Shown: piece by piece, positions 1-64,000 of the stretch
How the letters are laid out: every line of letters starts with the position of its first letter
Position numbering within the stretch: the first letter of the stretch is position 1
From: an uncultured delta proteobacterium
GTDB lineage: Bacteria > Desulfobacterota > Desulfobacteria > Desulfobacterales > UBA11574
Assembly: GCA_963731025.1 (NCBI GenBank)
Contig: CAVSVL010000016.1
Location: forward strand, 60,354 to 124,353
Reading direction: 5' to 3'
Length of the DNA stretch: 64,000 nucleotides
The notes under the pieces: generated by a model
The model's database searches: none
Told to the model about the DNA's origin: nothing
What the model saw: the letters and a program-made list of their open reading frames with translations, nothing else
Made by a program: the position numbers and the translations under genes

Positions 1-757
1 TAATCGAGGCAATTAAAAGAATTGAAGCACCGAGTTTGGTTGCGATGACGGCAATGCCGCTCACTGCAGCCGGGATGCCAATAATAAGTTTGTCGATGGT
101 TTTCATACGGACCTCGCTGTTGGGAAAAAGCATCTCGAGATCCGCCTTGGGAACATTTTGAAAAAGTTTGATAATTGTCGAGCCTGGCGTGAAGTAAAGC
201 GTTTTTTGCTTTTTCGCTGTAAAGTAATCCTCTTCTTTAAATTTAATATATATCATCACCCTGTCATAATTGGTAAACCTTAACGGTGTTTTCTTCAGTC
301 CGAAATATTTTACCCGGATCTCTTCTTTGAAGCTTTCGCCTCGCTGATAAAATATAACTTCCTCAAAATCGTTAAAGTCTACACCCAGACGGATCTTAAA
401 GAGAGATTCCTCTTTCAGTGCTTCTTCAAGATCGGTCTCGGTTATCTTTTGGAAGTTAGCGGCATCAAGGATCGAATCCAACCCTTCGACCAGTTTTTTT
501 TGCAGCGCCTTTTTTTCTTGCTCTGAGTAATCGTAGTTCAACCATGTGTCTGCATCGGGGTTAAATGGTGAATAGCAGTCTTTAAGTGTTTCCACTTGAT
601 CGTGGAACTCAAAATGAATCAGACTTTTTAAAATATGGCAAAACTGTATGAATAATTTCTGATCGTGTTCAGAAAGCCGTGAATCGTTAACGCACATTTC
701 TATAATATCCGATTTCCTGAAAGGTATAAAACGATTCCGAATCTGATACTTTTTCAT
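1..757 (-). CDS. DUF3754/TMEM143-like membrane protein (C-terminus runs off window)
   Basis: Absent from ORF track because there is no stop in the window. ATG at 757-755, frame open to nt 2. MKKYQIRNRFIPFRKSDIIEMC...PFNPDADTW..., ending in a hydrophobic helix IPAAVSGIAVIATKLGASILLIASI. Confidence 0.6.
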   Translation of the reverse strand, partial: MKKYQIRNRFIPFRKSDIIEMCVNDSRLSEHDQKLFIQFCHILKSLIHFEFHDQVETLKDCYSPFNPDADTWLNYDYSEQEKKALQKKLVEGLDSILDAANFQKITETDLEEALKEESLFKIRLGVDFNDFEEVIFYQRGESFKEEIRVKYFGLKKTPLRFTNYDRVMIYIKFKEEDYFTAKKQKTLYFTPGSTIIKLFQNVPKADLEMLFPNSEVRMKTIDKLIIGIPAAVSGIAVIATKLGASILLIASI

Positions 758-792
758 GGTCTTTTCCTCGTTTCAACGATGGAAAAACAGCG

Positions 793-1515
793 TTATTCTT
801 TCAGTGTTATCTTTAAGTGGCCCTCACTTACCTTGATGTCCTCGACCCCATCTGAAAAGCTCTTCCAGAAACCCTTGTCGGCACCAAATTCTTTTACCAG
901 ATCGATATTCTTTATTCCTCCCAGCCAGGCATTTGGCATGGGTACCCCCATAATGGTAACCCCTTTGAGAATGACCACCGGTTTACCCTTAACGTAGGTA
1001 AAAACCACCCCCGTTCTGACACGAAGGGTTTTGTCTCCAAGCACGGGAAAGTCTCTATCTACCGGCACCAGAAGCTTTGCGCTGACAAGATCATCAGATA
1101 AGTCGATGGCCAATTTTCTTGCAAGATCCGTATTTTTTGCCAATAATGCGTTCAGCTCCCTTTCAGTGAAAATGATCTCTCTTTTGCTGTTTTTTTCACT
1201 ATAAGGTTCCGGTTCGAGAGCACCACTTGAATCAAACCGGTTTGCTTTGGATGGTTTTTTAAGGATATCTTTTCCGCGTAAATTAACCTCGACCCCTATG
1301 GTATCGAGCTTTTCTAATTTAGCCGTCAACACCTGCTCTTCGCGAGGGTTCAGGGTCACGGGTTTGAACGCTGATGGGAAAAAGTAGGTTTTGAATATTA
1401 ATATTGTTAGCCCTGCGGTAATAATGACGGCAACAACGATTAAACCAAAGACTTGCAAACAGCCAAATCGCTTTTCAGCTATCTTCGAAACAATGTTATG
1501 GTCGTTTTCCACCAT
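793..1515 (-). CDS. hypothetical membrane-anchored protein
   Basis: 240-aa ORF with one N-terminal TM helix (LQVFGLIVVAVIITAGLTILIF). No recognised motif. Confidence 0.6.
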   Translation of the reverse strand: MVENDHNIVSKIAEKRFGCLQVFGLIVVAVIITAGLTILIFKTYFFPSAFKPVTLNPREEQVLTAKLEKLDTIGVEVNLRGKDILKKPSKANRFDSSGALEPEPYSEKNSKREIIFTERELNALLAKNTDLARKLAIDLSDDLVSAKLLVPVDRDFPVLGDKTLRVRTGVVFTYVKGKPVVILKGVTIMGVPMPNAWLGGIKNIDLVKEFGADKGFWKSFSDGVEDIKVSEGHLKITLKE

Positions 1516-1616
1516 GTTTATACCTCCATCAGCCCTTCACCTTGCTTAATTCTCTATCAATCTTCAAAAAGGTAATTCTATGTATGTGCCTATTTTTATC
1601 CTTATAAAATGCTTCA

Positions 1617-2378
1617 TCATTGTTTCCTCCTTTTGTATATGATGTCAACGACGGTAACTTCCGGCGGCGATAAAAATCGAACCGGCGGCCCCCATGTCCC
1701 TGAACCTCTGCTGACATAGATCTGGGAATTACCACTGATCTTTGATAGGCCGGTGTGCATCGGGTAGAAAAGCTGTGTCACAAGATTAAAGGGAAAGATC
1801 TGTCCCTTGTGGGTATGACCTGAAAGCTGAAGGTCAAACCTGTCAAGCGACTCACGGTTGATTACCGGCTGATGTTTTAAAAAGAGGGTGAATTTATCTC
1901 TGGGCAATGTTTCCAGCAGGGTCTTTTCGGATATTTTATCTGTTTCTACGGTCACATGTTCTGTCCGGATGGCGAGCGCCTCGAAATAGCCATAGATCAT
2001 TACGGCAAAAGAGGTTAAAATGGCGAGAGTACAAAACGTTCTGAGGGAAAGCGTAAATGCCGAAAGAGGGTTCCGGGTCAACATCCTTGCCAGGAGATGG
2101 AGCAGTCGGTAGATGTCAAAGAAAAAGGAAACTGAGAAAAAGATAAAAAGCAGCCCCATCCACACGAACCCGATGTAGGCGAAACCGCGTGCTAAAGCTT
2201 CATTTCCGTGGCGTTCGGCAATTCGTACGGCAATGGGTGCGACCACCATCAGGATCATGAATATCGCAAGGATGACGTTTGCAGACAGCCCCAGGGCAAA
2301 ACCTTTTTTCAGCTTTAAAAACGCATACAGGTGCACACCGCCGTAAATACTAACGTATATAAGAAAGAACAGGGTCAT
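1617..2378 (-). CDS. membrane-anchored metallophosphoesterase-family protein, apparently lacking the central metal-binding motifs
   Basis: Four N-terminal TM helices and a C-terminal LQLSGHTHKGQIFPF motif (YkuE/metallophosphoesterase type). The usual DxH, GDxxD and GNHE motifs are not present. Confidence 0.6.
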   Translation of the reverse strand: MTLFFLIYVSIYGGVHLYAFLKLKKGFALGLSANVILAIFMILMVVAPIAVRIAERHGNEALARGFAYIGFVWMGLLFIFFSVSFFFDIYRLLHLLARMLTRNPLSAFTLSLRTFCTLAILTSFAVMIYGYFEALAIRTEHVTVETDKISEKTLLETLPRDKFTLFLKHQPVINRESLDRFDLQLSGHTHKGQIFPFNLVTQLFYPMHTGLSKISGNSQIYVSRGSGTWGPPVRFLSPPEVTVVDIIYKRRKQ

Positions 2379-2903
2379 TCAGTGTTTTTCCATTGATGAA
2401 AAATTATGAAGATCTGAATGATTTTTGTGACCGGACCACTTAGGCAGTTCATCGTCTATATCGATAACCCGCATGCCATAGAAGATATGGCACGTTGGTT
2501 TGAATTTGGTCGGGACTTTTGATGCACCTCCGAAATCAAAAAGTGATGGAAACGCCAGCCACATATTACGTCCTTCATCGGCAATGAGGGTGCCACACAC
2601 CGCACAGCTGACTTTGCAGGGAAGAATCCTCTCGTGTTTATTGAGTTCACTGCTGTAAAAATTCAGACAATCGATGCCTTTCGTAATTCTGACGTCATGT
2701 TTGTGGAATATGGCTGCCCATTGCATAGGGGCCCCATGCAGTTTTTGGCATGCCAAGCAATGACATATTTTTGCATCTACAGGATCCGAGCACACTTCGT
2801 ATTGCACTGCATTGCAGTAGCAACTTGCACGGTATTTGGCTGTAAAATTAGCATCTGTAATCGACGCATAATTTGATCCAAATTCTTTTTTCATGATAAT
2901 CAT
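2379..2903 (-). CDS. GFA (glutathione-dependent formaldehyde-activating / CENP-V) family protein
   Basis: Cys pattern CYCNAV...CHCLACQKLHGAP...CAVCG. Confidence 0.7.
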   Translation of the reverse strand: MIIMKKEFGSNYASITDANFTAKYRASCYCNAVQYEVCSDPVDAKICHCLACQKLHGAPMQWAAIFHKHDVRITKGIDCLNFYSSELNKHERILPCKVSCAVCGTLIADEGRNMWLAFPSLFDFGGASKVPTKFKPTCHIFYGMRVIDIDDELPKWSGHKNHSDLHNFSSMEKH

Positions 2904-2927
2904 ATCATAGATGTCGTTTATGTCCCT

Positions 2928-3146
2928 TTAGCTCGATCCGCCCGAAAAAGTGGGGCCGACGAAAGGATCAAGCATGCCACCCGCTCCGGTATACTCTTCT
3001 CGCTTTCTCATGGTGTTGGAAGACATGAGTTTCGCCACATTTTTACACTGGCATTCGGGGCATTGTGGGGGCGGATCACTGGAAAACAGCAGGAGTACTT
3101 CAAAGCAGTGAGAACACTCTTTACACTCATATTCGTAAATTGGCAT
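2928..3146 (-). CDS. FmdB-family zinc-ribbon protein
   Basis: MPIYEYECKECSHCFEV...CPECQ (CxxC...CxxC). GGAG RBS upstream. Confidence 0.75.
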   Translation of the reverse strand: MPIYEYECKECSHCFEVLLLFSSDPPPQCPECQCKNVAKLMSSNTMRKREEYTGAGGMLDPFVGPTFSGGSS

Positions 3147-3240
3147 TAGCTCCTCCGTAAAGAAAATAACAGGTGATTAATCAATTATAAATTTCGGAAC
3201 TACCTACAAGCAGTCTATATAACACTATTACCTAAATTAA

Positions 3241-3277
3241 ATCAATTTATAATTTAAGGGGCAACCCGCTAATCCGC
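3241..3277 (+). repeat. REP-like element, family 1 variant (AATTTATAATTTAAGGGGC.ACCCGC)
   Basis: Same motif at 5545, 30044, 45001, 57571 and 63950. Confidence 0.6.
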
Positions 3278-3467
3278 ATTCTAATTGTTATTTAGGCGGT
3301 GGGGGAAACATTGCTGCGGTCCGGCAGGTTCCTGCCCCGCAGACATATAGCCCGGCGGCGGCTGATCCAATATCTTACAGGCACTATAGATGTGACCAGG
3401 TTGTTTCTCGTTGTTCTGTCAAGTAACTTAATGTCTATAGAAGCGGTGTAAGATGAGCACCTAAAGA

Positions 3468-3887
3468 TCATCCAATCAATTTCGCTGAAAGATTGATTTT
3501 TGTACCGGCAAATAGTCTTGAAATTGGACATTTCTCCTTGGCTGTTTGAGCATATTGGGCAAATTTATCAGCATCCAGGTCGGGTACCTCTGCTTCACAA
3601 TCCAAGTCAATACTGGTAATCTTCGGGCCGTCATCTTCTCCCAAATGAACTGAAGCCGTTGTCTGTACGCGAGTCGGTGTAAAATTATCCGCACTCATGA
3701 TAGCGGCAAGGTACATTGAAAAGCATCCGGAATGGGCAGCCCCAACAAGCTCTTCAGGATTTGTGCCTTTACCCGTTTCAAAACGCGATGCAAATGTAAA
3801 AGGGCCTTCAACTTCACCATATTTCATTATGCCGTTGCCTTCTTTCAGCGTGCCATTCCATTTGGCGGTTGCTTTACGTATCGTCAT
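3468..3887 (-). CDS. osmC: OsmC-family peroxiredoxin
   Basis: MTIRKATAKWNGTLKEGNG...AAHSGCFSM...; start moved to the ATG at 3887, which is preceded by GGAGGA. Confidence 0.8.
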   Translation of the reverse strand: MTIRKATAKWNGTLKEGNGIMKYGEVEGPFTFASRFETGKGTNPEELVGAAHSGCFSMYLAAIMSADNFTPTRVQTTASVHLGEDDGPKITSIDLDCEAEVPDLDADKFAQYAQTAKEKCPISRLFAGTKINLSAKLIG

Positions 3888-4088
3888 ATTTTCCTCCTGT
3901 TCAGGTAAGGGGTTAAACCGTTTCTGAACCCTAATCTTATTTTGAAGATAGGTTCTAATATAATCACCATTCAAAACATTAGACATAGAATGAAAAAATC
4001 AAGCAAATAAAAAATGGGTGAATTCAACCCCGTCCCTCTTTTAGTCCCCATGTTAAGTATGTCCCCAAAAATCTGTCCGTTGACTTTT

Positions 4089-4913
4089 TTATGGTTTTTC
4101 TTGGGATTTCGAAGTGTTTTTTATATACTCCGACAATATTTTTATGTATTCTTTTCTTACTTCTTCTTTTCCATATTTTCTTTCCAGTCGCCGAATAGTA
4201 AAATGCCCGCGCGCAACTTCCTGGAAATGATCAACAAACAAAAGATTGATAGTCGCGCCGCCAAGAGCGCCGATGACCGGTACACTCTGGACAAATACTT
4301 TTTCAGAAACGACTGTCCCAAAGCGAGACGCAAGCTGGGAGATCAATCTTGCAATAGGCGGAGCGCCACTTTCCGTCAGACCTCTTGCGGCAATATATTT
4401 GGCAGCATCGCTTACGGCTTTTGCCAGGACGGCGCGAACTGTGAAATACCCTGTTTCAGCTCCGTCATCTGTATCGGATTTTCCGCCAAAAGCAAAAACT
4501 TCGAGGCAGGCCAACCTTGATTGAAGTGTTGAAATATCCTCTCCTTCGCTTCGTGCGATATCGGCAATCGAACGTAAAATTATCGATGTCGATATCGGAA
4601 GTTCTATCGCGAGAGCAGGCAATCCAAAGGCGCCACCTAAAGCACCGCTTATACCGCTTGCAATTTTATGTGCAGTTGTTGATGCTGCGTGTTTTAACTC
4701 TTTGTCCATTGTTTTTACGGTGAGGGTCAATAGATTCTTTAAGGTAACCTTTACCGCATCTTGTATGTTTTGAGATGTCTTGACAGGCAGGTTATTAATA
4801 ATTTTTCCAACAGGTTTTTCTATATAGCTCGTAATTTTGGAAATGAAGCTGGGAAATTCGAGACGCACAACTGCTTGTTCAAGATCTTCATAATCTTTTC
4901 CTTCAATAGCCAT
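4089..4913 (-). CDS. EcsC-family protein
   Basis: 274 aa with GISGALGGAFGLPALAIELPISTSIILRSIADIARSEG, typical of the EcsC family. Confidence 0.55.
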   Translation of the reverse strand: MAIEGKDYEDLEQAVVRLEFPSFISKITSYIEKPVGKIINNLPVKTSQNIQDAVKVTLKNLLTLTVKTMDKELKHAASTTAHKIASGISGALGGAFGLPALAIELPISTSIILRSIADIARSEGEDISTLQSRLACLEVFAFGGKSDTDDGAETGYFTVRAVLAKAVSDAAKYIAARGLTESGAPPIARLISQLASRFGTVVSEKVFVQSVPVIGALGGATINLLFVDHFQEVARGHFTIRRLERKYGKEEVRKEYIKILSEYIKNTSKSQEKP

Positions 4914-5057
4914 AAAATTTCTCCAAAGGTTTCAACCTTTCAACAACACCTCCAAAATTCACTTCAGCACTTGACGAGTTAGATAACACTCATCCACACA
5001 CAATCCAGACCGTCTTGGTTCAGATTTACAACTTAATAATTCAACATTTCTCGTTTA

Positions 5058-5345
5058 TTATGGTTTTAACTTCAACGTGAGACCCGTAATATCTATTATC
5101 TCCGCCTTATCGCCAACTGTTAATGGAACATCACAAACAGCACTCCATAATTCTCCATTAACCAAAACTTGGCCTTCGGTTTTATTCCATCGTTTAATTT
5201 CGACAACTTTTCCAATCATGCCTGCCACACCGTAATTAGATTTTTTATTTCTGTCCTTAATAAACCAGATTAACGGAAGCACAACATGCTCAATAAGTTC
5301 AAAAGCAATAAAGGCGATTACCAATGCGATAATTACAATTTTCAC
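5058..5345 (-). CDS. NfeD-like membrane protein (C-terminal OB domain)
   Basis: N-terminal TM helix followed by GKVVEIK...GQVLVNGELWSA...GDKAEIIDITGLTLKLKP. Confidence 0.7.
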   Translation of the reverse strand: MKIVIIALVIAFIAFELIEHVVLPLIWFIKDRNKKSNYGVAGMIGKVVEIKRWNKTEGQVLVNGELWSAVCDVPLTVGDKAEIIDITGLTLKLKP

Positions 5346-5544
5346 CGAAGACTTCCTCAGGCAAGTCTTTTGAAGTATTGGTCAAGCATTTTATAAACTC
5401 CTGCTTGATAATCCTGTCTGTATCAAAGTTATAATCGAATAGACGTCACCAAGACCACACGTAAGACCACTAACCTTGAACCGTTAACCTATGAACCTTA
5501 GGTCTACCACATGTATTTTATACTTTAAAATCACTGATCAAAAA

Positions 5545-5574
5545 AATAAACTTACAATTTAAGGGGTGCCCCGC
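5545..5574 (+). repeat. REP-like element, family 1 variant
   Basis: AATAAACTTACAATTTAAGGGGTGCCCCGC. Confidence 0.6.
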
Positions 5575-5588
5575 AAATCTACTCCCGC

Positions 5589-6542
5589 CTATTTTGAACG
5601 ATGTTTGCGAAAATATTCTATTATTCTATGTGATAAAAACGCAATCTTTTCAATAATAAACATAAAAATACGCCATCCAAAGGAAATACCTGCTATAATC
5701 AGATTCGTTAAACGACCCCAAATTTTCCACTCAACCATACGATGCCACGCCTTTTTTAACCACTCGAAGACGGATACTTTAGGCTCTGAGCTCTTTTCTT
5801 TTCGGAGTTCTCGACTCTGAAGAAATGGCATATTGGTAGTTATATAAGTCTTCACATACTCCGGCTTCCAAATAGCCTTATAAGATTTCCGGGGTTTTGA
5901 TTCCTTGCAAACCCTGAGAGATCGATAGTGCCCCCATGCAAAAGTTTTATCCCATTGCGGCAGCAGTTTAAGCTCGTTAAAAAATATTTTTCTACTTTGG
6001 CCTTCATCTAATTCATTTTCCTTAGGACCTATAAAAAGGATTCCTGATTCAATAAAACATGTTCCGCCTATGGTTCTGTTCAAATCTCCTATGGTTTGCC
6101 ATGAAACGATGCTTTTTTCGCCGACAGTAATTTTATATCGATCGAGACGGAATGCGCTTGGTACATTGATGTTGACAGGTTTCATTCCAATTTTATCGAT
6201 AAATAGCTGCTCTTTTAGATAACTTGTAAGGCTTTGCTTAAAGCCGACTTTCCGAAGGCTGGAAGCAAAACAATAATAACGGGTCTTGTTCCATGCTGGC
6301 AATTTCATTAAATGTTCATGAAACTCCAATTTCAAGTGACCAGCCTCTTCGCGGTCCAAACGTCCAATTACAAGAATATTACCAACAATAAAGCATCTCC
6401 CGTTTCTTTGGGCTCCCAGTGCAATATGCGTCACCCAAGTTAGCAAAACTCCCCGGTGCTCTATGATAATAAAATCGCCCAGTCTGTATTTTATTTCATC
6501 TATCAACATATATAATTCGAACCAAATACATATTCTATTCAT
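5589..6542 (-). CDS. hypothetical protein with internally duplicated domain and C-terminal TM helix
   Basis: Two similar modules: GRCFIVGNILVIGRLD...LPAWNKTRYYCF and GGTCFIESGILFIGPKE...LPQWDKTFAWGH. Confidence 0.55.
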   Translation of the reverse strand: MNRICIWFELYMLIDEIKYRLGDFIIIEHRGVLLTWVTHIALGAQRNGRCFIVGNILVIGRLDREEAGHLKLEFHEHLMKLPAWNKTRYYCFASSLRKVGFKQSLTSYLKEQLFIDKIGMKPVNINVPSAFRLDRYKITVGEKSIVSWQTIGDLNRTIGGTCFIESGILFIGPKENELDEGQSRKIFFNELKLLPQWDKTFAWGHYRSLRVCKESKPRKSYKAIWKPEYVKTYITTNMPFLQSRELRKEKSSEPKVSVFEWLKKAWHRMVEWKIWGRLTNLIIAGISFGWRIFMFIIEKIAFLSHRIIEYFRKHRSK

Positions 6543-6681
6543 CCATGAGTGAATATCTGTTTTCCGATACGATGTCCCCCTGCTATTTTTCCAAATACTC
6601 GGGATCTTTCTTAACCCATCCCAAATAGAGACGGTTTATCGAGAGATGATAAGTTTGCTGACCACGGCACGAGGAACCGAC

Positions 6682-7827
6682 TCAAGCGACTCCGAGTTTC
6701 TCCGATGCCATGGCCGTCCCTTTTACGCGCGCAGCGATCTTCCGAAACGCGATGTCTCTGGCGACATCTGGTGATCCATGCTTAGGCTTCATGTCAATGC
6801 TGAACGGTGAAAAGCCGCAATCATCCGTGGACCCTAGACGCTCTTTAGGAATGTACCTGGCGGCAGTCACCAAATCGGCCTGGACCTGGTCTGGCGTTTC
6901 GACCCTTGGGTTGAGCGGATCTATCACACCGATAAAGCAGATCTGCGGGACACCGTTCGCATCGACACGGCTATGCTCCCCGCACATTTTGTAGACGCGT
7001 TCCTTGTCCTTCTCGCTGGCTAACTGAATCAGAAAGTAACCCGCGTTCATCATGAACATGCTCGGGAGAAGCTCGGCATAGTCCACATCGGCACTGTGGG
7101 TTGAATCTAAGTCGCCACCTGGACATGTATGAATGCCGATATTCTTGCGCTCCCCGGCCGAGAACCGGTCAATTACACGATTGTTGAGTTCGATGAATTG
7201 TTCGAGCATCTTTCGCCCTGTCCAGGGATTACTGGGGTCGTTCCTGCATGCGAGCCTGCCCTCGGTAAAATCAATAGAGACGCGTTTTGCTCCGGCATCG
7301 AAACACTGGCGGATGTCCTGCTCACACTCGTTGCATAGGTCCTCCAAAAACCGCTCGCGGGGATAACCGTCCACCTTGCCGTCCAAGGGATAGAGTAGGG
7401 ATAGCATGGAGGGGGCGATCACGGCCTGCTTCAAGGGCTTCGTGGCTATCTTGACAGCTTCCTTTACATATTCAGCCGCGAAGGTCTTGTAATGAAAAGG
7501 GCCTCCGGTCAGTCGCGGAAGTTGCCGATGATGCCCGTCCGTAAAGATAGCGAAATACTGGCCGTCCGTTGCAAGGTTCGGAGCGAGGCCTGTCCCTGCC
7601 AGGGTGTCCGTCAGGGGATAGGTTGCAAAGCTTGATGCACGTTGCTCGCCGTCAGAAACTATGGGCGAACCTGTTGCTTCCATGCGTTTGATCGAATCGA
7701 GACAGGCAGCATCCTGTTCATGCTTCAGTTCTTCACGGCCGATCTTTCCAGCATCGTAATCGGCAATCGCAGTCTGAAGTTTGGCGGGACGCGGAAGCGA
7801 ACCGACGTTCTCTGTAGGAATAGTCAT
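6682..7827 (-). CDS. cobalamin-independent methionine synthase (MetE C-terminal-like) family protein
   Basis: MTIPTENVGSLPRPAKL..., HTCPGG, DDCGFSPF. Start at the ATG at 7827 with a GGAGAA RBS. Confidence 0.75.
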   Translation of the reverse strand: MTIPTENVGSLPRPAKLQTAIADYDAGKIGREELKHEQDAACLDSIKRMEATGSPIVSDGEQRASSFATYPLTDTLAGTGLAPNLATDGQYFAIFTDGHHRQLPRLTGGPFHYKTFAAEYVKEAVKIATKPLKQAVIAPSMLSLLYPLDGKVDGYPRERFLEDLCNECEQDIRQCFDAGAKRVSIDFTEGRLACRNDPSNPWTGRKMLEQFIELNNRVIDRFSAGERKNIGIHTCPGGDLDSTHSADVDYAELLPSMFMMNAGYFLIQLASEKDKERVYKMCGEHSRVDANGVPQICFIGVIDPLNPRVETPDQVQADLVTAARYIPKERLGSTDDCGFSPFSIDMKPKHGSPDVARDIAFRKIAARVKGTAMASEKLGVA

Positions 7828-8080
7828 ATTTATTCTCCTTTTTGTTTGCTTTCTGGGCCAGAAAAATCGTGCCCATTTGTGAGCCACAATGTCGGCTAAT
7901 CGTAATGTGTCACGACCACTCTGAAATACGCGATACATTATATCGAAACAAGACATTGAGGTTTCTACTCAATGCCGATAACCGGTGATTATACAGTTCT
8001 GCTTATCACGAAAATTGTAATGTTTTCAAATTTCGGACATCTTAGTTCGCCAGCTGGTGAATAGTTTCGAGACTTAAATC

Positions 8081-10084
8081 CTATGCTTTCTTTCCATCCA
8101 ACACACTCCGAACTTTATATGCTAAATTGCGTTTATCGACTGGTTTTTCAACATACTCGGCAGCACCTATTTCTTTTGCTTTTTCTGCATCAATCTTATC
8201 GCTAAATCCGGTGCAAATAATGGTAGGCATCTCTGGCCGAATGTCTAGGATTTCTTTTACCAGTTTGTCACCCGTCATTGAGGGCATGGTCATATCAGTA
8301 ATAATCAAATCGAACTGGTCGGGTTTTGAACGAAATAGTTCTAAAGCCTCTATCGAACTCATTTTGGTATCAACTTCATAACCAAGTCGTTCAAGCAGCT
8401 GCCGTGTCATATTAACAATAGATGGTTCATCATCAATAAAAAGTATCTTTTCATTTCCCGTAGGAAGTTTTTCAGTAGGCTCAGATTCTATAACTGCATC
8501 TTTTTCAACTGCAGGGAAGAAGATACTAAAAGTCGTTCCTTTACCCGCCTCACTTTTAACTGTAATTGCACCATTATGTTTTTTGACAATGCCGTGAACA
8601 ACAGACAACCCCATTCCTGTACCTTTTCCCACCTCCTTTGTCGTGAAATAGGGATCAAAGATTCGATCAATAACTTCTTGGGAAATGCCATGTCCTGTAT
8701 CGGTCACCGTTAGATTGACATATCGTCCTGGATGTAAATCAGAATGTTGAGCTGTATTGGCTTCATCAAGTTCTATATTGTTAAGGATTATTTCAATAAT
8801 ACCTCCGTCCGGCATGGCATGATCTGCATTGGTGCAAAGATTTATTAGAATCTGGTTGATTTGTGTTGAATCTGCCAGGATTGTATCAACATCTTTCGAA
8901 ATATTCTGGCGAATTTCAATACTTGTCGGAATTGATGAACGCAGCAACTTGAAAGATTCTTTGACAATAGGGATGATATTTGTTGGTTTTTTCTCCATCT
9001 CGGTCTTTCGTGCGAAACTAAGGAGTTGACGTACAATATCTTTTGCTCGCAGGCTGGCTATTCGGGCCTCTTCCAAATTGAGCCGGGCAGGATTCCAGTC
9101 CGGGATATCATCCATTGCCAATTCGGTATTTCCAAGAATAATTCCGAGAATATTATTGATATCATGGGCTATACCGCCTGCCAGTGTTCCAATCGCTTCC
9201 ATTTTTTGTGATTGTTGGAGCTGGGATTCAAGTTTCTTCTGTTCAGTGATATCTCTAAGATTTATAACGCTGCCGATCGGTTTGCCATTTTGATCCTTAT
9301 AAATGGCTCCGCTTATACTCACAGGAATAATTTCTCCTTTCTGGTTATATCGGTGAGTTTCAATGCCGGAAAACCTTTCCCCTGCCAGCACCTTCTTAAT
9401 CATCATTTTCGTTTCTCGCCATGCTTCTTCAGGCACAAAAACATCCATTTTTTTCCCTATACGTTCCTCCAGAGTCCAGCCGAAAATGCGTGTAAAAGCA
9501 GGATTGAAATAGATTACGTTACCTTCTATGTCGTAGACGACCACTGCGTCGGGATTTGCTTCCAGAACTGTACGATATTTCCCCTCACTCTCCCGCAGTG
9601 CTTCCTCTGCCTGCTTGCGTTTGGTGATGTCTTGGATAACGGCTAAAACATAAACTGTTTTATCTACCACTTTAATTATTGAGGTGGAAATGGAAAGAGG
9701 CTTTTTCTCCCCCTCTTTAGTCGTTATCACCCATTCCTCTGCTATAATATCATCCCCTTCTCGCATCTGAGCCATGCGCTCAGTGGCTTGTTTCTGGATT
9801 CCTGTATCTGGATACATCGTTTGGTACCAACCAAGTTTATTGATCTCCTCCTTGTTATAGCCTGTAATTATCGTCATTCGAGGGTTCCAGTGAGTGAATT
9901 TGACATATGGCTCCTCGGAAATATTATAGCAAATACAAATTCCATCGGCAGCTTTTTCAAGGATGTCCTCTATCATGGAAACATTCTCGCGAAGGGTTTT
10001 TTCCAGCTGTTTTTTCTTGATTGCTTCTTTTTCTAATTTTTTGACTTTTTGTTCCAATTCCTCATATGCTGGTTTTCTGTCCAT
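8081..10084 (-). CDS. PAS-domain hybrid sensor histidine kinase / response regulator
   Basis: Multiple PAS modules, HisKA box GGIAHDINNILG, HATPase (GTGMGLSVV), and a C-terminal receiver (ILFIDDEP...DLIITDMTMP). ATG at 10084 after GGAGGA. Confidence 0.9.
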   Translation of the reverse strand: MDRKPAYEELEQKVKKLEKEAIKKKQLEKTLRENVSMIEDILEKAADGICICYNISEEPYVKFTHWNPRMTIITGYNKEEINKLGWYQTMYPDTGIQKQATERMAQMREGDDIIAEEWVITTKEGEKKPLSISTSIIKVVDKTVYVLAVIQDITKRKQAEEALRESEGKYRTVLEANPDAVVVYDIEGNVIYFNPAFTRIFGWTLEERIGKKMDVFVPEEAWRETKMMIKKVLAGERFSGIETHRYNQKGEIIPVSISGAIYKDQNGKPIGSVINLRDITEQKKLESQLQQSQKMEAIGTLAGGIAHDINNILGIILGNTELAMDDIPDWNPARLNLEEARIASLRAKDIVRQLLSFARKTEMEKKPTNIIPIVKESFKLLRSSIPTSIEIRQNISKDVDTILADSTQINQILINLCTNADHAMPDGGIIEIILNNIELDEANTAQHSDLHPGRYVNLTVTDTGHGISQEVIDRIFDPYFTTKEVGKGTGMGLSVVHGIVKKHNGAITVKSEAGKGTTFSIFFPAVEKDAVIESEPTEKLPTGNEKILFIDDEPSIVNMTRQLLERLGYEVDTKMSSIEALELFRSKPDQFDLIITDMTMPSMTGDKLVKEILDIRPEMPTIICTGFSDKIDAEKAKEIGAAEYVEKPVDKRNLAYKVRSVLDGKKA

Positions 10085-10935
10085 CAGAAAATCCTCCAAT
10101 TAGAATAATATTGCCCTGATTAATTACAGATATATTTGCTATGAATCCAGGGACCGACGTACGTCACATAGATCTTTTTTTCAAAAATTTGAAACGCTCA
10201 GCTTGGGTATCAGTTAAGGGCATTATATATTAATCGATCTTTGAATTGCAAGGAAGGTTATTCGGATGATAGGTAATTCAAAATACAATATATAGTAATT
10301 TATTCTAACAAATTATAATATATGCTAATTTAATTAAATTGTATAATAATTATGCATAATTTGCTTGACATTATAGAACCGTAAACTTATGAATTAGGAC
10401 ACCGAAATTGTTTTATAAAACGCACATATTCGGAATTCGAAAGGATACGGTTGACATCATGGTAAAACAGATTTCTCCGAACAACTTGGCTGAAAACAGA
10501 TCTGAATCAAGATATATTTCGGAAGAAGATCTTATACCATTGATCGAGAAAGAAGCATTGGAAGGATACCTGGATAATATTGTTGAACCATACTATTTAT
10601 TCAAAGGTGCCGTTGTCAGTTTATTTTTCTGTCCTCCTTTCTGGATCATTTTAATCTGTTTAATCGTCTGATTCCGGAACACTTTTTCAAAATTCCGCTT
10701 TTCCGGCGTAAACCGCAGCGCCTGGCCGTCCAACCCCATGTCCGACGTCAGGGAAACAAGGATATCTTTTCCCCGATATCCCCTCCGCTTTCAAAAAAGG
10801 CGATGTGCTGATCTTAAAATATCATATTGAACAGTGATCCAATATTTGAGGATGTACTGCACGAATGTTTATACGATTTCAAAGTCTTCACACATCCTTA
10901 TTTACCTTTCACTGTTCACGATTCACTATGCGGGA

Positions 10936-11202
10936 TTAATATTTGCTTGGCTTGGTCCCTGACAAGACAATATTCCAGTCTTTTCCGAAGTTCCCGGAGT
11001 GATAAATACGATCGTAAGCACCAACGTATACCTGGCTGCCGTCGGCACTGCAGGCCACGTTAAGGATGGGATACTCGGACCCGAGTTGCGTAGCAAAGTT
11101 CGAAGTGTTCTTGTCAATGGCTCCCATTAAAAAAAATAGGGAACCGAAAATCACCATCCCCAAGACAATACCTATCATGGTTTCTTTTGTAATTTTCATC
11201 AT
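10936..11202 (-). CDS. small membrane-anchored hypothetical protein
   Basis: 88 aa, N-terminal TM helix, single BNR-like SGNFGKDW segment. Confidence 0.4.
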   Translation of the reverse strand: MMKITKETMIGIVLGMVIFGSLFFLMGAIDKNTSNFATQLGSEYPILNVACSADGSQVYVGAYDRIYHSGNFGKDWNIVLSGTKPSKY

Positions 11203-11277
11203 ATCTCCTTTTCAATGGTTATGGTCCTTTTGGCGAATACGGGATTTTCTTCATTTTCCTTGAGCAAGCAAGACTCC

Positions 11278-11979
11278 TTATTCCCCAAAATCTATTGATT
11301 CGGGTAATCCGTAGATCCGGGGATGATCCACAAGCAGGTAGAAAGCATTAAGACCACCGGCCAGTGTTTCATCCGCGCCATAAAGATAAGCGCCGTCTTC
11401 GCCCCTTTCATGTAGTTGCCGGACACGCGCTTTGGCACTTATGATCAGCTCGCTCACCGGTCCGAACCGGATCGAATCGGTCGGGCAGACCTGGGCGCAT
11501 GCGGGCTCCAGTCCCTCGCTGATCCGATCATAGCAGAGCGTGCATTTTCGGGCGATTTTCAGAGGAGGGATGAGATGAATCACTCCAAAAGGGCACGCAT
11601 CCACACACAGTTTCATCCCCTGGCACACGTCCGGCTGAATCACCACCGTATCGAATTCTGTGCGAACAATAGCACCTGTCGGACAAGCCTTTAGGCATGC
11701 AGCACGCACGCAATGTTTGCATACGTCACTCATCATGAGCCACCGGTTTTGGCGGCGGTCTTCACTGAATTGTTCGATGAATTTTACTTGGCGCCAGTGG
11801 GCGTTGTCCATCCGCCGGGTATTATCATAGCTGTCACCCGTCATTTCAGTGGTTCCATTGCCGCCCCCGCGAAGCCTGTTCCACTGTTTGCAGGCCACTT
11901 CGCAAGCCTTGCAGCCGATACAAACCGTCGTGTCTGTATAAAACCCCATGCGTTGTCGTGTCCGGCTTTGCGTCATCAT
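11278..11979 (-). CDS. fdhB: formate dehydrogenase iron-sulfur (beta) subunit
   Basis: Several CxxCxxCxxxCP 4Fe-4S motifs (CIGCKACEVAC...). Its ATG overlaps the fdhA stop (ATGA) and follows GGAGAAG. Confidence 0.8.
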   Translation of the reverse strand: MMTQSRTRQRMGFYTDTTVCIGCKACEVACKQWNRLRGGGNGTTEMTGDSYDNTRRMDNAHWRQVKFIEQFSEDRRQNRWLMMSDVCKHCVRAACLKACPTGAIVRTEFDTVVIQPDVCQGMKLCVDACPFGVIHLIPPLKIARKCTLCYDRISEGLEPACAQVCPTDSIRFGPVSELIISAKARVRQLHERGEDGAYLYGADETLAGGLNAFYLLVDHPRIYGLPESIDFGE

Positions 11980-14900
11980 ATCTTCTCCACATTGCACAGA
12001 AAGGCTTTGGCTTCGTGAATACTCACGTTGGGGTCGCCGACCATCGGCGTGAGTTCATTGACCACATCTCCCGTCACGAGTCCCTGCCAGCCCCAGTGCC
12101 AGGGCATACCCACCTGGTGTAACACTCTACCTCCGATCCTGAGAGGCCGCAAGCGGTATGTCACGAGCGCCCTGGCCCGGATCCGGCCCCTTGCCGTAAT
12201 GATTGCGACCCAGTCCTTACTCTGTATCTCCTTTTCCTTGGCGAGCTCGGGGCTCAGCTCTATAAACAGTTCGGGCATGAGCTCCGTGAGCCACGAATTC
12301 CATCGGCTCATGGCACCTGCGAGGTAATGCTCCGTGAGCCGATACGTCGTGATCACGTAAGGATAGCGATCGTCAAAGACAGCGGCGAGCAGGTTATCTT
12401 TTCGGTCCCAATACTTTAAAACAGGATTTGTCTGCTGCCCGTAGAAAGGGTTCTTTATTGGCGACTCCGCCGGCTCGTAGTGGGTCGGCAAAGGGCCGTC
12501 AACAAGACCGGCCGGAACAAAAAGCCATCCCACTCCGTCCGGCTTCATGATGAACGGGGCGCTGCCCGAATGGGCATCCATTCCCCTCCCCTCCGGATCT
12601 CCGGAAACTTCGGGTGGTTTGTCAACAGGAAAATCCGGAACGTCCATTCCTCTCCATTTTCCGTTTTCCCACCATACCCATTTCTTGCGTTCGCTCCAGG
12701 GGAGCCCTTTTGGATCCGCCGAAGCGCGGTTGTACAGAACCCTGCGGTTCGCCGGCCACGCCCATCCCCAGTTCAAGTGAGCGCCCATCATCCCGGGTGG
12801 ATCCGGTTCCCTTCGCTTGGCGAAATTCTTTTTCGGGGCTGGAAAGACGCCGCAGTAGATCCATGATGCGCAAGTTGTCGAGCCGTCGTCCTTCAATTCG
12901 CCGCTTCCCGTGAGGTGATGTTCCGGATTACCGGTATGATAGCCGTTGATTTCTTTGAGAATCTTCTCGGCATCCGGCTCTCCATCCACTTCAGGCGGTT
13001 CAATGGGCTCATAGCTCCAAACCAGGTTCCGGATCCCCTGGTCTTGAGGCCGGTTGCTGTCTTTGTACATTCTTTTCAGCCGCAGCCCGAGTTGATAGGT
13101 AAACCAAATATCCGAGCGGCATCGACCCGGCGGAGTCAGGGCCCTGGAATGCCACTGGAGCATGCGTTGGGTATTGGTGAAACTCCCCTCACACTCCGCC
13201 ACTTGCGACGTCGGAAAGAAAAACACCTCCGTCCGGATTTCCTCGGGTTTGATCTTACCTTTCATCACCTCCGGCGACTTGTTCCAGAAAGTCGCGGTCT
13301 CCGTGATGAAGTTGTCTTTGACCACCAGCCATTCAAGATTCTGCAGGCCTCTGCGCTGCAGGCTGGCGTTGATGGACGTCGCCGGATTCTGACCGATACA
13401 AAGCACTCCCTTCACTAGCCCTTCTCTCATGGCCACAAACATCGGCATGTGCGAGTGGTCACCGATGATCTTCGGATGCCAGTCATAGCCGAAGTCGTTC
13501 TCGGGCACAGCCATGTCTCCGTACATGGATTTAAAATAAGATACCAGAAACTTGGGCATGTTAACCCAATAACCCGTAACAGCCGTTTCCGAAGCCAGAT
13601 AGTCGTGCAGCGAGCCATGGTTCTTGAGGGCGGAGGGAGCCGGCATATATCCATGAATGCTGTGATACAGGGTTGGAATGTCGGTGGACCCCTGGATGGA
13701 AGCATGTCCCCGGAGCGCCAGCACACCGCCACCGGGACGTCCGATGTTGCCGAGAAGAAGCTGCAGCAACGCACAGCAGCCGATGATCTGCGGGCCGTAT
13801 GTGTGATGTGTCCATCCCACTGCGTAAGCCCAGGCCGTGGTCCGATCACGGCCCGAATTATCGAGAATACTGCGGGCTACCTCAAGAAAGGTCTCTCGGG
13901 GACATCCCGTGACCGTTTCTACCATCTCGGGAGTATAGCGGCGAAAGTGGCGTTTCACCACCTGGAAAACCGTACGCGGGTGTTGCAGTGTTTCATCCCG
14001 ATCAGCCGAAGCGTTACCTGTATTTTCACCGGTATCGTTGGGTGCGTATTGCCACGTGGACGTTTCATACTGGCAGGTGCTTCCGTTAAAAGGCCATTCA
14101 GTCTTTGCATCGGCGTGCTCCATCAAACCCGAGAAAAGGCCGTCCAGATCTTCGGTGTCTTTGAAGTCTTCCCGCAAAAGTGTCGCGGCATTTGTATAGT
14201 TTACCAGATACTCGCGAAAAAAAGGGTCCTTGTTCCAACGCTCATCATGGATCACAAAATGGATGAGCCCGCCCAAAAACGCAATGTCCGAACCGGAACG
14301 AAGGGGGGCGTAAATATCTGCCATTGCGCTCGTTCGGGTGAATCGAGGGTCTACATGGATGATCTTTGCGCCTTTCAGCTTGGCCTTCATGGGCCAGCGG
14401 AAGGCAACGGGATGACATTCGGCCATGTTGGAACCCTGGATAACGATGCAGTCCGAATACTCCAGGTTGCGGGGATAAAGGGTTGCGGCACCGCGCCCGA
14501 GACGCGTTCCCAGACCGGGAACACTGGAGCTGTGTCATATGCGGGCCTGGTTCTCAATGGCCACCACTCCCAGGCCTCGCATCAGTTTCTGTTGAAGGTG
14601 GTTCCATTCATTGTCCAGGGTCGCACCCCCGAGCGCAAAAATACCCAGCGTGTGGTTGACCGGAGAACCGTCCGAAAGACGCTCGACAAACGTCTCCTCA
14701 CGGGTCTTTGAAACCAGTTCGGCAACACGATCCATTGCCCATCCCAGCTCGACTTCCTTCCATTCCCGCGCTCCCGGACTCCTGTGAAGCACCCGGGTCT
14801 CACGGTTCGAATTGACATGAAGTTGGTAGATCGCCGCACCTTTCGGGCACAAAGCCCCCTCATTGTGAGGACTTTTCGGGTCTCCCTCGATGTTCACAAT

Positions 14901-15011
14901 CCTTCCGTTTTTGGTGTGGATGATGATGGCGCATCCCACCGAGCAGTAAGGGCATATGCTGGGCGTCACCGTCGCGCCTTTGGTGTGTATCTCTCCGATT
15001 TTCAAAACCAT
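11976..15011 (-). CDS. fdhA: formate dehydrogenase alpha subunit, selenocysteine-containing (TGA at 14537-14535 decoded as Sec)
   Basis: Track ORFs 14535-15038 and 11976-14426 are in the same frame. Read-through gives ENQARI-U-HSSSVPGLG, the canonical FDH Sec motif. N-terminal CPYCSVGC cluster. ATG at 15011 after GGGAGG. Confidence 0.9.
14506..14522 (-). promoter_or_regulatory. SECIS-like hairpin for fdhA
   Basis: On the mRNA, 12 nt after UGA: GUUCCC-GGUCU-GGGAAC (6-bp stem, GGUC-containing loop). Confidence 0.7.
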
Positions 15012-15420
15012 GCGATCAAGCCTCCCTTCCCGGGGCACCCCCTGGTCGGATATTGCTGAATTTAGAAACCGCTGAGGAGTCTCAGCCTTTTTTTTCCGTT
15101 CTTTTTGACCCTTTTTTATTCTTATTGATAAGATTTCGCTTTTTTAGAGCAGGCAAATTGATAAGAACCCGCTTTTTAGAGCGGGTATATTGAAAAATAA
15201 TGATTGTATATGTAACCCATAAAGAATACCCATTGTTTTAGGCGGTATTAAAACTACCATGCCAAAGACGAACATGGTTTGTCAATCGCATTTTTCATCA
15301 AACCCTGCCGAACAAGGGCGGTCAACGTTTTGGCAGTGTTTACCATAGTGAAAACCCATGCAGGTGGCCCTCTTGACTTTAACAGCGCCCCACCCCGGAT
15401 ATTTCATGTAAATATCCGGG

Positions 15421-16230
15421 CTAAATTTCTTTTTTGTTAAAAACGATCAGCATTAGCGTTGTTATCAGAATGATATAAAACAAGACATTCAGAATCGGGT
15501 TAAGGGGCCCCATGTTGTTAAAACTGCTTTGACCGATGATCGAATCGGCGTAGGCCTGCACCATGTAAACTTTCGGATATAGAATTCTCCACAAGGCAGG
15601 GGGCGAAGCTGCAGCCGAAGGAATCGCCGTCTTTAAAATTTGGCTGCTTAAGATCTGATAACCACCGTCGGAAATATAGCCGACGAATAAAATCCCCACA
15701 GTAAAAACCGCGCTGATGAAATCCGGAAGGTAAAGAGACAAAAAACATACCGAAACCGCAATAAAGAGAAGATTGATCGAACATACCAGCGATGCGGTTA
15801 TATACCCGGGAATGGCGACGCCGGTTTTTACCCACACCGTCAGAAAAATCGTAGCGTGCAGAATAAACATGAAAACCAGGCACAAAAACCAGGTGCCGAC
15901 GATCCTGCCGAGAATGTATTGTTGCCTGAAAACCGGCCTGGAAAGAAACAATACCAGGCTTCCGTCTTCATGGTCCCTGCTGAATATTTTCATCGACAGC
16001 AGGATGACGATCAGGAACATACCGGAGGCGATGACCTGGAAAACAATTTTTGAAACATGCCACGCAATCGTAATGTTGTCCAACGGTTCCCCGTTGACGA
16101 CATATTGACCGCTGTAACATCCACGAATCATCAGAACGAAGAGAATAGAAAATCCCAGCAAAACATAAAAGCTTTTGTGCCGCATCTGGTCGCGAATGGT
16201 GTAGCCGGTAATTTTTAAAAAGCGATTCAT
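15421..16230 (-). CDS. ABC-2 type transporter permease
   Basis: About 6 TM helices. Start MNRFLKITGY; the ATG at 16230 overlaps the ATPase stop (ATGA). Confidence 0.7.
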   Translation of the reverse strand: MNRFLKITGYTIRDQMRHKSFYVLLGFSILFVLMIRGCYSGQYVVNGEPLDNITIAWHVSKIVFQVIASGMFLIVILLSMKIFSRDHEDGSLVLFLSRPVFRQQYILGRIVGTWFLCLVFMFILHATIFLTVWVKTGVAIPGYITASLVCSINLLFIAVSVCFLSLYLPDFISAVFTVGILFVGYISDGGYQILSSQILKTAIPSAAASPPALWRILYPKVYMVQAYADSIIGQSSFNNMGPLNPILNVLFYIILITTLMLIVFNKKEI

Positions 16231-16937
16231 TTTACCTTTACCGTATATTTTATAAACACATCTTCCAGCGTCTCGTCGTCCTTTATTATTGAACGAATCG
16301 AATCCTTGACAAGGATTTTTCCGTTGTTCATTATTGCCAGCGTCCGGCATGTCTTTTCCACTTCCGAAAGGAAATGAGAATTCAAGAACACGGTAACCCC
16401 GTGGTCGCGCAGGTTCTCAAGAATATTTCTCACATCCCGGATGCCGATGGGATCGAGACCTGTCACCGGTTCATCGAGTATCAACAATTTGGGCTGTCCG
16501 AGAAGCGCTGCTGCGAGGCCGATGCGCTGTTTCATGCCCTTGGAATAAGCGGCTGTTTTTTCCTTTTCCCTGCCCTTCATGGAAACCATTTCCAAAATCC
16601 GGTCCACTTCCATTCGAGCATCTTTTCCGGCGGATCCGATCAAAGACGCGTGCCGCCACAAATATTCACGCCCTGAAAGATAAGAGGGGATCACGTGATT
16701 TTCGGCGAGATAACCAACCTGTTTGCGTGCTTCCGGGTTGGAAACGGGTATTCCGTCGATGGTGATGCTGCCCGAAGTCTGTTTGATAAAGCCTAAAAGC
16801 ATACGGACGACCGTTGTTTTGCCGGCGCCGTTCGGACCGAGCAATGCGAAATATTCGCCCTTCCCGATGCGATACGTTATGTTGTCGACCGCCGTAATTG
16901 TACCGAATTTTTTGGTTACGGAATTAAGTGCTATCAT
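16227..16937 (-). CDS. ABC transporter ATP-binding protein
   Basis: Walker A GPNGAGKTT, signature YSKGMKQR, Walker B LLILDEP. Start trimmed to MIALNSV (16937) because the upstream ORF extension runs through a repeat element. Confidence 0.85.
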   Translation of the reverse strand: MIALNSVTKKFGTITAVDNITYRIGKGEYFALLGPNGAGKTTVVRMLLGFIKQTSGSITIDGIPVSNPEARKQVGYLAENHVIPSYLSGREYLWRHASLIGSAGKDARMEVDRILEMVSMKGREKEKTAAYSKGMKQRIGLAAALLGQPKLLILDEPVTGLDPIGIRDVRNILENLRDHGVTVFLNSHFLSEVEKTCRTLAIMNNGKILVKDSIRSIIKDDETLEDVFIKYTVKVK

Positions 16938-16975
16938 ATCAAGGGAAATAGACCTGAATATTAAGTACGTTATAT

Positions 16976-17151
16976 GAAGCCATCTCAAAATAATCTTTCT
17001 TGTCAGGGCATAGCTCGCAGAGCGACGCCTGATGCCCAACCCGCCGGTCGAAGATGCCGCTTGCGGTGAGGCGGACAAGCCTCGGCGTTGGTGCCTCGTT
17101 TTAAGTCCTCGACATACTTGAGTATGCGTGTCGAAGATCCCATCACAGCCC
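16976..17151 (-). repeat. partial copy of the MITE seen at 44164-44374 (one terminal repeat retained)
   Basis: GAAGCCATCTCAAAATAATC end. Internal CCTCGTTTTAAGTCCTCGACATACTTGAGTATGCGTGTCGAAGATCCC matches the reverse complement of 44241-44290. Confidence 0.6.
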
Positions 17152-17232
17152 GGGATCGTCTTGTAAAAAATAACCTCCTGATAGCATAAAGACACGCAAA
17201 TTCAAACCCTATTACGCCAAAAGGGGATTATT
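17152..17232 (+). repeat. solo copy of the IS110 5'-flank hairpin
   Basis: CTTGTAAAAAATAACCTCCTGATAGCATAAAGACACGCAAATTCAAACCCTATTACGCCAAAAGGGGATTATT is about 90% identical to 45499-45574. No transposase follows. Confidence 0.65.
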
Positions 17233-17432
17233 AGGCAAATAATGATAAAACTTATTCACTTCATAGGGTCGTTGAGTTTTTCTAAACACCCGCTCCATGG
17301 ATAATTTTTTTTTAAACCGCATGAACTCGCGGCAAGGGATCATAAAGAAAAAACAGGAAACTATCTTTTAAATATCAAAAAACAGAATAATCATTGATAA
17401 AAGGTTAAGGCCACTCTATACTGCATATTGAA

Positions 17433-17580
17433 TAGAAGTGGTTTCAAAACTTTCAATCAGGTTCAAAGTCAAGGCGGACCGAGAGATTCAACCGCAGGAA
17501 TATATTTAATATTTCGAGTATCGAATCCCTCGGTCCAACACAGGAATTGGGCATGAGGGGAGGTTTTGAAACCACTTCTA
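17433..17580. repeat. 148-nt element with nested inverted repeats (MITE or structured RNA)
   Basis: Perfect 18-bp terminal IR TAGAAGTGGTTTCAAAAC / GTTTTGAAACCACTTCTA. Inner IR GGACCGAGAGATTC / GAATCCCTCGGTCC. Confidence 0.6.
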
Positions 17581-17607
17581 GGCAATAATCAATGAAGGGC
17601 GGTGAAA

Positions 17608-18204
17608 ATGAAATCTTTTCAAGCGAAGGATATCCAAAAGCTGGTTGATATTAATAAACACAGGTATGACTATCTTGCTTCTAAGATAGGAATAAAACCG
17701 GAAATCAATGAGGTTGAAAAAACCGGCCGCCATCACCTGTATTCTTTTAAAAACCTACTGGAATTTGCGTTTGTGCACAAAGCAAACAACTTGGGGATAA
17801 CTCGAAAAGCCGCTAAGGAAATGCTGGAATTCTTATCTGATAACATCGAACTTAAGGAAGCAGGGCTTTTCGATCAGGAAAAAAGAACCAAGGCCTTATT
17901 GCATTATGCAGATAGCAATGATGGTAAATTGTTCAAACTGTTCGGCCCGTCAATATCTGCACAGGAAAAAAAAGGCTTTTTCCTTGGAGAAAGGTTTGAC
18001 ACGATCAATAAATTTCTTAAAAAATCAGAAAACAAAGAAAATGAAATAAGTATTCCGAAGGTTAAAAGAGCAATGAAAAATTTGACATCACTATCAACAT
18101 TCGCGGATTTAGCCGACTTTGACGGCTATATTACGATTAATCTTGGCGCCATTAAGGATCGCGTTTTAAAGCAATTAAAACAAATCGATTGGCCTGCTTC
18201 CTAA
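17608..18204 (+). CDS. hypothetical protein, possible MerR/excisionase-like N-terminal HTH
   Basis: About 198 aa, lysine-rich. N-terminal KDIQKLVDINKHRYDYLASKIGI; weak family assignment. Confidence 0.45.
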   Translation: MKSFQAKDIQKLVDINKHRYDYLASKIGIKPEINEVEKTGRHHLYSFKNLLEFAFVHKANNLGITRKAAKEMLEFLSDNIELKEAGLFDQEKRTKALLHYADSNDGKLFKLFGPSISAQEKKGFFLGERFDTINKFLKKSENKENEISIPKVKRAMKNLTSLSTFADLADFDGYITINLGAIKDRVLKQLKQIDWPAS

Positions 18205-18543
18205 CGGCAGTCCATTTTTTTCATTTTGAGACCCTCAAGGCAAAATATAAACGGCAACTCAGGCTGCATGTATCCATAATACGCCTTGCATTTCTTTCGA
18301 TTGCGGCATTGCCGGCAAACATCAATATGCTTTCATTGTTTTCCTTTTTTCGGACAAAATATGTATGTTTCGTTCTTTCTGCCCTTCATTTTTGGCCTAT
18401 TGTTATAAATCCCCTAAGTATTTGGACCACCAGGGCCATCTTTAAGCCTTCCAAGCTCAAGCGCGATAGTTAAATTGTATGCCTGTTCCCCACACCCGAG
18501 TGGCCCGATCCCGGCTCCAGATACAGCTTGCCGGAAATCCGCG

Positions 18544-18735
18544 TTATAGCAATCCTTTATACTTTAACTTTAAAGCGATTTCTTCCAATGTTTCTTCCAC
18601 ATCCGTAAATGAACTGTGAGGCGGCTGCCAATGATATAGCCTTGAACCAGACTGCTCACCTTTTACGATAGTGGTTACCAAATCGAGATTGACCACAAGC
18701 TCTTCTTTCTCAATTCCTGTCAGTTTGATAAACAT
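18544..18735 (-). CDS. small hypothetical protein
   Basis: 63 aa with a strong RBS GGAGAGGAGGG before the ATG. Confidence 0.55.
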   Translation of the reverse strand: MFIKLTGIEKEELVVNLDLVTTIVKGEQSGSRLYHWQPPHSSFTDVEETLEEIALKLKYKGLL

Positions 18736-18773
18736 TAACCCTCCTCTCCTACGAAAAAATCGCTCAATTTAGG

Positions 18774-19262
18774 TTATATTTGGCTAATTTCCTGCATCGC
18801 CGCTTTTTCAAATTCGATCGCCTTTTCCGATCGTGGGGTGGATCGCGGACCGGATTCTATGCTTTGGGCTGGAGATGTATCTCTTTTTATCCCGGTAACA
18901 TCGATTTTAAGAGCGAGCATTGCAGCATTGCATTCCAGAGGCTCCTTAGCAATTTTTCCCCGCCCCAAAATACCGAATCCAATATCTCCTTCGTACAGAA
19001 CTTCAAGGATAAGACGCCCATCCCTTTTAATATTAGCAACCGTCTGAGAATTTTTCACCATACCGGCGATAATGGTCTTATTATCTTTGCTGTAAAATAA
19101 TGACATCGGAGCTGTATTCGGTGAGCCATCCTCATTGACAGTTCCAACAATCGATATCACCCGATTCGGATTGTCGTTAAAGAGTCTGCCGAGGTCAATA
19201 ATGGTCTCCTCCCCTTTATATGAGATCTTAATCACCAGATTATCGGAAACAAGTTTTGCCAT
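18774..19262 (-). CDS. pyridoxamine 5'-phosphate oxidase-like FMN-binding family protein
   Basis: 162 aa, NTAPMSLFYSKDNKTIIAG...RDGRLILEV pattern, GGAGG RBS. Confidence 0.5.
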   Translation of the reverse strand: MAKLVSDNLVIKISYKGEETIIDLGRLFNDNPNRVISIVGTVNEDGSPNTAPMSLFYSKDNKTIIAGMVKNSQTVANIKRDGRLILEVLYEGDIGFGILGRGKIAKEPLECNAAMLALKIDVTGIKRDTSPAQSIESGPRSTPRSEKAIEFEKAAMQEISQI

Positions 19263-19410
19263 GAAATTCCTCCTTGCCTTAAGGTTTATCCAGCTTAACA
19301 GTTAGTGTCCATTCATGAATTCAAAATGAGCACTAGTTAATATTGAGCGTTAAACACTTTCCGAACGAACCTCCACTATTGCGATGTTAAGAACGTCCTC
19401 AAAGTCCCAC

Positions 19411-20109
19411 TCAGGCTGCTGTCGGGCCGTCGACTGGCGGTAGCATAATACGGGCGTCTGCCACAATGCATTTTTGCGCAGAACACATCACCGGGTTGAG
19501 ATCGATGGATTCGATCATGTCGGCGGCGGCCATGACGAATTTTGAAAAACAGACCAGGGTCCGGGTCAGCTCGTCGCGATTGACAGCCTGGTGACCCCGG
19601 TACCCGGAAAGTAAGGGAGCGGCCTTAAGACCCTCGATCATGGCATCCACATCCCTGGTTCCCACAGGGGCCAAACGCAAACTGACGTCCTGGTAGATTT
19701 CCACGCCGGTCCCGCCCATGCCCAATAGAACTACGGGCCCGAATTGATCATCTATTTTAGCACCGATAATCAACTCCAGGCCGGAAACCATTTGTTCGAT
19801 CAACATGGCCTCGAAGCCGTCCAATAGGCTGAAGGTTTCAAATACGGCCGTCAGTTCCCGGATGCTCTTGATGCCTGTGCGCACACCGCCGACATCCGAC
19901 TTGTGGACAATGCGACTGGAAACGACCTTGGCAGCCAGGGGAAACCCCAGGTCGGCAACAATCGGTTCGATCTGGTCGGGGTTCGTGACAGTTACAAAAC
20001 GCGGCACCTCCAGCCCTGCCGCGGACAGCAATCGTTTGGCGTCCGGTTCGCTCACCCAGCCGCGGGTGCGGGCTTTTTCCAATACGGTCTTGATTTCGGT
20101 TTTCAGCAT
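19411..20109 (-). CDS. ADP-forming acetyl-CoA synthetase, ATP-grasp (beta) subunit
   Basis: LLSAAGLEVPRF...GFPLAAKVVS..IVHKSDVGGV...GPVVLLGMGG...IESIDLNP. Confidence 0.8.
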   Translation of the reverse strand: MLKTEIKTVLEKARTRGWVSEPDAKRLLSAAGLEVPRFVTVTNPDQIEPIVADLGFPLAAKVVSSRIVHKSDVGGVRTGIKSIRELTAVFETFSLLDGFEAMLIEQMVSGLELIIGAKIDDQFGPVVLLGMGGTGVEIYQDVSLRLAPVGTRDVDAMIEGLKAAPLLSGYRGHQAVNRDELTRTLVCFSKFVMAAADMIESIDLNPVMCSAQKCIVADARIMLPPVDGPTAA

Positions 20110-21491
20110 GGTTTGTTCCTTTTTAAAGCTTTGACCATCAACACGGCCCCATTAATTGACGGGGACACCGGAACTCCGTTGAATTCAAATCCCTCGATGA
20201 GCATGCGGTAGCGTTCCACATGAGGAACGTAGGCGATCAGGGGTTTGTTATGGCGCTGGCAGACCCGGCCAAGGCGGGCGCTGAGATCAGAGGTGACTTC
20301 CGGCGTGTAAGGCAGCAGCAGCAGAATAATGGCGTCCAGCTCCTGAGACCGGGCCAGGTGTTCGGCGGCGGCCATAAAGTCACCGTCTGTGGCACTGCCG
20401 GTTAGATCGATGGGATTGGTCAAAGCGGCAATGGGCTGCACGCTTGAGGACAGATCGGCACGAATTCGATTCTGCTGCTCTTGATTGAAGGCCGGAATGG
20501 ACAGGCCGTGCCGGATGCAAAGGTCCACTGCCAGGGCCCCGTGCCCGCCGCTGGGGCTGATAATACCCACACGACCGTCGATGGGTTCTCCATAGCAGCT
20601 TAGAGCCTCACAAAAAGAGACCAGCTCCAGTTCATTGACCGCTTCGACGATGCCATGCTGGACCAGTGCTGCTGAAAAGACCGCGTAGTCGCCGGCCATG
20701 GAGGCGGTGTGCGAAGAGACGGCCCGCATGCCTTCGCTGGTCTTGCCGGATTTCAAAACGATCACCGGTTTTGGGCATCGGCGGGCGGCCTGCACAAACT
20801 CGCGCCCCTCTCCGTGGGCAAACCCTTCGATATAAAAGGCGATCACCCCGGTGTCCGGATCTGCGGCCAGATACTCTAGCAGATCCAGTTCCCGAATAAG
20901 GGCCTTGTTGCCGATGCTCACCCCCAGGGAAAAGCCGATCCCTTGTTCGGCGAATTTGGTTATTTGATCCACCAGCACACCGCCACTCTGGCTCACCAGG
21001 GCCACATTACCGGACTCGGGCCGGACCATGCGTTCACTGGGGATGAAAAAGGTGTCGATGTGGCCGGGAACATAGATGCCCAGACAATTGGGGCCGATAA
21101 ACGGAAACCTGTGCCGCCGGGCCAGATCGGCAAGCTTTTTCTGCAAGTCCAGGCGTCCGATTTCGGCAAAACCCCCGGAAATGATTATGGCCCCGCCGAC
21201 GCCGGCATCTATACAGTCTTTGAGGGTGTCGAAGGTATATTCAGCTCGCACGGCGATAATCGCCAGATCCACGGGCTGCGGAATTTCCTGAATGCCGGTG
21301 TATACTGTCTGCCCGAATAAATCGCCGCCGCCGGGGTTGACCGCAAAGACATCCACCGGGTAGCGCAGGTGGATTTTGTTGAAAATAACGTTGGCCGGAT
21401 GGCGTTCCCGTTTCAGGGAAACCCCTATAACCGCCGCGGTTTTTGGTTGAAACAGACGTTTGAAATCCCAGGCTTCGGGCCGTGATTCCAT
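20103..21491 (-). CDS. ADP-forming acetyl-CoA synthetase, CoA-binding/ligase (alpha) subunit
   Basis: PKTAAVIGVS..., GPNCLGI, SQSGG, SHTASMAG. Start trimmed to MESRPEAW (21491). Confidence 0.8.
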   Translation of the reverse strand: MESRPEAWDFKRLFQPKTAAVIGVSLKRERHPANVIFNKIHLRYPVDVFAVNPGGGDLFGQTVYTGIQEIPQPVDLAIIAVRAEYTFDTLKDCIDAGVGGAIIISGGFAEIGRLDLQKKLADLARRHRFPFIGPNCLGIYVPGHIDTFFIPSERMVRPESGNVALVSQSGGVLVDQITKFAEQGIGFSLGVSIGNKALIRELDLLEYLAADPDTGVIAFYIEGFAHGEGREFVQAARRCPKPVIVLKSGKTSEGMRAVSSHTASMAGDYAVFSAALVQHGIVEAVNELELVSFCEALSCYGEPIDGRVGIISPSGGHGALAVDLCIRHGLSIPAFNQEQQNRIRADLSSSVQPIAALTNPIDLTGSATDGDFMAAAEHLARSQELDAIILLLLPYTPEVTSDLSARLGRVCQRHNKPLIAYVPHVERYRMLIEGFEFNGVPVSPSINGAVLMVKALKRNKPC

Positions 21492-21623
21492 TGACGGGCC
21501 GTTTGAAGGTTCACAGGTATTTTGCAATGTTTTTCTCCGGATACGATACTTAGATTGCGGGTTTGTTGCACGCAAAGAAACGAAAGCTTTATTTAACCAC
21601 AGATAAAGGCTGATAATCAAGGA

Positions 21624-22541
21624 TCAAAGGTGACCCCAATGCTTTTTAATGTTATGAACGGTTCTGGAGAATTCTTTTTTAAACTGTTCGTTCTCCGCCT
21701 TTGAAAACTCGTTAAAATTTACAATTTCCAATTCCCTCATCAGACTCAGAAGTTCAAGAATTTGTCTTTCGGCAAGTGTATTGGATTGAGCAATCCTGTC
21801 GGATTTGTTTTTGATATTTTGAATCGACGAAACAGCATCTTTAAATGGGTCGTCGGGATCGCTGAAGCGTTTAAGCAAAATTTCAAAAATTAGCGTAAAA
21901 ACAGCATCGACTCTGTTACTTTTTATCAGTGTGGGGCTGTGTAAAAAAGAGACGTCTTCCTGGACGCCGGCGGAGTCTTTTCCTATATCCATTATTTTTT
22001 CAAACCAGTTAATGGTGTATCTCATATAATCATCCCGGTGCCATGGTCTCTTTTCCCAGATATGAGTCCTTATGACCTTGGTCAGATCGACAATACACGC
22101 CTGGGAGGTATCATAATTATAGGTTCCAATTAACGCTCCGGATTGAAAAATGTCGACTCCGGGATTTTTGGCGTGCTCTGATATTTCTGCGCATAAAATT
22201 CTTAGATTTTGGCCGGGTCTGGCTATCAGAATTTTATAGGATGGCTTTCCCTTGTCTATTCGATGGAGTTCATCCGCGGATTCAGGCGGAGCAACCTTTC
22301 CGGCAATAGATGGCGGTAAAAAAGCGGCATGAAGGTTGGGACTCAGATCAACCGCCTCCAGGGCGGCCATGAAAACAGGAAAGTCGTCATTTCCCAGCGG
22401 CTGAACAGGAACCAATATTCCGGGTTCCATATGCGGTAAAAAGACATTCAGTATTTCCTCAAGCCCTCCTTGCCAGTGGGCACTTCTGGGGTCTTTTTTT
22501 TCTTCGATCCATTGTTTGATTTTATCGTGTATCCGCTCCAT
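21624..22541 (-). CDS. hypothetical protein
   Basis: Start MERIHDKIKQW preceded by AAGGAG. No family recognised. Confidence 0.55.
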   Translation of the reverse strand: MERIHDKIKQWIEEKKDPRSAHWQGGLEEILNVFLPHMEPGILVPVQPLGNDDFPVFMAALEAVDLSPNLHAAFLPPSIAGKVAPPESADELHRIDKGKPSYKILIARPGQNLRILCAEISEHAKNPGVDIFQSGALIGTYNYDTSQACIVDLTKVIRTHIWEKRPWHRDDYMRYTINWFEKIMDIGKDSAGVQEDVSFLHSPTLIKSNRVDAVFTLIFEILLKRFSDPDDPFKDAVSSIQNIKNKSDRIAQSNTLAERQILELLSLMRELEIVNFNEFSKAENEQFKKEFSRTVHNIKKHWGHL

Positions 22542-22712
22542 TAAGCGCTCCTTCGTCCTAAATTGAATGGTCGTTACCTTTGACAATGTTTCATTACCAT
22601 ATTATATATTTTAAATTTTTAACATAGCCAAAAGGTGAATTAGATTTCTGATTACAGAAAACAGTTACGGGAAAAACTGGAGGGACTGTCAAGAAAATGG
22701 CAATCAAAAGGG

Positions 22713-23162
22713 TTGCCTTCCAGGTCCGGGCTTGAAAAAGCAGCCGGAGATTTGCGTGAATGGAAAGTAGAAACAAGCTGTTCGGGGTTGTGGGACATAC
22801 CTCCGTTGATGATGACAGCCACCCTTGACGATGGCCTGGGCCATGGACTTGAAGTTATCCGGTTGTTTTCTGAAGCAGCGGGTCTTGAGATCATTGAACT
22901 CGGGCTTCTTGTGACGCCTGAAAAAATCATCACCGCATGTAAAAAATACAAACCTGATTTATTAGGATTAACCGTACTCCAGTTTGATTCAGAGGAAAAC
23001 ATTTTAATGATAAGCAAAAACCTCCCGGAACGAACAAAAATAATTGCAGGGGGACCGGTTTTTACGGGAGATCGTGAATTTGCCCGGCGGGCAGGCATCC
23101 ATTTCGCAGCAAAGAATGTCGCCTATTTTATCCAATTTCTGCTTCAGGTTAAAGAGGAGTAA
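22713..23162 (+). CDS. cobalamin (B12)-binding domain protein
   Basis: MMTATLDDGLGHGLEVI...KPDLLGLTVLQ...IIAGGPVF, a Rossmann-like B12-binding pattern. TTG start is uncertain. Confidence 0.6.
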   Translation: MPSRSGLEKAAGDLREWKVETSCSGLWDIPPLMMTATLDDGLGHGLEVIRLFSEAAGLEIIELGLLVTPEKIITACKKYKPDLLGLTVLQFDSEENILMISKNLPERTKIIAGGPVFTGDREFARRAGIHFAAKNVAYFIQFLLQVKEE

Positions 23163-23181
23163 CCTGTACCTATCTTAACCT

Positions 23182-23343
23182 TTTCAAAAATTTGAAACGC
23201 TCAGCTTCGGTTATATGGAAAAGACGTCTAAATCTTAAACAGCTCTTTTTGACCCCCAAAAGGCAGGTTTAAGAGCGTTTCAAGCCTATTTTTTAACCTC
23301 TTTGTCAATTATTATATATGGTTACCGTGGTCCGACCCCAGCT
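23182..23343. repeat. ~160-bp dispersed element, family 3 (ends ...GTTACCGTGGTCCGACCCCAGC)
   Basis: Near-identical to 33541-33665. The 5' module TTCAAAAATTTGAAACGCTCAG also occurs at 10178 and 36918. Internal IR TTGAAACGCTC / GAGCGTTTCAA. Confidence 0.7.
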
Positions 23344-23358
23344 CTGGAAATATATTTA

Positions 23359-23580
23359 TCATCTGGCTATCGCATTCATATAACACTCCAAATGTTTCTG
23401 CCACTTTGTAACTTTTTCATCTTCATCCATCTTCTCAAAGAAGTCCCGCTTTTCATCTATTTCCATATCTCGAATCTCAGCAAAGGTGCATTTTTTACGT
23501 TTACCCTTGTACGGGCAGTCTTTAAAAACATTTAACAGTTTGTCATCAAGATCTTTAGTGGTCATAAGAAACCGTGTCAC
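23359..23580 (-). CDS. small hypothetical protein
   Basis: 73-aa charged ORF abutting the antiporter stop. Confidence 0.4.
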   Translation of the reverse strand: MTRFLMTTKDLDDKLLNVFKDCPYKGKRKKCTFAEIRDMEIDEKRDFFEKMDEDEKVTKWQKHLECYMNAIAR

Positions 23581-24788
23581 TCCCCTTTAATACCGAGCTT
23601 GAGCATAAGCGGTTTCATGGTGATTCCTTGCACAACTAACGAGAAGAATACACAACCAAACCCTGCCAGCAACAACACCGGACGCCACCTTACCAGTAAA
23701 CCTTCATTGGGTAGATTAAGCAGCAAAGCAATCGGTATCGAGCCCCTCAAACCTCCCCAGAATAGAATGTGGTTCCATCTCTTCGGTCGCTTAGTACCTA
23801 CCTGATTTAGCAACCAGTAGAAACTGTAAGAAACCGCTGCGCGTGCTATCAGCATCGCAGCAATGGCAACAAACACCGTCATCCACATAATATTTGCCGG
23901 CACTTCGCGTAGCTCCAGGCCGATCAAGACAAACAGGAGCGAATTGATCAAAAAACCTATGGATTCAAAAAATATTTCAACCGTATTCGTCGTCTTTTCA
24001 CTCATCGAGAGTCTCCGGCCAAAATTACCTATCATCAATCCGGCCATCACGGTTCCAATTACCCCGGAAAGGTGTATTACTTCCGCCAACCAGAATGACC
24101 CGTAAGCCAAAACAAGACAAAGCGCATTTTCCAGCAGATGATCCTCTATATGACGCATGATCTTAAAAACGATCCAGCCGAGTACTGCCCCCAAGAGTAG
24201 CCCCCCGACGGAAACCTTTACAAATTCATATGCTGCCTGGGCAAATCCAATTTCTTGCCCACTCAGCACGGCCTTGAGCAGGATCGTGAACAACACGACT
24301 CCGGTTGCATCATTAAAGAGCGACTCTCCTTCCACTATTGTCTTTAGATCTTTAGGTGCCCCCACCTCCTTGAACAACGAGAGAACACTCACAGGATCTG
24401 TTGGAGATATCAAGGCACCAAAAAGTATCGCCACCATCATTGAACTGATACCACCCAACCATCCGACAAGTCCTCCCACTAACAGGGTTGATACAATAAC
24501 GCCCGGCACTGCCAAACACACAATCGGCCAAAACTGCTCCAAAAGATCGTTTAGGTTCATGTGAAACGCTCCCTGGAAAAGCAACGGTGGCAAAAAAACA
24601 AAAAATATTAGATGATACCCAAATCCAGTCTTCTCAATTTCCGGGCCAATACCCAGGACACCTATCAACAGTCCTACCAGAGTCAGAAATATCGTATACG
24701 GTAAATGCGTTACCATCTTACTGACAATCGCCACCGCACATGCCAGTAACAACAGCCCGATATATATTCCAACCGCATGCTCGATCAT
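23577..24788 (-). CDS. Na+/H+ antiporter (CPA1/NhaP-type)
   Basis: About 11 TM helices, ...ISPTDPVSV..., ESLFNDATGVV. Start trimmed to MIEHAVGIY. Confidence 0.8.
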   Translation of the reverse strand: MIEHAVGIYIGLLLLACAVAIVSKMVTHLPYTIFLTLVGLLIGVLGIGPEIEKTGFGYHLIFFVFLPPLLFQGAFHMNLNDLLEQFWPIVCLAVPGVIVSTLLVGGLVGWLGGISSMMVAILFGALISPTDPVSVLSLFKEVGAPKDLKTIVEGESLFNDATGVVLFTILLKAVLSGQEIGFAQAAYEFVKVSVGGLLLGAVLGWIVFKIMRHIEDHLLENALCLVLAYGSFWLAEVIHLSGVIGTVMAGLMIGNFGRRLSMSEKTTNTVEIFFESIGFLINSLLFVLIGLELREVPANIMWMTVFVAIAAMLIARAAVSYSFYWLLNQVGTKRPKRWNHILFWGGLRGSIPIALLLNLPNEGLLVRWRPVLLLAGFGCVFFSLVVQGITMKPLMLKLGIKGE

Positions 24789-24960
24789 CTTGATAATCCC
24801 CGCTTTATTTCTTTTCTTCAACGCAAGGCAATAGAGGCAATACGATCTGATGCATCTCGCTATTGCCGCCAGACCGGCATCTCCAGCCACTGCAAAAATC
24901 GATCTTATTACAGATATCGCTTAAAGGCCTTTGTCAAGTCAAGCAAATCTTAATTCTTTC

Positions 24961-25026
24961 GGTAATCGATCCCCGGGCAATCAGATCCATAATGGACAGC
25001 AAAAGAAAGGGGTTGTGAGGTGCCTG
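24961..25026 (-). pseudogene. relic fragment of the HNH 'reader' nuclease gene family (codons ~29-50)
   Basis: Minus strand reads QAPHNPFLLLSIMDLIARG; compare APHKPFLLLSIMDLIAQG at 50440-50500. Confidence 0.6.
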
Positions 25027-25183
25027 CAATCAACAATCCAATGGAGATCCCCAATATTTCCGTCCCCAATATTTCTTTAGATTTTTTACGAAGTGGTTAT
25101 TTTTTTCGCTTGACCATCCATTTAATGGATGTCACCATTTACATAACGACGATAAATCACACCAAGCCTCGTTGAGGATGGAC

Positions 25184-26269
25184 ATGAAACTCAAAATCAG
25201 ACCTTATCTTTATACCGGGAAAACGATACCGTTAACTGTCTTTTTTCTTTTCTTTATTGCCATTAATACAGGATGTACAGGCCATAATGACGATCTTCCA
25301 AAAAGTGGTGGAATAAAGTTTGTCAGCGATCAGGCAGCGCTCCTCTCAAAAGCCGAGAAAGACCATATTACACAGCTCACCAGTGCTCTCTTAAAGGATA
25401 TGGATATCCATATCATGGCTGTTGTGCTGAAAGAAAGTCCGAAAGATATTGATCAAAAAGCGGTTAAACTTTTTCAAGAATATGGCGTAGGCCGTACAAC
25501 CAATGGCGCTAAAGGCGTTCTTTTTCTCATAGACCCTCTTGGGAAACAAGTCAGGATTGAAATCGGATACGATCTTGAACCCATATTCACGGACAGCTTT
25601 ACAGGATATATTGAAAGAAGACAGATGACGCCGTTTTTTCAGGCCAATAAAGTGGGGCCGGGGATCGAGGCCACTGTTGAACTTTTGGTCGGAAAGGCAC
25701 TTGGAAAAATAGAAACCTTGAATTACACTGATCCGGAAAGCAAGCAGCAGACCGGTCAATTTCTATCTGGAGGAGGAGGTTCTCGATTAGATGTGGAAAT
25801 CGGTTCAAGGAACATTGAAAAAAAGGTTTCTTCTCTGGCAAACAAATATCAAGCCCAGCCATCGGTACATGATACGCTTGATAAATATATTGAAGTACTG
25901 CAGCTGCATGTCAAAGATCCCAACCTTGGCATTTATACTCCCGAAACAAGAAAGTTTTTTAGCAGCTGGGTGGTGACCGACGCCCAACAGGACAATGAGC
26001 TTCAAGTCATAAATCGTGCGATGCCCACTGCTGATATTTTTACCAAAGACAATTTGGCTGTCGTAATGTTTGCTCCTGATCTTCGTCAGGCATCGCCGTT
26101 TTTTCTTGAAAAGGGCGGCCGGGGATGGATGTTGGATTTTGCTTCAATGAGTAAACTTATTGGGTTCAATCATAAAAATCAATGGCACTTGCGGCGAAGA
26201 AACCACAAATATATGTTTGGGCTTAAAGGAGTTAGTTTTGATAAAAATGGTTTTCCACATAAAAAATAA
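25184..26269 (+). CDS. TPM-domain (TLP18.3/Psb32-like) protein with signal/TM
   Basis: FVSDQAALLSKAEKDHI...IHIMAVVL...GVLFLIDPLGKQVRIEIGYDLEP. Confidence 0.7.
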   Translation: MKLKIRPYLYTGKTIPLTVFFLFFIAINTGCTGHNDDLPKSGGIKFVSDQAALLSKAEKDHITQLTSALLKDMDIHIMAVVLKESPKDIDQKAVKLFQEYGVGRTTNGAKGVLFLIDPLGKQVRIEIGYDLEPIFTDSFTGYIERRQMTPFFQANKVGPGIEATVELLVGKALGKIETLNYTDPESKQQTGQFLSGGGGSRLDVEIGSRNIEKKVSSLANKYQAQPSVHDTLDKYIEVLQLHVKDPNLGIYTPETRKFFSSWVVTDAQQDNELQVINRAMPTADIFTKDNLAVVMFAPDLRQASPFFLEKGGRGWMLDFASMSKLIGFNHKNQWHLRRRNHKYMFGLKGVSFDKNGFPHKK

Positions 26270-26294
26270 ACTTAAAATGTTAAGTGCGTCCCCC
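26265..26294 (+). repeat. REP-like element, family 1
   Basis: AATAAACTTAAAATGTTAAGTGCGTCCCCC. Confidence 0.65.
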
Positions 26295-26451
26295 ACTTTC
26301 CTTGAAATTTTCAACCTAAAAAATAATGGGAGAACCGGGGAGTTTTAAAGGTTGAATGAAACGTGTCCATTGACAGCCCGGCTCGCCTATGGCAAGGTAA
26401 TCTCAACCTAACCTTTCAATTTATTTTATGGGTTTTTCATAGGAGGTTGAG

Positions 26452-26796
26452 ATGGAAATTAATAGAAAAGTCGAGGACATTCCGTGGACACCCCACCCCG
26501 TCATTCCTGGAATTTCAATAAAGCCCCTGATTTCTTCCAAAGAGCACAATCTGAACGTCACTTGCATGTTGGTTAATGTGCCGGTCGGCAAAGAAGTTCC
26601 CGAACACATTCATGAAAAACAGGACGACATCCTTTTCCCGTTGAAAGGAAAAGCCGTTATGTGGGTTGAGGGCGTGGGGGACTTCACGCTTGAGCCCGGG
26701 TTGATTGTCAGGGTTCCGCAAGGGAAAAAACACAAGATATTTAATATTGTCGAGGAGCTATTAATCTATGATGTTTTCTTCCCTGCACTGATATAA
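26452..26796 (+). CDS. cupin-domain protein
   Basis: AGGAGG RBS. GKEVPEHIHEKQDDILFPLKG...VPQGKKHK. Confidence 0.7.
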   Translation: MEINRKVEDIPWTPHPVIPGISIKPLISSKEHNLNVTCMLVNVPVGKEVPEHIHEKQDDILFPLKGKAVMWVEGVGDFTLEPGLIVRVPQGKKHKIFNIVEELLIYDVFFPALI

Positions 26797-26826
26797 AAAG
26801 TCCCTTCATTCACGGTCGACTAAGTT

Positions 26827-27006
26827 TCACCCATGCACAATTTTTTTCAGGTTGTCAAGACAAGAGCACAGAACGACGTCTAAAATCATTCCATTTTTTT
26901 CAAATCTGTCTCTTGCTTTCTGGTCAGGAAGAAGTTTTTTGAGGTCAATTTCGCACAGGAGTTTTATCGAATCTTTTTGTTGATAAGAAAGAATGAACCT
27001 TGTCAT
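26827..27006 (-). CDS. small hypothetical protein (59 aa, below ORF-track cutoff)
   Basis: MTRFILSYQQKDSIKLLCEIDLKKLL... Its ATG overlaps the stop of the upstream MerB-like gene (ATGA). The first ~25 codons are repeated at 47256-47335. Confidence 0.45.
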   Translation of the reverse strand: MTRFILSYQQKDSIKLLCEIDLKKLLPDQKARDRFEKNGMILDVVLCSCLDNLKKIVHG

Positions 27007-27467
27007 CGGACCGGCCAGACCTCGCCGATAGGTGCATACCCCATTATACCTTCCGGTTCAGCATTCTGGATTGCACCGTTCTTCATTTTAACTGTTATGG
27101 ACGAACCGCAATCCAGACAGGGAGCATCAACCTGTATTGTTTTATCTGGAAAAAGCCAGCTGACCGCCAGCGATTCGAATCCTCATTGGGCGAACCACTT
27201 CTGTTGGCCATCGATAGTTATGCGATATTGGGTGGGAAGACTGCTGAACGGTGGAAACGAACAAATGTAGTCGGTTTTTGGGAACAACCAGCCGGGGAAA
27301 CCGGGTGAATAAAGCTCATGCAAGGCTTTTCGCCCTTCCTCTAACGGCACATCCATTTCGGCTGCAATTTCTGTGTAGTGTGGCGCCTGACCTGTTTCCA
27401 TCATGCGTTTCATGATGATTTGAAAAATTTTGTCTAAAGGATCAAGGTTTGACCCCACTCCTCTCAT
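27003..27467 (-). CDS. MerB-like (alkylmercury lyase family) protein, candidate selenoprotein (TGA at 27185-27183)
   Basis: Track ORF ends ...QQKWFAQ at a TGA, and the same frame continues GFESLAVSWLFPDKTIQVDAPCLDCGSSITV...EPEGIMG to the TGA at 27005-27003. FAQ-U-GFESL aligns with MerB YAW-C96-ALDTL. The start codon is uncertain. Confidence 0.55.
27159..27171 (-). promoter_or_regulatory. candidate SECIS-like hairpin
   Basis: On the mRNA, 11 nt after UGA: GCUG-GCGGU-CAGC. Spacing and GGU loop resemble the fdhA hairpin. Confidence 0.4.
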
Positions 27468-28692
27468 TTTCTGCCCGTTCGGCGAATACCCGGAAACGGC
27501 GTGCTTCTTCCTCATTTCCCATCGAGGCATATATTCGGCTGATCTTCTGAAAATATAACGGAGCATTTTCCGGATCATCCTGTGCCAGGGAAAGATACAT
27601 TTCCATAATCGCTGAAGAATGCTGGCCTAAATCAAAGCTGATATCTGCGAATCTTCGTTTGATCAGAGGATCGATGCGGCTATGACAGCTGCGGCACTGA
27701 TTCATGATTTCGGCATACAGATCCCGGGCGTTTTCAAGGTCTCCCAATGTCTCCAATGTGCCGGCAAGCGCAATCGATAGTGATTCGTTCCATCCGTAGG
27801 CCTCCATGAAATCCTGATAGCAAGAGGCGGCTTCCGGATGGCGCCCGGCCTGAGACAGGGTTTCGCCTCGGAGCAGGACATAGGCCAAAGAGTGTTTAAG
27901 GTCATCCGGGCAATCGGCAAGAAGGGTTTCAGCCTGATCAAAGGCCCCTATTTCCCAGTAAACCTCACAAAGCACCTGATAACCCGGCAGGGCATCCGGA
28001 TGATGTTGGAGAAAGGTCTCCAGCAGACGGCGGGCTTCATCCAATTTCTTCAGGTTCAGGTAGGCCGTGGCCAGCTCAAGGGGAATCATTGAATCCGGGG
28101 CAGCGTTCTCCTCCAAGGCCTGAGACAGGTCATCGGCTGCAAGGTCAAAGTCTCCCCGGTTCAGCGCGAGATAACCGGTTTTAAAGGACCGCCCATAGGA
28201 AAGGTAGGCCTCCTGAACCTCTTCGGGCAGTGTACTGCAGAGTGCCATAAAAGTCTCTTCATCCTGATCGCCGGAGTATGTCTCGTCATCGGCGAGGGGA
28301 GTCTGGTCAGATTGGGGCACTTCCATTTGAATATCTCCGGCTGTGAGGCGTGCAATCTCATGCATAAGCTTTTCAACAGCGGATATCAATGCAGGGTCCC
28401 GGGTCAAGTCGAGGGCCAATTGAAGAAATCCCTGCGCTTCATCGTAATATTCGGTCTCCATCAAATCTTCACCGGCCTGCCTGTGTTCAAGTGCCAGGGC
28501 CTCTTTGGCCTGAACCAGTTTATCCCGAAGCCTTGTTTCTGAAGCATCATCAGACGATGTTTTTTCCAATGCGTCCAGGGCCTTTTCGAATTCAAGCTTT
28601 GCCCTGCCCCAATCGGAGGCCTTTAAAAAAGCATCACCCTTCTGTTCGATCTTTTCAGGATCTTGACTGAAAAATTTTTTGAGAAGCCCCAT
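27442..28692 (-). CDS. tetratricopeptide-repeat protein
   Basis: 416 aa, repeated A/Y/L-rich TPR-like helices. Confidence 0.7.
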   Translation of the reverse strand: MGLLKKFFSQDPEKIEQKGDAFLKASDWGRAKLEFEKALDALEKTSSDDASETRLRDKLVQAKEALALEHRQAGEDLMETEYYDEAQGFLQLALDLTRDPALISAVEKLMHEIARLTAGDIQMEVPQSDQTPLADDETYSGDQDEETFMALCSTLPEEVQEAYLSYGRSFKTGYLALNRGDFDLAADDLSQALEENAAPDSMIPLELATAYLNLKKLDEARRLLETFLQHHPDALPGYQVLCEVYWEIGAFDQAETLLADCPDDLKHSLAYVLLRGETLSQAGRHPEAASCYQDFMEAYGWNESLSIALAGTLETLGDLENARDLYAEIMNQCRSCHSRIDPLIKRRFADISFDLGQHSSAIMEMYLSLAQDDPENAPLYFQKISRIYASMGNEEEARRFRVFAERAENERSGVKP

Positions 28693-28819
28693 AAGCTCAG
28701 AACCCTTTTGTCCTTATCAAGAACTGTTACCTGACCCCCTTATTTTATCCGAAATAACTACAACTAATCGGGAGATGATCCTTGCTCCAACTCCAGCCGA
28801 AAATCAAAACGGTATACGG

Positions 28820-29053
28820 CTACACTTTCAAACAGAACATGGTGTGTGTATCTCTAATGCCGCTAATGACTCTTATTCGGTCATATGTCACAGAAAGTAT
28901 ACTGGCGTCATCAGGAGTCTGTACCTCTGCCACGATATCAAAACGCCCGGCAGCCAAATAGACATTTACCACGCCTTCGATTTTCTTGACTTGACCAGCG
29001 ACCTCACGGTCGACACCCGGATTTGACTTAATTAGAATAATTGCCTTTGCCAT
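28820..29053 (-). CDS. Lrp/AsnC ligand-binding-domain-only protein
   Basis: 77 aa, MAKAIILIKSNPG...VYLAAGRFDIVAEV. GGAGG RBS. Confidence 0.65.
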   Translation of the reverse strand: MAKAIILIKSNPGVDREVAGQVKKIEGVVNVYLAAGRFDIVAEVQTPDDASILSVTYDRIRVISGIRDTHTMFCLKV

Positions 29054-29264
29054 GATATACCTCCTTTCAAAGTAAATAACTCATTGTTGCCAGATCGTTA
29101 ACGGTAACTATGCTGCTGATTCAGCTTCAGAGGAAGTTTTCGGTGCTGGGTATGAAAATTCTATACTCGATCAAGAGTCAGATCAGACAATAATTGGATC
29201 GCAAGAATCAGCTTTCAATTCAATTGGATAGATACATCAATGTACTTGTATGGTCAAGAAAAAT

Positions 29265-29374
29265 AGCAGAAAGGGTTTGTGAAGTGCCTGATAGGTGGTG
29301 AGTGCAGGCCAGCGTTTACGGTTTTTATCAGTCCGCAGGCGGGAAAAGCTTTTGAGGTATTGATCAAGAGACAT
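29265..29374 (-). pseudogene. 5' fragment (~36 codons) of the HNH 'reader' nuclease gene with its upstream region
   Basis: Minus strand reads MSLDQYLKSFSRLRTDKNRKRWPALTTYQALHKPFLL, then diverges. About 90% DNA identity to 50478-50587. Confidence 0.7.
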
Positions 29375-29468
29375 TCCATCTCCCGGCTTTTAGAATGCGT
29401 GCTGTGTTTTATATTTCTTCTTGTCGGGCCGAAGCTTTCAGCAAAGGCTGATAATCACTATAAAGGAA

Positions 29469-29498
29469 AATAAACTTAAAATGTTAAGTACGTCCCGC
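29469..29498 (+). repeat. REP-like element, family 1
   Basis: AATAAACTTAAAATGTTAAGTACGTCCCGC. Confidence 0.65.
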
Positions 29499-29515
29499 AA
29501 TTCCCATGTCGGTCT

Positions 29516-29839
29516 TTATGGTATGTTTTTTTGCTTTTCCAGTGGGGGATTAACTCCCAGACTAAATATTTCATATTCAGTTTCGCCACTAAGGAACTCT
29601 TTAAACTTTTGTTCAATGGATTTCCGCAAATCGCTATTTTTCCATTTATTCCAATATTCTATCCTTCGCCAATTTGAGACTATCACAACCCGAAATGGAT
29701 CTTCATGGTCCCACATAGTCTCAGAGGTTATATATCCTTCCTGATCCATGGCTGCAAAACGAATCTCCTTAATAATTTTATTAATTTCGTTAACATACCC
29801 TTCTTTGAATTGGCGCTTTATTAAAACCTTAACTGGCAT
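29516..29839 (-). CDS. antibiotic-biosynthesis-monooxygenase (ABM)-like protein
   Basis: 107 aa, MPVKVLIKRQFKEG...VIVSNWRRIEYWNKW. Confidence 0.6.
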   Translation of the reverse strand: MPVKVLIKRQFKEGYVNEINKIIKEIRFAAMDQEGYITSETMWDHEDPFRVVIVSNWRRIEYWNKWKNSDLRKSIEQKFKEFLSGETEYEIFSLGVNPPLEKQKNIP

Positions 29840-30078
29840 GATAATTTCCTTTCTTTATATTGCCGGTATTTAAGTTATTTCCTTACCATCCAATAAGGAA
29901 ATATTTTTAAACCGTTTTTTTATATATCACATAGTAGTATTGAAACCCAGAATTTTTTAGTGAGGTTGTTAAACTATCGGACTCACTTGGTTGTTTGTTT
30001 GGTTCCTATTTACAATCCTATATTCCTCTACTTAGCCCTTATTAGAAACTTATAATTTTAGGAGCGTTGCTAATTCCC

Positions 30079-30106
30079 CCGGAAAAGACTTTTTTTAGAT
30101 GGCTTC
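30079..30106 (+). repeat. 28-bp MITE-end motif (CCGGAAAAGACTTTTTTTAGATGGCTTC)
   Basis: Same motif at 44347-44374 (+); inverted at 30881, 44164 and 16976. Confidence 0.65.
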
Positions 30107-30873
30107 TAATAACAAAACTCTCTAAAGTCGTAGTTCTTTTTGTATTGATACCCGGACGTCGTCTTTCTTTTTTCCTTGAAGAACTCGATGAGTCTTATCA
30201 GAATGTCTCTGTAAACCGCATCCACTTGGTTTGAAGAAGCGTTTTCGAGAAGCGTCTTTACAAGAACCGATTCGTTCTCCACACCGAACTCGAAGAGTTC
30301 ATTAAACGCTTTAGCCCACGCAAGAAAATCCGTTTTTTGCAATTGGGCAACCTGTGAGCGCAAAACCTCCTCCTGAGTTTGTTGTTCGGACTCAGATTCC
30401 CTGTGTGTCTGTTTTAGATGCTTTTCGGCAGACGTGTATTCCGCACGCCCTTTGTTCATACTCCACCAAATTTTTGCCTTTGTTACGTAGTACGATGACG
30501 GTGTCAAATCCATATCTCCTGTTCGGGAAAAGGTATGACCCGTTAGCTTGCCAAGTGTACGGGCAGAAACTTCCCTGACTTTTTTACTCTCATCGTCAAG
30601 GTAGTTTGCGACCTTACTCACGACAGATGTATCGTTGTGATGATACAGCGCGCGCAGGATTTTGACCAGGCGACCCTGTCTGTTCCTCCGGAGATATCTC
30701 TCATCCTCGAGAAGTTCGGCCATCTGAGGGGCAATGTTATATTTTACAAAATACTCACCCTCTGCCAAATCAACAAACGTTGTCCGTAAACAGTCATTAT
30801 CAATGGACAAGAGAGCGGATACCTCTTGAGGATCGGAAAGGTCATACGTGTTGATTAGTGAACGAAGAACCAT
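30106..30873 (-). CDS. hypothetical protein with HEAT-like segment
   Basis: 255 aa, DDESKKVREVSARTLGKLTGH. The CDS is bracketed within 0-7 nt by inverted copies of the 28-bp motif. Confidence 0.55.
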   Translation of the reverse strand: MVLRSLINTYDLSDPQEVSALLSIDNDCLRTTFVDLAEGEYFVKYNIAPQMAELLEDERYLRRNRQGRLVKILRALYHHNDTSVVSKVANYLDDESKKVREVSARTLGKLTGHTFSRTGDMDLTPSSYYVTKAKIWWSMNKGRAEYTSAEKHLKQTHRESESEQQTQEEVLRSQVAQLQKTDFLAWAKAFNELFEFGVENESVLVKTLLENASSNQVDAVYRDILIRLIEFFKEKRKTTSGYQYKKNYDFREFCY

Positions 30874-30880
30874 TTAACTT

Positions 30881-30908
30881 GAAGCCATCTCAAAATAATC
30901 TTTTGGCC
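30881..30908 (-). repeat. 28-bp MITE-end motif, inverted copy
   Basis: GAAGCCATCTCAAAATAATCTTTTGGCC. Confidence 0.65.
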
Positions 30909-31507
30909 TAATCTCGTTTTTGCATTAAACAGACCCAGCACTTTGGGGGATTTTGGCGATTTGAATCGAAATGACTAGAAAAGAGCGAAAGAATTTCAAA
31001 ATAAGGTTCCACGGCAGCAACGATATCATTTGCCGTGCGTTGAGGCGGACCAGGGCCTTGACGCCGCTCATCGGCACTACCTATGAGACTCAACCACAAA
31101 CCATTTTTTTCTAAATTGGAAGCAACGTTTTTTGCAAACTTTTTACGTTCTTTATTAAAATCGAAAGTATGAAAACAGCCTCTATCAAACACAAAACCAA
31201 ACGGTGCGCCTTCAATTCGATCTTTAAAAAAGTCAACAACAAGAAATGTACATTTAACATTGCTTTTTAAAGCTTTCTCTTTTGCCTTTTCTATTGCAAC
31301 CTCAGAAACATCAGTTCCTGTGACTTGAAATTGCTTTTGAGCAAGCCATATGGAATTATCACCGGTACCACAACCAATATCCAACGCCTTACAACTCTCT
31401 ATAGGTATCTTCGTTACAGTTTCAATAAGATTAAAGTCCGGTTTGCCAATATCCCAGGGTATATTCCCTGTTTTGTATCTTTCTTTGAAACGTTTTTTTA
31501 CTGACAT
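30908..31507 (-). CDS. class I SAM-dependent methyltransferase (TPMT-like)
   Basis: KALDIGCGTGDNSIWLA motif I; N-terminal IPWDIGKP. Confidence 0.75.
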   Translation of the reverse strand: MSVKKRFKERYKTGNIPWDIGKPDFNLIETVTKIPIESCKALDIGCGTGDNSIWLAQKQFQVTGTDVSEVAIEKAKEKALKSNVKCTFLVVDFFKDRIEGAPFGFVFDRGCFHTFDFNKERKKFAKNVASNLEKNGLWLSLIGSADERRQGPGPPQRTANDIVAAVEPYFEILSLFSSHFDSNRQNPPKCWVCLMQKRD

Positions 31508-31705
31508 TTCATTTCCTGAAAAATAGTATTAAAAATCTTATGTGCATCACCGTAGCGCTTCGCGAATCCCTTACATCGAAGGCTGACTTGTCCCGTCGTC
31601 TTGTCGGGTCGTAGCTCGCAGATCGAAGCCGGACTTGTCCTGCCGTAGCGCACAGAGCGAAGCAGGAAGCTCACGGAGCGAAGACTGATAATAAAGGATC
31701 AAGAA

Positions 31706-31737
31706 AATAAATTTAAAATGTTAAGTATGTTCGTCCC
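31706..31737 (+). repeat. REP-like element, family 1
   Basis: AATAAATTTAAAATGTTAAGTATGTTCGTCCC. Confidence 0.6.
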
Positions 31738-31745
31738 TAAAGTCC

Positions 31746-32456
31746 TTACTTAGCGGATTTCAGCCGGGAAGCAACGAAATCCCAGTCGGCGAGATGGTTG
31801 AGTACATTTTCAACATAATCTGCCCTGCGATTCTGATAGTCTAGATAGTAGGCATGTTCCCAGACATCCACCGTGAAGATCGGCTTCAGTCCATGGGCTA
31901 TGGGTGTGTCCGCATTGGCGGTCGTAACAATCTTTAGTTCCTCGCCGTCAAGGACCAGCCAGGCCCAACCACTTCCAAACCGGCTATTAGCCGCCTTCAA
32001 AAACTCTTGCTTAAAGGTGTCGATGCTTCCAAAGGATTTTATGATCCGATCAGCCAACTCGCCACTGATTGTGCCGCCATCCGGTTTGAGGCATTTAAAG
32101 AAAAAAGCATGATTCCAGGCCTGGGCAACATTGTTAAAAATTGCCGTGTACTTTTTTTTTCCGGCTGTGAGCACAATAATCTCATCAGCAGTTTTACCTT
32201 CAAAGCCGCCCCCTTTAATGAACCGGTTTGCCTTGTCCACATATCCGGCATAGTGTTTCCCATAGTGAACGCGCATGGTTTTATCAGAAATATACGGCTT
32301 GAGTGCATCCATCTTATACGGAAGCGGTTCCAGAACAATCGATGTTTTCTCGCCGGCTTTTCCGCATCCGATGAGCAGAAGTGCCAAGCCGATCACCCCG
32401 AGTAGACACGCGCCTTTGGGTAAATGATGAACCCCTTTTATCCAATGTTTTTTCAT
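31746..32456 (-). CDS. Fe/Mn superoxide dismutase with lipoprotein-type signal peptide
   Basis: LLLIGCG lipobox, LPY..DAL.PYIS..T...HYGKH, DVWEHAYYLDYQNRR. Confidence 0.85.
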   Translation of the reverse strand: MKKHWIKGVHHLPKGACLLGVIGLALLLIGCGKAGEKTSIVLEPLPYKMDALKPYISDKTMRVHYGKHYAGYVDKANRFIKGGGFEGKTADEIIVLTAGKKKYTAIFNNVAQAWNHAFFFKCLKPDGGTISGELADRIIKSFGSIDTFKQEFLKAANSRFGSGWAWLVLDGEELKIVTTANADTPIAHGLKPIFTVDVWEHAYYLDYQNRRADYVENVLNHLADWDFVASRLKSAK

Positions 32457-32581
32457 GGTGCCCTCCTTAACTGTAACAGCGTCCTAACCTTGCAGCAACT
32501 TAACCGAGGACTTCAAACGGGCTAAACAAATCCATTTTTTTTTAATCCAATTAAATGCTACTTTGCCCCTAATTCCTTCTA

Positions 32582-33481
32582 TCAAAAAGCCAATAATATT
32601 TGAGCCACTTCAGCACTAAACTCCATACTTTCCTGGTCCGGCGATATAATTTCAATTTCAGAAGCAGATGAGACACCGATACCAAGGTCTGAAGCCCTTG
32701 CAATTTGTCTTTGATCGAATATCTTTCGTTTCATAATGGCTGAATTGCTGCCGAGGGTCTTGAGCACAGCAACGCCGACCGCATCGATGGCCACACGGTC
32801 GGTTGATGCTAAAAAGACATTCCCTTTGGCCCGCTTTCCTGTCATGGGTCCACCATCCGTAAACGCATCGATGCCATCCAAAACGATGATATCCGGTGAA
32901 AAGGGTTGATTGATTTCCGCGATCATTTCCTGCTGATAGAAAGATTGGTGCAGTTCGTCCATATAGTGATACCCGTGTCGATTTGTGGGAACCACACCGA
33001 CATGCAATTTAAGCGATAGCGTAAATACACCTCCGAATTGGTGAGTTTTTAAACAACAAGTGGATATGAGGCATTCTGTCTCCAGAATGGGCCGTGCGAT
33101 GCGAAATCCATTTTCCCAATGGCTGTCTTTGGGTTTAAATTCAACCCAATCCTTTTTGTCCAAATCATCAAAGTCAATAATCTGAACACCCTTTTGTTTT
33201 AAAAGAGGAACAATACCCTTTTGGTCCAACACTTCCCGGGTCAGTGGATAACTTCTTTCACCCAGGCTGATGGATTTTGCCCCCATATCCCAGACCTCAT
33301 CCACCAGCGCCATCAAAGTGTCATTGTGAGTCGATCCAGGCGTCGGATCTGCTGTATTAAAATTTGGTTTTATAAGAACATCTTTATTTTTTACAGGATC
33401 GATTCCCAAAGTGGATATAGAAGATTTAACGCCCATCCTCCTGTCTTCTGTTTTTACAAATGCCACTTTACTCATTTCCAT
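32582..33481 (-). CDS. DUF362-domain protein
   Basis: MEMSKVAFVKTEDR...VLIKPNFNTADP...; AAGGA RBS. Confidence 0.65.
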   Translation of the reverse strand: MEMSKVAFVKTEDRRMGVKSSISTLGIDPVKNKDVLIKPNFNTADPTPGSTHNDTLMALVDEVWDMGAKSISLGERSYPLTREVLDQKGIVPLLKQKGVQIIDFDDLDKKDWVEFKPKDSHWENGFRIARPILETECLISTCCLKTHQFGGVFTLSLKLHVGVVPTNRHGYHYMDELHQSFYQQEMIAEINQPFSPDIIVLDGIDAFTDGGPMTGKRAKGNVFLASTDRVAIDAVGVAVLKTLGSNSAIMKRKIFDQRQIARASDLGIGVSSASEIEIISPDQESMEFSAEVAQILLAF

Positions 33482-33540
33482 GCTTTTCCTTTTAAGTGTC
33501 AATCTTTAACTAATGTCCCGTAATTTCAACAGGTGAGGCT

Positions 33541-33665
33541 ATATTGAAAAGACGCCCTAAACAGCATTTTTTGACCCCAAAAAGGCGGTTTTAAGAGCAT
33601 TTCAAGACTATTTTTTAGCCTCTTTATCAATTATTATATGTGATTACCGTGGTCCGACCCCAGCC
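33541..33665. repeat. family-3 dispersed element (copy lacking the 5' module)
   Basis: Aligns to 23212-23343 and ends GATTACCGTGGTCCGACCCCAGCC. Confidence 0.7.
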
Positions 33666-33702
33666 ACCAATTCCCTACTTCAACAGGATCTCTCCGGTCC
33701 CC

Positions 33703-33777
33703 AATAATTAATTATTAAGATTTATCCCGTTAAATGGTGTTGCTTGTATTTAACTGGGATGCGACCCCCATGTCTTT
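33703..33777 (+). repeat. REP family 2, long variant with ~40-nt internal hairpin insert
   Basis: AATAATTAATTATTAAGA-[TTTATCCCGTTAAATGGTGTTGCTTGTATTTAACTGG]-GATGCGACCCCCATGTCTTTT. Twin copy at 36202. Confidence 0.7.
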
Positions 33778-33816
33778 TCAGAGCCCCTCTTGACCTTTAA
33801 GAATACTGCAACGTAT

Positions 33817-34587
33817 TTATTTTGCACCAAATACACGCTTTAGCAAATCAGTCGTTCGCTTGGCGGGATCTTGACGAATAGCAGCTTCTTCCTTGGCCAT
33901 GTAATAAAAGATCCCGTCCATCCCTTTCTCAACGACATAATCAGTCAAGTCAGCTTTCACGTCCGGGACAAAAGGAACGGATCGATATTCTTTCATAACG
34001 TTATCATAAGCCTGAACAGCTCCCACTTCGGAAAGGCTGTTATTAACAACGGGTTCCATTTCTTTTGTAAGAGAGGGAGACATTTTACTTCGAAAATATT
34101 GGGTAGCGGCATCTTCAGGGCCTTTATATATCTTCTTTACATCGTCAAAACTCATTTCAGTGATAGCCTGTGAGAAAAGTTTCTTTGCCTTTGGAGTGGC
34201 TACTTCCGCAGCCCGGTTGAGTTTCAGCTCAAGGTCTTTGAGCAGACTGGACATGCCCACTTTATCCAGCACAGATTTTACGGTGTCTAATTGTTTCGGC
34301 AACGGTATATGAACGGCGGAGTCTGTATTGAATCCGTCCAAACGGCCTAACTGGGCAACCACATTCTCCGAGCCGACACGAAGCGCATCTTTAAGCCCAG
34401 CCCCGATTTCTTCAACGGTGATACCAGATTGTTCGCTGTTTCCTCCATAAGTCTTAAGGAGATTTGTGCCTTTCTCTAACCAATTATTACCGGCTTCTGC
34501 TGCGCCGAATATTAAAGATATCGTAATAAAAAACATGCCTATTATTATAAATCGATGCTTTAAAAGTTTCAGGAAATTTGTGTCCAT
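33817..34587 (-). CDS. DUF4197-domain protein (secreted)
   Basis: GLKDALRVGSENVV...IPLPKQL...NRAAEVA pattern, N-terminal signal/TM. Confidence 0.65.
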   Translation of the reverse strand: MDTNFLKLLKHRFIIIGMFFITISLIFGAAEAGNNWLEKGTNLLKTYGGNSEQSGITVEEIGAGLKDALRVGSENVVAQLGRLDGFNTDSAVHIPLPKQLDTVKSVLDKVGMSSLLKDLELKLNRAAEVATPKAKKLFSQAITEMSFDDVKKIYKGPEDAATQYFRSKMSPSLTKEMEPVVNNSLSEVGAVQAYDNVMKEYRSVPFVPDVKADLTDYVVEKGMDGIFYYMAKEEAAIRQDPAKRTTDLLKRVFGAK

Positions 34588-34711
34588 GATAATCACCCCC
34601 ACAATCATTAAAATTACAGATAGCTTGCCCGCCTATCAACCATTCACAAAAACAAATGATATGCAGATATCAAAATTGAAATCTATCAAATCAAGTACGT
34701 TCCTGTCAAAA

Positions 34712-35248
34712 TTAAACGGGTTTCGAAGGATCGACCCCGAAGGCATAAAACAAAATCATAAGAATGATTGCTTGAATGACCCAGCCAATGATGCAAACAC
34801 CTACAGCACGTAATGTACTCTGATAGTCAAGAGCTTGTCTAACCGCAATAACCATAGCTGTTAACATCCAAATTGAAGCGATAATAAAAACGATACCGGA
34901 TATACCAGGTATAATAGCCAATACTCGAATTAAACCTGGAGAGCTTGAAAAGCCAATGGTTCGCAGTAATTCACCATGATCAGCTTTGGTCTGGGGTTCA
35001 GGAAGAATCTTAGCTCCGATGAAATATGTCATATAGGCCCATACATACCATGCTATAAGAGCTGTGATCGCTCCGAAAATGATTCCCTTAACCCCTATCG
35101 TTCCTATGCTTCCTATCCCAGCTGCTATACTGGAAAGAACTACAACTCCCGTAGCTTGACCCATTGCTCCTTTATCGGCCTCAACCTCTTCGTAGAGGTT
35201 AATGTCAAGCTTGGCAGCACGAACAATTCGATTTATATAATTTTGCAT
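34712..35248 (-). CDS. Yip1-family membrane protein
   Basis: MQNYINRIVRAAKLDINLYEEVEADK, followed by 5 TM helices. Confidence 0.65.
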   Translation of the reverse strand: MQNYINRIVRAAKLDINLYEEVEADKGAMGQATGVVVLSSIAAGIGSIGTIGVKGIIFGAITALIAWYVWAYMTYFIGAKILPEPQTKADHGELLRTIGFSSSPGLIRVLAIIPGISGIVFIIASIWMLTAMVIAVRQALDYQSTLRAVGVCIIGWVIQAIILMILFYAFGVDPSKPV

Positions 35249-35424
35249 TTAAACCCCCTAATTACAGATATCGTATAATGATGTAGTCATGTCAATCTCT
35301 TCATGTTGGGAATGCGGGACATCCTATATTCCCTTATCCATAATATAGAAGAGAGGGTTTCAAACCTTGTATAGTGAATAGTTGCATCTTATTCAAAATT
35401 TGATCCCATTTTTCTTCATTAAAG

Positions 35425-35949
35425 TTATTGTTCTTTAGGGGCCTCTTTTGCTTCTTCGGGTACCCCGGTCTTCTCGGTTTCTCCGACCTGTTCAGTTTTC
35501 TCGGCTGCCTCTATCTTGAACTCAGCCCTGCCCAAAATGTCTCCGCTTTCAGAAACGATCTTTACATATCCATAACCTAATCCCAAATGAAGATTTTTAG
35601 AACTCCATGTGCGCCAGGATTTTGATTTTACGGGCAGCTTAACTCTTGCGACTTCTTTATCCCCAAAATACCAAACATGATAAACAGAAGTCGAACCTTT
35701 AGCCCCGCCAATTTTGGTAAAACAGAATAGTTTGTCCAAAGTTTCAGGGAATACACTTCCAACACCAGAAGGCTGTCGATCCTTAACGGTGGTATAAAAT
35801 TGGATGTGTTCCAAAACCAATTCAGGCTGTTCTTGTGTCATAGCTGAAGTTGTATTTTTCAATTGCTCTTTGGCAGCGTCTTCTTGAGCGAAACAAACAC
35901 CTGAAAGTATCAGGGCACTAATCAATACAAATAATGTTTTTTTTAACAT
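35425..35949 (-). CDS. DUF2914-domain protein (secreted)
   Basis: Signal peptide; LFCFTKI...VYHVWYFGDKEVARVKLPVKSKSWRTWSSK. Confidence 0.65.
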   Translation of the reverse strand: MLKKTLFVLISALILSGVCFAQEDAAKEQLKNTTSAMTQEQPELVLEHIQFYTTVKDRQPSGVGSVFPETLDKLFCFTKIGGAKGSTSVYHVWYFGDKEVARVKLPVKSKSWRTWSSKNLHLGLGYGYVKIVSESGDILGRAEFKIEAAEKTEQVGETEKTGVPEEAKEAPKEQ

Positions 35950-36201
35950 ATTACCCTCCTTTTACATTTTTTATCAAAACAGGTTGTTTCGCTTTGTTGG
36001 TTTGTTCAAATGACAGATCCTGTAGCATCAATCGCATATTTTCATCTCTATCAATATTTTCTTATCACTTAATCCTTCTGGCTGAATAATCCCTACCCCC
36101 TGCCCCTTACTCGTTGCTCTTTCATCTTTTCTTCGATTTCTATCCCCTGGCAGCCTCTTTTAATCAAGGATCAAGGTATGTCCCAAGACCTACTTCTCTT
36201 C

Positions 36202-36277
36202 AATAATTAATAATTAAGATTTATCCCGTTAAACGTTGTTGCTTGTATTTAACTGGGATGCGACCCTCATGTCTTTC
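36202..36277 (+). repeat. REP family 2, long variant
   Basis: About 93% identical to 33703-33777. Confidence 0.7.
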
Positions 36278-36294
36278 CATTGTAAAATCATCTC

Positions 36295-36681
36295 CTATTT
36301 TCTATCAGGGTAAATTAATTCTAATTCCCAAGAACGTAAAAGAGGTGGTTGAACATCCATAACAAAATAAAATGTATTGGTATAGACATTATATTTATGT
36401 CTACCTATCCCATCCTTTCTCATATCGTAATAATATATTAGACTTAGCCAAGGATCTGGTGTTTTCGTTCCCAAAGTTACTATTGAAGTCCTATCAGGCG
36501 AACCAAATATAGCCTCAATTTCTTTTTGGGTTATTCCAGGTCTTAAATCAAATGCATTTTTAGAGGTAAACTCAGGGTGTCGAGGAGAGGGAGTACTCCG
36601 GTGATTGCGAGGAGAATTTGTAACACAGCTCATAAGTATTGATAAAACCAAGGAAAAGCAAATAAGATGATTTGGTTTCAT
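36295..36681 (-). CDS. hypothetical lipoprotein
   Basis: 128 aa with signal peptide and lipobox-like LSILMSC. Confidence 0.5.
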   Translation of the reverse strand: MKPNHLICFSLVLSILMSCVTNSPRNHRSTPSPRHPEFTSKNAFDLRPGITQKEIEAIFGSPDRTSIVTLGTKTPDPWLSLIYYYDMRKDGIGRHKYNVYTNTFYFVMDVQPPLLRSWELELIYPDRK

Positions 36682-37067
36682 AATAATTTTATTAAATTAC
36701 AACAAAATGAAATGCAATGAAAACCCCTGTTAGTATTGCCTAAATTGAGCGATTTTCAAGTTTGCCGCAGATACAAGGAAGATGTCGTTTCGCTATAGTC
36801 GCCTATGCGGAACGGCACCTGACGCAGTAGATGCGGTGAAATTGGAAATCCCTTAGGGTTTCAAATTATTGAAATTAAGAATGGCAGAATACCTTAAAAA
36901 TTATTATTAAATTAACCATTTCAAAAATTTGAAACGCTCAGTTTAGGTATTATTTATAGAGGCTATTCTTTTTAGCAATTGGATTATGAGCTTTTAGTGT
37001 TACCGTGCCGGAACTCCCAAGGCAATATAGGGGATTGGGTTCATTCCATAGGCAGGTTTTCACCGAC

Positions 37068-37424
37068 CTACCTCTCTTTATTTAGGTCGAAGATAATCAT
37101 TTTCGCGCTCTTATCGAACTCGGGTGCAAAATTTCTGGTTTCATAATATTTTATATCAAAGTGATTGAGAAATGCCTCCGCCTTCATGGCACAAGACCCA
37201 TCCTTCTTTTTAATAATTTTAACGGCTCCGGAATCGAGTTCGTCATGCGTAAGCTCAATTCCCACCTTTTCCTCATCTGGATCAAAATGAAATATGACAT
37301 GCTTAAATTTAAATACATTATACATCTTAGAAGCAGCGCGGTTGATCTTGATTTCCCCAGTTTCACAGATGCTGATTTCAGTACCTTCTTTTTTTGGGGG
37401 TCTTTCAAACTTTACAAATGCCAT
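37068..37424 (-). CDS. hypothetical protein
   Basis: 118-aa ORF with GGGAGA RBS; no family recognised. Confidence 0.5.
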   Translation of the reverse strand: MAFVKFERPPKKEGTEISICETGEIKINRAASKMYNVFKFKHVIFHFDPDEEKVGIELTHDELDSGAVKIIKKKDGSCAMKAEAFLNHFDIKYYETRNFAPEFDKSAKMIIFDLNKER

Positions 37425-37676
37425 CGGTTGTCTCCCTTTGTATAAATTTTAATACTTTCACATTATATGTAGCATGCCAAGAAAAGAGCAACCCAATAAA
37501 ATCATATTTAAAAATTCTGTTTAAAGCGTATAAATATCGAGTTTGTTGACGGTAAAATAAGTTACTGCAAATTGAGTGCAAATTGTGCCATTTTAACGAG
37601 ATTTAACGACAAAATGCTGACAGAGGTTAAAATGGGATTCAGGTTTATCTTTATGAAATTATTGAAAATGAAGTGA

Positions 37677-37732
37677 TGGGCAGTGAGGGAATCGAACCTT
37701 CAACCTACTGAATAAGAGTCAGATGCTCTGCC
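37677..37732 (-). tRNA. tRNA-Lys(CUU) 3' fragment (D-arm 3' half to discriminator); not an intact gene
   Basis: Minus strand: GGCAGAGCA-TCTGA-CTCTTAT-TCAGT-AGGTT-GAAGG-TTCGATT-CCCTC-ACTGCCC-A. The 5' acceptor and D-stem are missing, with mismatches in the anticodon and T stems. Confidence 0.65.
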
Positions 37733-37759
37733 TTTTGTTATTCAAATATACCAGCCACA

Positions 37760-37870
37760 TCACTCAACAATCTCAAGCACGAATCTTTTCCGAGTTTTTC
37801 CAGAAGCTGCGTTTAATAAAGCACGGATGGCATGGGCTGTTTTGCCTTGCTTGCCAATGACCTTACCCGA
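37760..37870 (-). pseudogene. 3' fragment of a KH-domain (UPF0109/YlqC-like) RNA-binding protein gene
   Basis: Reads [36 protein letters not shown] (GxxG KH motif). The upstream part is replaced by a REP. Confidence 0.6.
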
Positions 37871-37881
37871 CGGAGGAATGC

Positions 37882-37902
37882 GGGACGTACATTAGTTTAT
37901 AA
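37882..37902 (-). repeat. REP family 1, left flank of RAYT-like gene 1
   Basis: GGGACGTACATTAGTTTATAA, inverted relative to 38953-38973. Confidence 0.75.
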
Positions 37903-37907
37903 CTTCA

Positions 37908-47515: not shown

Positions 47516-48772
47516 CTACAAATTCACGATTTCACCGTCTTCCACAAGCCTTACATTTGGAAAGTGATCCTTGTATTTATCTGGATGAAAGCTGTGAATG
47601 GGAATCACCATTTCTGGAGCTATAGCGTCGACCAGCTTTTTCAAATCTTTAAGTTTTGCGTGGCCGCTGGTGTGCAAGTATTCGTATCGAACCCCTTTGT
47701 CTTTAAAATATGATCTCAGCTTTCGCAAAGGTTTGCTCCGCTCAAAATACCCGGGCCACAGGGAATAGACCCAGGCGGCTCCTTTTAAATCCAGGTGTCT
47801 TTTAATATCCCAAAGGAATCCAGCCCGAATCAACATCACCGCCTGTTCTTCAATCTCATTGATCCGGGCCCACCTGATCCCCTCTTTTCTGTGTTTTTCG
47901 AGGATGTTTTTTAAACCGATTTTTTCAAATCTTTGCCCGAGAAAAAAAGGATAGCACACCCGGATCTTTCGCCAAGAGGCCTGGGGCAGTTTTGCAAAGG
48001 TTTTTAACCTTTGGAGGATTTCGGCAGTGTAAAAATCGATAATCAATGTTCGGTCTGTGCGCGTTGCGGCCTTAAATATGGTGACGATCCGGTCGATGTT
48101 CTGGCTGGAGGTGGTTACCAGAACTATGCCGGGCGTTCCTTCAATTACCCGGACAAATTCGTTTTCAAGTTCGGTTTCGGTTATTGTCAGTTCATCGGAT
48201 CGCTCGCCGACAAGTGTTCCCTCCATCAACAGAGCATTTACTTTAGGCGGATTTTGTATCAAGCGATCAAGAAGCTTTGCCTTTCTGCCGTGTCCGCGAA
48301 AATCCCCGGTGTAAAACAAACTTTTACTTCCGGTTGAAATAAGAAAGCCGTAGGCATCAAAAGCGGAGTGATCCATGAGGTAAGGCGTTACTAAAAATGC
48401 TCCAGCCTGAAATTCTCTCCAGGATTTGAAGAATTTTAGTTCTAAAGGTTGTGCCTTCTCAGGGCTTATTTGGCCGGTTATTGCCATAAGCTCAGCAGAG
48501 GCCTTTCCGCAATACACCGGGACTCCTTGTGGCAGCATGCCGGCCAGGCCATAGTGGTCAAGGTGAGCATGGGACAAGATAACAGCATCAATCTTTTTAT
48601 TGCCGCCCCTGAGTTCCATAAAGAGTGGCTGTGGAAGAGTTGTTTTCGGATCGTCTCTGAAATCAAAATCCAAAGGGAGTCCTATGTCCAGTAGAATGTT
48701 GGTATCTTTGTAGGTCAATTCTACGCAAGAACCTCCCACTTCCTTAGCACCTCTATGAATTTTAAAGTACAT
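47516..48772 (-). CDS. MBL-fold metallo-hydrolase, beta-CASP-like nuclease
   Basis: VILSHAHLDHYG, YTGDFRG, late HTSGH, VIPIH. 418 aa. Confidence 0.75.
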   Translation of the reverse strand: MYFKIHRGAKEVGGSCVELTYKDTNILLDIGLPLDFDFRDDPKTTLPQPLFMELRGGNKKIDAVILSHAHLDHYGLAGMLPQGVPVYCGKASAELMAITGQISPEKAQPLELKFFKSWREFQAGAFLVTPYLMDHSAFDAYGFLISTGSKSLFYTGDFRGHGRKAKLLDRLIQNPPKVNALLMEGTLVGERSDELTITETELENEFVRVIEGTPGIVLVTTSSQNIDRIVTIFKAATRTDRTLIIDFYTAEILQRLKTFAKLPQASWRKIRVCYPFFLGQRFEKIGLKNILEKHRKEGIRWARINEIEEQAVMLIRAGFLWDIKRHLDLKGAAWVYSLWPGYFERSKPLRKLRSYFKDKGVRYEYLHTSGHAKLKDLKKLVDAIAPEMVIPIHSFHPDKYKDHFPNVRLVEDGEIVNL

Positions 48773-48777
48773 GATAT

Positions 48778-49587
48778 TTAAATTTGTATTTCATTAATTT
48801 GAATATCTCCATCCAATACTATTCTCTCATCCGCCTCATTTTGAATAACTTTTTCGCTTGCGTAGTCATAAGTAAAGAATTCAACAGAGATTTTTATTTC
48901 TGTATTAATCTTAGATACAAGCCTTTTAATATTTGGATAATTATCTATTTTTTTCAGTGTCTCGCCTGATGGAGAGGTTCCATCTGTTAATATCGCTGGT
49001 TGAAAATAAAATTCTTTTTCATTTTCGAGATGAAAGTCACCAACAAATTTATCTAATGAATTATTGATGAGTTTATAATAAGTGTAAACTTCAAGTAGTG
49101 CCCGTAATAGCGTTTCTTTATTTTTTCCATTAATTTTCAATTCAATTAGTTTTAATGAGCGGTCCTTCTGGGCAACCAAATCAATCTCTCCAAATTTGTC
49201 CGATTGTTTTTCTTTCAAAGGAACTTGGTAATCAATAATTTTTCCAAAGCAGTAATCTGTATCAGAGTTGAATAAAGCAGTTGCCAGTAGTTTTTCACTA
49301 AATTTTAGATAATCAAACCGTTTTAGCCTAGCGTTTACGTTTGGAATGCCATTATGACAAGCGTTGAAACTTCTTGTCCTACGAATAGAAACGTCTTTTC
49401 CTAATTGCATTAACTGATGATAATTTTTAACTAATTCCTTTGCAATAACTTCAGAATATGGTTTTCTGGAATCTTTAGTCCTGCCCTTATAATTTAGGAA
49501 ATTTTCTTGATAAATAAAAAGAGGATTGGTCTCTAATGCCTTTTTAATCATTTCCTTTATGTTATTTTCTGAGTAAGTTTGAGACAT
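48778..49587 (-). CDS. hypothetical protein with PD-(D/E)xK-like nuclease motif
   Basis: AAGGAG RBS. FGEIDLVAQKDRSLKLIELKI (D...ExK). Visibly AT-rich compared with its neighbours. Confidence 0.5.
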   Translation of the reverse strand: MSQTYSENNIKEMIKKALETNPLFIYQENFLNYKGRTKDSRKPYSEVIAKELVKNYHQLMQLGKDVSIRRTRSFNACHNGIPNVNARLKRFDYLKFSEKLLATALFNSDTDYCFGKIIDYQVPLKEKQSDKFGEIDLVAQKDRSLKLIELKINGKNKETLLRALLEVYTYYKLINNSLDKFVGDFHLENEKEFYFQPAILTDGTSPSGETLKKIDNYPNIKRLVSKINTEIKISVEFFTYDYASEKVIQNEADERIVLDGDIQINEIQI

Positions 49588-49615
49588 TGATTTTCTCCTT
49601 ATCAAATTTCGTTTT

Positions 49616-50587
49616 TCATTTGCGGAATGTATTTCTCCGGTGCCAGTGAAGGTTATCCTGGGCCGGCCAGAAGCTTTCTTGTTCCGGCGTAAAGATGGGT
49701 CGATCGGTCAGTGTGAGAATGTGCCCGGGATAGTTTTGCTCCACCATTATTCGCTTTGAAACCAAAACTTCATATTTTTTGCTAACACTCATGAGCCCTT
49801 TGTCAAAAGACCAGTGGCAGAGCTTACAAAGCGCCATTCCATTGGTGGGCCGGTCGTCAAAGCTGTCTTTCCATGGTTTGACGTGAGCGGCATCGACAAT
49901 GGTGTGGCCCTCGGGCGTGAGCATGCGGATTCCGCACAGGGCACACCGGTGGCTGTAAAGGGTAATAATCGCTTTACGAAATCCCTGGTCCCGGACCTTT
50001 TTCCTCTGTTCAGACTCTTCTTTATCCGGCTCGAAAGAGGCTTTTGTCTCTGCCACTTTCAGCAGTTCTATGCTGTACTGAAAAGCCGCATAGTTTACCA
50101 TCCCTTGTCCTACCAATTTTGATTGAATTTCAGGAGCAAAATACGTTTTTATAAGTACTGCCCTCAACTGCTCCCTGGTTTCCGGGTTGCACAACAACTG
50201 AAACAGTTCATCATCCATTCGGGCACCGGCACAAACCTCACGCAGTTTGGTCATGGAGCTGAAATCGATATTGATTTGATTTTCATATCCCTGGATTTGG
50301 CACCAGATGCCAGAATCCATCGGTCTTCAGTCTGGGAAACGGATAGGCCATGCTCGTTTTTGAACCAAGCGGCATGACACTGTTCCAGTATGTATTGAAT
50401 GTATCAAAAGTTCAAAGGAAGGTTCGATGAAGTTTTGGGTAATCAGTCCCTGGGCGATCAGATCCATAATGGACAGCAGCAGAAAGGGTTTGTGAGGTGC
50501 TTGATAGGTGGTGAGTGCAGACCAGCGTTTACGGTTTTTATCAGTCCGCAGGCGGGAAAAGCTTTTGAGGTATTGTTCAAGAGACAT
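49616..50587 (-). pseudogene. HNH (HNH_2-type) endonuclease with N-terminal modification-reader-like domain, interrupted by one in-frame TGA (50329-50327)
   Basis: Track ORFs 50327-50587 and 49616-50320 share a frame: ...WPIRFPD-TGA-RPMDSGIWCQ... HNH motif HRCALCG...AAHVKPW...NGMALCKLCHWSFDKG. Confidence 0.65.
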
Positions 50588-50682
50588 TCAATCTCCCGGC
50601 TCTTAAAATGCTTGCTGTATTTTATATTTCTTTAATCAAGGATCAAGGTTTTACCACAAGTCACTTCGTTTTTACCTGCAGG

Positions 50683-50744
50683 AAACTTATAAAGTAATGT
50701 ACGTCCCCCATAGTTCCTAAAACTTAATGTTAAGACCGTCCCGC
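50683..50744 (+). repeat. two REP family-1 elements
   Basis: AAACTTATAAAGTAATGTACGTCCCCC ... AAAACTTAATGTTAAGACCGTCCCGC. Confidence 0.7.
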
Positions 50745-50771
50745 AAATCCCATTTCCAACTACTACAGGGC

Positions 50772-51668
50772 TCAATCCTTTGCTTTTGGCTCAACATCAC
50801 GGCATTTTCGTTCCAGTTGATGAATAATTCTTGAGATCATTTGGTCAGATAAATTTATGCCGCCTTTTGTTTTGGCGATGGATCGAAAGTTCTTGGGATT
50901 AATAACAGGAATGCCGCCGGAAGCAACTCTTTTTACAAACCATCCCGGCAGGGCAACAACCGGCCGAACCCTGATGGCCTCACCCACTGCTTTTTGCAAC
51001 CATTTTGACAGCCATTCCGCCTGCCTTTTGGCCTGTTCGATGGATTTAACGTCCATACCATTCGAAAATTGAAGACGCGTGCCGTCGTAATTAACCTTAG
51101 CATCTGCCTTTCGATCTTTTGAAGTTGGTTTTGATCGCGCTTTTGTTTCAACAGCAAATACACCCGAAGCGCCGACGACAATGTGATCGATATTGAACTT
51201 CCCTGCGGGAAAATCATGGTAGACACGGTATCCTTCCAGCATGAGCTGATTGAGCTCCTGGCCAACGGCAATTTCACCCTCGTAACCCAGCTGATAAGAC
51301 CGTCGCAGGTTCAATGATTTGACTAAATTAAAAAGAAAATAGGCGATAGAACCTATTCCAGCAATGATGTAAAAGGCAGTTGTAAATGTTGAAAGTTTTG
51401 AATTGCCGAAATGTAATAAAGATATATAAGTGGCATAAAAGAATATCGGCAATGTGATGAGTAAAAGAAGATTTTCAGTTAACCTATCATTGATTTCCAT
51501 AATTTTTCTGTTAAGGGATTCTCCCGGGCTTCTTAAAAAATTGTCGGTAAATGGTGATCGATATCTTTTTATCTGGCGATATTTCCGCAGCAGGTAGAGC
51601 ACTGAAGCAAAGATCGCATAGATTCCAAAAATCAGGATTACTGGGAAATATTTGAGTATCATGTTCAA
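50772..51668 (-). CDS. NERD-domain (nuclease-related) membrane protein
   Basis: 3 N-terminal TM helices. GYEGEIAVGQELNQL..GYRVYHDF...IDHIVVGASGVFAVETK. Confidence 0.75.
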   Translation of the reverse strand: MNMILKYFPVILIFGIYAIFASVLYLLRKYRQIKRYRSPFTDNFLRSPGESLNRKIMEINDRLTENLLLLITLPIFFYATYISLLHFGNSKLSTFTTAFYIIAGIGSIAYFLFNLVKSLNLRRSYQLGYEGEIAVGQELNQLMLEGYRVYHDFPAGKFNIDHIVVGASGVFAVETKARSKPTSKDRKADAKVNYDGTRLQFSNGMDVKSIEQAKRQAEWLSKWLQKAVGEAIRVRPVVALPGWFVKRVASGGIPVINPKNFRSIAKTKGGINLSDQMISRIIHQLERKCRDVEPKAKD

Positions 51669-51691
51669 GGCCTTCTCCTTCTTATATTTTT

Positions 51692-51787
51692 GTGAGGGAC
51701 TTGATAGCTAGTGAATGCAGACCAGCGTTTACGGTTTTTATCAGTTCGCAGGGTGGAAAAGCTTTTGAGGTATTGGGCAAGAGACAT
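51692..51787 (-). pseudogene. 5' fragment (~27 codons) of the HNH 'reader' nuclease gene, fused upstream of the NERD gene
   Basis: MSLAQYLKSFSTLRTDKNRKRWSAFTSYQVPHK, then a stop 2 nt before the NERD ATG. The upstream 5'-UTR homology extends to ~51860. Confidence 0.7.
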
Positions 51788-51913
51788 TCAATCTCCCAGA
51801 TCTTAAAATGCTTGCTGTATTTTATCTTTATTCTTGTCGAGCCGAAGCTTTCAGCAAAGGCTGATAATCAAGGATGAAGGTTTGAACCCAATCACTTCGT
51901 TTTTATCTCAAGA

Positions 51914-51939
51914 CAACTTATAAACTTATGTACGTCCCC
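51914..51939 (+). repeat. REP family 1
   Basis: CAACTTATAAACTTATGTACGTCCCC. Confidence 0.7.
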
Positions 51940-51967
51940 TATTTTCACCATTATATGTGAGTGCTGA

Positions 51968-52156
51968 TCATGTCGACCGGCAGATGGCGGCAAGGTCACA
52001 ACTTGCGCAATCGTCGCACCAGTTAACGATACGGTGAAGAGCATTTACCCGCAACGCATGGCCAGCTTCCATGACGATCTCGAGCGTATCTTCAGTCAGC
52101 GCATCATCGATGACCTCTCGAATCGCTCCGCCACGGTCCAGGTTATGATATCTCGA
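51968..52156 (-). other. out-of-frame C-terminal tail of the helicase-nuclease (Fe-S cysteine triad)
   Basis: The alternative frame reads YHNLDRGGAIREVIDDAL...NWCDDCASCDLAAICRST*, i.e. CxxCx5C as in Cas4/AddB nucleases. Confidence 0.55.
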
Positions 52157-54806
52157 TCAGATCGGCCCTCATCCCCGTGAGCTGCTCGTAGCCAACTGCG
52201 TAAACATGAAGTTGCCGCTGGGTGATGTCCTCGGCCTGGGCTCGCTCATCGGATTTAAAGTCGACAATGAGTACTTCGTTGGTGTCAGCGCGCCGAATCA
52301 AATCGATGCGGCCGTTAACGACGACTCCTTCCTCCAGCTTTAACTCAATAACCTTTTCCACATGCTCAAGATTGTTCAGGTTTCGACTGTGCTCATTGAT
52401 ATAGCGCGTCAATGCTGCCCTCGCGGCCCGGCGCAGGTTTTGCTCGACAGGGGCGTTAGCAAAAGGTAGATTCAGATGCTCGTCAACGAGTCTGTCCACT
52501 TCATCCACTCCAGGAATTCTTCCCTGAATCGACTCAGCATGAATTTCGGCCAAGGCATTATGCATTGATTTACCATAGCCGAGGGCTCGATTTATGGGAG
52601 CATCGAATCCGTAGAGGAAGCGCAGCTTGAAGAGGTAAGGGCAGGTAAAGAAGTACTTAAGCTCGGAAAAGGTGAGAGCAAGTGTTATGTCTTCCTGCCT
52701 GGGCTGAGGCGGTATTATCGGTGGCAACTCTGTTCCGGGGTCTCGTGTCAAAACATGCTCATTATTGGTGATGTCCCGATGGAATTGAGAGACTCTGCGC
52801 TGCTGTCGATTGTCCTGAATTGGGGCCCATGAACAAAATAGATATTTTTCAGCACGTGTCACCGCAACGAAGAAGAGACGCCTTTCATCCTCTTCAGTGC
52901 CCTTGTATCGATCTGCATTGGCAACAGCGGCGGCAGGAATGACATGCCAGACAGAGCGGCCGCCATGTCTGCGTGAAGGGAATCGGTTGCGCCGGAGGCA
53001 TGGAACAAAAACAGCCGGCCACTGCATCCCTTTGGCCTTATGCACAGTTATGATTTCCACGGCATCGGGCTGGCCGAAACCGCTTTCCTCCCACCCTTCG
53101 GGATAGTATTCGGGGGCTTGATAGTGAAGATAGCTGGCAAAATCAGGATAAAGGTCTTCCGGTACGGAATGGAAATTAATCTGCTCAAAATCCGAGATAA
53201 CATTACTAAACTTGCCTAAGTTATAATAAACTATCTCACCAGTGCGAACACCATTAGGATCAGCGTCGATCGACTCCTCGCGGAGCCCAATGGCGGCGAG
53301 GAAATCCAAGTAAAGCCTTTGCAAATATAACTCTGCATCCATCTCGTATGTCAGGCGGGGTTTTCGTTCATTCAGGAATTCAAGCCCGGCATCAACCTGC
53401 TCGCCAGATAAGCCCAAGCCTACGCCAGCTAACGTAGCGCGAACGTCTGCCTCTGTCGGGGGGGTCTGCCTGCGAGGAGCAAAGTCGGCAAGATAAAAGA
53501 ATACCTGTCGGACTGCCTGAATCTCCGGGGTATCAAAAAGGCCGTCCATTCCGCTGATTATGTATGGTATTTCGGCATGGTCCAGAGCCTGGACGATTGG
53601 ACGTGCATCGTTACGAACGCTTCTTAGCAGGATTGCCATATCGGAGAATGTCAACCCACGGGGTTCTGAGTCAGGCTTGTCCCGGTATTCGGTTCCATGG
53701 AGCTGCTGTATCTTGACAACAATTGATGCCGCTTCTTCGTCGGGATCATCAAAACTGAGAGCGAGCACATCTCCCCGCGTGAATGGCTGAGCATCGGAGC
53801 TTTCCATGGCTTTAACCAGCCGTTGTGGTAAAAGCTCAATAAATTGACGTGATGCCTCCACAACGGCCCGACTGCTCCGGAAATTTATATTCAGGGGCAC
53901 GGTCGCAACGTTAGGATATCTATCTGCAAAAGAAATGATGTTTTGAACATCACTTCCGCGCCACTGGTAGATCGTCTGGTCGTCATCTCCAACTACACAT
54001 ATGTTGCCGCAAAGCTCGAATAATTCTCTGATCAGTTGTTCCTGTATTGGGTTTATATCTTGGTACTCATCAATGATTAAAAAACGGAGCTGTTCACTTA
54101 TTTTCTCACGGAGGCCAGAATGGGTTCTGAGTTCATTGAGGGCTGCAGTGAGGATGGTTGTGTAGTCCAGATACCGGCTCTCGTCTAAAAGGCCCCGGTA
54201 CATCTCCATGCAATTACGAACCAGGTCTGGAATCAGGTCATTGTCAACGTCTGCCTCCATACAAATGTTCAGCAGTTGCTGATATAATTTTGAGTCCTTC
54301 CACCGACCTAAGGTGCCACCGCTGAGCAGTGGTGTTTGAGACAAACCGGACCGCCTGCTATTTCTATCAATAAAAAGCCGTTGATGTACCTCGGACAAAA
54401 CCTGATACTTGAGAAAACGATATAGCGGCGGTTCTTGGAGCAGATTCAAACAATAGCCATGGATTGTACCAATGTACATATCCCCAAGACCCTGGTCCGT
54501 CCCTATCTCTTCCACGCAGAGCCGGTGAATGCGATCTTTTAGTTCTGCTGCCGCTTTATCGGTGAAGGTAAATGCTACTATGTTGGCAGGTGTAACGCCT
54601 TCATTCCCTTGAGTGTTGAGAAGGTGAACGATCCGTGCGGAAATCACTTGAGTTTTTCCGGACCCTGCACAAGCGATGATTTGAAGATTCTGGTCAACTG
54701 TTTCGATGGCTCTTCTTTGCTCGGGAGTATAGTCCACGTAAACCTCCAATGACGAGTATCGTGATGGGTTTGCGTCTTGAATAATGAATAAAGTGCTACT
54801 ATTCAT
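52143..54806 (-). CDS. UvrD/Rep-family helicase fused to a Cas4/AddB-like PD-(D/E)xK nuclease domain
   Basis: Walker A CAGSGKTQ, IIDEYQD, VGDDDQTIYQWRG, VHKAKGMQW. C-terminal FFTCPYLF...GRIDLI...IVDFKS. Its real C-terminus appears frameshifted (see 51968-52156). Confidence 0.8.
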   Translation of the reverse strand: MNSSTLFIIQDANPSRYSSLEVYVDYTPEQRRAIETVDQNLQIIACAGSGKTQVISARIVHLLNTQGNEGVTPANIVAFTFTDKAAAELKDRIHRLCVEEIGTDQGLGDMYIGTIHGYCLNLLQEPPLYRFLKYQVLSEVHQRLFIDRNSRRSGLSQTPLLSGGTLGRWKDSKLYQQLLNICMEADVDNDLIPDLVRNCMEMYRGLLDESRYLDYTTILTAALNELRTHSGLREKISEQLRFLIIDEYQDINPIQEQLIRELFELCGNICVVGDDDQTIYQWRGSDVQNIISFADRYPNVATVPLNINFRSSRAVVEASRQFIELLPQRLVKAMESSDAQPFTRGDVLALSFDDPDEEAASIVVKIQQLHGTEYRDKPDSEPRGLTFSDMAILLRSVRNDARPIVQALDHAEIPYIISGMDGLFDTPEIQAVRQVFFYLADFAPRRQTPPTEADVRATLAGVGLGLSGEQVDAGLEFLNERKPRLTYEMDAELYLQRLYLDFLAAIGLREESIDADPNGVRTGEIVYYNLGKFSNVISDFEQINFHSVPEDLYPDFASYLHYQAPEYYPEGWEESGFGQPDAVEIITVHKAKGMQWPAVFVPCLRRNRFPSRRHGGRSVWHVIPAAAVANADRYKGTEEDERRLFFVAVTRAEKYLFCSWAPIQDNRQQRRVSQFHRDITNNEHVLTRDPGTELPPIIPPQPRQEDITLALTFSELKYFFTCPYLFKLRFLYGFDAPINRALGYGKSMHNALAEIHAESIQGRIPGVDEVDRLVDEHLNLPFANAPVEQNLRRAARAALTRYINEHSRNLNNLEHVEKVIELKLEEGVVVNGRIDLIRRADTNEVLIVDFKSDERAQAEDITQRQLHVYAVGYEQLTGMRADLIEIS

Positions 54807-54866
54807 TATTCAAGACAAGACACCAGATCGCTACTCCTTTAATCAGCAATGAAAGCTGGATACGGT

Positions 54867-55800
54867 TTACAGCTCGCAATGTATTTCATCATGACAGACA
54901 GTACAAACGGTAAGGAGATTTTCTTCTATGTTTTCACCGCCCTCTACATGGGGTTTAATATGATGGAGTTCAAGGTGCCGAGGATCTGACCGGTTCCATT
55001 CCTTATGTGACCATTCACATTTTTGGCACTGGTAAATCCCTTCTCAGAACTTCTCGTTTGACTCTATCAGGAATATGCCGATCATGTTCAGGGCTTTGTC
55101 GGTCTGCTTCTAAAAGATAAACTCCGACATTCAAATCGGGTCTGCCTGTATTCTTGGTAACAATCGGCCATCCATATTCGGTCCTGAGTTCTCGCACTCT
55201 GCGTGCCCATTCAGTTCTATCTTTTGCAACATAACGAAGTTCCTCTCCGGTGATTATTTTCCCAACGTTTGATCGCAAAAATATTTGAGTATTTTATCTC
55301 TTACCGAAATATTGTCTCTGCGAATTTCATTTGCAATGCGCCATCTGAAGGCCGCCTCTCGATCTTGTTCGGTGCTGACCAAAATATAATCAGCCGGACC
55401 CATCGAAGATACGTCTACATTGTCTATCGGAAATTCATCTTCCTCGGCCATTTGTTTTGCGGTAACTCCGCTGACATATTGACCAGCCAAACTGCACTTT
55501 GAGTTCACGGACTCTACGAGCATATTCCTGAATGCCTGAAACAACTAAAAGTTCATCTCCGTTAATAATTGTGTAAGGATATTTTCTAAAATAGAATAAG
55601 ATTCGATCTCTAGCACTCCGGGTTGTTTCTTTAGGGATTAAAGACTTTCCCAAATTCCTTAAGTGATGATAACAAGGAATTAGTGCCAACACCTTTTCTC
55701 TGAGATCTTCGGATTGAAGCTCTTTCTCAAAATTGGTTATTAGGTTTACCAGCTCTTTTCTAATAGCTTCTGAATCTTCTAAGTAATTATTTTCATGCAT
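54867..55800 (-). pseudogene. HNH restriction endonuclease gene with three frameshifts (R partner of dcm/vsr)
   Basis: Pieces in alternating frames join into one protein with two GxELxxVSGI/RYVAKD...ARRVRELxxxxGW modules and a terminal YQCQKCEW...HLELHHIKP...LLTVCTVCHDEIH HNH motif. Confidence 0.65.
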
Positions 55801-55825
55801 TTTAAAATTGACCCTTTTCAAAGTT

Positions 55826-56227
55826 TTACAAAAACATGTCAAGTTTTTCGCTGAGTTTCTCGATATCTTTTACCTCACACCCCCAAACAATAATAGGCTC
55901 CCAGCCCTTTTCCTTTATTTTATGAATATTCATAGAATCGCGTTCGATGGTTTTGTCTAATTTGGTATTCCAAAAATCGACATTGGTTGTGGGTCTTTTG
56001 GACCGAAGACAACCTTTGTGGCCGTGCCAAAAACAACCGTGGACAAAAATGACCTTTTTATGCTTTGGAAGAACAATATCAGGGTTGCCCGGCAAATCTT
56101 TTCGATGAAGACGGAAACGATATCCCATACTATGGAGTAGCGAACGAACGACTCGCTCGGGCTTTGTATCCTTGCCCTTAACTTTTGCCATTATCCGGCT
56201 TCTTTTTTCTTTGCTGAATACATCCAT
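55826..56227 (-). CDS. vsr: very-short-patch repair endonuclease
   Basis: SRIMAKVKGKDTKPE...LPGNPDIVLPKHKKVIFVHGCFWHGH. Confidence 0.9.
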   Translation of the reverse strand: MDVFSKEKRSRIMAKVKGKDTKPERVVRSLLHSMGYRFRLHRKDLPGNPDIVLPKHKKVIFVHGCFWHGHKGCLRSKRPTTNVDFWNTKLDKTIERDSMNIHKIKEKGWEPIIVWGCEVKDIEKLSEKLDMFL

Positions 56228-56234
56228 GGCCGGG

Positions 56235-57440
56235 TCACGGTTTTAGTTTGAAAAGCAAACGAACAACATCCGCCACTCTTGCAGCCAGCAAAGGCGGGAC
56301 TGCATTTCCGATTTGCTTGGCGATTTCTATTTTCGACCCTTTAAAAATAAAATCATCCGGAAAACTCTGAATTCTTGCCGCCTCTCTATGTGTAATGGGT
56401 CGATGTTGTTCCGGATGAAGGTATCTTCCTTTTTCAGGTTTGAAAAATTCGGTTCTGATAGTCAAAGACGGCTTTTCCCACCACAAACGCCCGAACAAAT
56501 CCGTGCTGCCGGTTTTTTTCTTCAACCAACAGTTCGGTGTTAAGTCCGGCCTAGCTTTCTGCAAATCGAACCGATTCATTCCCTCTTCAGGGATGGCCTT
56601 ATATCGGTCAATGCTCATTTGCGTGGGGCTTCTACCGAAATGCAAATCCAGCGGCGGCGGAACATCTCTTATTTCCGTCCCTTCAGGGGGTGGTAAATCT
56701 CCTATAACTTTTCTAACCGTTCTCCATTTTCGAGGGATAGAAAGATATCCATCATTTCCCATTCCGGGCAGTGCGATCTGTATATTATTTGCCTCAGGGT
56801 TGTAGTGAGACTTTCTTGGCGGGAATACTATTGCAGGATGAAAAAACCTACATCCGATAATAAATGCACGTATCCGTTTCTGAGCGACGCCATAATTGGC
56901 GGCTATCAGTTTATCTTGCCAAACTTTAAAACCCATCTTTTCAGCGTACCCAACGATCTCCCCATGCTCATAAGTATCCAGGAGTTGAGGTACGTTTTCC
57001 ATAACGAATACATCGGCGCCGGACTTTTCAACAATTTCCATAAAAGGTCGCCAAAGCTGGTTTCTTGGATCGCCTTCCCGCTGTTTATTAAGTAGGCTGA
57101 ATCCTTGACACGGCGGACCGCCAATCACAACATCGGCTTTTGGTAAATCGGTTTTTGAGTCGTTTAGAATATCGACGATATCGCCGGCAACACAATGATT
57201 ACCAAAATTTGCGTTATATGTCTCAACACAATACTCATTGAAATCATTTGCCCATATCGGTTCAAATGGTTGTCCAAAGCTTTCGGAAAATCCAAGCGTC
57301 ATTCCGCCTGCGCCTGCAAACAAATCAATCAAACGATACTTTTGTTGTTCTTCAGGCAATTTGCCGCGGAACCGAGCCTCATAAATAGCCTGATCTTCTT
57401 TTAAGATATCCAACCTCTTTATATTATCTAATTTATTCAT
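56235..57440 (-). CDS. dcm: DNA (cytosine-5)-methyltransferase
   Basis: Motif I DLFAGAGG, motif IV GGPPCQGFS, ENV, QKRIRAFI, GNAVPP. Confidence 0.9.
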   Translation of the reverse strand: MNKLDNIKRLDILKEDQAIYEARFRGKLPEEQQKYRLIDLFAGAGGMTLGFSESFGQPFEPIWANDFNEYCVETYNANFGNHCVAGDIVDILNDSKTDLPKADVVIGGPPCQGFSLLNKQREGDPRNQLWRPFMEIVEKSGADVFVMENVPQLLDTYEHGEIVGYAEKMGFKVWQDKLIAANYGVAQKRIRAFIIGCRFFHPAIVFPPRKSHYNPEANNIQIALPGMGNDGYLSIPRKWRTVRKVIGDLPPPEGTEIRDVPPPLDLHFGRSPTQMSIDRYKAIPEEGMNRFDLQKARPDLTPNCWLKKKTGSTDLFGRLWWEKPSLTIRTEFFKPEKGRYLHPEQHRPITHREAARIQSFPDDFIFKGSKIEIAKQIGNAVPPLLAARVADVVRLLFKLKP

Positions 57441-57780
57441 TACACTTCTATGTATATGAGGATTTAGGGGCAGAACTATAATTTATTATAAATTTGAATA
57501 GCATTAATCTATTAGGACTTCAATTAGGACTTCAATCATAGTTTATTTTAGCACACGTGACTTGCGGTATGCCCCTTAAATTATAAGTTTATTGCACAAT
57601 ATCTGCATCATTAAGACTTTGGCTGACAAGTCAGGGGCCCCCGTTATTTGTTGTTTGGGGTCGGGCCACGACAACCATCTATAATCACGGCGATAATACC
57701 TAAAAATAGGGCCTGATTCCGCTCTTAAACGACGATTTTGGGGGACTAAAAGCAGCTCTTTAAACTGCAATGATATTACA

Positions 57781-58053
57781 TCATCCAAGTACTGCTATTA
57801 ATTCGCCAATAACCCTCAACTCGCCAATAAAATCCCCATCAAACGTCAACTCTTCATAGCCCTTGATATGTGAATCTGGCCTTAACACAATCCTGCTATG
57901 TCGCCATTCATCCCCCTCAGTTATCTTTTCGCTGTGGTATAGCTTTACCGTAAATGATGCTCCTGTATCCTGATCTTGAATGTCCCTGTGCTGGACTATG
58001 ACTACCTTGTTGTTTCTACTCCCTCCCGGATTTTCTTTAAACAAGCACCAGGC
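57781..58053 (-). pseudogene. C-terminal fragment of an S24/LexA-like beta-barrel domain, cut by the IS21 end
   Basis: AWCLFKENPGGSRNNKVVIVQHRD...FTVKLYHSEK...IVLRPDS. The N-terminal 25 aa of the track ORF are translated IS21 terminal repeats. Confidence 0.5.
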
Positions 58054-58318
58054 TGCGTATTCCGATTGATCGCGAACACCGATTCCGATCGATTGCGAAC
58101 AGCGTTCCGATTCATCCCGAACAGTCATTCCGATTGATCGCGAACAGCATTCCGGAGCATCACGAACAGAAAATATAATACATTGAAAGCGACGCTGGTA
58201 ACCTATAAACCGTCGGCAAAGTTAATATCTCATGTGCGAACGAGGAGGAGCTATGCCGACAAAGAGGTTGACCATGCGCAAAATCAGAGAAATTTTACGG
58301 TTAAAGTTCGATTGCAGT
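58054..58318 (+). mobile_element. IS21-family remnant: left end with iterated repeats plus first 22 codons of istA
   Basis: GAGGAGG RBS then MPTKRLTMRKIREILRLKFDCS (58253-58318), a typical IstA N-terminus, followed abruptly by REP copies. Confidence 0.55.
58059..58168 (+). repeat. five direct ~20-bp repeats at 22-23-bp spacing (ATTCCGATTGATCGCGAACA)
   Basis: Units at 58059, 58082, 58104, 58127 and 58149. Interpreted as the multiple terminal transposase-binding repeats of an IS21 end. Confidence 0.7.
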
Positions 58319-58371
58319 GTTCTACGGGACGTACATAAGTTTATAAGTTTATTCATGACTGTTCTACGGAC

Positions 58372-58592
58372 TGTTCTACGGGACGTACATAAGTTTATAA
58401 GTTTATTCATAATATCTTCACGCTTAAAACTGTGGCTGACAAGTCAGGAATCTGAGATCAGATGTCAGAGATCAGAAGTCGGCTCCAAAAACCCAACCCT
58501 TAATTTCTTTTGGCGTAAGCTTTTTGTTTCTCCTTTACCGTTTTTAACTAATTCTGAAAATCTATCTGTATGTTCAAGATTATGTATTGATG
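58372..58592. repeat. segmental repeat A, copy 1 (221 bp)
   Basis: One mismatch to 59128-59348. Begins with a REP family-1 element. Confidence 0.85.
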
Positions 58593-59127
58593 CGCGTTCT
58601 AAGGGACGCTCATTAGTTTATAAGTTTATTCACAATATCTGCATGTTTAAAATAGCAGGCTTCAGGGATCGGGGACCAGAGATCGGCCGTAAAAACCCAA
58701 CCCTTAATTTCTTTTGTTTGTCTTCCTCAGTCAAAAGCTGCTTTATGGTTTCCATTATGTAATGTTTTGGGTTTTAGATAGTATTAATACCAAAGTTTAG
58801 AGAGCAGAGGAATTGATCCCAAATTCAACTTTAAAATCAGTCGCCTTAACAACGGGTTTGATGGATTTGTCTTGCTTAATCAAATCAACAATCCCGTATC
58901 GTGACATCGTCTTTAGCGTTCGAGAAAGATTGCTGCTCTTTCTGCCCGTAGCATTTTCCAACTCCTTTAAAGAATTTGGATTCTTTTCGCTGATAACCTT
59001 TAACAATTTTTGATTTTCGCTACTGAGTACTTGTGCCATCGAGTTTATGGATTCAAACCAAATTTTCGGCTCATCCTTTTTAGGCTTATATTCTCCTCGT
59101 GCAATAGCTATAGTTCTTTTTTTATAG
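58593..59127. repeat. segmental repeat B, copy 1 (535 bp)
   Basis: Matches 60918-61452 by eye. Begins with a REP variant (GTTCTAAGGGACGCTCATTAGTTTATAAG). Confidence 0.85.
58797..59127 (-). pseudogene. 5'-truncated duplicate of the TumA-like HTH gene
   Basis: Identical to the 3' two-thirds of 61122-61496. The reading frame is cut at the B1/A2 junction (59127/59128). Confidence 0.75.
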
Positions 59128-59348
59128 TGTTCTACGGGACGTACATAAGTTTATAAGTTTATTCATAATATCTTCACGCTTAAAACTGTGGCTGACAAGT
59201 CAGGAATCTGAGATCAGATGTCAGAGATCAGAAGTCGGCTCCAAAAACCCAACCCTTAATTTCTTTTGGCGTAAGCTTTTTGTTTCTCCTTTACCGTTTT
59301 TAACTAATTCTGAGAATCTATCTGTATGTTCAAGATTATGTATTGATG
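59128..59348. repeat. segmental repeat A, copy 2
   Basis: See 58372-58592. Contains the last 4 codons and stop of the NUDIX gene. Confidence 0.85.
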
Positions 59349-59758
59349 GAGATTTCTCCATTCTTCAGCTTTTCGACAAAAATCAAGTCTGCAGGAGCAA
59401 AATCAAACTCATTAAGCTGTTCCAACGATATCCACTTAAAATCATCATGATCGTTTAGATGAATTTCCCCATCTTCCCAATACGCACGATATGCCAAAAG
59501 CTCAATGGATATGTGATCGTAGTGGTAAATACTCGATCCAAGATATTCACCAACAGACACATCGATATCGAATTCTTCTTTCATTTCCCGTTTTAAACAT
59601 TGTTCCGGTGTTTCATTGATTTCGATTTTGCCGCCGGGAAATTCCCATTTGTGCGCCAGTCGATCATTGGGCCCTCTTTTGGCGATGATGATCTTGTTAT
59701 CTTTTGCCATTATCGCGGCCGTAACTTTAACAATATCTGAAAGTGCTTTACTATTCAT
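59336..59758 (-). CDS. NUDIX hydrolase (MutT-like)
   Basis: Nudix box GGKIEINETPEQCLKREMKEEFDI. Confidence 0.85.
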   Translation of the reverse strand: MNSKALSDIVKVTAAIMAKDNKIIIAKRGPNDRLAHKWEFPGGKIEINETPEQCLKREMKEEFDIDVSVGEYLGSSIYHYDHISIELLAYRAYWEDGEIHLNDHDDFKWISLEQLNEFDFAPADLIFVEKLKNGEISINT

Positions 59759-60807
59759 TATAAATTTAACCGCAAATGGAGCCGTTTCATCACATCTTTG
59801 GCTTCCTCAAGCCGTTCTACAAGCTCCCTGCTCTTTTCTCCTAAAAACCTCTCAAAATCAGCCGTGTTGAGCGGTGTAATGTAACCCTTAAGCTGAAGAT
59901 GCAACGCATCACGAAAGGCCAAATCCCGGCTGGCCATTTTGTTGCGCGCCTTTTCGATCAATGGTTTCCAGTGTGGCTGATCCTCAAAGGCACTAAAAAG
60001 CTCATCAACCTCCCATGAGGTGAGTTTATCGCCTTTTTTTTCATAGGCGCCTTCAAGCACTTTTGCAAAACCATATTCATAGGCGGAAACCAAATCTAAA
60101 ATTTCCGTGTAAAAAGTGTCGCGTACGCTGTCTTTTTCATGCAGGCGCAAAATATTGCGGTATTCTTTAGCCTTTTCACGGAAAATGCTCACATATATCT
60201 TGTCGGTGTAAAGGGGGTATTTGAAATTGCCCATATCCACATAGCTTTTTAAGGCATCTGTAAACTCTTTACGATAATTTTCCTCCTGAAACCACGTCAG
60301 AAGAAAATCTTCATCTCGCTGGTTGATATACTTTGTCCCGCCGCCGGTGCGCTGGTTGATGGTGTCTATGACAATGTCCAAAATCATCTGGCGCAGCAAA
60401 CGCGCCCGTTCGCTCTCGGTAATCAACATCCCAAGGTTAAGAAATGCCCGGAAATCAAAAATGCCCAATTGGGACACTTTTATGTTCACGAAATCTGTTT
60501 CGTTAACATCCTGTTCATAAACAGACATCTTAAATTTTTTCAGCCGGTTACCACGTATCACCTCGTACCCGTTTTGGCGCAGCTCATCGCTGAATTTCTC
60601 GATGTAATTGTCGATCGTGCGGGATGTGACCTCGAAAAATGCCGATATCTGCTCCTTGAGCACCACGGTTTTTCCTTCAAACGGAATGCCTTTGATACAT
60701 GTCGCCTTTTCTATTTCCTGTAACGCAAAGGGGTTATTCAGTATATTCTGACGATCAACCTGTGAAACGGTCAGGTCTTTCTTTTCTTTCTTGCCTTTCT
60801 TGCTCAT
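59758..60807 (-). CDS. hypothetical DNA-binding-type protein (phage/plasmid-like)
   Basis: 349 aa. Lys-rich N-terminus, HTH-like ISAFFEVTSRTIDNYIEKF. Overlaps the NUDIX start by 1 nt. Confidence 0.5.
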   Translation of the reverse strand: MSKKGKKEKKDLTVSQVDRQNILNNPFALQEIEKATCIKGIPFEGKTVVLKEQISAFFEVTSRTIDNYIEKFSDELRQNGYEVIRGNRLKKFKMSVYEQDVNETDFVNIKVSQLGIFDFRAFLNLGMLITESERARLLRQMILDIVIDTINQRTGGGTKYINQRDEDFLLTWFQEENYRKEFTDALKSYVDMGNFKYPLYTDKIYVSIFREKAKEYRNILRLHEKDSVRDTFYTEILDLVSAYEYGFAKVLEGAYEKKGDKLTSWEVDELFSAFEDQPHWKPLIEKARNKMASRDLAFRDALHLQLKGYITPLNTADFERFLGEKSRELVERLEEAKDVMKRLHLRLNL

Positions 60808-60917
60808 TTCATTTTCCTCACAGGCTTTTCACATCATCAATGCCGGCCTGGCGCAGAATCTGGACGGCGTTTGTCTTGACCACGTCGTCTTGGAATCCTG
60901 AATCTTTGAATACCACC

Positions 60918-61452
60918 CGCGTTCTAAGGGACGCTCATTAGTTTATAAGTTTATTCACAATATCTGCATGTTTAAAATAGCAGGCTTCAGGGATCGGGGA
61001 CCAGAGATCGGCCGTAAAAACCCAACCCTTAATTTCTTTTGTTTGTCTTCCTCAGTCAAAAGCTGCTTTATGGTTTCCATTATGTAATGTTTTGGGTTTT
61101 AGATAGTATTAATACCAAAGTTTAGAGAGCAGAGGAATTGATCCCAAATTCAACTTTAAAATCAGTCGCCTTAACAACGGGTTTGATGGATTTGTCTTGC
61201 TTAATCAAATCAACAATCCCGTATCGTGACATCGTCTTTAGCGTTCGAGAAAGATTGCTGCTCTTTCTGCCCGTAGCATTTTCCAACTCCTTTAAAGAAT
61301 TTGGATTCTTTTCGCTGATAACCTTTAACAATTTTTGATTTTCGCTACTGAGTACTTGTGCCATCGAGTTTATGGATTCAAACCAAATTTTCGGCTCATC
61401 CTTTTTAGGCTTATATTCTCCTCGTGCAATAGCTATAGTTCTTTTTTTATAG
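60918..61452. repeat. segmental repeat B, copy 2
   Basis: See 58593-59127. Confidence 0.85.
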
Positions 61453-61496
61453 TCCTTTTGAGAAAGAATCCCGATCTTTAATACCTTTTTTCTCAT
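61122..61496 (-). CDS. TumA-like / HVO_A0114-family HTH protein (putative antitoxin)
   Basis: MRKKVLKIGILSQKDYKKRTIAIARGEYKP...LLKVISEKNPNSLKELENATGRKSSNLSRTLKTM (winged helix). 8 nt downstream of the TumE-like gene. Confidence 0.55.
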   Translation of the reverse strand: MRKKVLKIGILSQKDYKKRTIAIARGEYKPKKDEPKIWFESINSMAQVLSSENQKLLKVISEKNPNSLKELENATGRKSSNLSRTLKTMSRYGIVDLIKQDKSIKPVVKATDFKVEFGINSSAL

Positions 61497-61504
61497 AACA
61501 TCAC

Positions 61505-61867
61505 CTATGATTTTAGTATTTCCTCTGCTGCTATCCAAAAATCTTCTAAAAGATGGCTTGCGGATTCAAATTCGTATGGAGTTACTTTATTCATTTTATG
61601 CTTATGGTCCCAAGTAATCTTACGAGCGCCATATTTCTTCTTTTTTGGCTTAAATGCATGGGCATTGTCAAAGCCCAAAACACGAATATTGTTTTGGTTA
61701 TGCAAAGTTAAAGAGTATTTAACACCATGTGGAGTTTGTAAGGTTGTTTCAACTTTTGTTGCTTCAAACTTTGTCCAATAACCATTTTCCATTGGAAAAA
61801 CCTCACCATCCAAATTCAACAATGTTTCCAACGATGAATCTTTTTTCGAGTATTTTTCCTTAGACAT
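61505..61867 (-). CDS. TumE-like (DUF6516) putative toxin
   Basis: PHGVKYSLTLHNQNNIRVLGFDNAH...WDHKH...YEFESASHLLEDFW pattern. Confidence 0.55.
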   Translation of the reverse strand: MSKEKYSKKDSSLETLLNLDGEVFPMENGYWTKFEATKVETTLQTPHGVKYSLTLHNQNNIRVLGFDNAHAFKPKKKKYGARKITWDHKHKMNKVTPYEFESASHLLEDFWIAAEEILKS

Positions 61868-61947
61868 CGGTAAATTTACTTATCATCTGATGATAATTAT
61901 GTCAAGCTTTAATAAGGACACATTACTTTGTCCTTCGTATACTACCC

Positions 61948-61980
61948 CAACTTGAGGTCACAATTTGTGACCTCAAGTTG
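61948..61980. promoter_or_regulatory. perfect 16+1+16 palindrome upstream of the TumE/TumA-like operon (candidate operator)
   Basis: CAACTTGAGGTCACAA-T-TTGTGACCTCAAGTTG, about 80 bp upstream of the 61867 start. Confidence 0.5.
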
Positions 61981-62050
61981 TTAAGTTCGTCAATTGTGCA
62001 TTCAAACAGGAAATCGTTTTTATAGAGTATAAATGGGGTCACAGGAATCT

Positions 62051-62078
62051 GGGGGACGTTCTTAACATATTAAGTTTT
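62051..62078 (-). repeat. REP family 1 (inverted orientation)
   Basis: GGGGGACGTTCTTAACATATTAAGTTTT. Confidence 0.65.
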
Positions 62079-62308
62079 CCCAACTAATTAAAATAAAAAA
62101 TCCTGTTCAGCCCGATAGTCCATCTTGCCTCATAGCTCATTCAATGGTATCGGGGTGAAATCTTTTGTTTTTATTTTTTGGAGTCTAAAAACCAATGTGG
62201 GTATCCTTCACCTCCGATGCAAGTAATTAATTGTCCTTGCATATAAATCAAAACCGGATTATTATTCAATTAAATCATCATGTAAGCCTTAAATTTTAAG
62301 GAGGAACT

Positions 62309-62506
62309 ATGAAATATAAAATTGTTCTAAATAAAACAGACGAAGGTTACAGTGTTTCCTGCCCAGGTCTACCAGGATGCTGGTCACAGGGTAAAACTGA
62401 AGTTGAAGCAATCGATAATATCAAGGATGCTATACAAGAGTACTTGGCTGCTGTATACGCCTCCGTTAAAGATTCCAACGTTCGAGAAGTTGAAATAGCC
62501 ATTTAA
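62309..62506 (+). CDS. hicB: HicB-family antitoxin
   Basis: MKYKIVLNKTDEGYSVSCPGLPGCWSQGKTEVEAIDNIKDAI; AAGGAGG RBS. Confidence 0.8.
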   Translation: MKYKIVLNKTDEGYSVSCPGLPGCWSQGKTEVEAIDNIKDAIQEYLAAVYASVKDSNVREVEIAI

Positions 62507-62508
62507 TC

Positions 62509-62724
62509 ATGCCGAAAATTCCCGGAGTCAATCATCTTCGAGCCGTTAGGGCATTGGAAAAAGCAGGTTTCCGTATTCTTCGAGATGGAAAAAAGCATAT
62601 TGTCATGTCTGACGGCACCAGATTCCTTACAATCCCTCGCAATAATCCCGTTAACGCCTTTACCATGGGCGGTATTGTCCGGGACGCCGGACTCACTGTC
62701 GATGAATTTAAAAAACTATTATAG
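62509..62724 (+). CDS. hicA: HicA-family mRNA-interferase toxin
   Basis: LRAVRALEKAGFRILRDGKKHIVMSDG..FLTIPRNNPVNAFTMGGIVRDAGL. Confidence 0.8.
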   Translation: MPKIPGVNHLRAVRALEKAGFRILRDGKKHIVMSDGTRFLTIPRNNPVNAFTMGGIVRDAGLTVDEFKKLL

Positions 62725-62770
62725 AATATCCGCTTCGCTCCAACAAGCCGGGGTCAGAATGGGCAAGTTG

Positions 62771-63892
62771 TCATTTTGATGCTAAAAGTCTATCGACTTT
62801 GGACTTTATCTGCATCATCACGAGACTCCCCAGGCTTAATTTACCCCTTGCACGTCCCAATTCGATGCTCGCTTCAATTAAATCCTTGGGTACATCCGGC
62901 TGATCATATCCCGGTTTGCGAGCCAGTGACATTGAATCTGTGGGACAGGTGGACACACATAGTCCACAGCCAATGCATCGATCCATATCAATAGACGCTT
63001 TTTCATCCACCAGTTGAACCGCCTCCATCTGGCAACGATCCTCACAAACGCCACAGCCTTCGCAAGTTTCGATGTTGATCACAGCAAAAAACGGCGTAGA
63101 TGCTAAACTCGCCGGTTTGGGATAGCTTTTTAAACTCCGAAGCACGCCGCAGCAATCTCCACAGCAGCAACAGATATTTATAATCTCCCTGGCATTGCTG
63201 GGTTGAAGTACCAAACCCGCTTCTTCTGCAATTTTAAGAATGTCTAAGGCTTCTTGTTGACCGATCTCCCGCCCAAGGCCATTGCGTTGATAATACTCTG
63301 CCCCTTTATCAAATACGAGACAGGTTTCTTCGGGCTTGCCACATCCTTTTCCTAATAAACTGAGCTCACGACGGCAGATACAAGGAGCTACCACAGATTT
63401 GCCAACATGCCTTACCATTTCCTCTGCATTTTCATAGGTCATCACCTTTAGTTCACCGGATAAGCTTTTATTAACAGGGATCGTCCGCAATTGCGGCTTT
63501 TTCCATGCTTGGTCAAAAAGAAACGGAATATATTCTCCCATATCCTTTGCAAGACCTTCATCTAAATCATTCACATGAAACTCCCAAATGCCGATGGCAT
63601 ATTGAGCGGCCATGTACATCGGTCGATCTGCTTGAGAGTCAATTCTGTAAATAAGCCCTTTTTGAGCCATGGTTTCCAATCGCTGAGAAGCTTCCCGGGA
63701 GGATATTTTGGCGCGCCTTGCCACAACCCTGGTTTCTTCGGGGATCAAGGTCAAATAAGGTGCAAATTCAGCCTCTTTGGGTGTAAACAGTCTCTTTAGA
63801 ATACGGATTTCCACGCCGGTATCAGTCGAAGGAAATCCACCGGGCAAGTTATCCAGATGTTTTGCAAGCTTTTGATAAATTTTTTCTGTCAT
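62771..63892 (-). CDS. 4Fe-4S dicluster domain protein with N-terminal winged-helix-like region
   Basis: CICRRE...CGKPEETC, CCCCGDCCG, CEGCGVCEDRC, CIGCGLCVSTCP. Confidence 0.7.
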   Translation of the reverse strand: MTEKIYQKLAKHLDNLPGGFPSTDTGVEIRILKRLFTPKEAEFAPYLTLIPEETRVVARRAKISSREASQRLETMAQKGLIYRIDSQADRPMYMAAQYAIGIWEFHVNDLDEGLAKDMGEYIPFLFDQAWKKPQLRTIPVNKSLSGELKVMTYENAEEMVRHVGKSVVAPCICRRELSLLGKGCGKPEETCLVFDKGAEYYQRNGLGREIGQQEALDILKIAEEAGLVLQPSNAREIINICCCCGDCCGVLRSLKSYPKPASLASTPFFAVINIETCEGCGVCEDRCQMEAVQLVDEKASIDMDRCIGCGLCVSTCPTDSMSLARKPGYDQPDVPKDLIEASIELGRARGKLSLGSLVMMQIKSKVDRLLASK

Positions 63893-64000
63893 GAGGACCT
63901 ACTCTTGTTAGTCCAGGGACCAGGGGGCAGGTGCCAGGACTAGCGGAACGCCCCTTAAATTATAAGTTTCTATTTTTCCTCGGCACTCTCCTCGGTCTTT

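Follow-up and report, generated by a model that had tools for sequence, protein, structure and literature searches.

A MerB-like reading frame with an in-frame UGA

The window (the whole 64-kb stretch of DNA that was analysed) carries on its minus strand what is probably a truncated copy of a MerB-like gene, readable as an ORF of 154 codons plus stop (27003..27467) when one in-frame TGA is read through. Translation of 27003-27467 on this strand gave MRGVGSNLDPLDK...DGQQKWFAQ*GFESLAVSWLFPDKTIQVDAPCLDCGSSITVKMKNGAIQNAEPEGIMGYAPIGEVWPVR*. From the ATG at 27467 up to the in-frame TGA at 27185-27183 the frame reads MRGVGSNLDPLDKIFQIIMKRMMETGQAPHYTEIAAEMDVPLEEGRKALHELYSPGFPGWLFPKTDYICSFPPFSSLPTQYRITIDGQQKWFAQ, and beyond that codon it runs for 59 sense codons (GFESLAVSWLFPDK...GYAPIGEVWPVR) to a terminal TGA at 27005-27003. 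The position of the TGA directly after DGQQKWFAQ, with 59 more open codons behind it, had been noted in a preliminary description of this DNA and was confirmed by the translation.

The Pfam MerB family (PF03243) was matched across the TGA, over residues 56-123 (E 5e-12, 46.3 bits against a threshold of 27). No Pfam match was obtained with the 76-residue product ending at the TGA, and the homology to MerB therefore depends on the TGA being read through. TGA is also an ordinary stop codon in this window, as it terminates the upstream TPR gene (27442..28692, minus strand) at 27444-27442, so genome-wide recoding is not the explanation.

The in-frame TGA (27183..27185, minus strand) is probably read as selenocysteine (Sec) and falls in the column of MerB Cys96, judging from the codons of the homologues and from HMMER alignment to MerB structures. 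Three codons past it, a GAA codon (Glu; 27174..27176, minus strand) aligns with Asp99, which donates the proton in MerB. A CLDC motif that is invariant in the family (27108..27119, minus strand) has its first Cys in the column of MerB Cys117. When the window product itself was compared with PDB sequences by phmmer, MerB was matched at E values of 0.6-1.5, which are too weak for use, and the columns were therefore assigned with a full-length homologue. In the HMMER alignment of that member with the MerB structures 1S6L/3F0P, the first Sec was placed on Cys96, the Glu on Asp99 and a second Sec, present in the intact genes, on Cys159. The assignment of the UGA to Cys96 in the preliminary description was thus borne out.

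The window also contains an fdhA gene, with its Sec codon at 14537-14535 and a SECIS hairpin at 14524-14504 (together 14504..14537, minus strand) that has an 8-bp stem and the loop GGUCU. The context of this UGA (..IENQARI*HSSSVPG..) is the standard formate dehydrogenase Sec motif (ARI-U-HSSSV). The gene for tRNA-Sec was not found in the window, in which ARAGORN detected no tRNA at all within the 64 kb.

Intact relatives with two UGA codons and two hairpins

A protein search returned 2270 relatives, which fell into two length classes: proteins of about 155 residues with Cys at the UGA column (WFAQ-C-GFE), and proteins of about 232 residues with an apparent Trp. For two of the 232-residue matches the DNA was inspected, and each 'Trp' proved to be an in-frame TGA, the gene call having used genetic code 4. 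A genome scan with one genome per species gave 276 relatives. The best 80 of these loci were analysed, nearly all from metagenome-assembled genomes of Desulfobacterota; at the two catalytic columns 78 were TGA/TGA, one TGC/TGA and one TGC/TGC. A scan of metagenomes yielded 80 further loci, with TGA in the first column in all 77 where it was readable. In total, about 130 distinct relatives carried TGA at the column of the window UGA (131 distinct sequences at the first site and 120 at the second). Cys (TGC/TGT) was found at the first site in L003, L006, L020, L051, L167, L168 and L169, and at the second site in L020 and in L167/P0060; these two Cys/Cys members are single fused proteins of about 235 residues. 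Relatives of the window gene thus carry either TGA or Cys at this column, with the protein conserved on both sides. The identification of the UGA as a Sec codon, first put forward in the preliminary description, agrees with this distribution, and we regard it as a real selenocysteine codon in the MerB Cys96 column, as far as sequence comparison can establish this.

The intact gene has about 232 codons, and a second in-frame TGA lies 64 codons past the first (65 in one locus). In the complete close relatives the frame then runs for 75-80 conserved residues, beginning STMNLFRSEEH[IV]RNW..., and all complete, unbroken metagenome copies likewise had the second TGA 64 codons on, followed by STMNLFRSEEH.... 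The contexts of the two Sec sites in intact members are WFAQ-U-GFESLAVSWLFPGK and LPYA-U-STMNLFR. An AlphaFold2 model of the Cys/Cys member P0060 (pLDDT 93.2, pTM 0.88) had significant PDB matches to MerB only, with all of the top 11 being MerB (E ~1e-9, TM 0.55-0.66).

In public annotation the genes of this family are broken into pieces of 93, 155 and 75 residues. The 155-residue database proteins terminate at the second TGA, and the next 'gene', of 68-77 residues, begins six bases on in the same frame. Members with Cys in the Cys96 column are labelled 'organomercurial lyase' in GenBank, at 155-156 residues (MGI8553513.1, HZQ37779.1, MGH7323260.1), and their C-terminal pieces are entered separately as hypothetical proteins. 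The comparisons point to a family that is widespread in sulfate-reducing bacteria, has predicted Sec at both catalytic Cys positions and is unannotated as such.

A SECIS-type hairpin (hairpin 1; 27155..27171, minus strand) starts 11 nt past the window UGA. Its arms are GCUGGC and GCUGGC, with two G-U pairs and the loop GGUCA; positions 27171-27166 pair with 27160-27155, and the loop occupies 27165-27161. Among the 131 distinct sequences 99.2% of cells were paired, and the window sequence is identical to the family consensus. The preliminary description had proposed a shorter structure, GCUG-GCGGU-CAGC. That string is present at 27171-27159, 11 nt past the UGA, but it is not the conserved stem: the 4-bp GCUG/CAGC pairing was formed in 86% of cells, and its U-A pair was broken in 63 of the 131 sequences. 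A possible lower stem, formed by the GG of a Gly codon and the CC of a Pro codon, was dropped because variants with Ala (GCN) break the pairing.

Two-sided covariation was absent from hairpin 1 among the 131 distinct sequences; there is too little variation for it, and a Trp codon fixes part of the 3' arm. The argument for this element therefore rests on constraint at synonymous sites. Within the hairpin, Ser was encoded by TCG in 113 of 114 cases (background 0.20) and Leu by CTG in 116 of 127 (background 0.29), with nine CTA variants that preserve the pair; Val was only GTC or GTT, and Ser/Cys only AGC or TGC. In L133, Leu is replaced by Ser and Trp by Arg, and all six pairs are retained. The flanking codons varied like background, and fixed synonymous codons were confined to the hairpins.

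Hairpin 2, after the second TGA, is CUCUUCC-GGUC-GGAAGAG and also encodes LFRSEE. It was paired in 98.3% of cells, with eight compensatory changes from C-G to U-A, a result matched by none of 500 shuffles. The codons used were CTC in 110 of 113 sequences, TTC in 124 of 124, CGG in 121 of 122 (Arg background 0.22) and TCG in 121 of 121. Hairpin 1 is lost in both Cys/Cys members, and hairpin 2 is lost as well in L020.

Both hairpins resemble the SECIS of bacterial formate dehydrogenase genes, for which the E. coli fdhF type is the reference, in starting 10-12 nt past the UGA and in carrying GGUC in the apical loop, where about 22-25 nt separate the G-U from the U of the UGA. They differ by their short stems (6 and 7 bp) and in showing no evident bulged U. 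The likeness to the fdhA hairpin of the same window that had been remarked on earlier holds, since the fdhA loop is GGUCU and lies at a similar distance from its UGA. Rfam at the gathering threshold gave no match in the 64-kb window, fdhA included; as Rfam was also blind to the fdhA SECIS, this result says nothing on the presence of a SECIS. A hairpin that is apparently constrained at the nucleotide level therefore sits at the right distance from the UGA.

That the TGA might be an ordinary stop codon or a nonsense mutation, followed by a chance hairpin or an intrinsic terminator, was also considered. The single window sequence folded no better than its shuffles (z = 0.87), and a consensus scan scored hairpin 1 plus UUUUU as terminator-like. 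However, the run of U is not conserved in homologues (CUGUUUCC, CUUUACCC), and this reading would have to account for a TGA kept in about 130 distinct sequences with conserved protein on either side, for the existence of Cys counterparts and for a Pfam match obtained only across the TGA. With TGA also serving as a normal stop at the end of the TPR gene, we consider an ordinary stop codon at 27185-27183 hardly credible.

Probable truncation of the window copy

Only one stretch of the window, 27033..27437 on the minus strand, is homologous to the intact family genes, and it corresponds to codons ~11-144 of ~232. This stretch is 97.8% identical at the nucleotide level to L087 and 94-96% identical to L088, L089 and L091. 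At the 3' side the homology breaks off just past the Tyr codon of GIMGY (~27033, codon 144), and at the 5' side it breaks off upstream of about codon 9-11 (~27440). What follows the 3' breakpoint is a non-homologous tail, APIGEVWPVR plus the terminal TGA (27003..27035, minus strand), with no hairpin after it. The 5' end, MRGVGSNLDP (27438..27467, minus strand), is also non-homologous and overlaps the 3' end of the TPR gene. In the window, the place taken in the relatives by the ATG and a G-rich Shine-Dalgarno sequence is occupied by the end of the TPR gene.

The C-terminal domain was not found anywhere in the 64 kb by tblastn, nor was any structure like hairpin 2 detected after the terminal TGA at 27005-27003. 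As the tail loosely resembles a Dehalococcoidia-type sequence (..PIGGPPEGRPFR-U), the terminal TGA was considered as the second Sec codon; this was rejected because the DNA homology stops 28 nt short of it and neither a hairpin nor a C-terminal domain comes after it. An overlapping ORF of 59 codons (27006..26827) was considered as a frameshifted C-terminal domain and showed no similarity.

The closest relative, L087, has the full architecture of a TGA, 64 codons, a second TGA and 76 codons. Between its NhaP gene and window positions 23577-24850 the identity is 96.6%, and this value, together with the 97.8% nucleotide identity of the family gene, indicates that L087 comes from the same or a sister species. 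NhaP lies 0.5 kb upstream of the family gene in L087 and 2.1 kb downstream of it in the window. The gene order in the window is unlike that of L087 and L091, and no synteny with related loci was found other than NhaP in L087.

The preliminary description had called the product a short MerB-like form. It does end before the Cys159 region, but each close relative that is complete has a second TGA and a C-terminal domain; these parts are missing from the window because homology breaks off at codon 144, as it also does upstream at about codon 9-11. We conclude that the window copy is probably a truncated internal fragment of a gene from the two-Sec MerB-like family. The fragment is most likely a remnant of a rearrangement and a recently created pseudogene, because the 154-residue product is short of about 40% of the fold and has no second catalytic residue. 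Codons ~11-144 would have survived with the first UGA and its SECIS intact, and the native start, the 20 codons leading up to the second Sec and all that lies beyond that Sec would have been replaced in the rearrangement. If translated from the ATG at 27467, the remnant would give a 154-residue protein with Sec95.

The same arrangement might come from an assembly artefact, namely a chimeric contig built around a piece of about 400 nt, with the gene being intact in the source genome itself. The homology is indeed a 405-nt island amid unrelated sequence, the genes around the copies in the close relatives L087 and L091 are very different, and the position of NhaP is shifted relative to L087. Two breakpoints within 440 nt, with no repeat common to the flanks, would nevertheless be unusual for an assembly chimera, whereas the dispersed short repeats and the IS110 transposase carried by this region are consistent with a real rearrangement. 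Decayed copies also occur in nature, as seen in L111 (a frameshift), L107 (a TAA in the C-terminal domain) and L073 (a deletion across hairpin 2). An artefact is accordingly regarded as improbable.

Between the window and L087, codons 11-144 contain seven synonymous differences and one non-synonymous difference, the latter specific to L087. Three substitutions are specific to the window, all of them synonymous, and the remnant has no internal lesion. This pattern fits a very recent truncation, but it would also fit continued selection on a short product. Some weight is therefore kept for a genuine short selenoprotein, in which the 154-residue product (Sec95, Glu98 and CLDC) works without the Cys159 region, for example in metal binding or sensing. 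Such a protein would be served by the intact ORF with its available in-frame ATG and by the consensus SECIS, and all invariant family residues are retained up to Tyr144. Its architecture, however, occurs in none of about 160 related loci, and both ends of the protein derive from junction sequence that is not homologous to the family. It has lost the native start along with the Shine-Dalgarno sequence and would begin inside the TPR gene. From the MerB fold, which is predicted with confidence, it lacks strand 159-162, the helices of the C-terminus and the second of the catalytic residues. A functional short form is thus unlikely, and we prefer the reading of the window copy as a pseudogene.

Predicted function and relation to MerB and SaoL

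In the mechanism of MerB, two thiolates bind Hg and Asp99 protonates the leaving carbon. In the intact members of the two-Sec family, the first UGA would insert Sec at the position of Cys96, the next residues being Gly-Phe-Glu, of which the Glu aligns with Asp99, and the second UGA, 64 codons on, would insert Sec at the position of Cys159. Each UGA would be decoded via its own GGUC-loop hairpin 11-12 nt downstream, by the bacterial SelB/SECIS mechanism. Homology and the predicted fold suggest that the two selenolates would take the part of the MerB thiolates in binding the metal of an organometallic compound, and that the Glu carboxylate would protonate the carbon, so that the carbon-metal bond is cleaved. 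By analogy with MerB, the substrate may be an organomercurial or another organometal.

The intact genes are common in the bacteria chiefly responsible for mercury methylation in sediments. We tentatively suggest that the intact genes represent an undescribed and widespread MerB-fold family of Desulfobacterota and other anaerobes, with Sec at both metal-binding catalytic Cys positions and a SECIS for each (in at least 78 species-level genomes, among the best 80 of 276), which stands alone and might provide the organometal lyase that is missing in sulfate reducers, for instance in mer-independent degradation of methylmercury. The known MerB-like selenoproteins are SaoL only, with one Sec beside a Cys. 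If this is true, the family would be a candidate for anaerobic, mer-independent cleavage of organometals, and environmental mercury surveys would count merB-like genes differently, as the pieces are now called 'organomercurial lyase' (155 residues) or 'hypothetical protein'. Gene calls made with genetic code 4 write Trp for Sec and so hide such genes. The natural series of Sec/Sec, Cys/Sec and Cys/Cys members would offer a way to learn what selenium adds to carbon-metal protonolysis. The window copy is of less importance in itself, being the remnant that pointed to the two-Sec family.

No conserved operon partner of the family gene was found: when the neighbouring ORFs within ~4.5 kb were clustered, the commonest cluster was present in 8 of 77 loci. 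The Pfam content around L002, L003, L006 and L167-L169 consisted of unrelated genes. As there are no conserved neighbours, the family gene is in neither a mer operon nor an SAO locus.

The two-Sec family passes the Pfam threshold for MerB (3F0P, 1S6L; PF03243) and aligned with MerB over residues 79-203 at about 17% identity with the catalytic columns matched, and the predicted fold of the intact member P0060 matches MerB structures alone. The differences lie in the catalytic residues, since in the family Sec (or Cys) stands at the positions of both Cys96 and Cys159 and Glu at that of Asp99, and the window copy has the Sec and the Glu only, with the third catalytic position deleted. The MerB fold, including the part past Cys159, is present in intact members and incomplete in the window copy, which ends at the equivalent of about residue 140. 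Scores against the NCBIfam MerB models NF033555 and NF009710 were 20-33 bits, below the cut-offs of 193-200. The mer operon genes merR, merT, merP and merA were absent from the context in the window, where the neighbours are the TPR gene, a cupin, a TPM-domain protein and NhaP.

SaoL is a MerB-like organometallic lyase selenoprotein encoded in a nine-gene locus of about 50 anaerobes (NF040728; Haft & Gwadz 2023, bioRxiv 10.1101/2022.07.06.499078). The preliminary description had left open whether Sec-containing MerB-like proteins had been catalogued; they have been, as SaoL, but SaoL has Cys rather than Sec in the Cys96 column. In the literature, including reviews and the deep-Sep supplement, SaoL was the only MerB-like selenoprotein found and no Sec was reported in the Cys96 column, although an earlier description may exist. 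NF040728 was the best NCBIfam model for the window copy, at 46.9 bits; scores of 48.5 and 45.3 bits were also obtained with this model, against a cut-off of 140. The nine-gene SAO neighbourhood (ABC transporter SaoABP, SaoE, SaoC, SaoT, SaoD) was absent from the family loci, in which nothing was common to more than 8 of 77. As the HMM cut-off was not reached, the CU motif was not found and the neighbourhood was lacking, the family was not assigned to SaoL.

The relationship to SaoL is nevertheless evident. Like the two-Sec family, SaoL is homologous to MerB and carries Sec in the Cys159 column; both occur in anaerobes, both are cut at UGA in databases, and they have in common the motifs C-x-x-C-G and U-x-x-M-N-[LF]-F. 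Identity to the SaoL reference WP_238493467.1 was 27% over 132 residues, with both catalytic columns aligned. The reference has the motifs ..FCAMCAVD.. and ..ASCUNIMNFF.., and the motif of the two-Sec family in the Cys159 column is A/S/R-U-S/A. On these sequence criteria, the two-Sec family is related to SaoL yet lies outside it: in SaoL the Cys96 column is occupied by Cys99 and the dipeptide CU is present, whereas the Desulfobacterota forms of the family have a predicted Sec in the Cys96 column, and the family has A/R/S-U in place of the dipeptide.

Borders of the MerB-like remnant

On the 5' side, homology of the MerB-like fragment broke off exactly where a TPR gene (27442..28692, minus strand) ended, and the two reading frames overlapped by 26 nt (27442-27467). 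At the other border, a 59-codon ORF (MTRFILSYQQ..., 26827-27006, minus strand) overlapped the terminal TGA of the remnant as ATGA. This ORF lies in an AT-rich setting (38% GC) between convergent genes, and no similarity was found between it and the C-terminal domain of the MerB-like family. It is probably not a gene.

Gene order and repeats around the family genes

Gene order in the window differed strongly from that in the near-identical relatives L087 and L091, as assessed by comparing window positions 23085-24890 with L087 positions 1251-2691, and window positions 19387-19806, 50786-51688 and 5099-5386 with L091. In L087, the intact gene was preceded by NhaP at a distance of 0.5 kb, but in the window NhaP lay on the downstream side of the remnant, 2.1 kb away. 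The counterparts of the L091 neighbours of the MerB-like gene were spread over different parts of the window.

An intergenic dispersed repeat of approximately 40-60 nt, with the core AAAATAAACTTAAAATGTTAAGT.CGTCCC, was common to the window (26263-26304, 29467-29508, 31704-31745 and 51831-51893) and the closely related contig L087 (1073-1137, 2698-2760 and 4428-4489), where its copies flank the intact MerB-like gene. This repeat may be linked to the rearrangements. An IS110-family transposase gene (Pfam DEDD_Tnp_IS110 and Transposase_20) was also present in the window, at 45575-46861 on the plus strand.

Apparent decay and annotation elsewhere in the family

Three relatives are also apparently decayed copies: L111, with a frameshift after the first UGA (3277-3460); L107, with a TAA within the C-terminal domain (at about 3560); and L073, in which a deletion (4932-4991) removed part of the SECIS-type hairpin after the second UGA and about 14 codons.

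Proteins of 214-238 residues matched in the protein search (P0001-P0015, P0017, P0019-P0021, P0024, P0025 and others) carried Trp at both Sec columns. This is a database artefact, as short contigs had been gene-called with genetic code 4, in which TGA encodes Trp; translation with table 11 fails to give these proteins. In GenBank, Dehalococcoidia and Rokuibacteriota proteins with a length of 155-156 residues (MGI8553513.1, MGI8971681.1, HZQ37779.1 and MGH7323260.1; clusters of P0052, P0053 and P0109) were named 'Organomercurial lyase'. The checked members of this length class (L003, L006, L168 and L169) terminated at an in-frame TGA, beyond which the frame ran on into the conserved C-terminal domain. 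In these forms, the first column probably holds Cys and the second Sec.

The formate dehydrogenase selenocysteine site

The window also harboured a formate dehydrogenase alpha-like gene, whose Sec-site region (14504-15011, minus strand) contained an in-frame UGA (14537-14535) within the motif ..IENQARI-U-HSSSVPG... Molybdopterin and Molydop_binding Pfam matches were located downstream of this UGA, in ORF 11976..14426, and the SECIS hairpin of the gene comprised 8 bp (GUGUUCCC GGUCU GGGAACGC).

Follow-up and report, generated by a model that had tools for sequence, protein, structure and literature searches.

The question raised by this locus is why the beginning of one gene, together with its leader, occurs several times in the same orientation within an island of unrelated genes. 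The window, by which we mean the whole stretch of 64,000 nucleotides analysed here, contains remnants of a restriction gene, whose front ends are joined to genes of quite different kinds. In our view these are probably relic 5' stubs of an SBD-HNH gene, which are located at cassette boundaries and act as portable homology for the exchange and loss of cassettes.

Copies of the gene front end and their parent gene

Three long copies with a common leader and common 5' codons, all of them on the minus strand, are located at 29265-29457 (A), 50489-50670 (B) and 51689-51870 (C), and an internal piece of the same gene, likewise on the minus strand, is located at 24957-25026 (D). A repeat search of the window assigns positions 29276-29457, 50489-50670 and 51689-51870 to one repeat family (D1, 182 nt, 82-87% identity) and pairs 24957-25026 with 50434-50503 in a second one (D14, 87% identity). 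BLASTN against the whole 4.16-Mb assembly of 43 contigs gave 94% identity between A and B over 155 nt (E 8e-64) and 87% between A and C over 182 nt (E 2e-59), and found no copy of the unit outside the window. The genome total is four copies, which are 77-94% identical and lie within 27 kb of one contig. The translations begin with MSL(D/E/A)QYLKSFS.LRTDKNRKRW... (A, MSLDQYLKSFSRLRTDKNRKRWPALTTYQALHKPFL...; C, MSLAQYLKSFSTLRTDKNRKRWSAFTSYQVPHK...) and correspond to the peptide given in the first-pass annotation, whose repeat positions agree with both searches.

B is the front end of a full-length SBD-HNH gene (49616-50587, minus strand), which had been taken for the parent gene. It is a pseudogene. 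Compared with an intact homologue of 323 aa from another genus (G034; 85-86% identity at the protein and 90% at the DNA level), which served as reference, it carries a -1 frameshift near 50406 and a +1 frameshift near 50292. These put codons 61-99 out of frame, which results in an in-frame TGA at codon 87. A selenocysteine reading of this TGA was rejected, as the codon lies inside the segment bounded by the two frameshifts. Residues 1-154 of the intact homologue match the sulfur-binding domain SBDHga1, for which a solved structure exists (8H0L; E 1.6e-12), and residues 215-268 match the Pfam family HNH_2 (PF13391; E 3e-10), whose motif is also readable in the translation of B. From these matches the parent gene is predicted to belong to the SBD-HNH family of phosphorothioate-reading type IV restriction enzymes. 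The stubs correspond to residues 1 to about 37 of the sulfur-binding domain. No uninterrupted SBD-HNH frame is found in the window, and a search of the assembly revealed no intact SBD-HNH gene elsewhere in the same genome. Because only the frameshifted B and the three fragments A, C and D are present, the window is predicted to encode no functional SBD-HNH enzyme.

The homology of stub A (29265-29374, minus strand) breaks off at codon 36.7 and that of stub C (51689-51787, minus strand) at codon 33.0. Stub A is part of an ORF of 45 aa (29237-29374) with a stop 8 codons past the break-point, stub C is part of an ORF of 40 aa, and overall these ORFs end 5-10 codons beyond their break-points. Piece D (24957-25026, minus strand) comprises codons 29-52; its 5' side is cut by REP-like heads (25027-25067) and its 3' side is joined to an antiporter cassette at codon 51.3. 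The ratio of synonymous to non-synonymous substitutions is 1:3 for A versus B and 3.5:6.5 for C versus B, small counts which have a relaxed look, and the conserved APHKP motif is changed to ALHKP in A and to VPHK in C. With truncation, early stops and relaxed substitutions the description of the copies as decaying, non-functional relics holds, and traces of at least four SBD-HNH copies in the window bear out the claim of at least four historical copies of one defence-gene family.

Two other features recur in the long copies. A terminator-like hairpin with a T-run is located antisense to the stub (codons 16-26) and is kept in all three copies on the plus strand (29298-29319, 50511-50532 and 51711-51732). 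A weak outward-facing promoter-like site, GAGACA-17-TAAAAT, overlaps the start codon of each long copy.

Behind each of A, C and D lies a gene that points in the same direction. The one behind A encodes a protein of 77 aa with an Lrp/AsnC ligand-binding domain (28820-29053, minus strand); a convergent plus-strand gene, which was also considered as the neighbour of A, was rejected. In another genus (G023) the block behind A (28784-29265) has a counterpart with 93% identity, which there follows a different stub (codons 30-59) and 315 nt that are absent from the window. C precedes a NERD-domain gene (50772-51668, minus strand) with the junction 8 nt upstream of its RBS; a homologue of this gene in G009 (82% identity) is not accompanied by any stub. 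Within 51662-51668 the stop codon of the stub C ORF (TGA, 51665-51667) overlaps a TTG, 2 nt before the ATG of the NERD gene, whose RBS is located inside the stub ORF. Such a layout is typical of translational coupling and may be accidental. D is joined to a Na+/H+ exchanger gene (23577-24890, minus strand). Over 1455 nt, D and this antiporter cargo share 96.6% identity with cassettes of G009 and G034, in which the stub is complete from the head on and has its junction at codon 51.3 as in D.

Stubs and recombination in the bacterial family

DNA of the unit occurs in 31 of 61 related genomes, often in several copies per genome. When 52 genomes of the family were searched with the intact protein, a count from the resulting table gave about 7 intact SBD-HNH genes and 2 copies that are full-length but broken, and a further 3-4 genes run into the end of a contig. 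The 5' stubs number about 40 and the short 3' stubs, which mostly comprise codons 281-323, about 20, while middle pieces are almost absent. In these relatives, mostly fragmented metagenome bins in which strain mixtures may inflate the stub counts per cell, 5' stubs exceed 3' stubs by about 2:1, an excess that is not predicted by neutral decay alone.

For a comparison of edges and junctions 60 loci were taken from the relatives. The 5' edge is sharp and located at the GGGGTCAAACC head in nearly all copies. The 3' edges were found at codons 8, 15, 17, 18, 27, 29, 31, 32, 33, 37, 47, 51, 53, 65, 68, 69, 78 and 98, with an overall range of 8-105, and fall into at least 20 junction classes. No common motif was found at the 3' break-points when the junction classes were compared. 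In about 8 of 24 junction classes a GGGGNC head is present at most 20 nt after the break-point, which points to the insertion of a REP-headed element, and several junction pairs can be explained as deletions from a longer ancestor. An apparent hot spot of break-points at codons 28-30 turned out to be mostly an artefact of a second gene lineage with a diverged N-terminus, which makes BLASTN matches begin there. Behind most of the stubs there is a co-directional gene without functional relation to the nuclease; such genes encode, among others, an ATPase_2 protein, a HATPase_c_3 protein, an antiporter and a NERD protein.

Several loci of the relatives contain further rearrangements. At codon 65 of SBD-HNH genes, after TTCAA, four genomes of two diverged lineages contain an insert of about 265 nt at one and the same site (L028 8195-8459 in G021 and L061 846-1106 in G073; the left junction also in L015 of G030 and L020 of G024). 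It terminates in a GGGGCGTGAAAC-type head, the insert of a relative gave no match against Rfam, and by its sequence it resembles a small insertion element with site specificity for the SBD-HNH gene. One contig (L044, G028:C11) contains three "empty frames" (3258, 5220-5345 and 9395-9562), in which either head and hairpin or head and leader nearly abut a remnant of about 18 codons from the 3' end of the SBD-HNH gene. At L013 2069-2300 (G034) and in L021 (G031) an N-terminal fragment, which reads like a type I restriction HsdR, is cut by a doubled family-1 REP directly upstream of an SBD-HNH cassette and would represent the front end of another gene truncated at a REP head.

The evidence for recombination inside the stubs is drawn from the relatives and not from the window copies. 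The same stub-plus-cargo cassettes recur in different genera, and shared cassettes were compared for G009 and G034, G005 and G034, three genomes of the own genus, and G034 and G031. Identity is 97-100% in the cargo and the 3' part of the stub but only 80-93% in the leader and the first 25-37 codons; therefore the crossovers fall within the stub. The best example is an in-frame "mini-gene" of 105-110 aa, in which three parts of the SBD-HNH gene are joined (codons 1-47, 201-243 and 304-323). It is conserved in two species, where a 614-aa HATPase_c_3 gene comes right behind it (L013 5533-5850 in G034; L021 about 3800-4132 in G031). In G034 the intact gene (copy 1) is followed after 3.1 kb by the mini-gene (copy 2), while G031 contains the mini-gene only. 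In its upstream context, leader and codons 1 to about 38, G031 equals copy 1 of G034 at 24 of 24 consecutive informative sites, and from about codon 43 on it matches copy 2, including the junction and cargo of that copy. G031 is a clean recombinant of two direct stub copies, of the kind that homologous recombination is expected to produce, and the intact nuclease gene has been deleted in it together with two cassettes. With reverse polarity, the intact gene and two cassettes would have been inserted in G034. Polymorphisms of the kind TDKNRKRW / TYKDRKKW are shuffled across the junction classes and also among A, B and C.

The exchange of cassettes by way of relic stubs, which we regard as the probable explanation, may be pictured as follows. 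The original cassette would have consisted of a TIR-like head GGGGTCAAACCTTGATCCTTGATTA, with or without a 32-nt hairpin, a 45-nt leader and the SBD-HNH gene. The body of the nuclease gene would have been lost repeatedly and in three ways, namely by insertion of a REP-headed element, by illegitimate deletion and by homologous recombination between direct stubs. Head, leader and the first 8-100 codons would have survived and would now stand before genes that are unrelated and, for the most part, co-directional. In the window the stubs would encode nothing useful and would persist as cassette boundary and portable homology: a crossover in a stub could attach, swap or delete the downstream cassette, including an intact nuclease gene. 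The scheme builds on the demonstrated anatomy of the copies, on the excess of stubs throughout the family, on the step of divergence inside the stub and on the one clean stub-by-stub recombinant. None of the other genomes sampled has the junction of A or that of C, and by analogy with the relatives A, C and D may have arisen by the same three routes. Retention of the leader may have been favoured because it is still able to drive the new downstream gene.

Heads, leaders and alternative origins of the stubs

In the direction of the gene the upstream module begins with a family-1 REP (GGGGACG head), single or doubled. Then come a 25-nt head GGGGTCAAACCTTGATCCTTGATTA, of which copy A has a degenerate version, and a 45-nt leader with a -10-like TAAAAT and the RBS GGGAGA, followed by the ATG and the codons. 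All modules described here are on the minus strand. In A the leader (29375-29419; RBS GGGAGA, -10-like TATAAAAC) is preceded by a 32-nt hairpin insert (29420-29451, TCAGCCTTTGCTGAAAGCTTCGGCCCGACAAG) and by a segment (29452-29498) that contains the head remnant CCTTTATAGTGATTA (29452-29466) and a CGTC-tagged variant of the family-1 REP (29467-29498). The module of C (51788-51939) comprises the leader (51788-51832), the hairpin insert (51833-51864), the head GGGTTCAAACCTTCATCCTTGATTA (51865-51889), a spacer and a family-1 REP (51915-51939). B has a leader with the short head GTGGTAAAACCTTGATCCTTGATTA (50588-50657) and, further upstream, two tandem family-1 REP heads (50683-50744, with the single heads at 50683-50709 and 50719-50744).

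The first-pass annotation had described the hairpin insert as a linker, which follows each long copy together with a family-1 REP. That is true for A and C, in which the insert (TCAGCCTTTGCTGAAAGCTTCGGCYCGACAAG) is located between TTGATTA and AAGAA, but it is missing from B. Moreover, A and C are flanked by REPs of different sub-variants, and about 50 nt of head and spacer in C have no counterpart in A. The insert is an allelic "long head" and no free element, because it is seen at only one position of the head, in the own genome as well as in 13 further loci of relatives; an independent miniature element was rejected on the same grounds. An expanded version of the linker had been reported at 31590-31700. 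In the region 31590-31740 (minus strand), upstream of a methyltransferase gene, an A-type REP, the head remnant CTTGATCCTTTATTA and 3-4 tandem linker units terminated by GACAAG are indeed present, but neither HNH leader nor HNH codons are, and we consider it a head-only copy. The generic head GGGGTCAAACCTTGATCC(TTGATTA) is also found alone before unrelated genes, including a truncated MerB-like gene (27432-27456, 36161-36185 and 21614-21640 of the window). It is a repeat family in its own right and in this genome restricted to the island.

One alternative gives the leader itself a role: head, leader and short ORF might have been selected and spread as a "mobile promoter" that reaches into the coding sequence. 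RBS and ATG are retained in almost all stub copies, 5' stubs outnumber 3' stubs, and behind about 28 of 33 stubs a co-directional gene starts 20-280 nt past the junction. Most genes of the island are co-directional anyway, however, which makes the orientation weak evidence. The stop of stub C, which overlaps the start region of the NERD gene, would fit such a role. A scan with a promoter consensus, which overall performed no better than on shuffled controls, found TTGATC-16-TAAAAT at 50646-50619, within B's short head, but no comparable site in A or C. In these two copies the hairpin insert splits the -35-like TTGATC from the -10-like hexamer, and at least 7 other copies have the same split and likewise no promoter-like site. 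The statement that a promoter was copied along with the 5' end thus applies to B and not to A and C. Several of the cargo genes also have a promoter-like sequence and an RBS of their own. As an explanation of the stubs a selected promoter or leader platform seems rather unlikely to us; judged by the hexamers, such a role is possible for the short-head copies and doubtful for A and C.

The surroundings of the stubs allow for a second alternative. Positions 1600-52000 of the window are a mosaic of mostly single-gene blocks (SOD, methyltransferase, ABM, AsnC-like, TPR, TPM, antiporter, NERD and others), each of which is 85-96% identical to its counterparts in other genera, where the blocks occur in different orders. 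Shared cassettes stop 0-30 nt from the stop codon of the cargo, and a REP-type head is often next. Head-like GGGGWC hexamers are found at 9 of 47 block boundaries versus 2.5 ± 1.5 at random positions, with most boundaries being without a head. The window also encodes two Y1 HUH transposases (TIRYT) with DnaA-type tails and contains their cognate inverted repeats. One of these genes (37908-38915, Pfam Y1_Tnp) is located between inverted copies of the family-1 REP (37872-37912 and 38935-38980), and the family-1 REP is the only one of the repeats here for which a cognate transposase was found. Such an arrangement corresponds to the TIRtron described by Di Nocera et al. (2013). An exact-protein look-up of one window gene gave no match. 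The island could be pictured as an integrase-free, integron-like cassette array, in which GGGGWC-headed REP/TIR sites would be cut and joined by the TIRYT enzymes and the SBD-HNH head-plus-stub would be a recurrent cassette front end that serves as RecA-type homology as well. We regard this as unlikely; if it were true, the stubs would mark an undescribed, family-wide cassette-shuffling system. A genuine integron was rejected, with the best match to TIGR02249 in the whole genome reaching 124 bits versus a cut-off of 265. Weaker IntI matches were not found on the contig of the window (C16), and the sites of the island are heads of 25-35 nt, which by eye are not palindromes of the attC type with 55-140 nt.

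The first-pass annotation had raised the alternative of a REP-linked unit that mobilises the 5' end of the gene. A Y1 HUH transposase would take the head or REP as a single end and copy a variable length of the gene in a one-ended or rolling-circle-like manner. The fixed 5' edge at a GGGGWS-type head and the variable 3' edges agree with such a process, as do the two TIRYT genes with their repeats and the head-like hexamers, which are more frequent at cassette boundaries than expected. However, two defined ends are not found on the stub unit: there is one head upstream, and the 3' ends range from codon 8 to 105 without a common cleavage motif. Near-identical dispersed copies, by which REP/TIR miniature elements are recognised, were not found for the stub unit by BLASTN of the assembly, nor are near-identical copies seen in any of the genomes. 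The absence of the unit from the rest of the genome, the occurrence of the head alone before unrelated genes and the junction pairs that are deletions from a longer ancestor also speak against it. We consider mobilisation of this kind quite unlikely, and the idea is not upheld.

The confinement of the unit to the window, which had been proposed as a sign of a simple local duplication, was confirmed by the genome-wide search, and the 94% identity of A and B would agree with a duplication of the 5' end of B within the island. The other copies contradict it. Copies from other genera resemble B as closely as C does (87%), and a tree of the leader and 28 codons places A and B as neighbours and C apart, with the copies of one genome scattered. 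The junction and cargo of D are present at 96.6% identity in two other genomes, the flank of A has its counterpart in G023, A and C have the long-head allele and B the short one, and break-points and flanks differ copy by copy. A local duplication is therefore very improbable.

Stub diversity at codon positions 1, 2 and 3 is 0.19, 0.12 and 0.35, and pN/pS, when pooled, amounts to 0.26 inside junction classes and 0.28 between classes. Many of the stubs are in open frames of 35-139 aa, and selection on a short peptide would be an alternative reading of these values. Because recombination occurs inside the stubs, we attribute the low pN/pS to divergence of the parent genes while functional, combined with recombination; as a test for selection on the stubs themselves it is confounded and uninformative. 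Functional micro-proteins, i.e. N-terminal SBD fragments of 35-90 aa, are as improbable as the local duplication, since the break-points vary and leave no common length or C-terminus, some stubs contain stops or frameshifts, and the window copies have radical changes in the APHKP motif.

Significance and comparison with known systems

If relic stubs indeed serve as portable homology, they document the turnover of a variable accessory and defence island in a sulfate-reducing family, in which a costly restriction gene is gutted repeatedly and its front end survives. The surviving stubs would be crossover points for the loss of neighbouring genes or for their exchange among strains and genera. 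No new molecular machine is revealed by them. In practice, the stubs break metagenome assemblies and are at risk of being mis-annotated as small genes or promoters.

The parent gene resembles the SBD-HNH phosphorothioate-dependent type IV restriction endonucleases (ScoMcrA-like; SBDHga1, PDB 8H0L) in its N-terminal sulfur-binding and C-terminal HNH_2 domains; unlike these enzymes, it is represented in the window by a frameshifted copy and three fragments. With integron cassette arrays the island has in common a long run of mostly co-directional single-gene cassettes, short conserved sites and a reordering across genera. In contrast to such arrays, its genome contains no integrase at the family cut-off, and its short heads take the place of the imperfect palindromes of attC sites. 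TIRtrons, with their TIRYT enzymes and the motif GGGGWSAS of the TIRYT repeats, as well as REPtrons were described by Di Nocera, De Gregorio and Rocco (2013, PMC3733652). The flanking REPs are inverted repeats of the Y1 HUH gene in the window and the heads resemble GGGGWSAS, but the stub unit has neither a TIR pair nor a REP doublet and consists of one head and an arbitrary other end.

Among the ideas already described, "putative mobile promoters" and the orphan modules of polymorphic toxin loci come closest. Putative mobile promoters are stretches of highly similar upstream DNA before non-homologous genes, which are common to several genera (Nijveen, Matus-Garcia and van Passel 2012, PMC3575422); cases that reach into the coding sequence were left out of that screen (PMC3575422). 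The stub DNA is similar to them in its occurrence before non-homologous genes across genera: the identity of A, C and D, which precede AsnC-like, NERD and antiporter genes, is 87-94%, where at least 80% over at least 50 nt is asked for in mobile promoters. It differs from them in being clearly the remnant of a gene, with a promoter activity that is putative and in the hairpin-split copies doubtful. The orphan modules of Rhs and CDI loci are partial gene copies in direct orientation near the main gene, which are substrates of recombination for the swap or deletion of modules. They are 3' pieces without a start, which provide alternative in-frame C-termini. The stubs share with them the direct orientation, the vicinity to the main gene and the homology for swap or deletion; they differ in that here it is the 5' ends with leader and start codon that are kept, and unrelated whole genes instead of alternative domains that follow behind.

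Follow-up and report, generated by a model that had tools for sequence, protein, structure and literature searches.

A recurrent gene pair encoding a PD-(D/E)xK-like protein and a beta-CASP metallo-beta-lactamase-fold protein, next to a disrupted SBD-HNH gene in a delta proteobacterial island

We analyzed a 64,000-nt stretch of DNA from an uncultured delta proteobacterium, referred to here as the window. An initial sequence-only reading had singled out three minus-strand genes separated by 28 nt and 5 nt and proposed that they form a single defense module of three nucleases. Open reading frames were found at these positions, with gaps at 49588-49615 and 48773-48777 (Table 1). A scan for promoters and terminators gave counts no higher than in shuffled sequence. 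The genes had also been placed in a nuclease-rich island, and the dcm, vsr, NERD and UvrD-PD-(D/E)xK genes of that island were confirmed. The HNH gene reported beside dcm/vsr did not hold up, as the ORF fragments at 55015-55842 match no family in Pfam. These fragments constitute a broken gene, an example of gene decay within the island. The second copy of a direct repeat is joined directly to the start of the NERD gene, which is evidence of cassette replacement inside the island.

Table 1. Features of the locus, in window coordinates
Feature	Coordinates	Strand	Basis
SBD-HNH gene (predicted)	49616..50587	(-)	NF045808, PF13391 and PDB 8h0l matches of the repaired product
PD-(D/E)xK-like middle gene, 269 aa	48778..49587	(-)	motif, AF2 model, weak YraN match
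beta-CASP MBL gene, 418 aa	47516..48772	(-)	Pfam Lactamase_B_2 (1.2e-15), RMMBL
NERD-domain gene, outside the module	50772..51668	(-)	PF08378, 2e-18
Out-of-frame part of HNH gene	50292..50406	(-)	DNA alignment
~255-nt direct repeat, copy 1	50489..50711	n/a	HNH promoter region and first ~32 codons
~255-nt direct repeat, copy 2	51689..51942	n/a	84-90% identical; second SBD-HNH 5' remnant

Judged from its matches, the first gene is that of an SBD-HNH type IV restriction enzyme, a kind already known, and its product is predicted to cut phosphorothioated DNA. The HNH_2 motif was recovered by Pfam (PF13391, E=8.5e-11, 42 bits against a cut-off of 21). The N-terminal segment, suspected to be a ScoMcrA-type reader of DNA modification, turned out to be a sulfur-binding domain: the repaired 323-aa product aligns with SBDHga1 (PDB 8h0l) across residues 1-157 (E=2e-15) and matches NF045808, the model for 'phosphorothioated DNA-binding restriction endonuclease' (E=4e-42). 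This match scores 144.2 bits, under the cut-off of 180, and by that model the product is predicted to be a relative of the family and not a member. The sulfur pocket of ScoMcrA comprises H116/R117 and Y164/P165 (PMC6224610), to which our own motif matching assigns H32-K33 and Y82-P83. As in ScoMcrA, SprMcrA, EcoWI and SBDHga, an N-terminal sulfur-binding domain is combined with a C-terminal HNH_2 nuclease. In size the protein corresponds to the two-domain EcoWI/SprMcrA type and, unlike ScoMcrA, it lacks an SRA domain.

The HNH gene is disrupted in the window, whereas the middle and MBL genes are both intact. What had been taken for a simple TGA interruption proved, on DNA alignment with the intact orthologues at two other loci (L001 and L002), to consist of two single-nucleotide changes 113 nt apart: one nucleotide is missing between 50406 and 50405, and an extra one is present at about 50292. 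Because of these two indels about 38 codons are out of frame, and the in-frame TGA (50327-50329) arises within that stretch. In contrast to other SBD-HNH enzymes, pocket residues Y82-P83 are lost to the frameshift. The gene is either a pseudogene or carries assembly errors. We consider it rather unlikely that the disruption is an assembly artefact and that the gene is intact in the organism. The deletion does sit in a T-run (CTTTT-GAT), the indels compensate so that the downstream frame is kept, and further degradation is not seen, the repaired product being 91.6% identical to the intact L001 orthologue over all 323 aa. However, the insertion (CC[A]GGG) lies outside any homopolymer, the adjoining genes are free of such errors, and the second SBD-HNH remnant and the broken gene near dcm/vsr show decay in the island. 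We regard the HNH part of the locus as ordinary, one more SBD-HNH type IV enzyme, probably decayed in this genome.

The middle protein had been described as belonging to no recognized family and as carrying a PD-(D/E)xK core (GEIDLV...ELK), and both statements stand. It has no match in Pfam, PADLOC or PHROG profiles, and D136 and E149-x-K151 of the proposed core are invariant in 41 homologues, as are E98, D119, E166 and Y170. A YraN model (NF009152) matches weakly at the same place (aa 135-180, E=1.6e-5, 24.9 bits against a cut-off of 111), and phmmer against the PDB returned 3fov at E=1.5. In the AF2 model (pLDDT 92.7), the invariant residues are borne by an alpha-beta-beta-beta-alpha-beta core, and the signature residues are placed in helix 98-107, strands 134-141 and 144-151, and helix 160-184. 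Foldseek searches of the PDB and BFVD with this model found nothing below E=1e-3 (best E 3.8e-3, top TM <=0.31), and the sub-threshold lists were dominated by PD-(D/E)xK folds (HincII, SfsA, YraN 3fov and Can2). From its motif, topology and sub-threshold YraN match, the protein looks like an uncharacterized PD-(D/E)xK-like nuclease.

Along with the weak sequence match to YraN, the protein shares with YraN/UPF0102 (3fov), SfsA and HincII the E...D...ExK signature on this core, and members of its family occur fused to REase-ARP or PDDEXK_13 domains (Pfam). Searches of curated families gave no significant match in sequence or in structure, and the protein differs from known PD-(D/E)xK proteins in its own helical N-terminal region of ~95 residues and a C-terminal beta extension. 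The gene had appeared AT-richer than its neighbors, and its GC content of 0.304 is indeed below the 0.455 of the MBL gene and the 0.477 of the HNH gene. The family comprises about 1,600 cluster representatives at 50% identity (E<=1e-3). Among viral collections, IMG/VR and PHROGs contain no member of it, and BFVD gave no match below E=1e-3.

The third protein was called MBL-fold and beta-CASP-like from its letters, in agreement with its Pfam and fold matches. It carries the MBL motifs (HxHxDH, H, D) and beta-CASP motifs A, B and C; across 30 homologues H68, H70, H73, H135, D157, D227, H367/H371 and H393 are invariant and D72 nearly so. With its AF2 model (pLDDT 84.9), the best Foldseek matches were 2az4 (EF2904, of unknown function; TM 0.72) and RNase J structures (TM 0.66-0.74), together at E=1e-23 to 1e-19. 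These data predict an intact RNase J-like beta-CASP nuclease that has the MBL and beta-CASP fold of RNase J and EF2904-like nucleases (2az4, 7wnt, 3bk1) with all metal-binding and beta-CASP motifs. By its scores and length, the protein is predicted not to be RNase J proper. The RNase J family model TIGR00649 gives 81.6 bits against a cut-off of 400, with a match spanning only profile positions 8-249, and NF047419 gives 66 bits against 820. RNase J has ~550 aa with a C-terminal dimerization domain, which the 418-aa window protein lacks. Moreover, unlike RNase J, this type of MBL is not universal and single-copy; it is patchy, occurs on islands and plasmids, and has a variable PD-(D/E)xK partner.

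We surveyed 80 MBL loci of GTDB species representatives by scanning their 813 flanking ORFs of at least 150 aa with an iterated profile of the middle family. The profile matched 43 ORFs, all of which adjoin the MBL gene or sit within about two genes of it, and no match fell elsewhere among the 813. Most of the matching ORFs (38 of 43) lie on the MBL's strand less than 200 nt from it, 25 upstream and 13 downstream, and the downstream ORFs never entered profile training. When only the 52 loci with at least 1 kb on both flanks are counted, a partner stands beside the MBL at 31 by profile, at 35 with BLAST clusters and at 40 with an hhalign-level cluster; about a quarter have no recognizable partner. 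Homology between the partner clusters is drawn from this profile, built in a small database, and from modest hhalign scores (E=1.4e-4 and 2.4e-3), with only the PD-(D/E)xK core aligning. Viewed from the middle-protein side, the MBL is adjacent at 7 of 10 distinct loci, with middle-protein identity down to 33-39%.

The two genes are adjacent in many phyla and on plasmids, in either order, and at many loci they overlap (-3 to -16 nt). One protein (P0278) combines both in a single chain: its residues 1-395 correspond to the window MBL (31% identity, 9e-51), and the middle protein is matched by residues 426-645 (33% identity, 3e-25). A similar-looking fusion occurs at L076, where the middle-family match is weak (E=0.006). 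The conserved unit is a two-gene core of a PD-(D/E)xK-like protein and a beta-CASP MBL. Of the two, the MBL is the more widely detectable: its homologues number over 5,279 at E<1e-10, and GTDB species representatives contain at least 581 of its loci.

The partner gene is exchanged as a cassette beside MBLs of 78-80% identity. Such MBLs carry unrelated-looking partners, namely the 269-aa middle-family protein, a divergent 269-aa protein and a 388-aa protein, and at L018 a RecD-like helicase is encoded directly upstream of the MBL in place of the partner. DNA homology ends exactly at the gene borders. GC content is lower in the partner gene than in the MBL gene at most of the loci compared, among them the window, L001/L002, L011, L012 and L006.

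The pair is distributed patchily over many phyla and is present on mobilizable and conjugative plasmids. Its neighbors are heterogeneous and include RM, GmrSD, Dsr1, pAgo, MADS and Mrr genes; these defense genes are sprinkled among many unrelated genes. A phage collection contained only two distant MBL matches, from Enterococcus phages at 24% identity, whose upstream ORF is not recognizably related to the middle family. We considered a phage origin for the pair and rejected it, as the scan of viral contigs for the middle family was empty.

Our best explanation of the locus as a whole, which we hold with moderate confidence, is that two separate units have become neighbors by chance: an SBD-HNH enzyme and a PD-(D/E)xK/MBL pair, the latter an unnamed two-nuclease module of defense type. 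We infer a defense role in which the two proteins would act as one complex against foreign nucleic acid (DNA or RNA) and divide the labor. The variable, fast-diversifying PD-(D/E)xK subunit would recognize the target and make the first cut, and the beta-CASP subunit would degrade from the new end, in the manner of RNase J-type 5'-3' exo/endonucleases. Since the MBL is structurally closest to ribonucleases, the pair may act on RNA, and a picture of cutting and then resecting DNA could be wrong. More tentatively, the pair may be a widespread unnamed anti-phage or anti-plasmid system whose specificity evolves by swaps of AT-rich PD-(D/E)xK cassettes. This reading would reach at least several hundred species in many phyla, as well as plasmids. 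Cassette exchange beside a conserved beta-CASP effector would be analogous to the shuffling of specificity subunits in type I restriction.

The tight coupling of the two genes, with their overlaps, and their patchy distribution and presence on plasmids would also suit a toxin-antitoxin or abortive-infection module in which one nuclease is a growth-arresting toxin kept in check by the other protein until infection, and an RNase J-like fold fits killing of the cell by RNA degradation. We consider such a module unlikely. An antitoxin would not usually keep a complete catalytic site, as both proteins do here. The natural fusions point to cooperation rather than antagonism, and at 269 and 418 aa the proteins exceed typical type II toxin-antitoxin sizes.

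We judge it improbable that the pair has a role outside defense, whether in nucleic-acid repair, recombination, RNA processing, or the establishment or counter-defense of mobile elements. Consistent with such a role, its relatives RNase J and CPSF73 are housekeeping RNA enzymes and many of its neighbors are ordinary metabolic genes. Single loci point the same way: L009 lies among YqaJ, RadC and ArdC-like genes, L098 about 3 kb from a MobF relaxase, and L006 near a D5-type primase. However, the pair is patchy and not universal, its contexts vary widely, and the partner, with its anomalous GC content, is swapped between near-identical MBLs. In addition, type IV, RM, GmrSD and Mrr genes are frequent neighbors, and relatives of the middle protein were not found in phage collections.

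Consistent with the initial impression that the set has no name, PADLOC v2.0 and NCBIfam r20 gave no match. Searches of the three proteins and of the partners at other loci against Pfam, PADLOC, NCBIfam and PHROGs likewise returned no named system. Against defense profiles, the MBL scored E=0.008 and 13.3 bits for LmuA, 15.6 bits against 220 for 6A-MBL and 35 bits against 800 for Cas14. We set 6A-MBL aside as a different, ubiquitin-related Pseudomonas system. A literature search on beta-CASP, RNase J or MBL proteins with restriction-like nucleases in defense found no description of the pair. With Gabija, Hachiman, Lamassu-type systems, 6A-MBL and type VII CRISPR (Cas14) the pair shares short operons in variable islands and a conserved enzyme with a diversifying partner, and with some MBL-containing defense systems an MBL or beta-CASP nuclease as effector. 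Unlike these systems, it lacks an ATPase, helicase, SMC, ubiquitin-like or CRISPR component.

If the pair is a defense system, it adds a common, compact module of two genes and about 2.1 kb that has no ATPase, and it would put the RNase J-type beta-CASP fold to a new use beyond RNA housekeeping and type VII CRISPR. Partner replacement next to a conserved effector provides a model, open to testing, for the diversification of recognition. For annotation, the pairing gives a hint of function for the Pfam-less middle family, with its many clusters, and for thousands of genes labeled 'MBL fold metallo-hydrolase' or 'ribonuclease J'.

The original proposal was that the HNH protein, the middle protein and the MBL are one system. 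On this view, modified DNA would be read by the SBD-HNH protein, leaving the other two nucleases to complete the attack. The short gaps on one strand agree with it, the full trio recurs at L002 in a different island, and the HNH and middle genes occur together at L001. At L019, a different middle gene, of 388 aa, lies between the 3' end of an HNH gene and the MBL, such that the HNH-X-MBL frame survives a cassette swap (window and L002 compared to L019). This recurrence with two X genes may reflect a functional link to HNH in this clade. However, conservation of the trio as neighbors largely fails outside close relatives. The window, L001, L002 and L019 are the only cases with HNH adjacent, and in all four the MBLs or middle proteins are at least 76% identical (DNA or protein), so that shared ancestry of one island segment explains these cases. 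L011 and L018, whose MBLs are 79-80% identical, have no HNH gene. None of the roughly 90 more distant loci has an SBD-HNH gene next to the pair; the only HNH-domain matches there are two remote ones, 2-3 kb off, in L046 and L065. SBD-HNH enzymes act stand-alone, as single proteins (PMC6224610, PMC7461809), and in the window HNH is disrupted while its would-be partners are intact. The 5' end of the second SBD-HNH gene, 1.2 kb away, has been overwritten by NERD, and therefore these genes shuffle independently. We consider a single three-gene system improbable; the pair is what is conserved.

An SF1 helicase was also considered as a general third component of the pair and rejected: it lies near the pair in the window, L011, L012 and L018, but at only 2 of the 80 GTDB loci. 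A conserved third gene of any other kind was likewise rejected, as the flanking extras differ by lineage and none is general. These lineage-specific extras include a 153-aa protein with a GIY-YIG protein, proteins of 201-208 aa, an ADP-ribosylglycohydrolase and a GGACT fusion.

The middle gene, encoding a PD-(D/E)xK-like protein, and the gene for a metallo-beta-lactamase-fold beta-CASP nuclease (MBL) constitute a conserved pair of putative nucleases that are catalytically intact, frequently adjacent and sometimes fused. The sequence-only reading had placed them with an HNH gene in a candidate three-nuclease defence module. Its observation of three close minus-strand genes holds, with gaps of 28 nt and 5 nt. 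Its estimate by eye that the middle gene is AT-rich is likewise correct, because computed GC is 0.304 for this gene, compared with 0.455 for the MBL gene, 0.477 for the HNH gene and 0.441 for the whole window.

Locations of the features discussed, as window positions unless a comparison locus is named
Feature	Location	Strand	Remark
MBL ORF	47516-48772	-	418 aa
Middle ORF as called	48778-49605	-	true start 49587, giving 269 aa and matching all homologues
HNH ORF	49616-50587	-	split into 50327-50587 and 49616-50320
Direct repeat, copy 1	50489-50711
Direct repeat, copy 2	51689-51942
ORF fragments	55015-55842	-	87, 96 and 135 aa, overlapping
IS110-family transposase	45575-46861	+	about 650 nt from MBL gene 3' end
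Y1 (IS200-like) transposase with a DnaA_C helix-turn-helix; GHKL (HATPase_c_3) protein	40879-41871; 39757-40866	-	beyond the IS110 transposase
Region with helicase in partner place	L018:10-5721		Desulfobacteraceae MAG
Middle-family member with PDDEXK_4 protein in MBL place	L010:3229-5282		PDDEXK_4 protein 408 aa
MBL fusion	L039:3851-6364

We used a profile seeded by the middle-family alignment and iterated over ORFs flanking the MBL in 80 GTDB loci. The profile matched 43 of the 813 ORFs of at least 150 aa in these loci, one of them a weak fusion (E=0.006). All 43 were immediate neighbours of the MBL or no more than about two genes away, and none was found elsewhere in the ~13-kb windows. On the same strand, 25 matches were directly upstream of the MBL and 13 directly downstream; the downstream partners were absent from the profile's training set, and upstream and downstream partners share clusters in BLAST clustering. 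Among the 52 loci in which each flank extends at least 1 kb, 31 were profile-positive, a count that becomes 35 with BLAST-linked clusters and 40 when a cluster linked only by hhalign is added. In one protein of 658 aa (P0278), an entire MBL and an entire middle-family domain are naturally fused. The pair is also carried by two plasmids, one from Rhizobium that is mobilizable and one from Ochrobactrum that is conjugative. Its distribution is patchy and island- and plasmid-borne, and the partner is replaced in a cassette-like manner.

The middle protein represents an unannotated PD-(D/E)xK-like family. It matched no family in Pfam, PADLOC or PHROG, and a weak YraN match fell at its GEIDLV...ELK segment. 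A word-indexed search returned 61 homologues, and an exhaustive profile search returned 1,600 cluster representatives at E<=1e-3, 1,107 of them at <=1e-10. The invariant residues (E98, D119, D136, E149, K151, E166 and Y170) map onto an alpha-beta-beta-beta-alpha-beta core in the PD-(D/E)xK arrangement of an AF2 model (pLDDT 92.7). Foldseek searches with this model against PDB and BFVD gave no significant neighbour, and the weak lists were mostly PD-(D/E)xK nucleases. The family was not found in IMG/VR viral contigs or PHROGs. In most loci examined, the partner gene had a lower GC than its own MBL. Some members are fused to REase-ARP/PDDEXK_13 domains; P0221 and P0254 carry the Pfam domain (PF22558), with both orders seen, and a literature search found no paper on that family.

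The MBL protein is a new branch in a known fold family. Pfam identified Lactamase_B_2, Lactamase_B and RMMBL, and the NCBIfam matches to RNase J and aCPSF1 were all sub-threshold. The MBL and beta-CASP motif residues are all invariant or nearly invariant among homologues. An AF2 model (pLDDT 84.9) superposed best on 2az4 (TM 0.72), which is the uncharacterised E. faecalis protein EF2904, and on RNase J (TM 0.66-0.74). The family exceeds 5,279 proteins at E<1e-10, with at least 581 loci among GTDB species representatives in Thermodesulfobacteriota, Bacteroidota, Omnitrophota, Patescibacteria, Binatia, Pseudomonadota, Chloroflexota and others. In comparison locus L039, a GGACT/AIG2-like gamma-glutamyl cyclotransferase domain is fused to the MBL.

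The neighbourhoods of the pair vary by locus and include type IIG and type II RM, Mrr, GmrSD, SLFN-like ATPases, Dsr1, pAgo, MADS components, toxin-antitoxin genes and transposases, together with many ordinary genes. Rival readings make the pair a toxin-antitoxin or abortive-infection module, or give it a repair or mobile-element function. We rate it as a nuclease-based module of variable islands. Neither PADLOC v2.0 nor NCBIfam r20 contains a named system that it matches, and a literature search turned up no description of it. We infer that the two proteins form a complex with a role in defence. Its variable PD-(D/E)xK subunit would recognise foreign nucleic acid, whether DNA or RNA, and cut it, leaving the RNase J-like subunit to degrade onward from that cut.

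A general third gene beside the pair was rejected, as none is general across loci. An SF1 helicase was also rejected as a general component: one occurs close to the pair in the window, L011, L012 and L018, but few of the 80 GTDB loci have it, and the association is clade-specific. In L018, whose MBL is 80% identical to that of the window, a RecD-like SF1 helicase (656 aa) holds the partner's place and is preceded by a UvrD-like helicase; UvrD or NERD-UvrD genes are also found just upstream in the window, L011 and L012. A lineage-specific variant (L014-L017, L006 and L021) consists of a 277-aa partner, a 153-aa protein that matches nothing, the MBL and then a 226-229-aa GIY-YIG protein matching PADLOC PD-T4-3 (3e-10). 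In L101-L103 an ADP-ribosylglycohydrolase gene follows the pair. The middle-family member of L010, which precedes the PDDEXK_4 protein, adjoins WYL, SNF2 helicase and DUF4391 genes.

The HNH gene is predicted from its sequence to encode a sulfur-binding domain (SBD)-HNH type IV enzyme, a known kind. In a three-frame translation, ~38 codons midway through the N-terminal domain are correct only in another frame (FNTYWNSVMPLGSKTSMAYPFPRLKTDGFWHLVPNPG). Aligned as DNA with the intact orthologues in L001 and L002, the gene lacks one nucleotide between 50406 and 50405 (CTTTT-GAT) and has an extra one at about 50292 (AATCC[A]GGG); the resulting frameshift produces the TGA at 50327-50329. The repaired protein has 323 aa and is 91.6% identical to the L001 protein over its full length. 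It contains PF13391 HNH_2 and matches NF045808 "phosphorothioated DNA-binding restriction endonuclease" (E=4e-42, 144 bits, under the 180-bit cut-off), and residues 1-157 match the solved sulfur-binding domain SBDHga1 (8h0l, E=2e-15). H32-K33 and Y82-P83 are counterparts of the ScoMcrA pocket residues H116/R117 and Y164/P165 (PMC6224610), and Y82-P83 fall inside the out-of-frame stretch. The gene is a pseudogene here, unless the indels are an artefact of assembly. SBD-HNH type IV enzymes act as single proteins (PMC6224610, PMC7461809).

Reading the trio as one three-gene system is not borne out by its conservation as neighbours, since a tblastn search of all the comparison loci with the repaired protein placed HNH next to the pair in L001, L002 and L019 only. 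DNA comparison with the window showed that L002 has the whole trio in common, that homology in L001 ends exactly before the MBL start codon, that in L019 homology covers the MBL and the final 38 nt of HNH, on either side of a different middle gene (388 aa), and that L011 and L018 share the MBL alone. The HNH-X-MBL order is therefore local to a single close clade, and the middle gene acts as a cassette that can be replaced.

Arrangement at comparison loci from other genomes
Locus	Identity to window middle protein	Arrangement
L002	84%	full trio, different island
L001	83%	HNH and middle, without MBL
L005	54%	middle without MBL
L003/L004	53%	middle and MBL
L006	48%	middle on opposite strand, divergent from 153-aa gene and MBL
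L009	39%	middle and MBL, overlapping genes
L010	38%	middle without MBL
L106	36%	middle and MBL
L100-103	33%	middle and MBL, gap 4 nt

The IS110, Y1 transposase and GHKL genes may mark the island edge. The HNH gene that the sequence-only reading placed by dcm/vsr was not confirmed; three ORF fragments without a Pfam match lie there, flanked by the UvrD-nuclease gene and vsr/dcm. Containing internally similar segments, they are probably what remains of a restriction enzyme that partnered the dcm methylase. A direct repeat of ~255 nt is present in two copies that are 84-90% identical. The second copy comprises the promoter region of another SBD-HNH gene with its first ~32 codons (MSLAQYLKSFSTLRTDKNRKRWSAFTSYQVPHK) and stops at ...CCTCACAAA, where the NERD gene follows directly with its RBS and start. 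The body of this second SBD-HNH gene appears to have been replaced by NERD.

Follow-up and report, generated by a model that had tools for sequence, protein, structure and literature searches.

Breakpoints at the outer edge of a putative TIRtron repeat in a recently rearranged toxin-antitoxin and candidate defence island

A real and recent rearrangement has taken place within an island that holds toxin-antitoxin genes and candidate defence genes. In the window (the whole 64-kb stretch of DNA that was analysed), two segments are duplicated in the order A1-B1-A2-[NUDIX + 349-aa gene]-B2, and the breakpoints coincide with the outer edge of a repeat that is dispersed genome-wide. Judged by its sequence, this repeat is the terminal inverted repeat of TIRtrons, which carry Y1 HUH genes of the TIRYT class, and the joints at its edge look like a natural footprint of TIRYT activity. 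The best explanation, to which we assign a probability of about 0.5, is that HUH cleavage at the repeat edge would yield a 5'-phosphotyrosine that is resolved by a foreign 3'-OH. A first-pass annotation of this DNA had proposed cleavage by a RAYT enzyme beside REP hairpins; as a whole, that interpretation is partly supported.

The genes of the island all lie on the minus strand, and behind each gene module comes an element, about 200 bp long, with one repeat unit at its end. The repeat is about 31 nt long and reads as seven semi-variable bases, then GGGACGYWCATWAGTTTATAASTT; we refer to the strand with this reading as the P strand, which is the plus strand of the window in this array. Repeat search and self-BLAST alignment of the window bore out both the duplication and the boundaries drawn in the first-pass annotation. 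Element A has two plus-strand copies (58372-58592 and 59128-59348; 221 bp, 99.55% identity) with a single mismatch at 58554/59310. Element B likewise has two (58593-59128 and 60918-61453; 536 bp, 100% identity); its final base is a 1-nt ambiguity, so that the length is 535 or 536 bp and the copies may equally be given as 58593-59127 (B1) and 60918-61452 (B2). A1 is a solo element A, made up of a repeat unit (58373-58403) and about 190 nt, and ends 13 nt into the 3' end of the NUDIX gene. B1 carries a repeat unit (58596-58626) and the 3' 243 nt of a TumA-like gene. It thus ends within that gene, as had been claimed, which leaves a truncated duplicate ORF of 80 aa (58797-59039, minus strand). 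A2 lies downstream of the NUDIX gene and includes a repeat unit (59129-59159) and the last four codons and stop of NUDIX. Between A2 and B2, and only there, stands a 1569-bp gene module, X (59349-60917, minus strand), which holds most of the NUDIX gene (59336-59758, minus; PADLOC PDC-S07), the 349-aa gene (59758-60807, minus; PDC-M59A) and an open 32-aa C-terminal ORF fragment (60808-60917, minus) that abuts the B2 edge. B2 (plus strand, like B1; repeat unit 60921-60951) includes the 3' part of the intact TumA-like gene. This gene belongs to a toxin-antitoxin pair on the minus strand (61122-61867), formed by the TumE toxin (61505-61867) and the TumA-like HVO_A0114 wHTH protein (61122-61538). 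The restriction of the module to the second copy and the lack of a target-site duplication at the segments, both noted in the first-pass annotation, were found again.

All five copies of GTTCTAMGGGACG in the window occur here (58319, 58373, 58596, 59129 and 60921), and every one of them is the start of a duplicated segment, which agrees with the earlier placement of the breakpoints at a repeat edge. The exact position is another matter: cleavage had been expected at GTTCTA|GGGACG, whereas all joints lie 5' of GTTCTAC, at -7/-8 relative to GGGACG for A and at -10 for B. The novel joints all share one polarity on one strand, namely an arbitrary 3' end and then the repeat outer edge. They are also abrupt: NUDIX codons run into the B edge and the TumA interior runs into the A edge, the parents being without homology, and microhomology is limited to 0-1 nt in the two long ones. 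For homologous unequal crossing-over, the related elements A and B would offer a substrate, since they have 57 bp in common at 86% identity plus an identical 26-mer, in direct orientation, and a hybrid B/variant element in contig L002 shows that recombination between repeats takes place. However, crossing-over predicts joints inside the shared sequence and A/B chimeras, not abrupt joints between non-homologous parents that share just 0-1 nt. It had already been judged insufficient in the first-pass annotation; the junction sequences contradict it, and we consider it barely plausible.

The sequence to the left of A1 carries further joints at the same edge. A partial A-type repeat end of 39-43 nt (58316-58358, plus strand; nhmmer 58320-58359, E 2.6e-8) starts at the repeat outer edge and abuts a truncated IS21 istA. 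A 12-nt tandem duplication (GACTGTTCTACG x2; 58359-58371, plus) stands at the A1 outer edge; a similar stutter is also seen in metagenome copies of the repeat. The IS21-family remnant (58059-58318, plus) retains its left end, with five direct repeats of 22-23 bp (58059-58168), and istA codons 1-22 (58254-58318), and istA is cut off at codon 22, exactly at the repeat edge. The remnant interrupts the C-terminal remnant of a 310-aa gene (57781-58128, minus) that is intact in contig L001. Variant repeat units of the same family lie downstream of the 310-aa gene remnant (57559-57602, plus), upstream of the TumE/TumA module (62047-62082, plus) and upstream of a Fer4 gene (63938-63972, plus), and the repeat array runs on beyond the end of the window.

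Related contigs allowed us to weigh the possibility that haplotypes of a repeat-rich locus had been mis-threaded in assembly, so that A1-B1-A2-X-B2 would exist in no cell. At least four haplotypes of the locus coexist in one metagenome, which speaks for such an artefact. Nevertheless, an independent metagenome contig (L006, ENA ERZ25039500 contig_4169) has the identical order despite a 650-bp Fic indel and 1.2% divergence nearby, and the A1/A2 SNP is the same in both contigs. Furthermore, the novel joints, including that between the partial repeat and IS21, have no shared overlap, so reads must contain them. Because they offer no homology along which an assembler could thread, we regard an artefact as very improbable. 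A third contig has the simple, unduplicated state. The first-pass annotation had described A|B and A-insert-B as 'empty' and 'filled' junctions, and this description is tenable as far as A1|B1 has no module between the A inner boundary and the B outer edge. A is similar to a related element located behind a Fic gene in L006, and the A1 inner end lies 2 nt inside the point where this similarity begins; the inner 170 nt of A and B had no homologues outside the locus. In the sister haplotypes, at least five different sequences come after the same A edge, and the constant side is always the repeat edge. The partners are the 310-aa gene (L001), a TumA-internal position, an A-internal position, codon 22 of IS21 istA, and the interior of IS3 orfB (L002). 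Related genomes could have dissociated the breakpoints from the repeat; they yielded more joints at the same edge.

We then consider the repeat as a family. There are 20 copies in the 64-kb window (nhmmer, E<1e-3), and at least 120 metagenome loci match its 24-nt pattern, while a scan of viral contigs returned three chance matches. An IS110-family RNA-guided recombinase (45575-46861) sits inside one repeat unit of the window (AACGT|IS|GTCCCC). In a sequence logo of 130 copies, conservation stops at -7. Among 124 metagenome copies, 18 (~15%) are preceded by a partial copy with its start at this very edge, versus 2 of 124 in the control. The joints of these partial copies lie at -6 to -11, their variable 3' ends span 10-40 nt, and their polarity is that seen in the window. 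A search of the metagenome loci for long repeat-anchored duplications gave short ones only.

The first-pass annotation took the repeat for a REP, which it is not in the strict sense. It does share with REPs a high-copy intergenic distribution and inverted copies around a Y1 transposase gene, but the 20-40-nt imperfect palindrome with a stem-loop is missing. We found no palindrome or hairpin in the repeat, and ssDNA and RNA folds of the A, B and TIRtron copies gave minimum free energies of 0 to -1.8 kcal/mol with z near 0; the B copy has a weak structure of -5 kcal/mol that draws on flanking bases. Several other identities were rejected. A promoter, terminator or archaeal TATA reading was dropped because the orientation of the repeat relative to genes is inconsistent. 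Against a dif/Xer-like site, to which the repeat bears only a loose resemblance, argues the density of one copy per 3 kb. For an IS91-type GAAC/CAAG target, the tetranucleotide is not conserved over the repeat variants and there is no Rep gene. As for a structured RNA, no Rfam model reached its gathering threshold anywhere in the window, the hits in 56-64 kb were only sub-threshold noise, and tRNA and tmRNA genes were absent. Group II introns or retro-copied mRNA 3' ends were set aside in the absence of intron features, the reverse transcriptase of L001 being a defence-type RT-protease.

The window contains two Y1 HUH genes, each flanked by inverted repeats. TIRtron #1 (37875-38980, minus strand; gene 37908-38915) lies about 20 kb from the rearrangement and is bounded by inverted units of the repeat (37875-37905 and 38950-38980) that are identical to the A end over 24 nt. 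TIRtron #2 (40869-41982, minus; gene 40879-41871) has its own 26-bp inverted repeats (40869-40894 and 41957-41982). The termini, GGGGACGT and GGGGTCGC, agree at 6 of 8 positions with the published TIRtron repeat motif GGGGWSAS (PMC3733652). Both proteins have the Y1_Tnp domain of TIRYTs (PF01797, E 2e-11 and 1.3e-14), with HFH/HYH motifs, RYIHLNP and the catalytic Tyr, and both have the additional HTH domain (PF08299, Bac_DnaA_C, at residues 240-293 and 255-311; NCBIfam also matches a DnaA C-terminus). On the NCBIfam RAYT model NF047646 they score 74.7 and 70.0 bits, below the cut-off of 80. The enzyme is therefore not a classical RAYT but a TIRYT, Y1 plus DnaA_C; the first-pass annotation had spoken of RAYT cleavage. 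The idea of HUH/Y1 cleavage beside a hairpin survives in its first half only: Y1 HUH genes are in the window and one is flanked by the repeat, but there is no hairpin. The whole TIRtron #1 unit also occurs in unrelated contexts in two metagenome contigs (L122 and L076), where homology ends at -7 on both sides, which is the position of the A breakpoints. The same TIRtron in L062 has a different 7-nt outer segment, which counts against a cut by TIRYT at this edge; the seven outer bases may be target-derived and not part of the TIRtron.

TIRYTs and TIRtrons (Di Nocera et al. 2013, PMC3733652) correspond to TnpA_REP subclass 2.1.2 (Quentin et al. 2018, PMC6006769) and form the largest RAYT-like HUH subclass, present in 14.9% of strains (Quentin 2018, PMC6006769). 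The published work is purely descriptive and reports no activity, cleavage site or rearrangement (PMC3733652, PMC6006769). Our units resemble them in the Y1 HUH nuclease, which has the HUH and Tyr motifs and carries Bac_DnaA_C as its C-terminal HTH domain, in the position of the gene within non-palindromic terminal inverted repeats, and in solo, paired and clustered repeat copies dispersed genome-wide; the start of the inverted repeats here, GGGG[AT]CG, compares with the published GGGGWSAS at the 6 of 8 positions given above. Beyond the published TIRtrons, the termini here have an assignable position (-7), duplications, deletions and gene truncations have a polar hot spot at the edge, and the repeat ends gene modules in toxin-antitoxin/defence arrays. 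The likeness to the RAYT/REP/REPIN system (E. coli TnpA_REP; Messing 2012, PMC3479197) consists in a domesticated-looking Y1 HUH gene and inverted high-copy intergenic repeats. REPs, in contrast, are GTAG-tagged hairpins and the repeat here is hairpin-free; the proteins here reach 70-75 bits against a cut-off of 80 and are twice the RAYT length owing to the added HTH domain. RAYT chemistry, in which a 5'-phosphotyrosine is resolved by any 3'-OH (PMC3479197), predicts the joint polarity that we see.

From these data we infer TIRYT as the cutter and a path of nicking, extension and rejoining. TIRYT would nick the P strand at the repeat outer edge, 7-10 nt 5' of GGGACG, and would remain on the new 5' end through a phosphotyrosine link, which a 3'-OH different from the original would then resolve. 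This 3'-OH could belong to a nascent strand, either one extended from the nick or one that grows at another place on that strand. If A were nicked, a 2325-nt extension through A-X-B and rejoining would produce the tandem duplication with the joint B1|A2. In a second event, a 3' end at the A inner boundary would be joined to the nicked B edge, which would create A1|B1 and leave the left copy devoid of module X. To the same reaction we would also ascribe the partial copy of 39-43 nt, the stutter of 12 nt and the truncation of IS21. Several facts count against this explanation. Two independent events are required for the observed order; hairpins are what characterised Y1 enzymes recognise, and the repeat forms none; and in the array the P strand runs with lagging-strand polarity, which means that it is not the template of the lagging strand on which IS608-type enzymes act.

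Nor do the joints fall on one single phosphodiester (A -7/-8, B -10, family -6 to -11). This scatter fits replication-fork stalling with template switching, in which the repeat blocks the polymerase, perhaps through the bound DnaA-like HTH domain of TIRYT or another protein, and the nascent 3' end re-primes elsewhere without HUH cleavage. Slippage typically yields short perfect tandem duplications such as those seen at the edge (10-40 nt), and the ones with flanking 4-nt repeats, such as GTAC...GTAC in L062, could be plain slippage. In the same island, the 650-bp deletion at Fic is of the ordinary kind, with 2 nt of microhomology. On the other hand, microhomology is only 0-1 nt at the IS21 and IS3 joints as well as at the two long ones, which is poor for template switching. 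Stalling predicts the repeat edge as the 3' side, whereas what stays constant is the 5' side, where the P-strand copy starts, and the 3' end is arbitrary. In addition, the mobile TIRtron ends at the same position, pointing to a cut. We therefore consider stalling a possible but doubtful source of the joints.

The cleavage explanation might extend to a cassette system, although we think this unlikely. In such a system, the TIRYT repeat elements would be recombination sites, and the Y1 HUH enzyme would drive excision, duplication and re-insertion of modules (TA pairs, NUDIX/PDC-S07, PDC-M59) by way of single-strand intermediates. One cassette would reach from the inner boundary of one ~200-bp element to the next outer repeat edge; A1|B1 would represent such a cassette when 'empty', and A2-X-B2 the same cassette when 'filled'. 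If true, this would be a single-strand integron analogue that builds and reshuffles defence/TA islands. Chromosomal integrons are similar in that short modules (TA pairs, NUDIX, defence candidates) alternate with related recombination-prone elements, one behind each module and all in one orientation, and in 'empty' and 'filled' states side by side. They differ in that the island has no intI and no attC structure with R/L boxes (R''/R' and L''/L'), and its joints do not lie at G|TT in a core site. The array likeness would also suit another site-specific recombinase, either the IS110-family enzyme or an integron- or Xer-like tyrosine recombinase that pairs the repeat with secondary sites, and the IS110 element, which targets the repeat family, is inserted within a repeat unit. 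However, the IS110 crossover (CGT^CCC) is about 10 nt off the joints, and the required IS donor junction is absent from them. As to a tyrosine recombinase, an integrase gene, attC-type R''/R' pairing and a hairpin are all missing: we found no inverted repeats in 56000-64000, where the fold is not significant, and no integrase or other tyrosine recombinase among the window ORFs scanned, the array end lying beyond the window. We hold such a recombinase to be quite improbable.

One-ended or rolling-circle transposition of IS91, ISCR and Helitron elements, and illegitimate recombination at HUH nick sites of rolling-circle replicons, give a constant 5' nick end and a variable 3' end; fragments of neighbouring genes are captured, without target duplication or microhomology. 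The constant 5' edge, variable 3' end, gene fragments and lack of a target duplication recur here, as does the near absence of microhomology. The differences are that we see no Rep/helicase or Y2 enzyme and no origin or terminator hairpins, that copies stack at one site undispersed, and that the neighbours of the constant end are NUDIX, PDC-M59A and TumA and not a Rep-type HUH gene. IS200/IS605 elements have subterminal hairpins, a TnpA of about 150 aa and often tnpB; the proteins here are 330-335 aa long with an HTH domain, with no hairpins and no adjacent tnpB. Shyamala et al. are said to have described, in 1990, REP-mediated tandem duplications in Salmonella with REP-to-REP joints. Both cases have join-points at dispersed extragenic repeats, but here the edge joins unrelated non-repeat DNA.

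The locus and its sister haplotypes thus form a natural record of a putative TIRYT reaction: a terminus 7 nt outside GGGACG, strict strand polarity, near-zero microhomology and a stutter that recurs in unrelated metagenomes. With this record, the cleavage site and strand of TIRYT become directly testable predictions. It also suggests that the repeats actively remodel TA/defence islands through gene duplication, deletion and truncation, and are not passive intergenic repeats. Arrays with one repeat after each operon were also found in three unrelated metagenome contigs (L059, L065 and L120).

Judged from sequence, the 57800-62000 region holds what we regard as a genuine, recent rearrangement anchored at repeat edges within a defence/TA island. 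Direct reading of this region, a repeat search and self-BLAST of the window reproduced the coordinates of the duplicated segments proposed in the first-pass annotation. The two copies of segment A (58372-58592 and 59128-59348; 221 bp) differ by one mismatch (58554 a, 59310 g), and those of segment B (58593-59127 and 60918-61452) are identical, BLAST adding one ambiguous base. On the plus strand the order is A1-B1-A2-X-B2, X being the gene module at 59349-60917. The 64-kb window contains five copies of GTTCTAMGGGACG, all within the rearranged region, and a segment opens at each. Every gene here lies on the minus strand. From right to left, the TumE toxin gene (61867-61505) is followed by the gene of a TumA-like HVO_A0114 wHTH protein (61538-61122), then by B2 (element B), an open C-terminal ORF fragment of 32 aa, the 349-aa protein (PADLOC candidate PDC-M59A, E 2e-102), the NUDIX protein (PDC-S07) and element A (A2). 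Then come B1, which combines element B with 243 nt from the 3' end of the TumA-like gene, and A1, which combines element A with the final 13 nt of NUDIX. Beyond A1 lie a tandem duplication of 12 nt, a partial copy (39-43 nt) of the A end and an IS21 istA cut at codon 22; leftmost, beyond the IS21 remnant, only the C-terminal part remains of a gene whose intact form occurs elsewhere. The IS21 left end carries five direct repeats of 22-23 bp (58059-58168; ATTCCGATTGATCGCGAACA), which presumably serve IstA as multiple binding sites.

Three contigs carrying sister haplotypes of the locus, all from one ENA metagenome assembly, were identified by exact-protein look-ups. L001 (contig_4315) has the unduplicated A-insert-B state in the simple order TumE-TumA-B-M59A-NUDIX-A, continuing directly into a 310-aa gene, without IS21 and without A1/B1. 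L006 (contig_4169) has the order A2-B1-A1-stutter-partial-IS21 exactly as in the window and with the identical A1/A2 SNP; it differs in a 650-bp segment with the Fic partner PDC-M59B and, further on, by 1.2 % divergence. An assembly artefact is unlikely, since the novel joints have no common sequence that an assembler could mis-thread and L006 repeats both order and SNP; we therefore regard the duplicated arrangement as real. In L002 (contig_3049) the A end is joined to the interior of IS3 orfB. Among these near-identical genomes, at least five unrelated sequences follow the A end ...CGTCCCGTAGAAC (gene orientation). The L001 310-aa gene has a reading frame open as far as the A edge, and its similarity to a 657-aa PADLOC model is confined to the C-terminal part of that model, so that this gene, too, looks 5'-truncated.

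PDC-M59 is a two-gene candidate defence system, with PDC-M59B as its Fic partner. Comparison of L006 2361-3010 with window position 59779/59780 shows that PDC-M59B was lost from the window, L001 and L002 by a 650-bp deletion with 2 nt of microhomology, which rewrote the final residues of the 349-aa protein. L002 also carries a hybrid element (2735-3005), in which the body is that of element B and the terminal unit that of the 57559-type variant (…AATTTAAGGGGCATCCCGCAAGT), showing that different repeat-bearing elements do recombine. The TumA-like copy adjoining it contains an inserted IS3 right end.

The simplest history would involve two events: tandem duplication of 59128-61452, producing the B1-A2 joint, and a deletion of X in the left copy, producing the A1-B1 joint. 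We denote as the P strand the one reading seven semi-variable bases and then the GGGACG-type repeat (the plus strand in every repeat unit of the rearranged array), and as -n the nucleotides 5' of GGGACG. On this strand the B1-A2, A1-B1, IS21, IS3 and partial-copy joints each consist of an arbitrary 3' end followed by the 5' edge of a repeat, with 0-1 nt of microhomology. These junction sequences contradict homologous unequal crossing-over, which we exclude, and uphold the first-pass claim that this process alone cannot give such breakpoints.

A sequence logo of 130 distinct copies showed that, outside GGGACG, position -3 is almost always T, -1 is G or C, and -6 and -7 are purines, conservation being absent past -7. 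The A breakpoints fall at -7/-8 (immediately before GTTCTAC GGGACG, or one base further out) and the B breakpoints at -10. An upstream partial copy starting at the same outer edge was present in 18 of 124 metagenome copies among the matches listed, against 2 of 124 for the control, 9-mer recurrence. Their stutter joints range from -6 to -11, and the partial copies measure 10-40 nt, many ending directly after GGGACG. Longer members of this series are found in the window: the 12-nt stutter, the 39-43-nt partial copy, A1 (221 bp) and the A-X-B' unit (2325 bp). On the P strand the 5' start of each is fixed at the repeat edge, and the 3' end, which varies, is succeeded by the next repeat edge. Plain slippage could lie behind some of the short duplications.

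A Pfam scan of the window ORFs identified two Y1_Tnp + Bac_DnaA_C proteins (37908-38915 and 40879-41871), both with the HUH motif and tyrosine. The first gene is flanked by units of the repeat in inverted orientation (37875-37905 and 38950-38980), whose sequence agrees with the A end for 24 nt (GGGACGTACATAAGTTTATAAGTT). It recurs with these units in unrelated contexts on L122 (95 % over 1106 nt) and L076 (99.6 %), where homology to the window stops at -7 on both sides. The second (element 40869-41982) has its own 26-bp inverted repeats of the TTAAGATGCGACCCCCATG type, of which a third copy (47207-47245; 39 bp identical) adjoins the right end of an IS110 element; two enzyme/repeat pairs thus coexist at most 4 kb apart. 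This architecture is the one that Di Nocera et al. (PMC3733652) called TIRYT/TIRtron, whose published terminal inverted repeats contain GGGGWSAS (the termini here agree with 6 of the 8 consensus positions), and that Quentin et al. (PMC6006769), noting its DnaA_C-like domain, assigned to TnpA_REP subclass 2.1.2.

The asymmetry of the joints is that expected from HUH chemistry, and we therefore propose a nick-and-rejoin process. A nick would be made at the repeat edge, the enzyme keeping the site-specific 5' end as a phosphotyrosine; strand-displacement extension would follow, or another nascent 3' end would arrive, and be rejoined to the nicked edge. An argument made for the monomeric E. coli RAYT is that the phosphotyrosine could be resolved by any 3'-OH (PMC3479197). 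We infer that TIRYT is the nuclease cutting the repeat edge. The HUH cleavage proposed in the first-pass annotation is supported in substance, not in detail, because both proteins score just under the NCBIfam RAYT cut-off and are not classical RAYTs, and the repeat is not a hairpin REP: RNA folds of 135-150 nt gave no secondary structure (z about 0), and 60-nt ssDNA folds gave none either (MFE 0 to -1.8 kcal/mol; A-type and TIRtron copies). The absent hairpin counts against nick-and-rejoin, as do the scatter in joint position and the TIRtron copy on contig L062, whose seven outer bases are unlike those of that TIRtron elsewhere. The main alternative is fork stalling followed by template switching. 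The rearrangement yields a specific prediction, open to test, of cleavage site and polarity for TIRYT, a very common, uncharacterised HUH subclass.

An unlikely candidate maker of the joints is the IS110-family element (45439-47176), which targets the same repeat family; its target, however, is CGT^CCC, about 10 nt away from the rearrangement joints. The element sits inside a repeat-family unit (AACTTAATATGTTAAGAACGT, then IS...GGAT, then GTCCCCTAC), with a further unit beyond it at 47476-47507. Its tnp (45575-46861, plus strand) belongs to an RNA-guided transposase family (NCBIfam NF033542, 180 bits), and its long 3' non-coding region (about 315 nt) might hold a bridge or seek RNA. Integron-type recombination would need an integrase and attC, both absent from the window ORFs and folds examined; the repeat itself is ruled out as attC by its lack of secondary structure.

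We keep open a cassette-like reading, in which A1-B1 and A2-X-B2 would be "empty" and "filled" states. The inner end of A1 lies 2 nt inside the start of similarity between element A and the L006 Fic-associated element, so that the gene module lost at the A1-B1 joint spans, almost exactly, the interval from one element boundary to another. This reading also fits toxin-antitoxin operon arrays (PIN/VapC and RelE/ParE types) on L059, L065 and L120, from organisms whose DNA shows no relationship to the window, in which one same-orientation repeat unit follows each operon at a spacing of 1-1.6 kb; gene orientation relative to the repeat is, however, only biased, not fixed.

A small nhmmer profile finds the family 20 times in the window (E<1e-3), in both orientations and always intergenic, and a metagenome scan with GGGACGYWCATWAGTTTATAASTT found at least 120 loci; many copies among the matches listed precede ATGCCAC, the region of the TIRYT start codon, by 35-45 nt. 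Rfam and ARAGORN searches gave no matches. Outside 57-64 kb, the P strand is the minus strand in 11 of 12 repeat units. Plus-strand GC skew is negative in nearly all 4-kb bins (mean -0.06) and most window genes lie on the minus strand, so the plus strand has lagging-strand polarity. Direct repeats of about 220-250 bp and 86-91 % identity (50489-50710 and 51689-51939), each ended by a repeat-family unit, lie on either side of a NERD nuclease gene (50772-51668, minus strand), and a related 150-nt element is present at 29265-29419. On the unrelated contigs L066 and L104, NUDIX homologues with differing truncation points abut B-like repeat elements, so the association of NUDIX with the repeat recurs. 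A 33-bp near-perfect palindrome (AACTTGAGGTCACAAATTGTGACCTCAAGTT; 61948-61980) lies upstream of TumE, a 46-bp palindrome (54774-54816) overlaps the start of the UvrD-like gene, and L066 has a similar GGTCACAAATTGTGACC palindrome.
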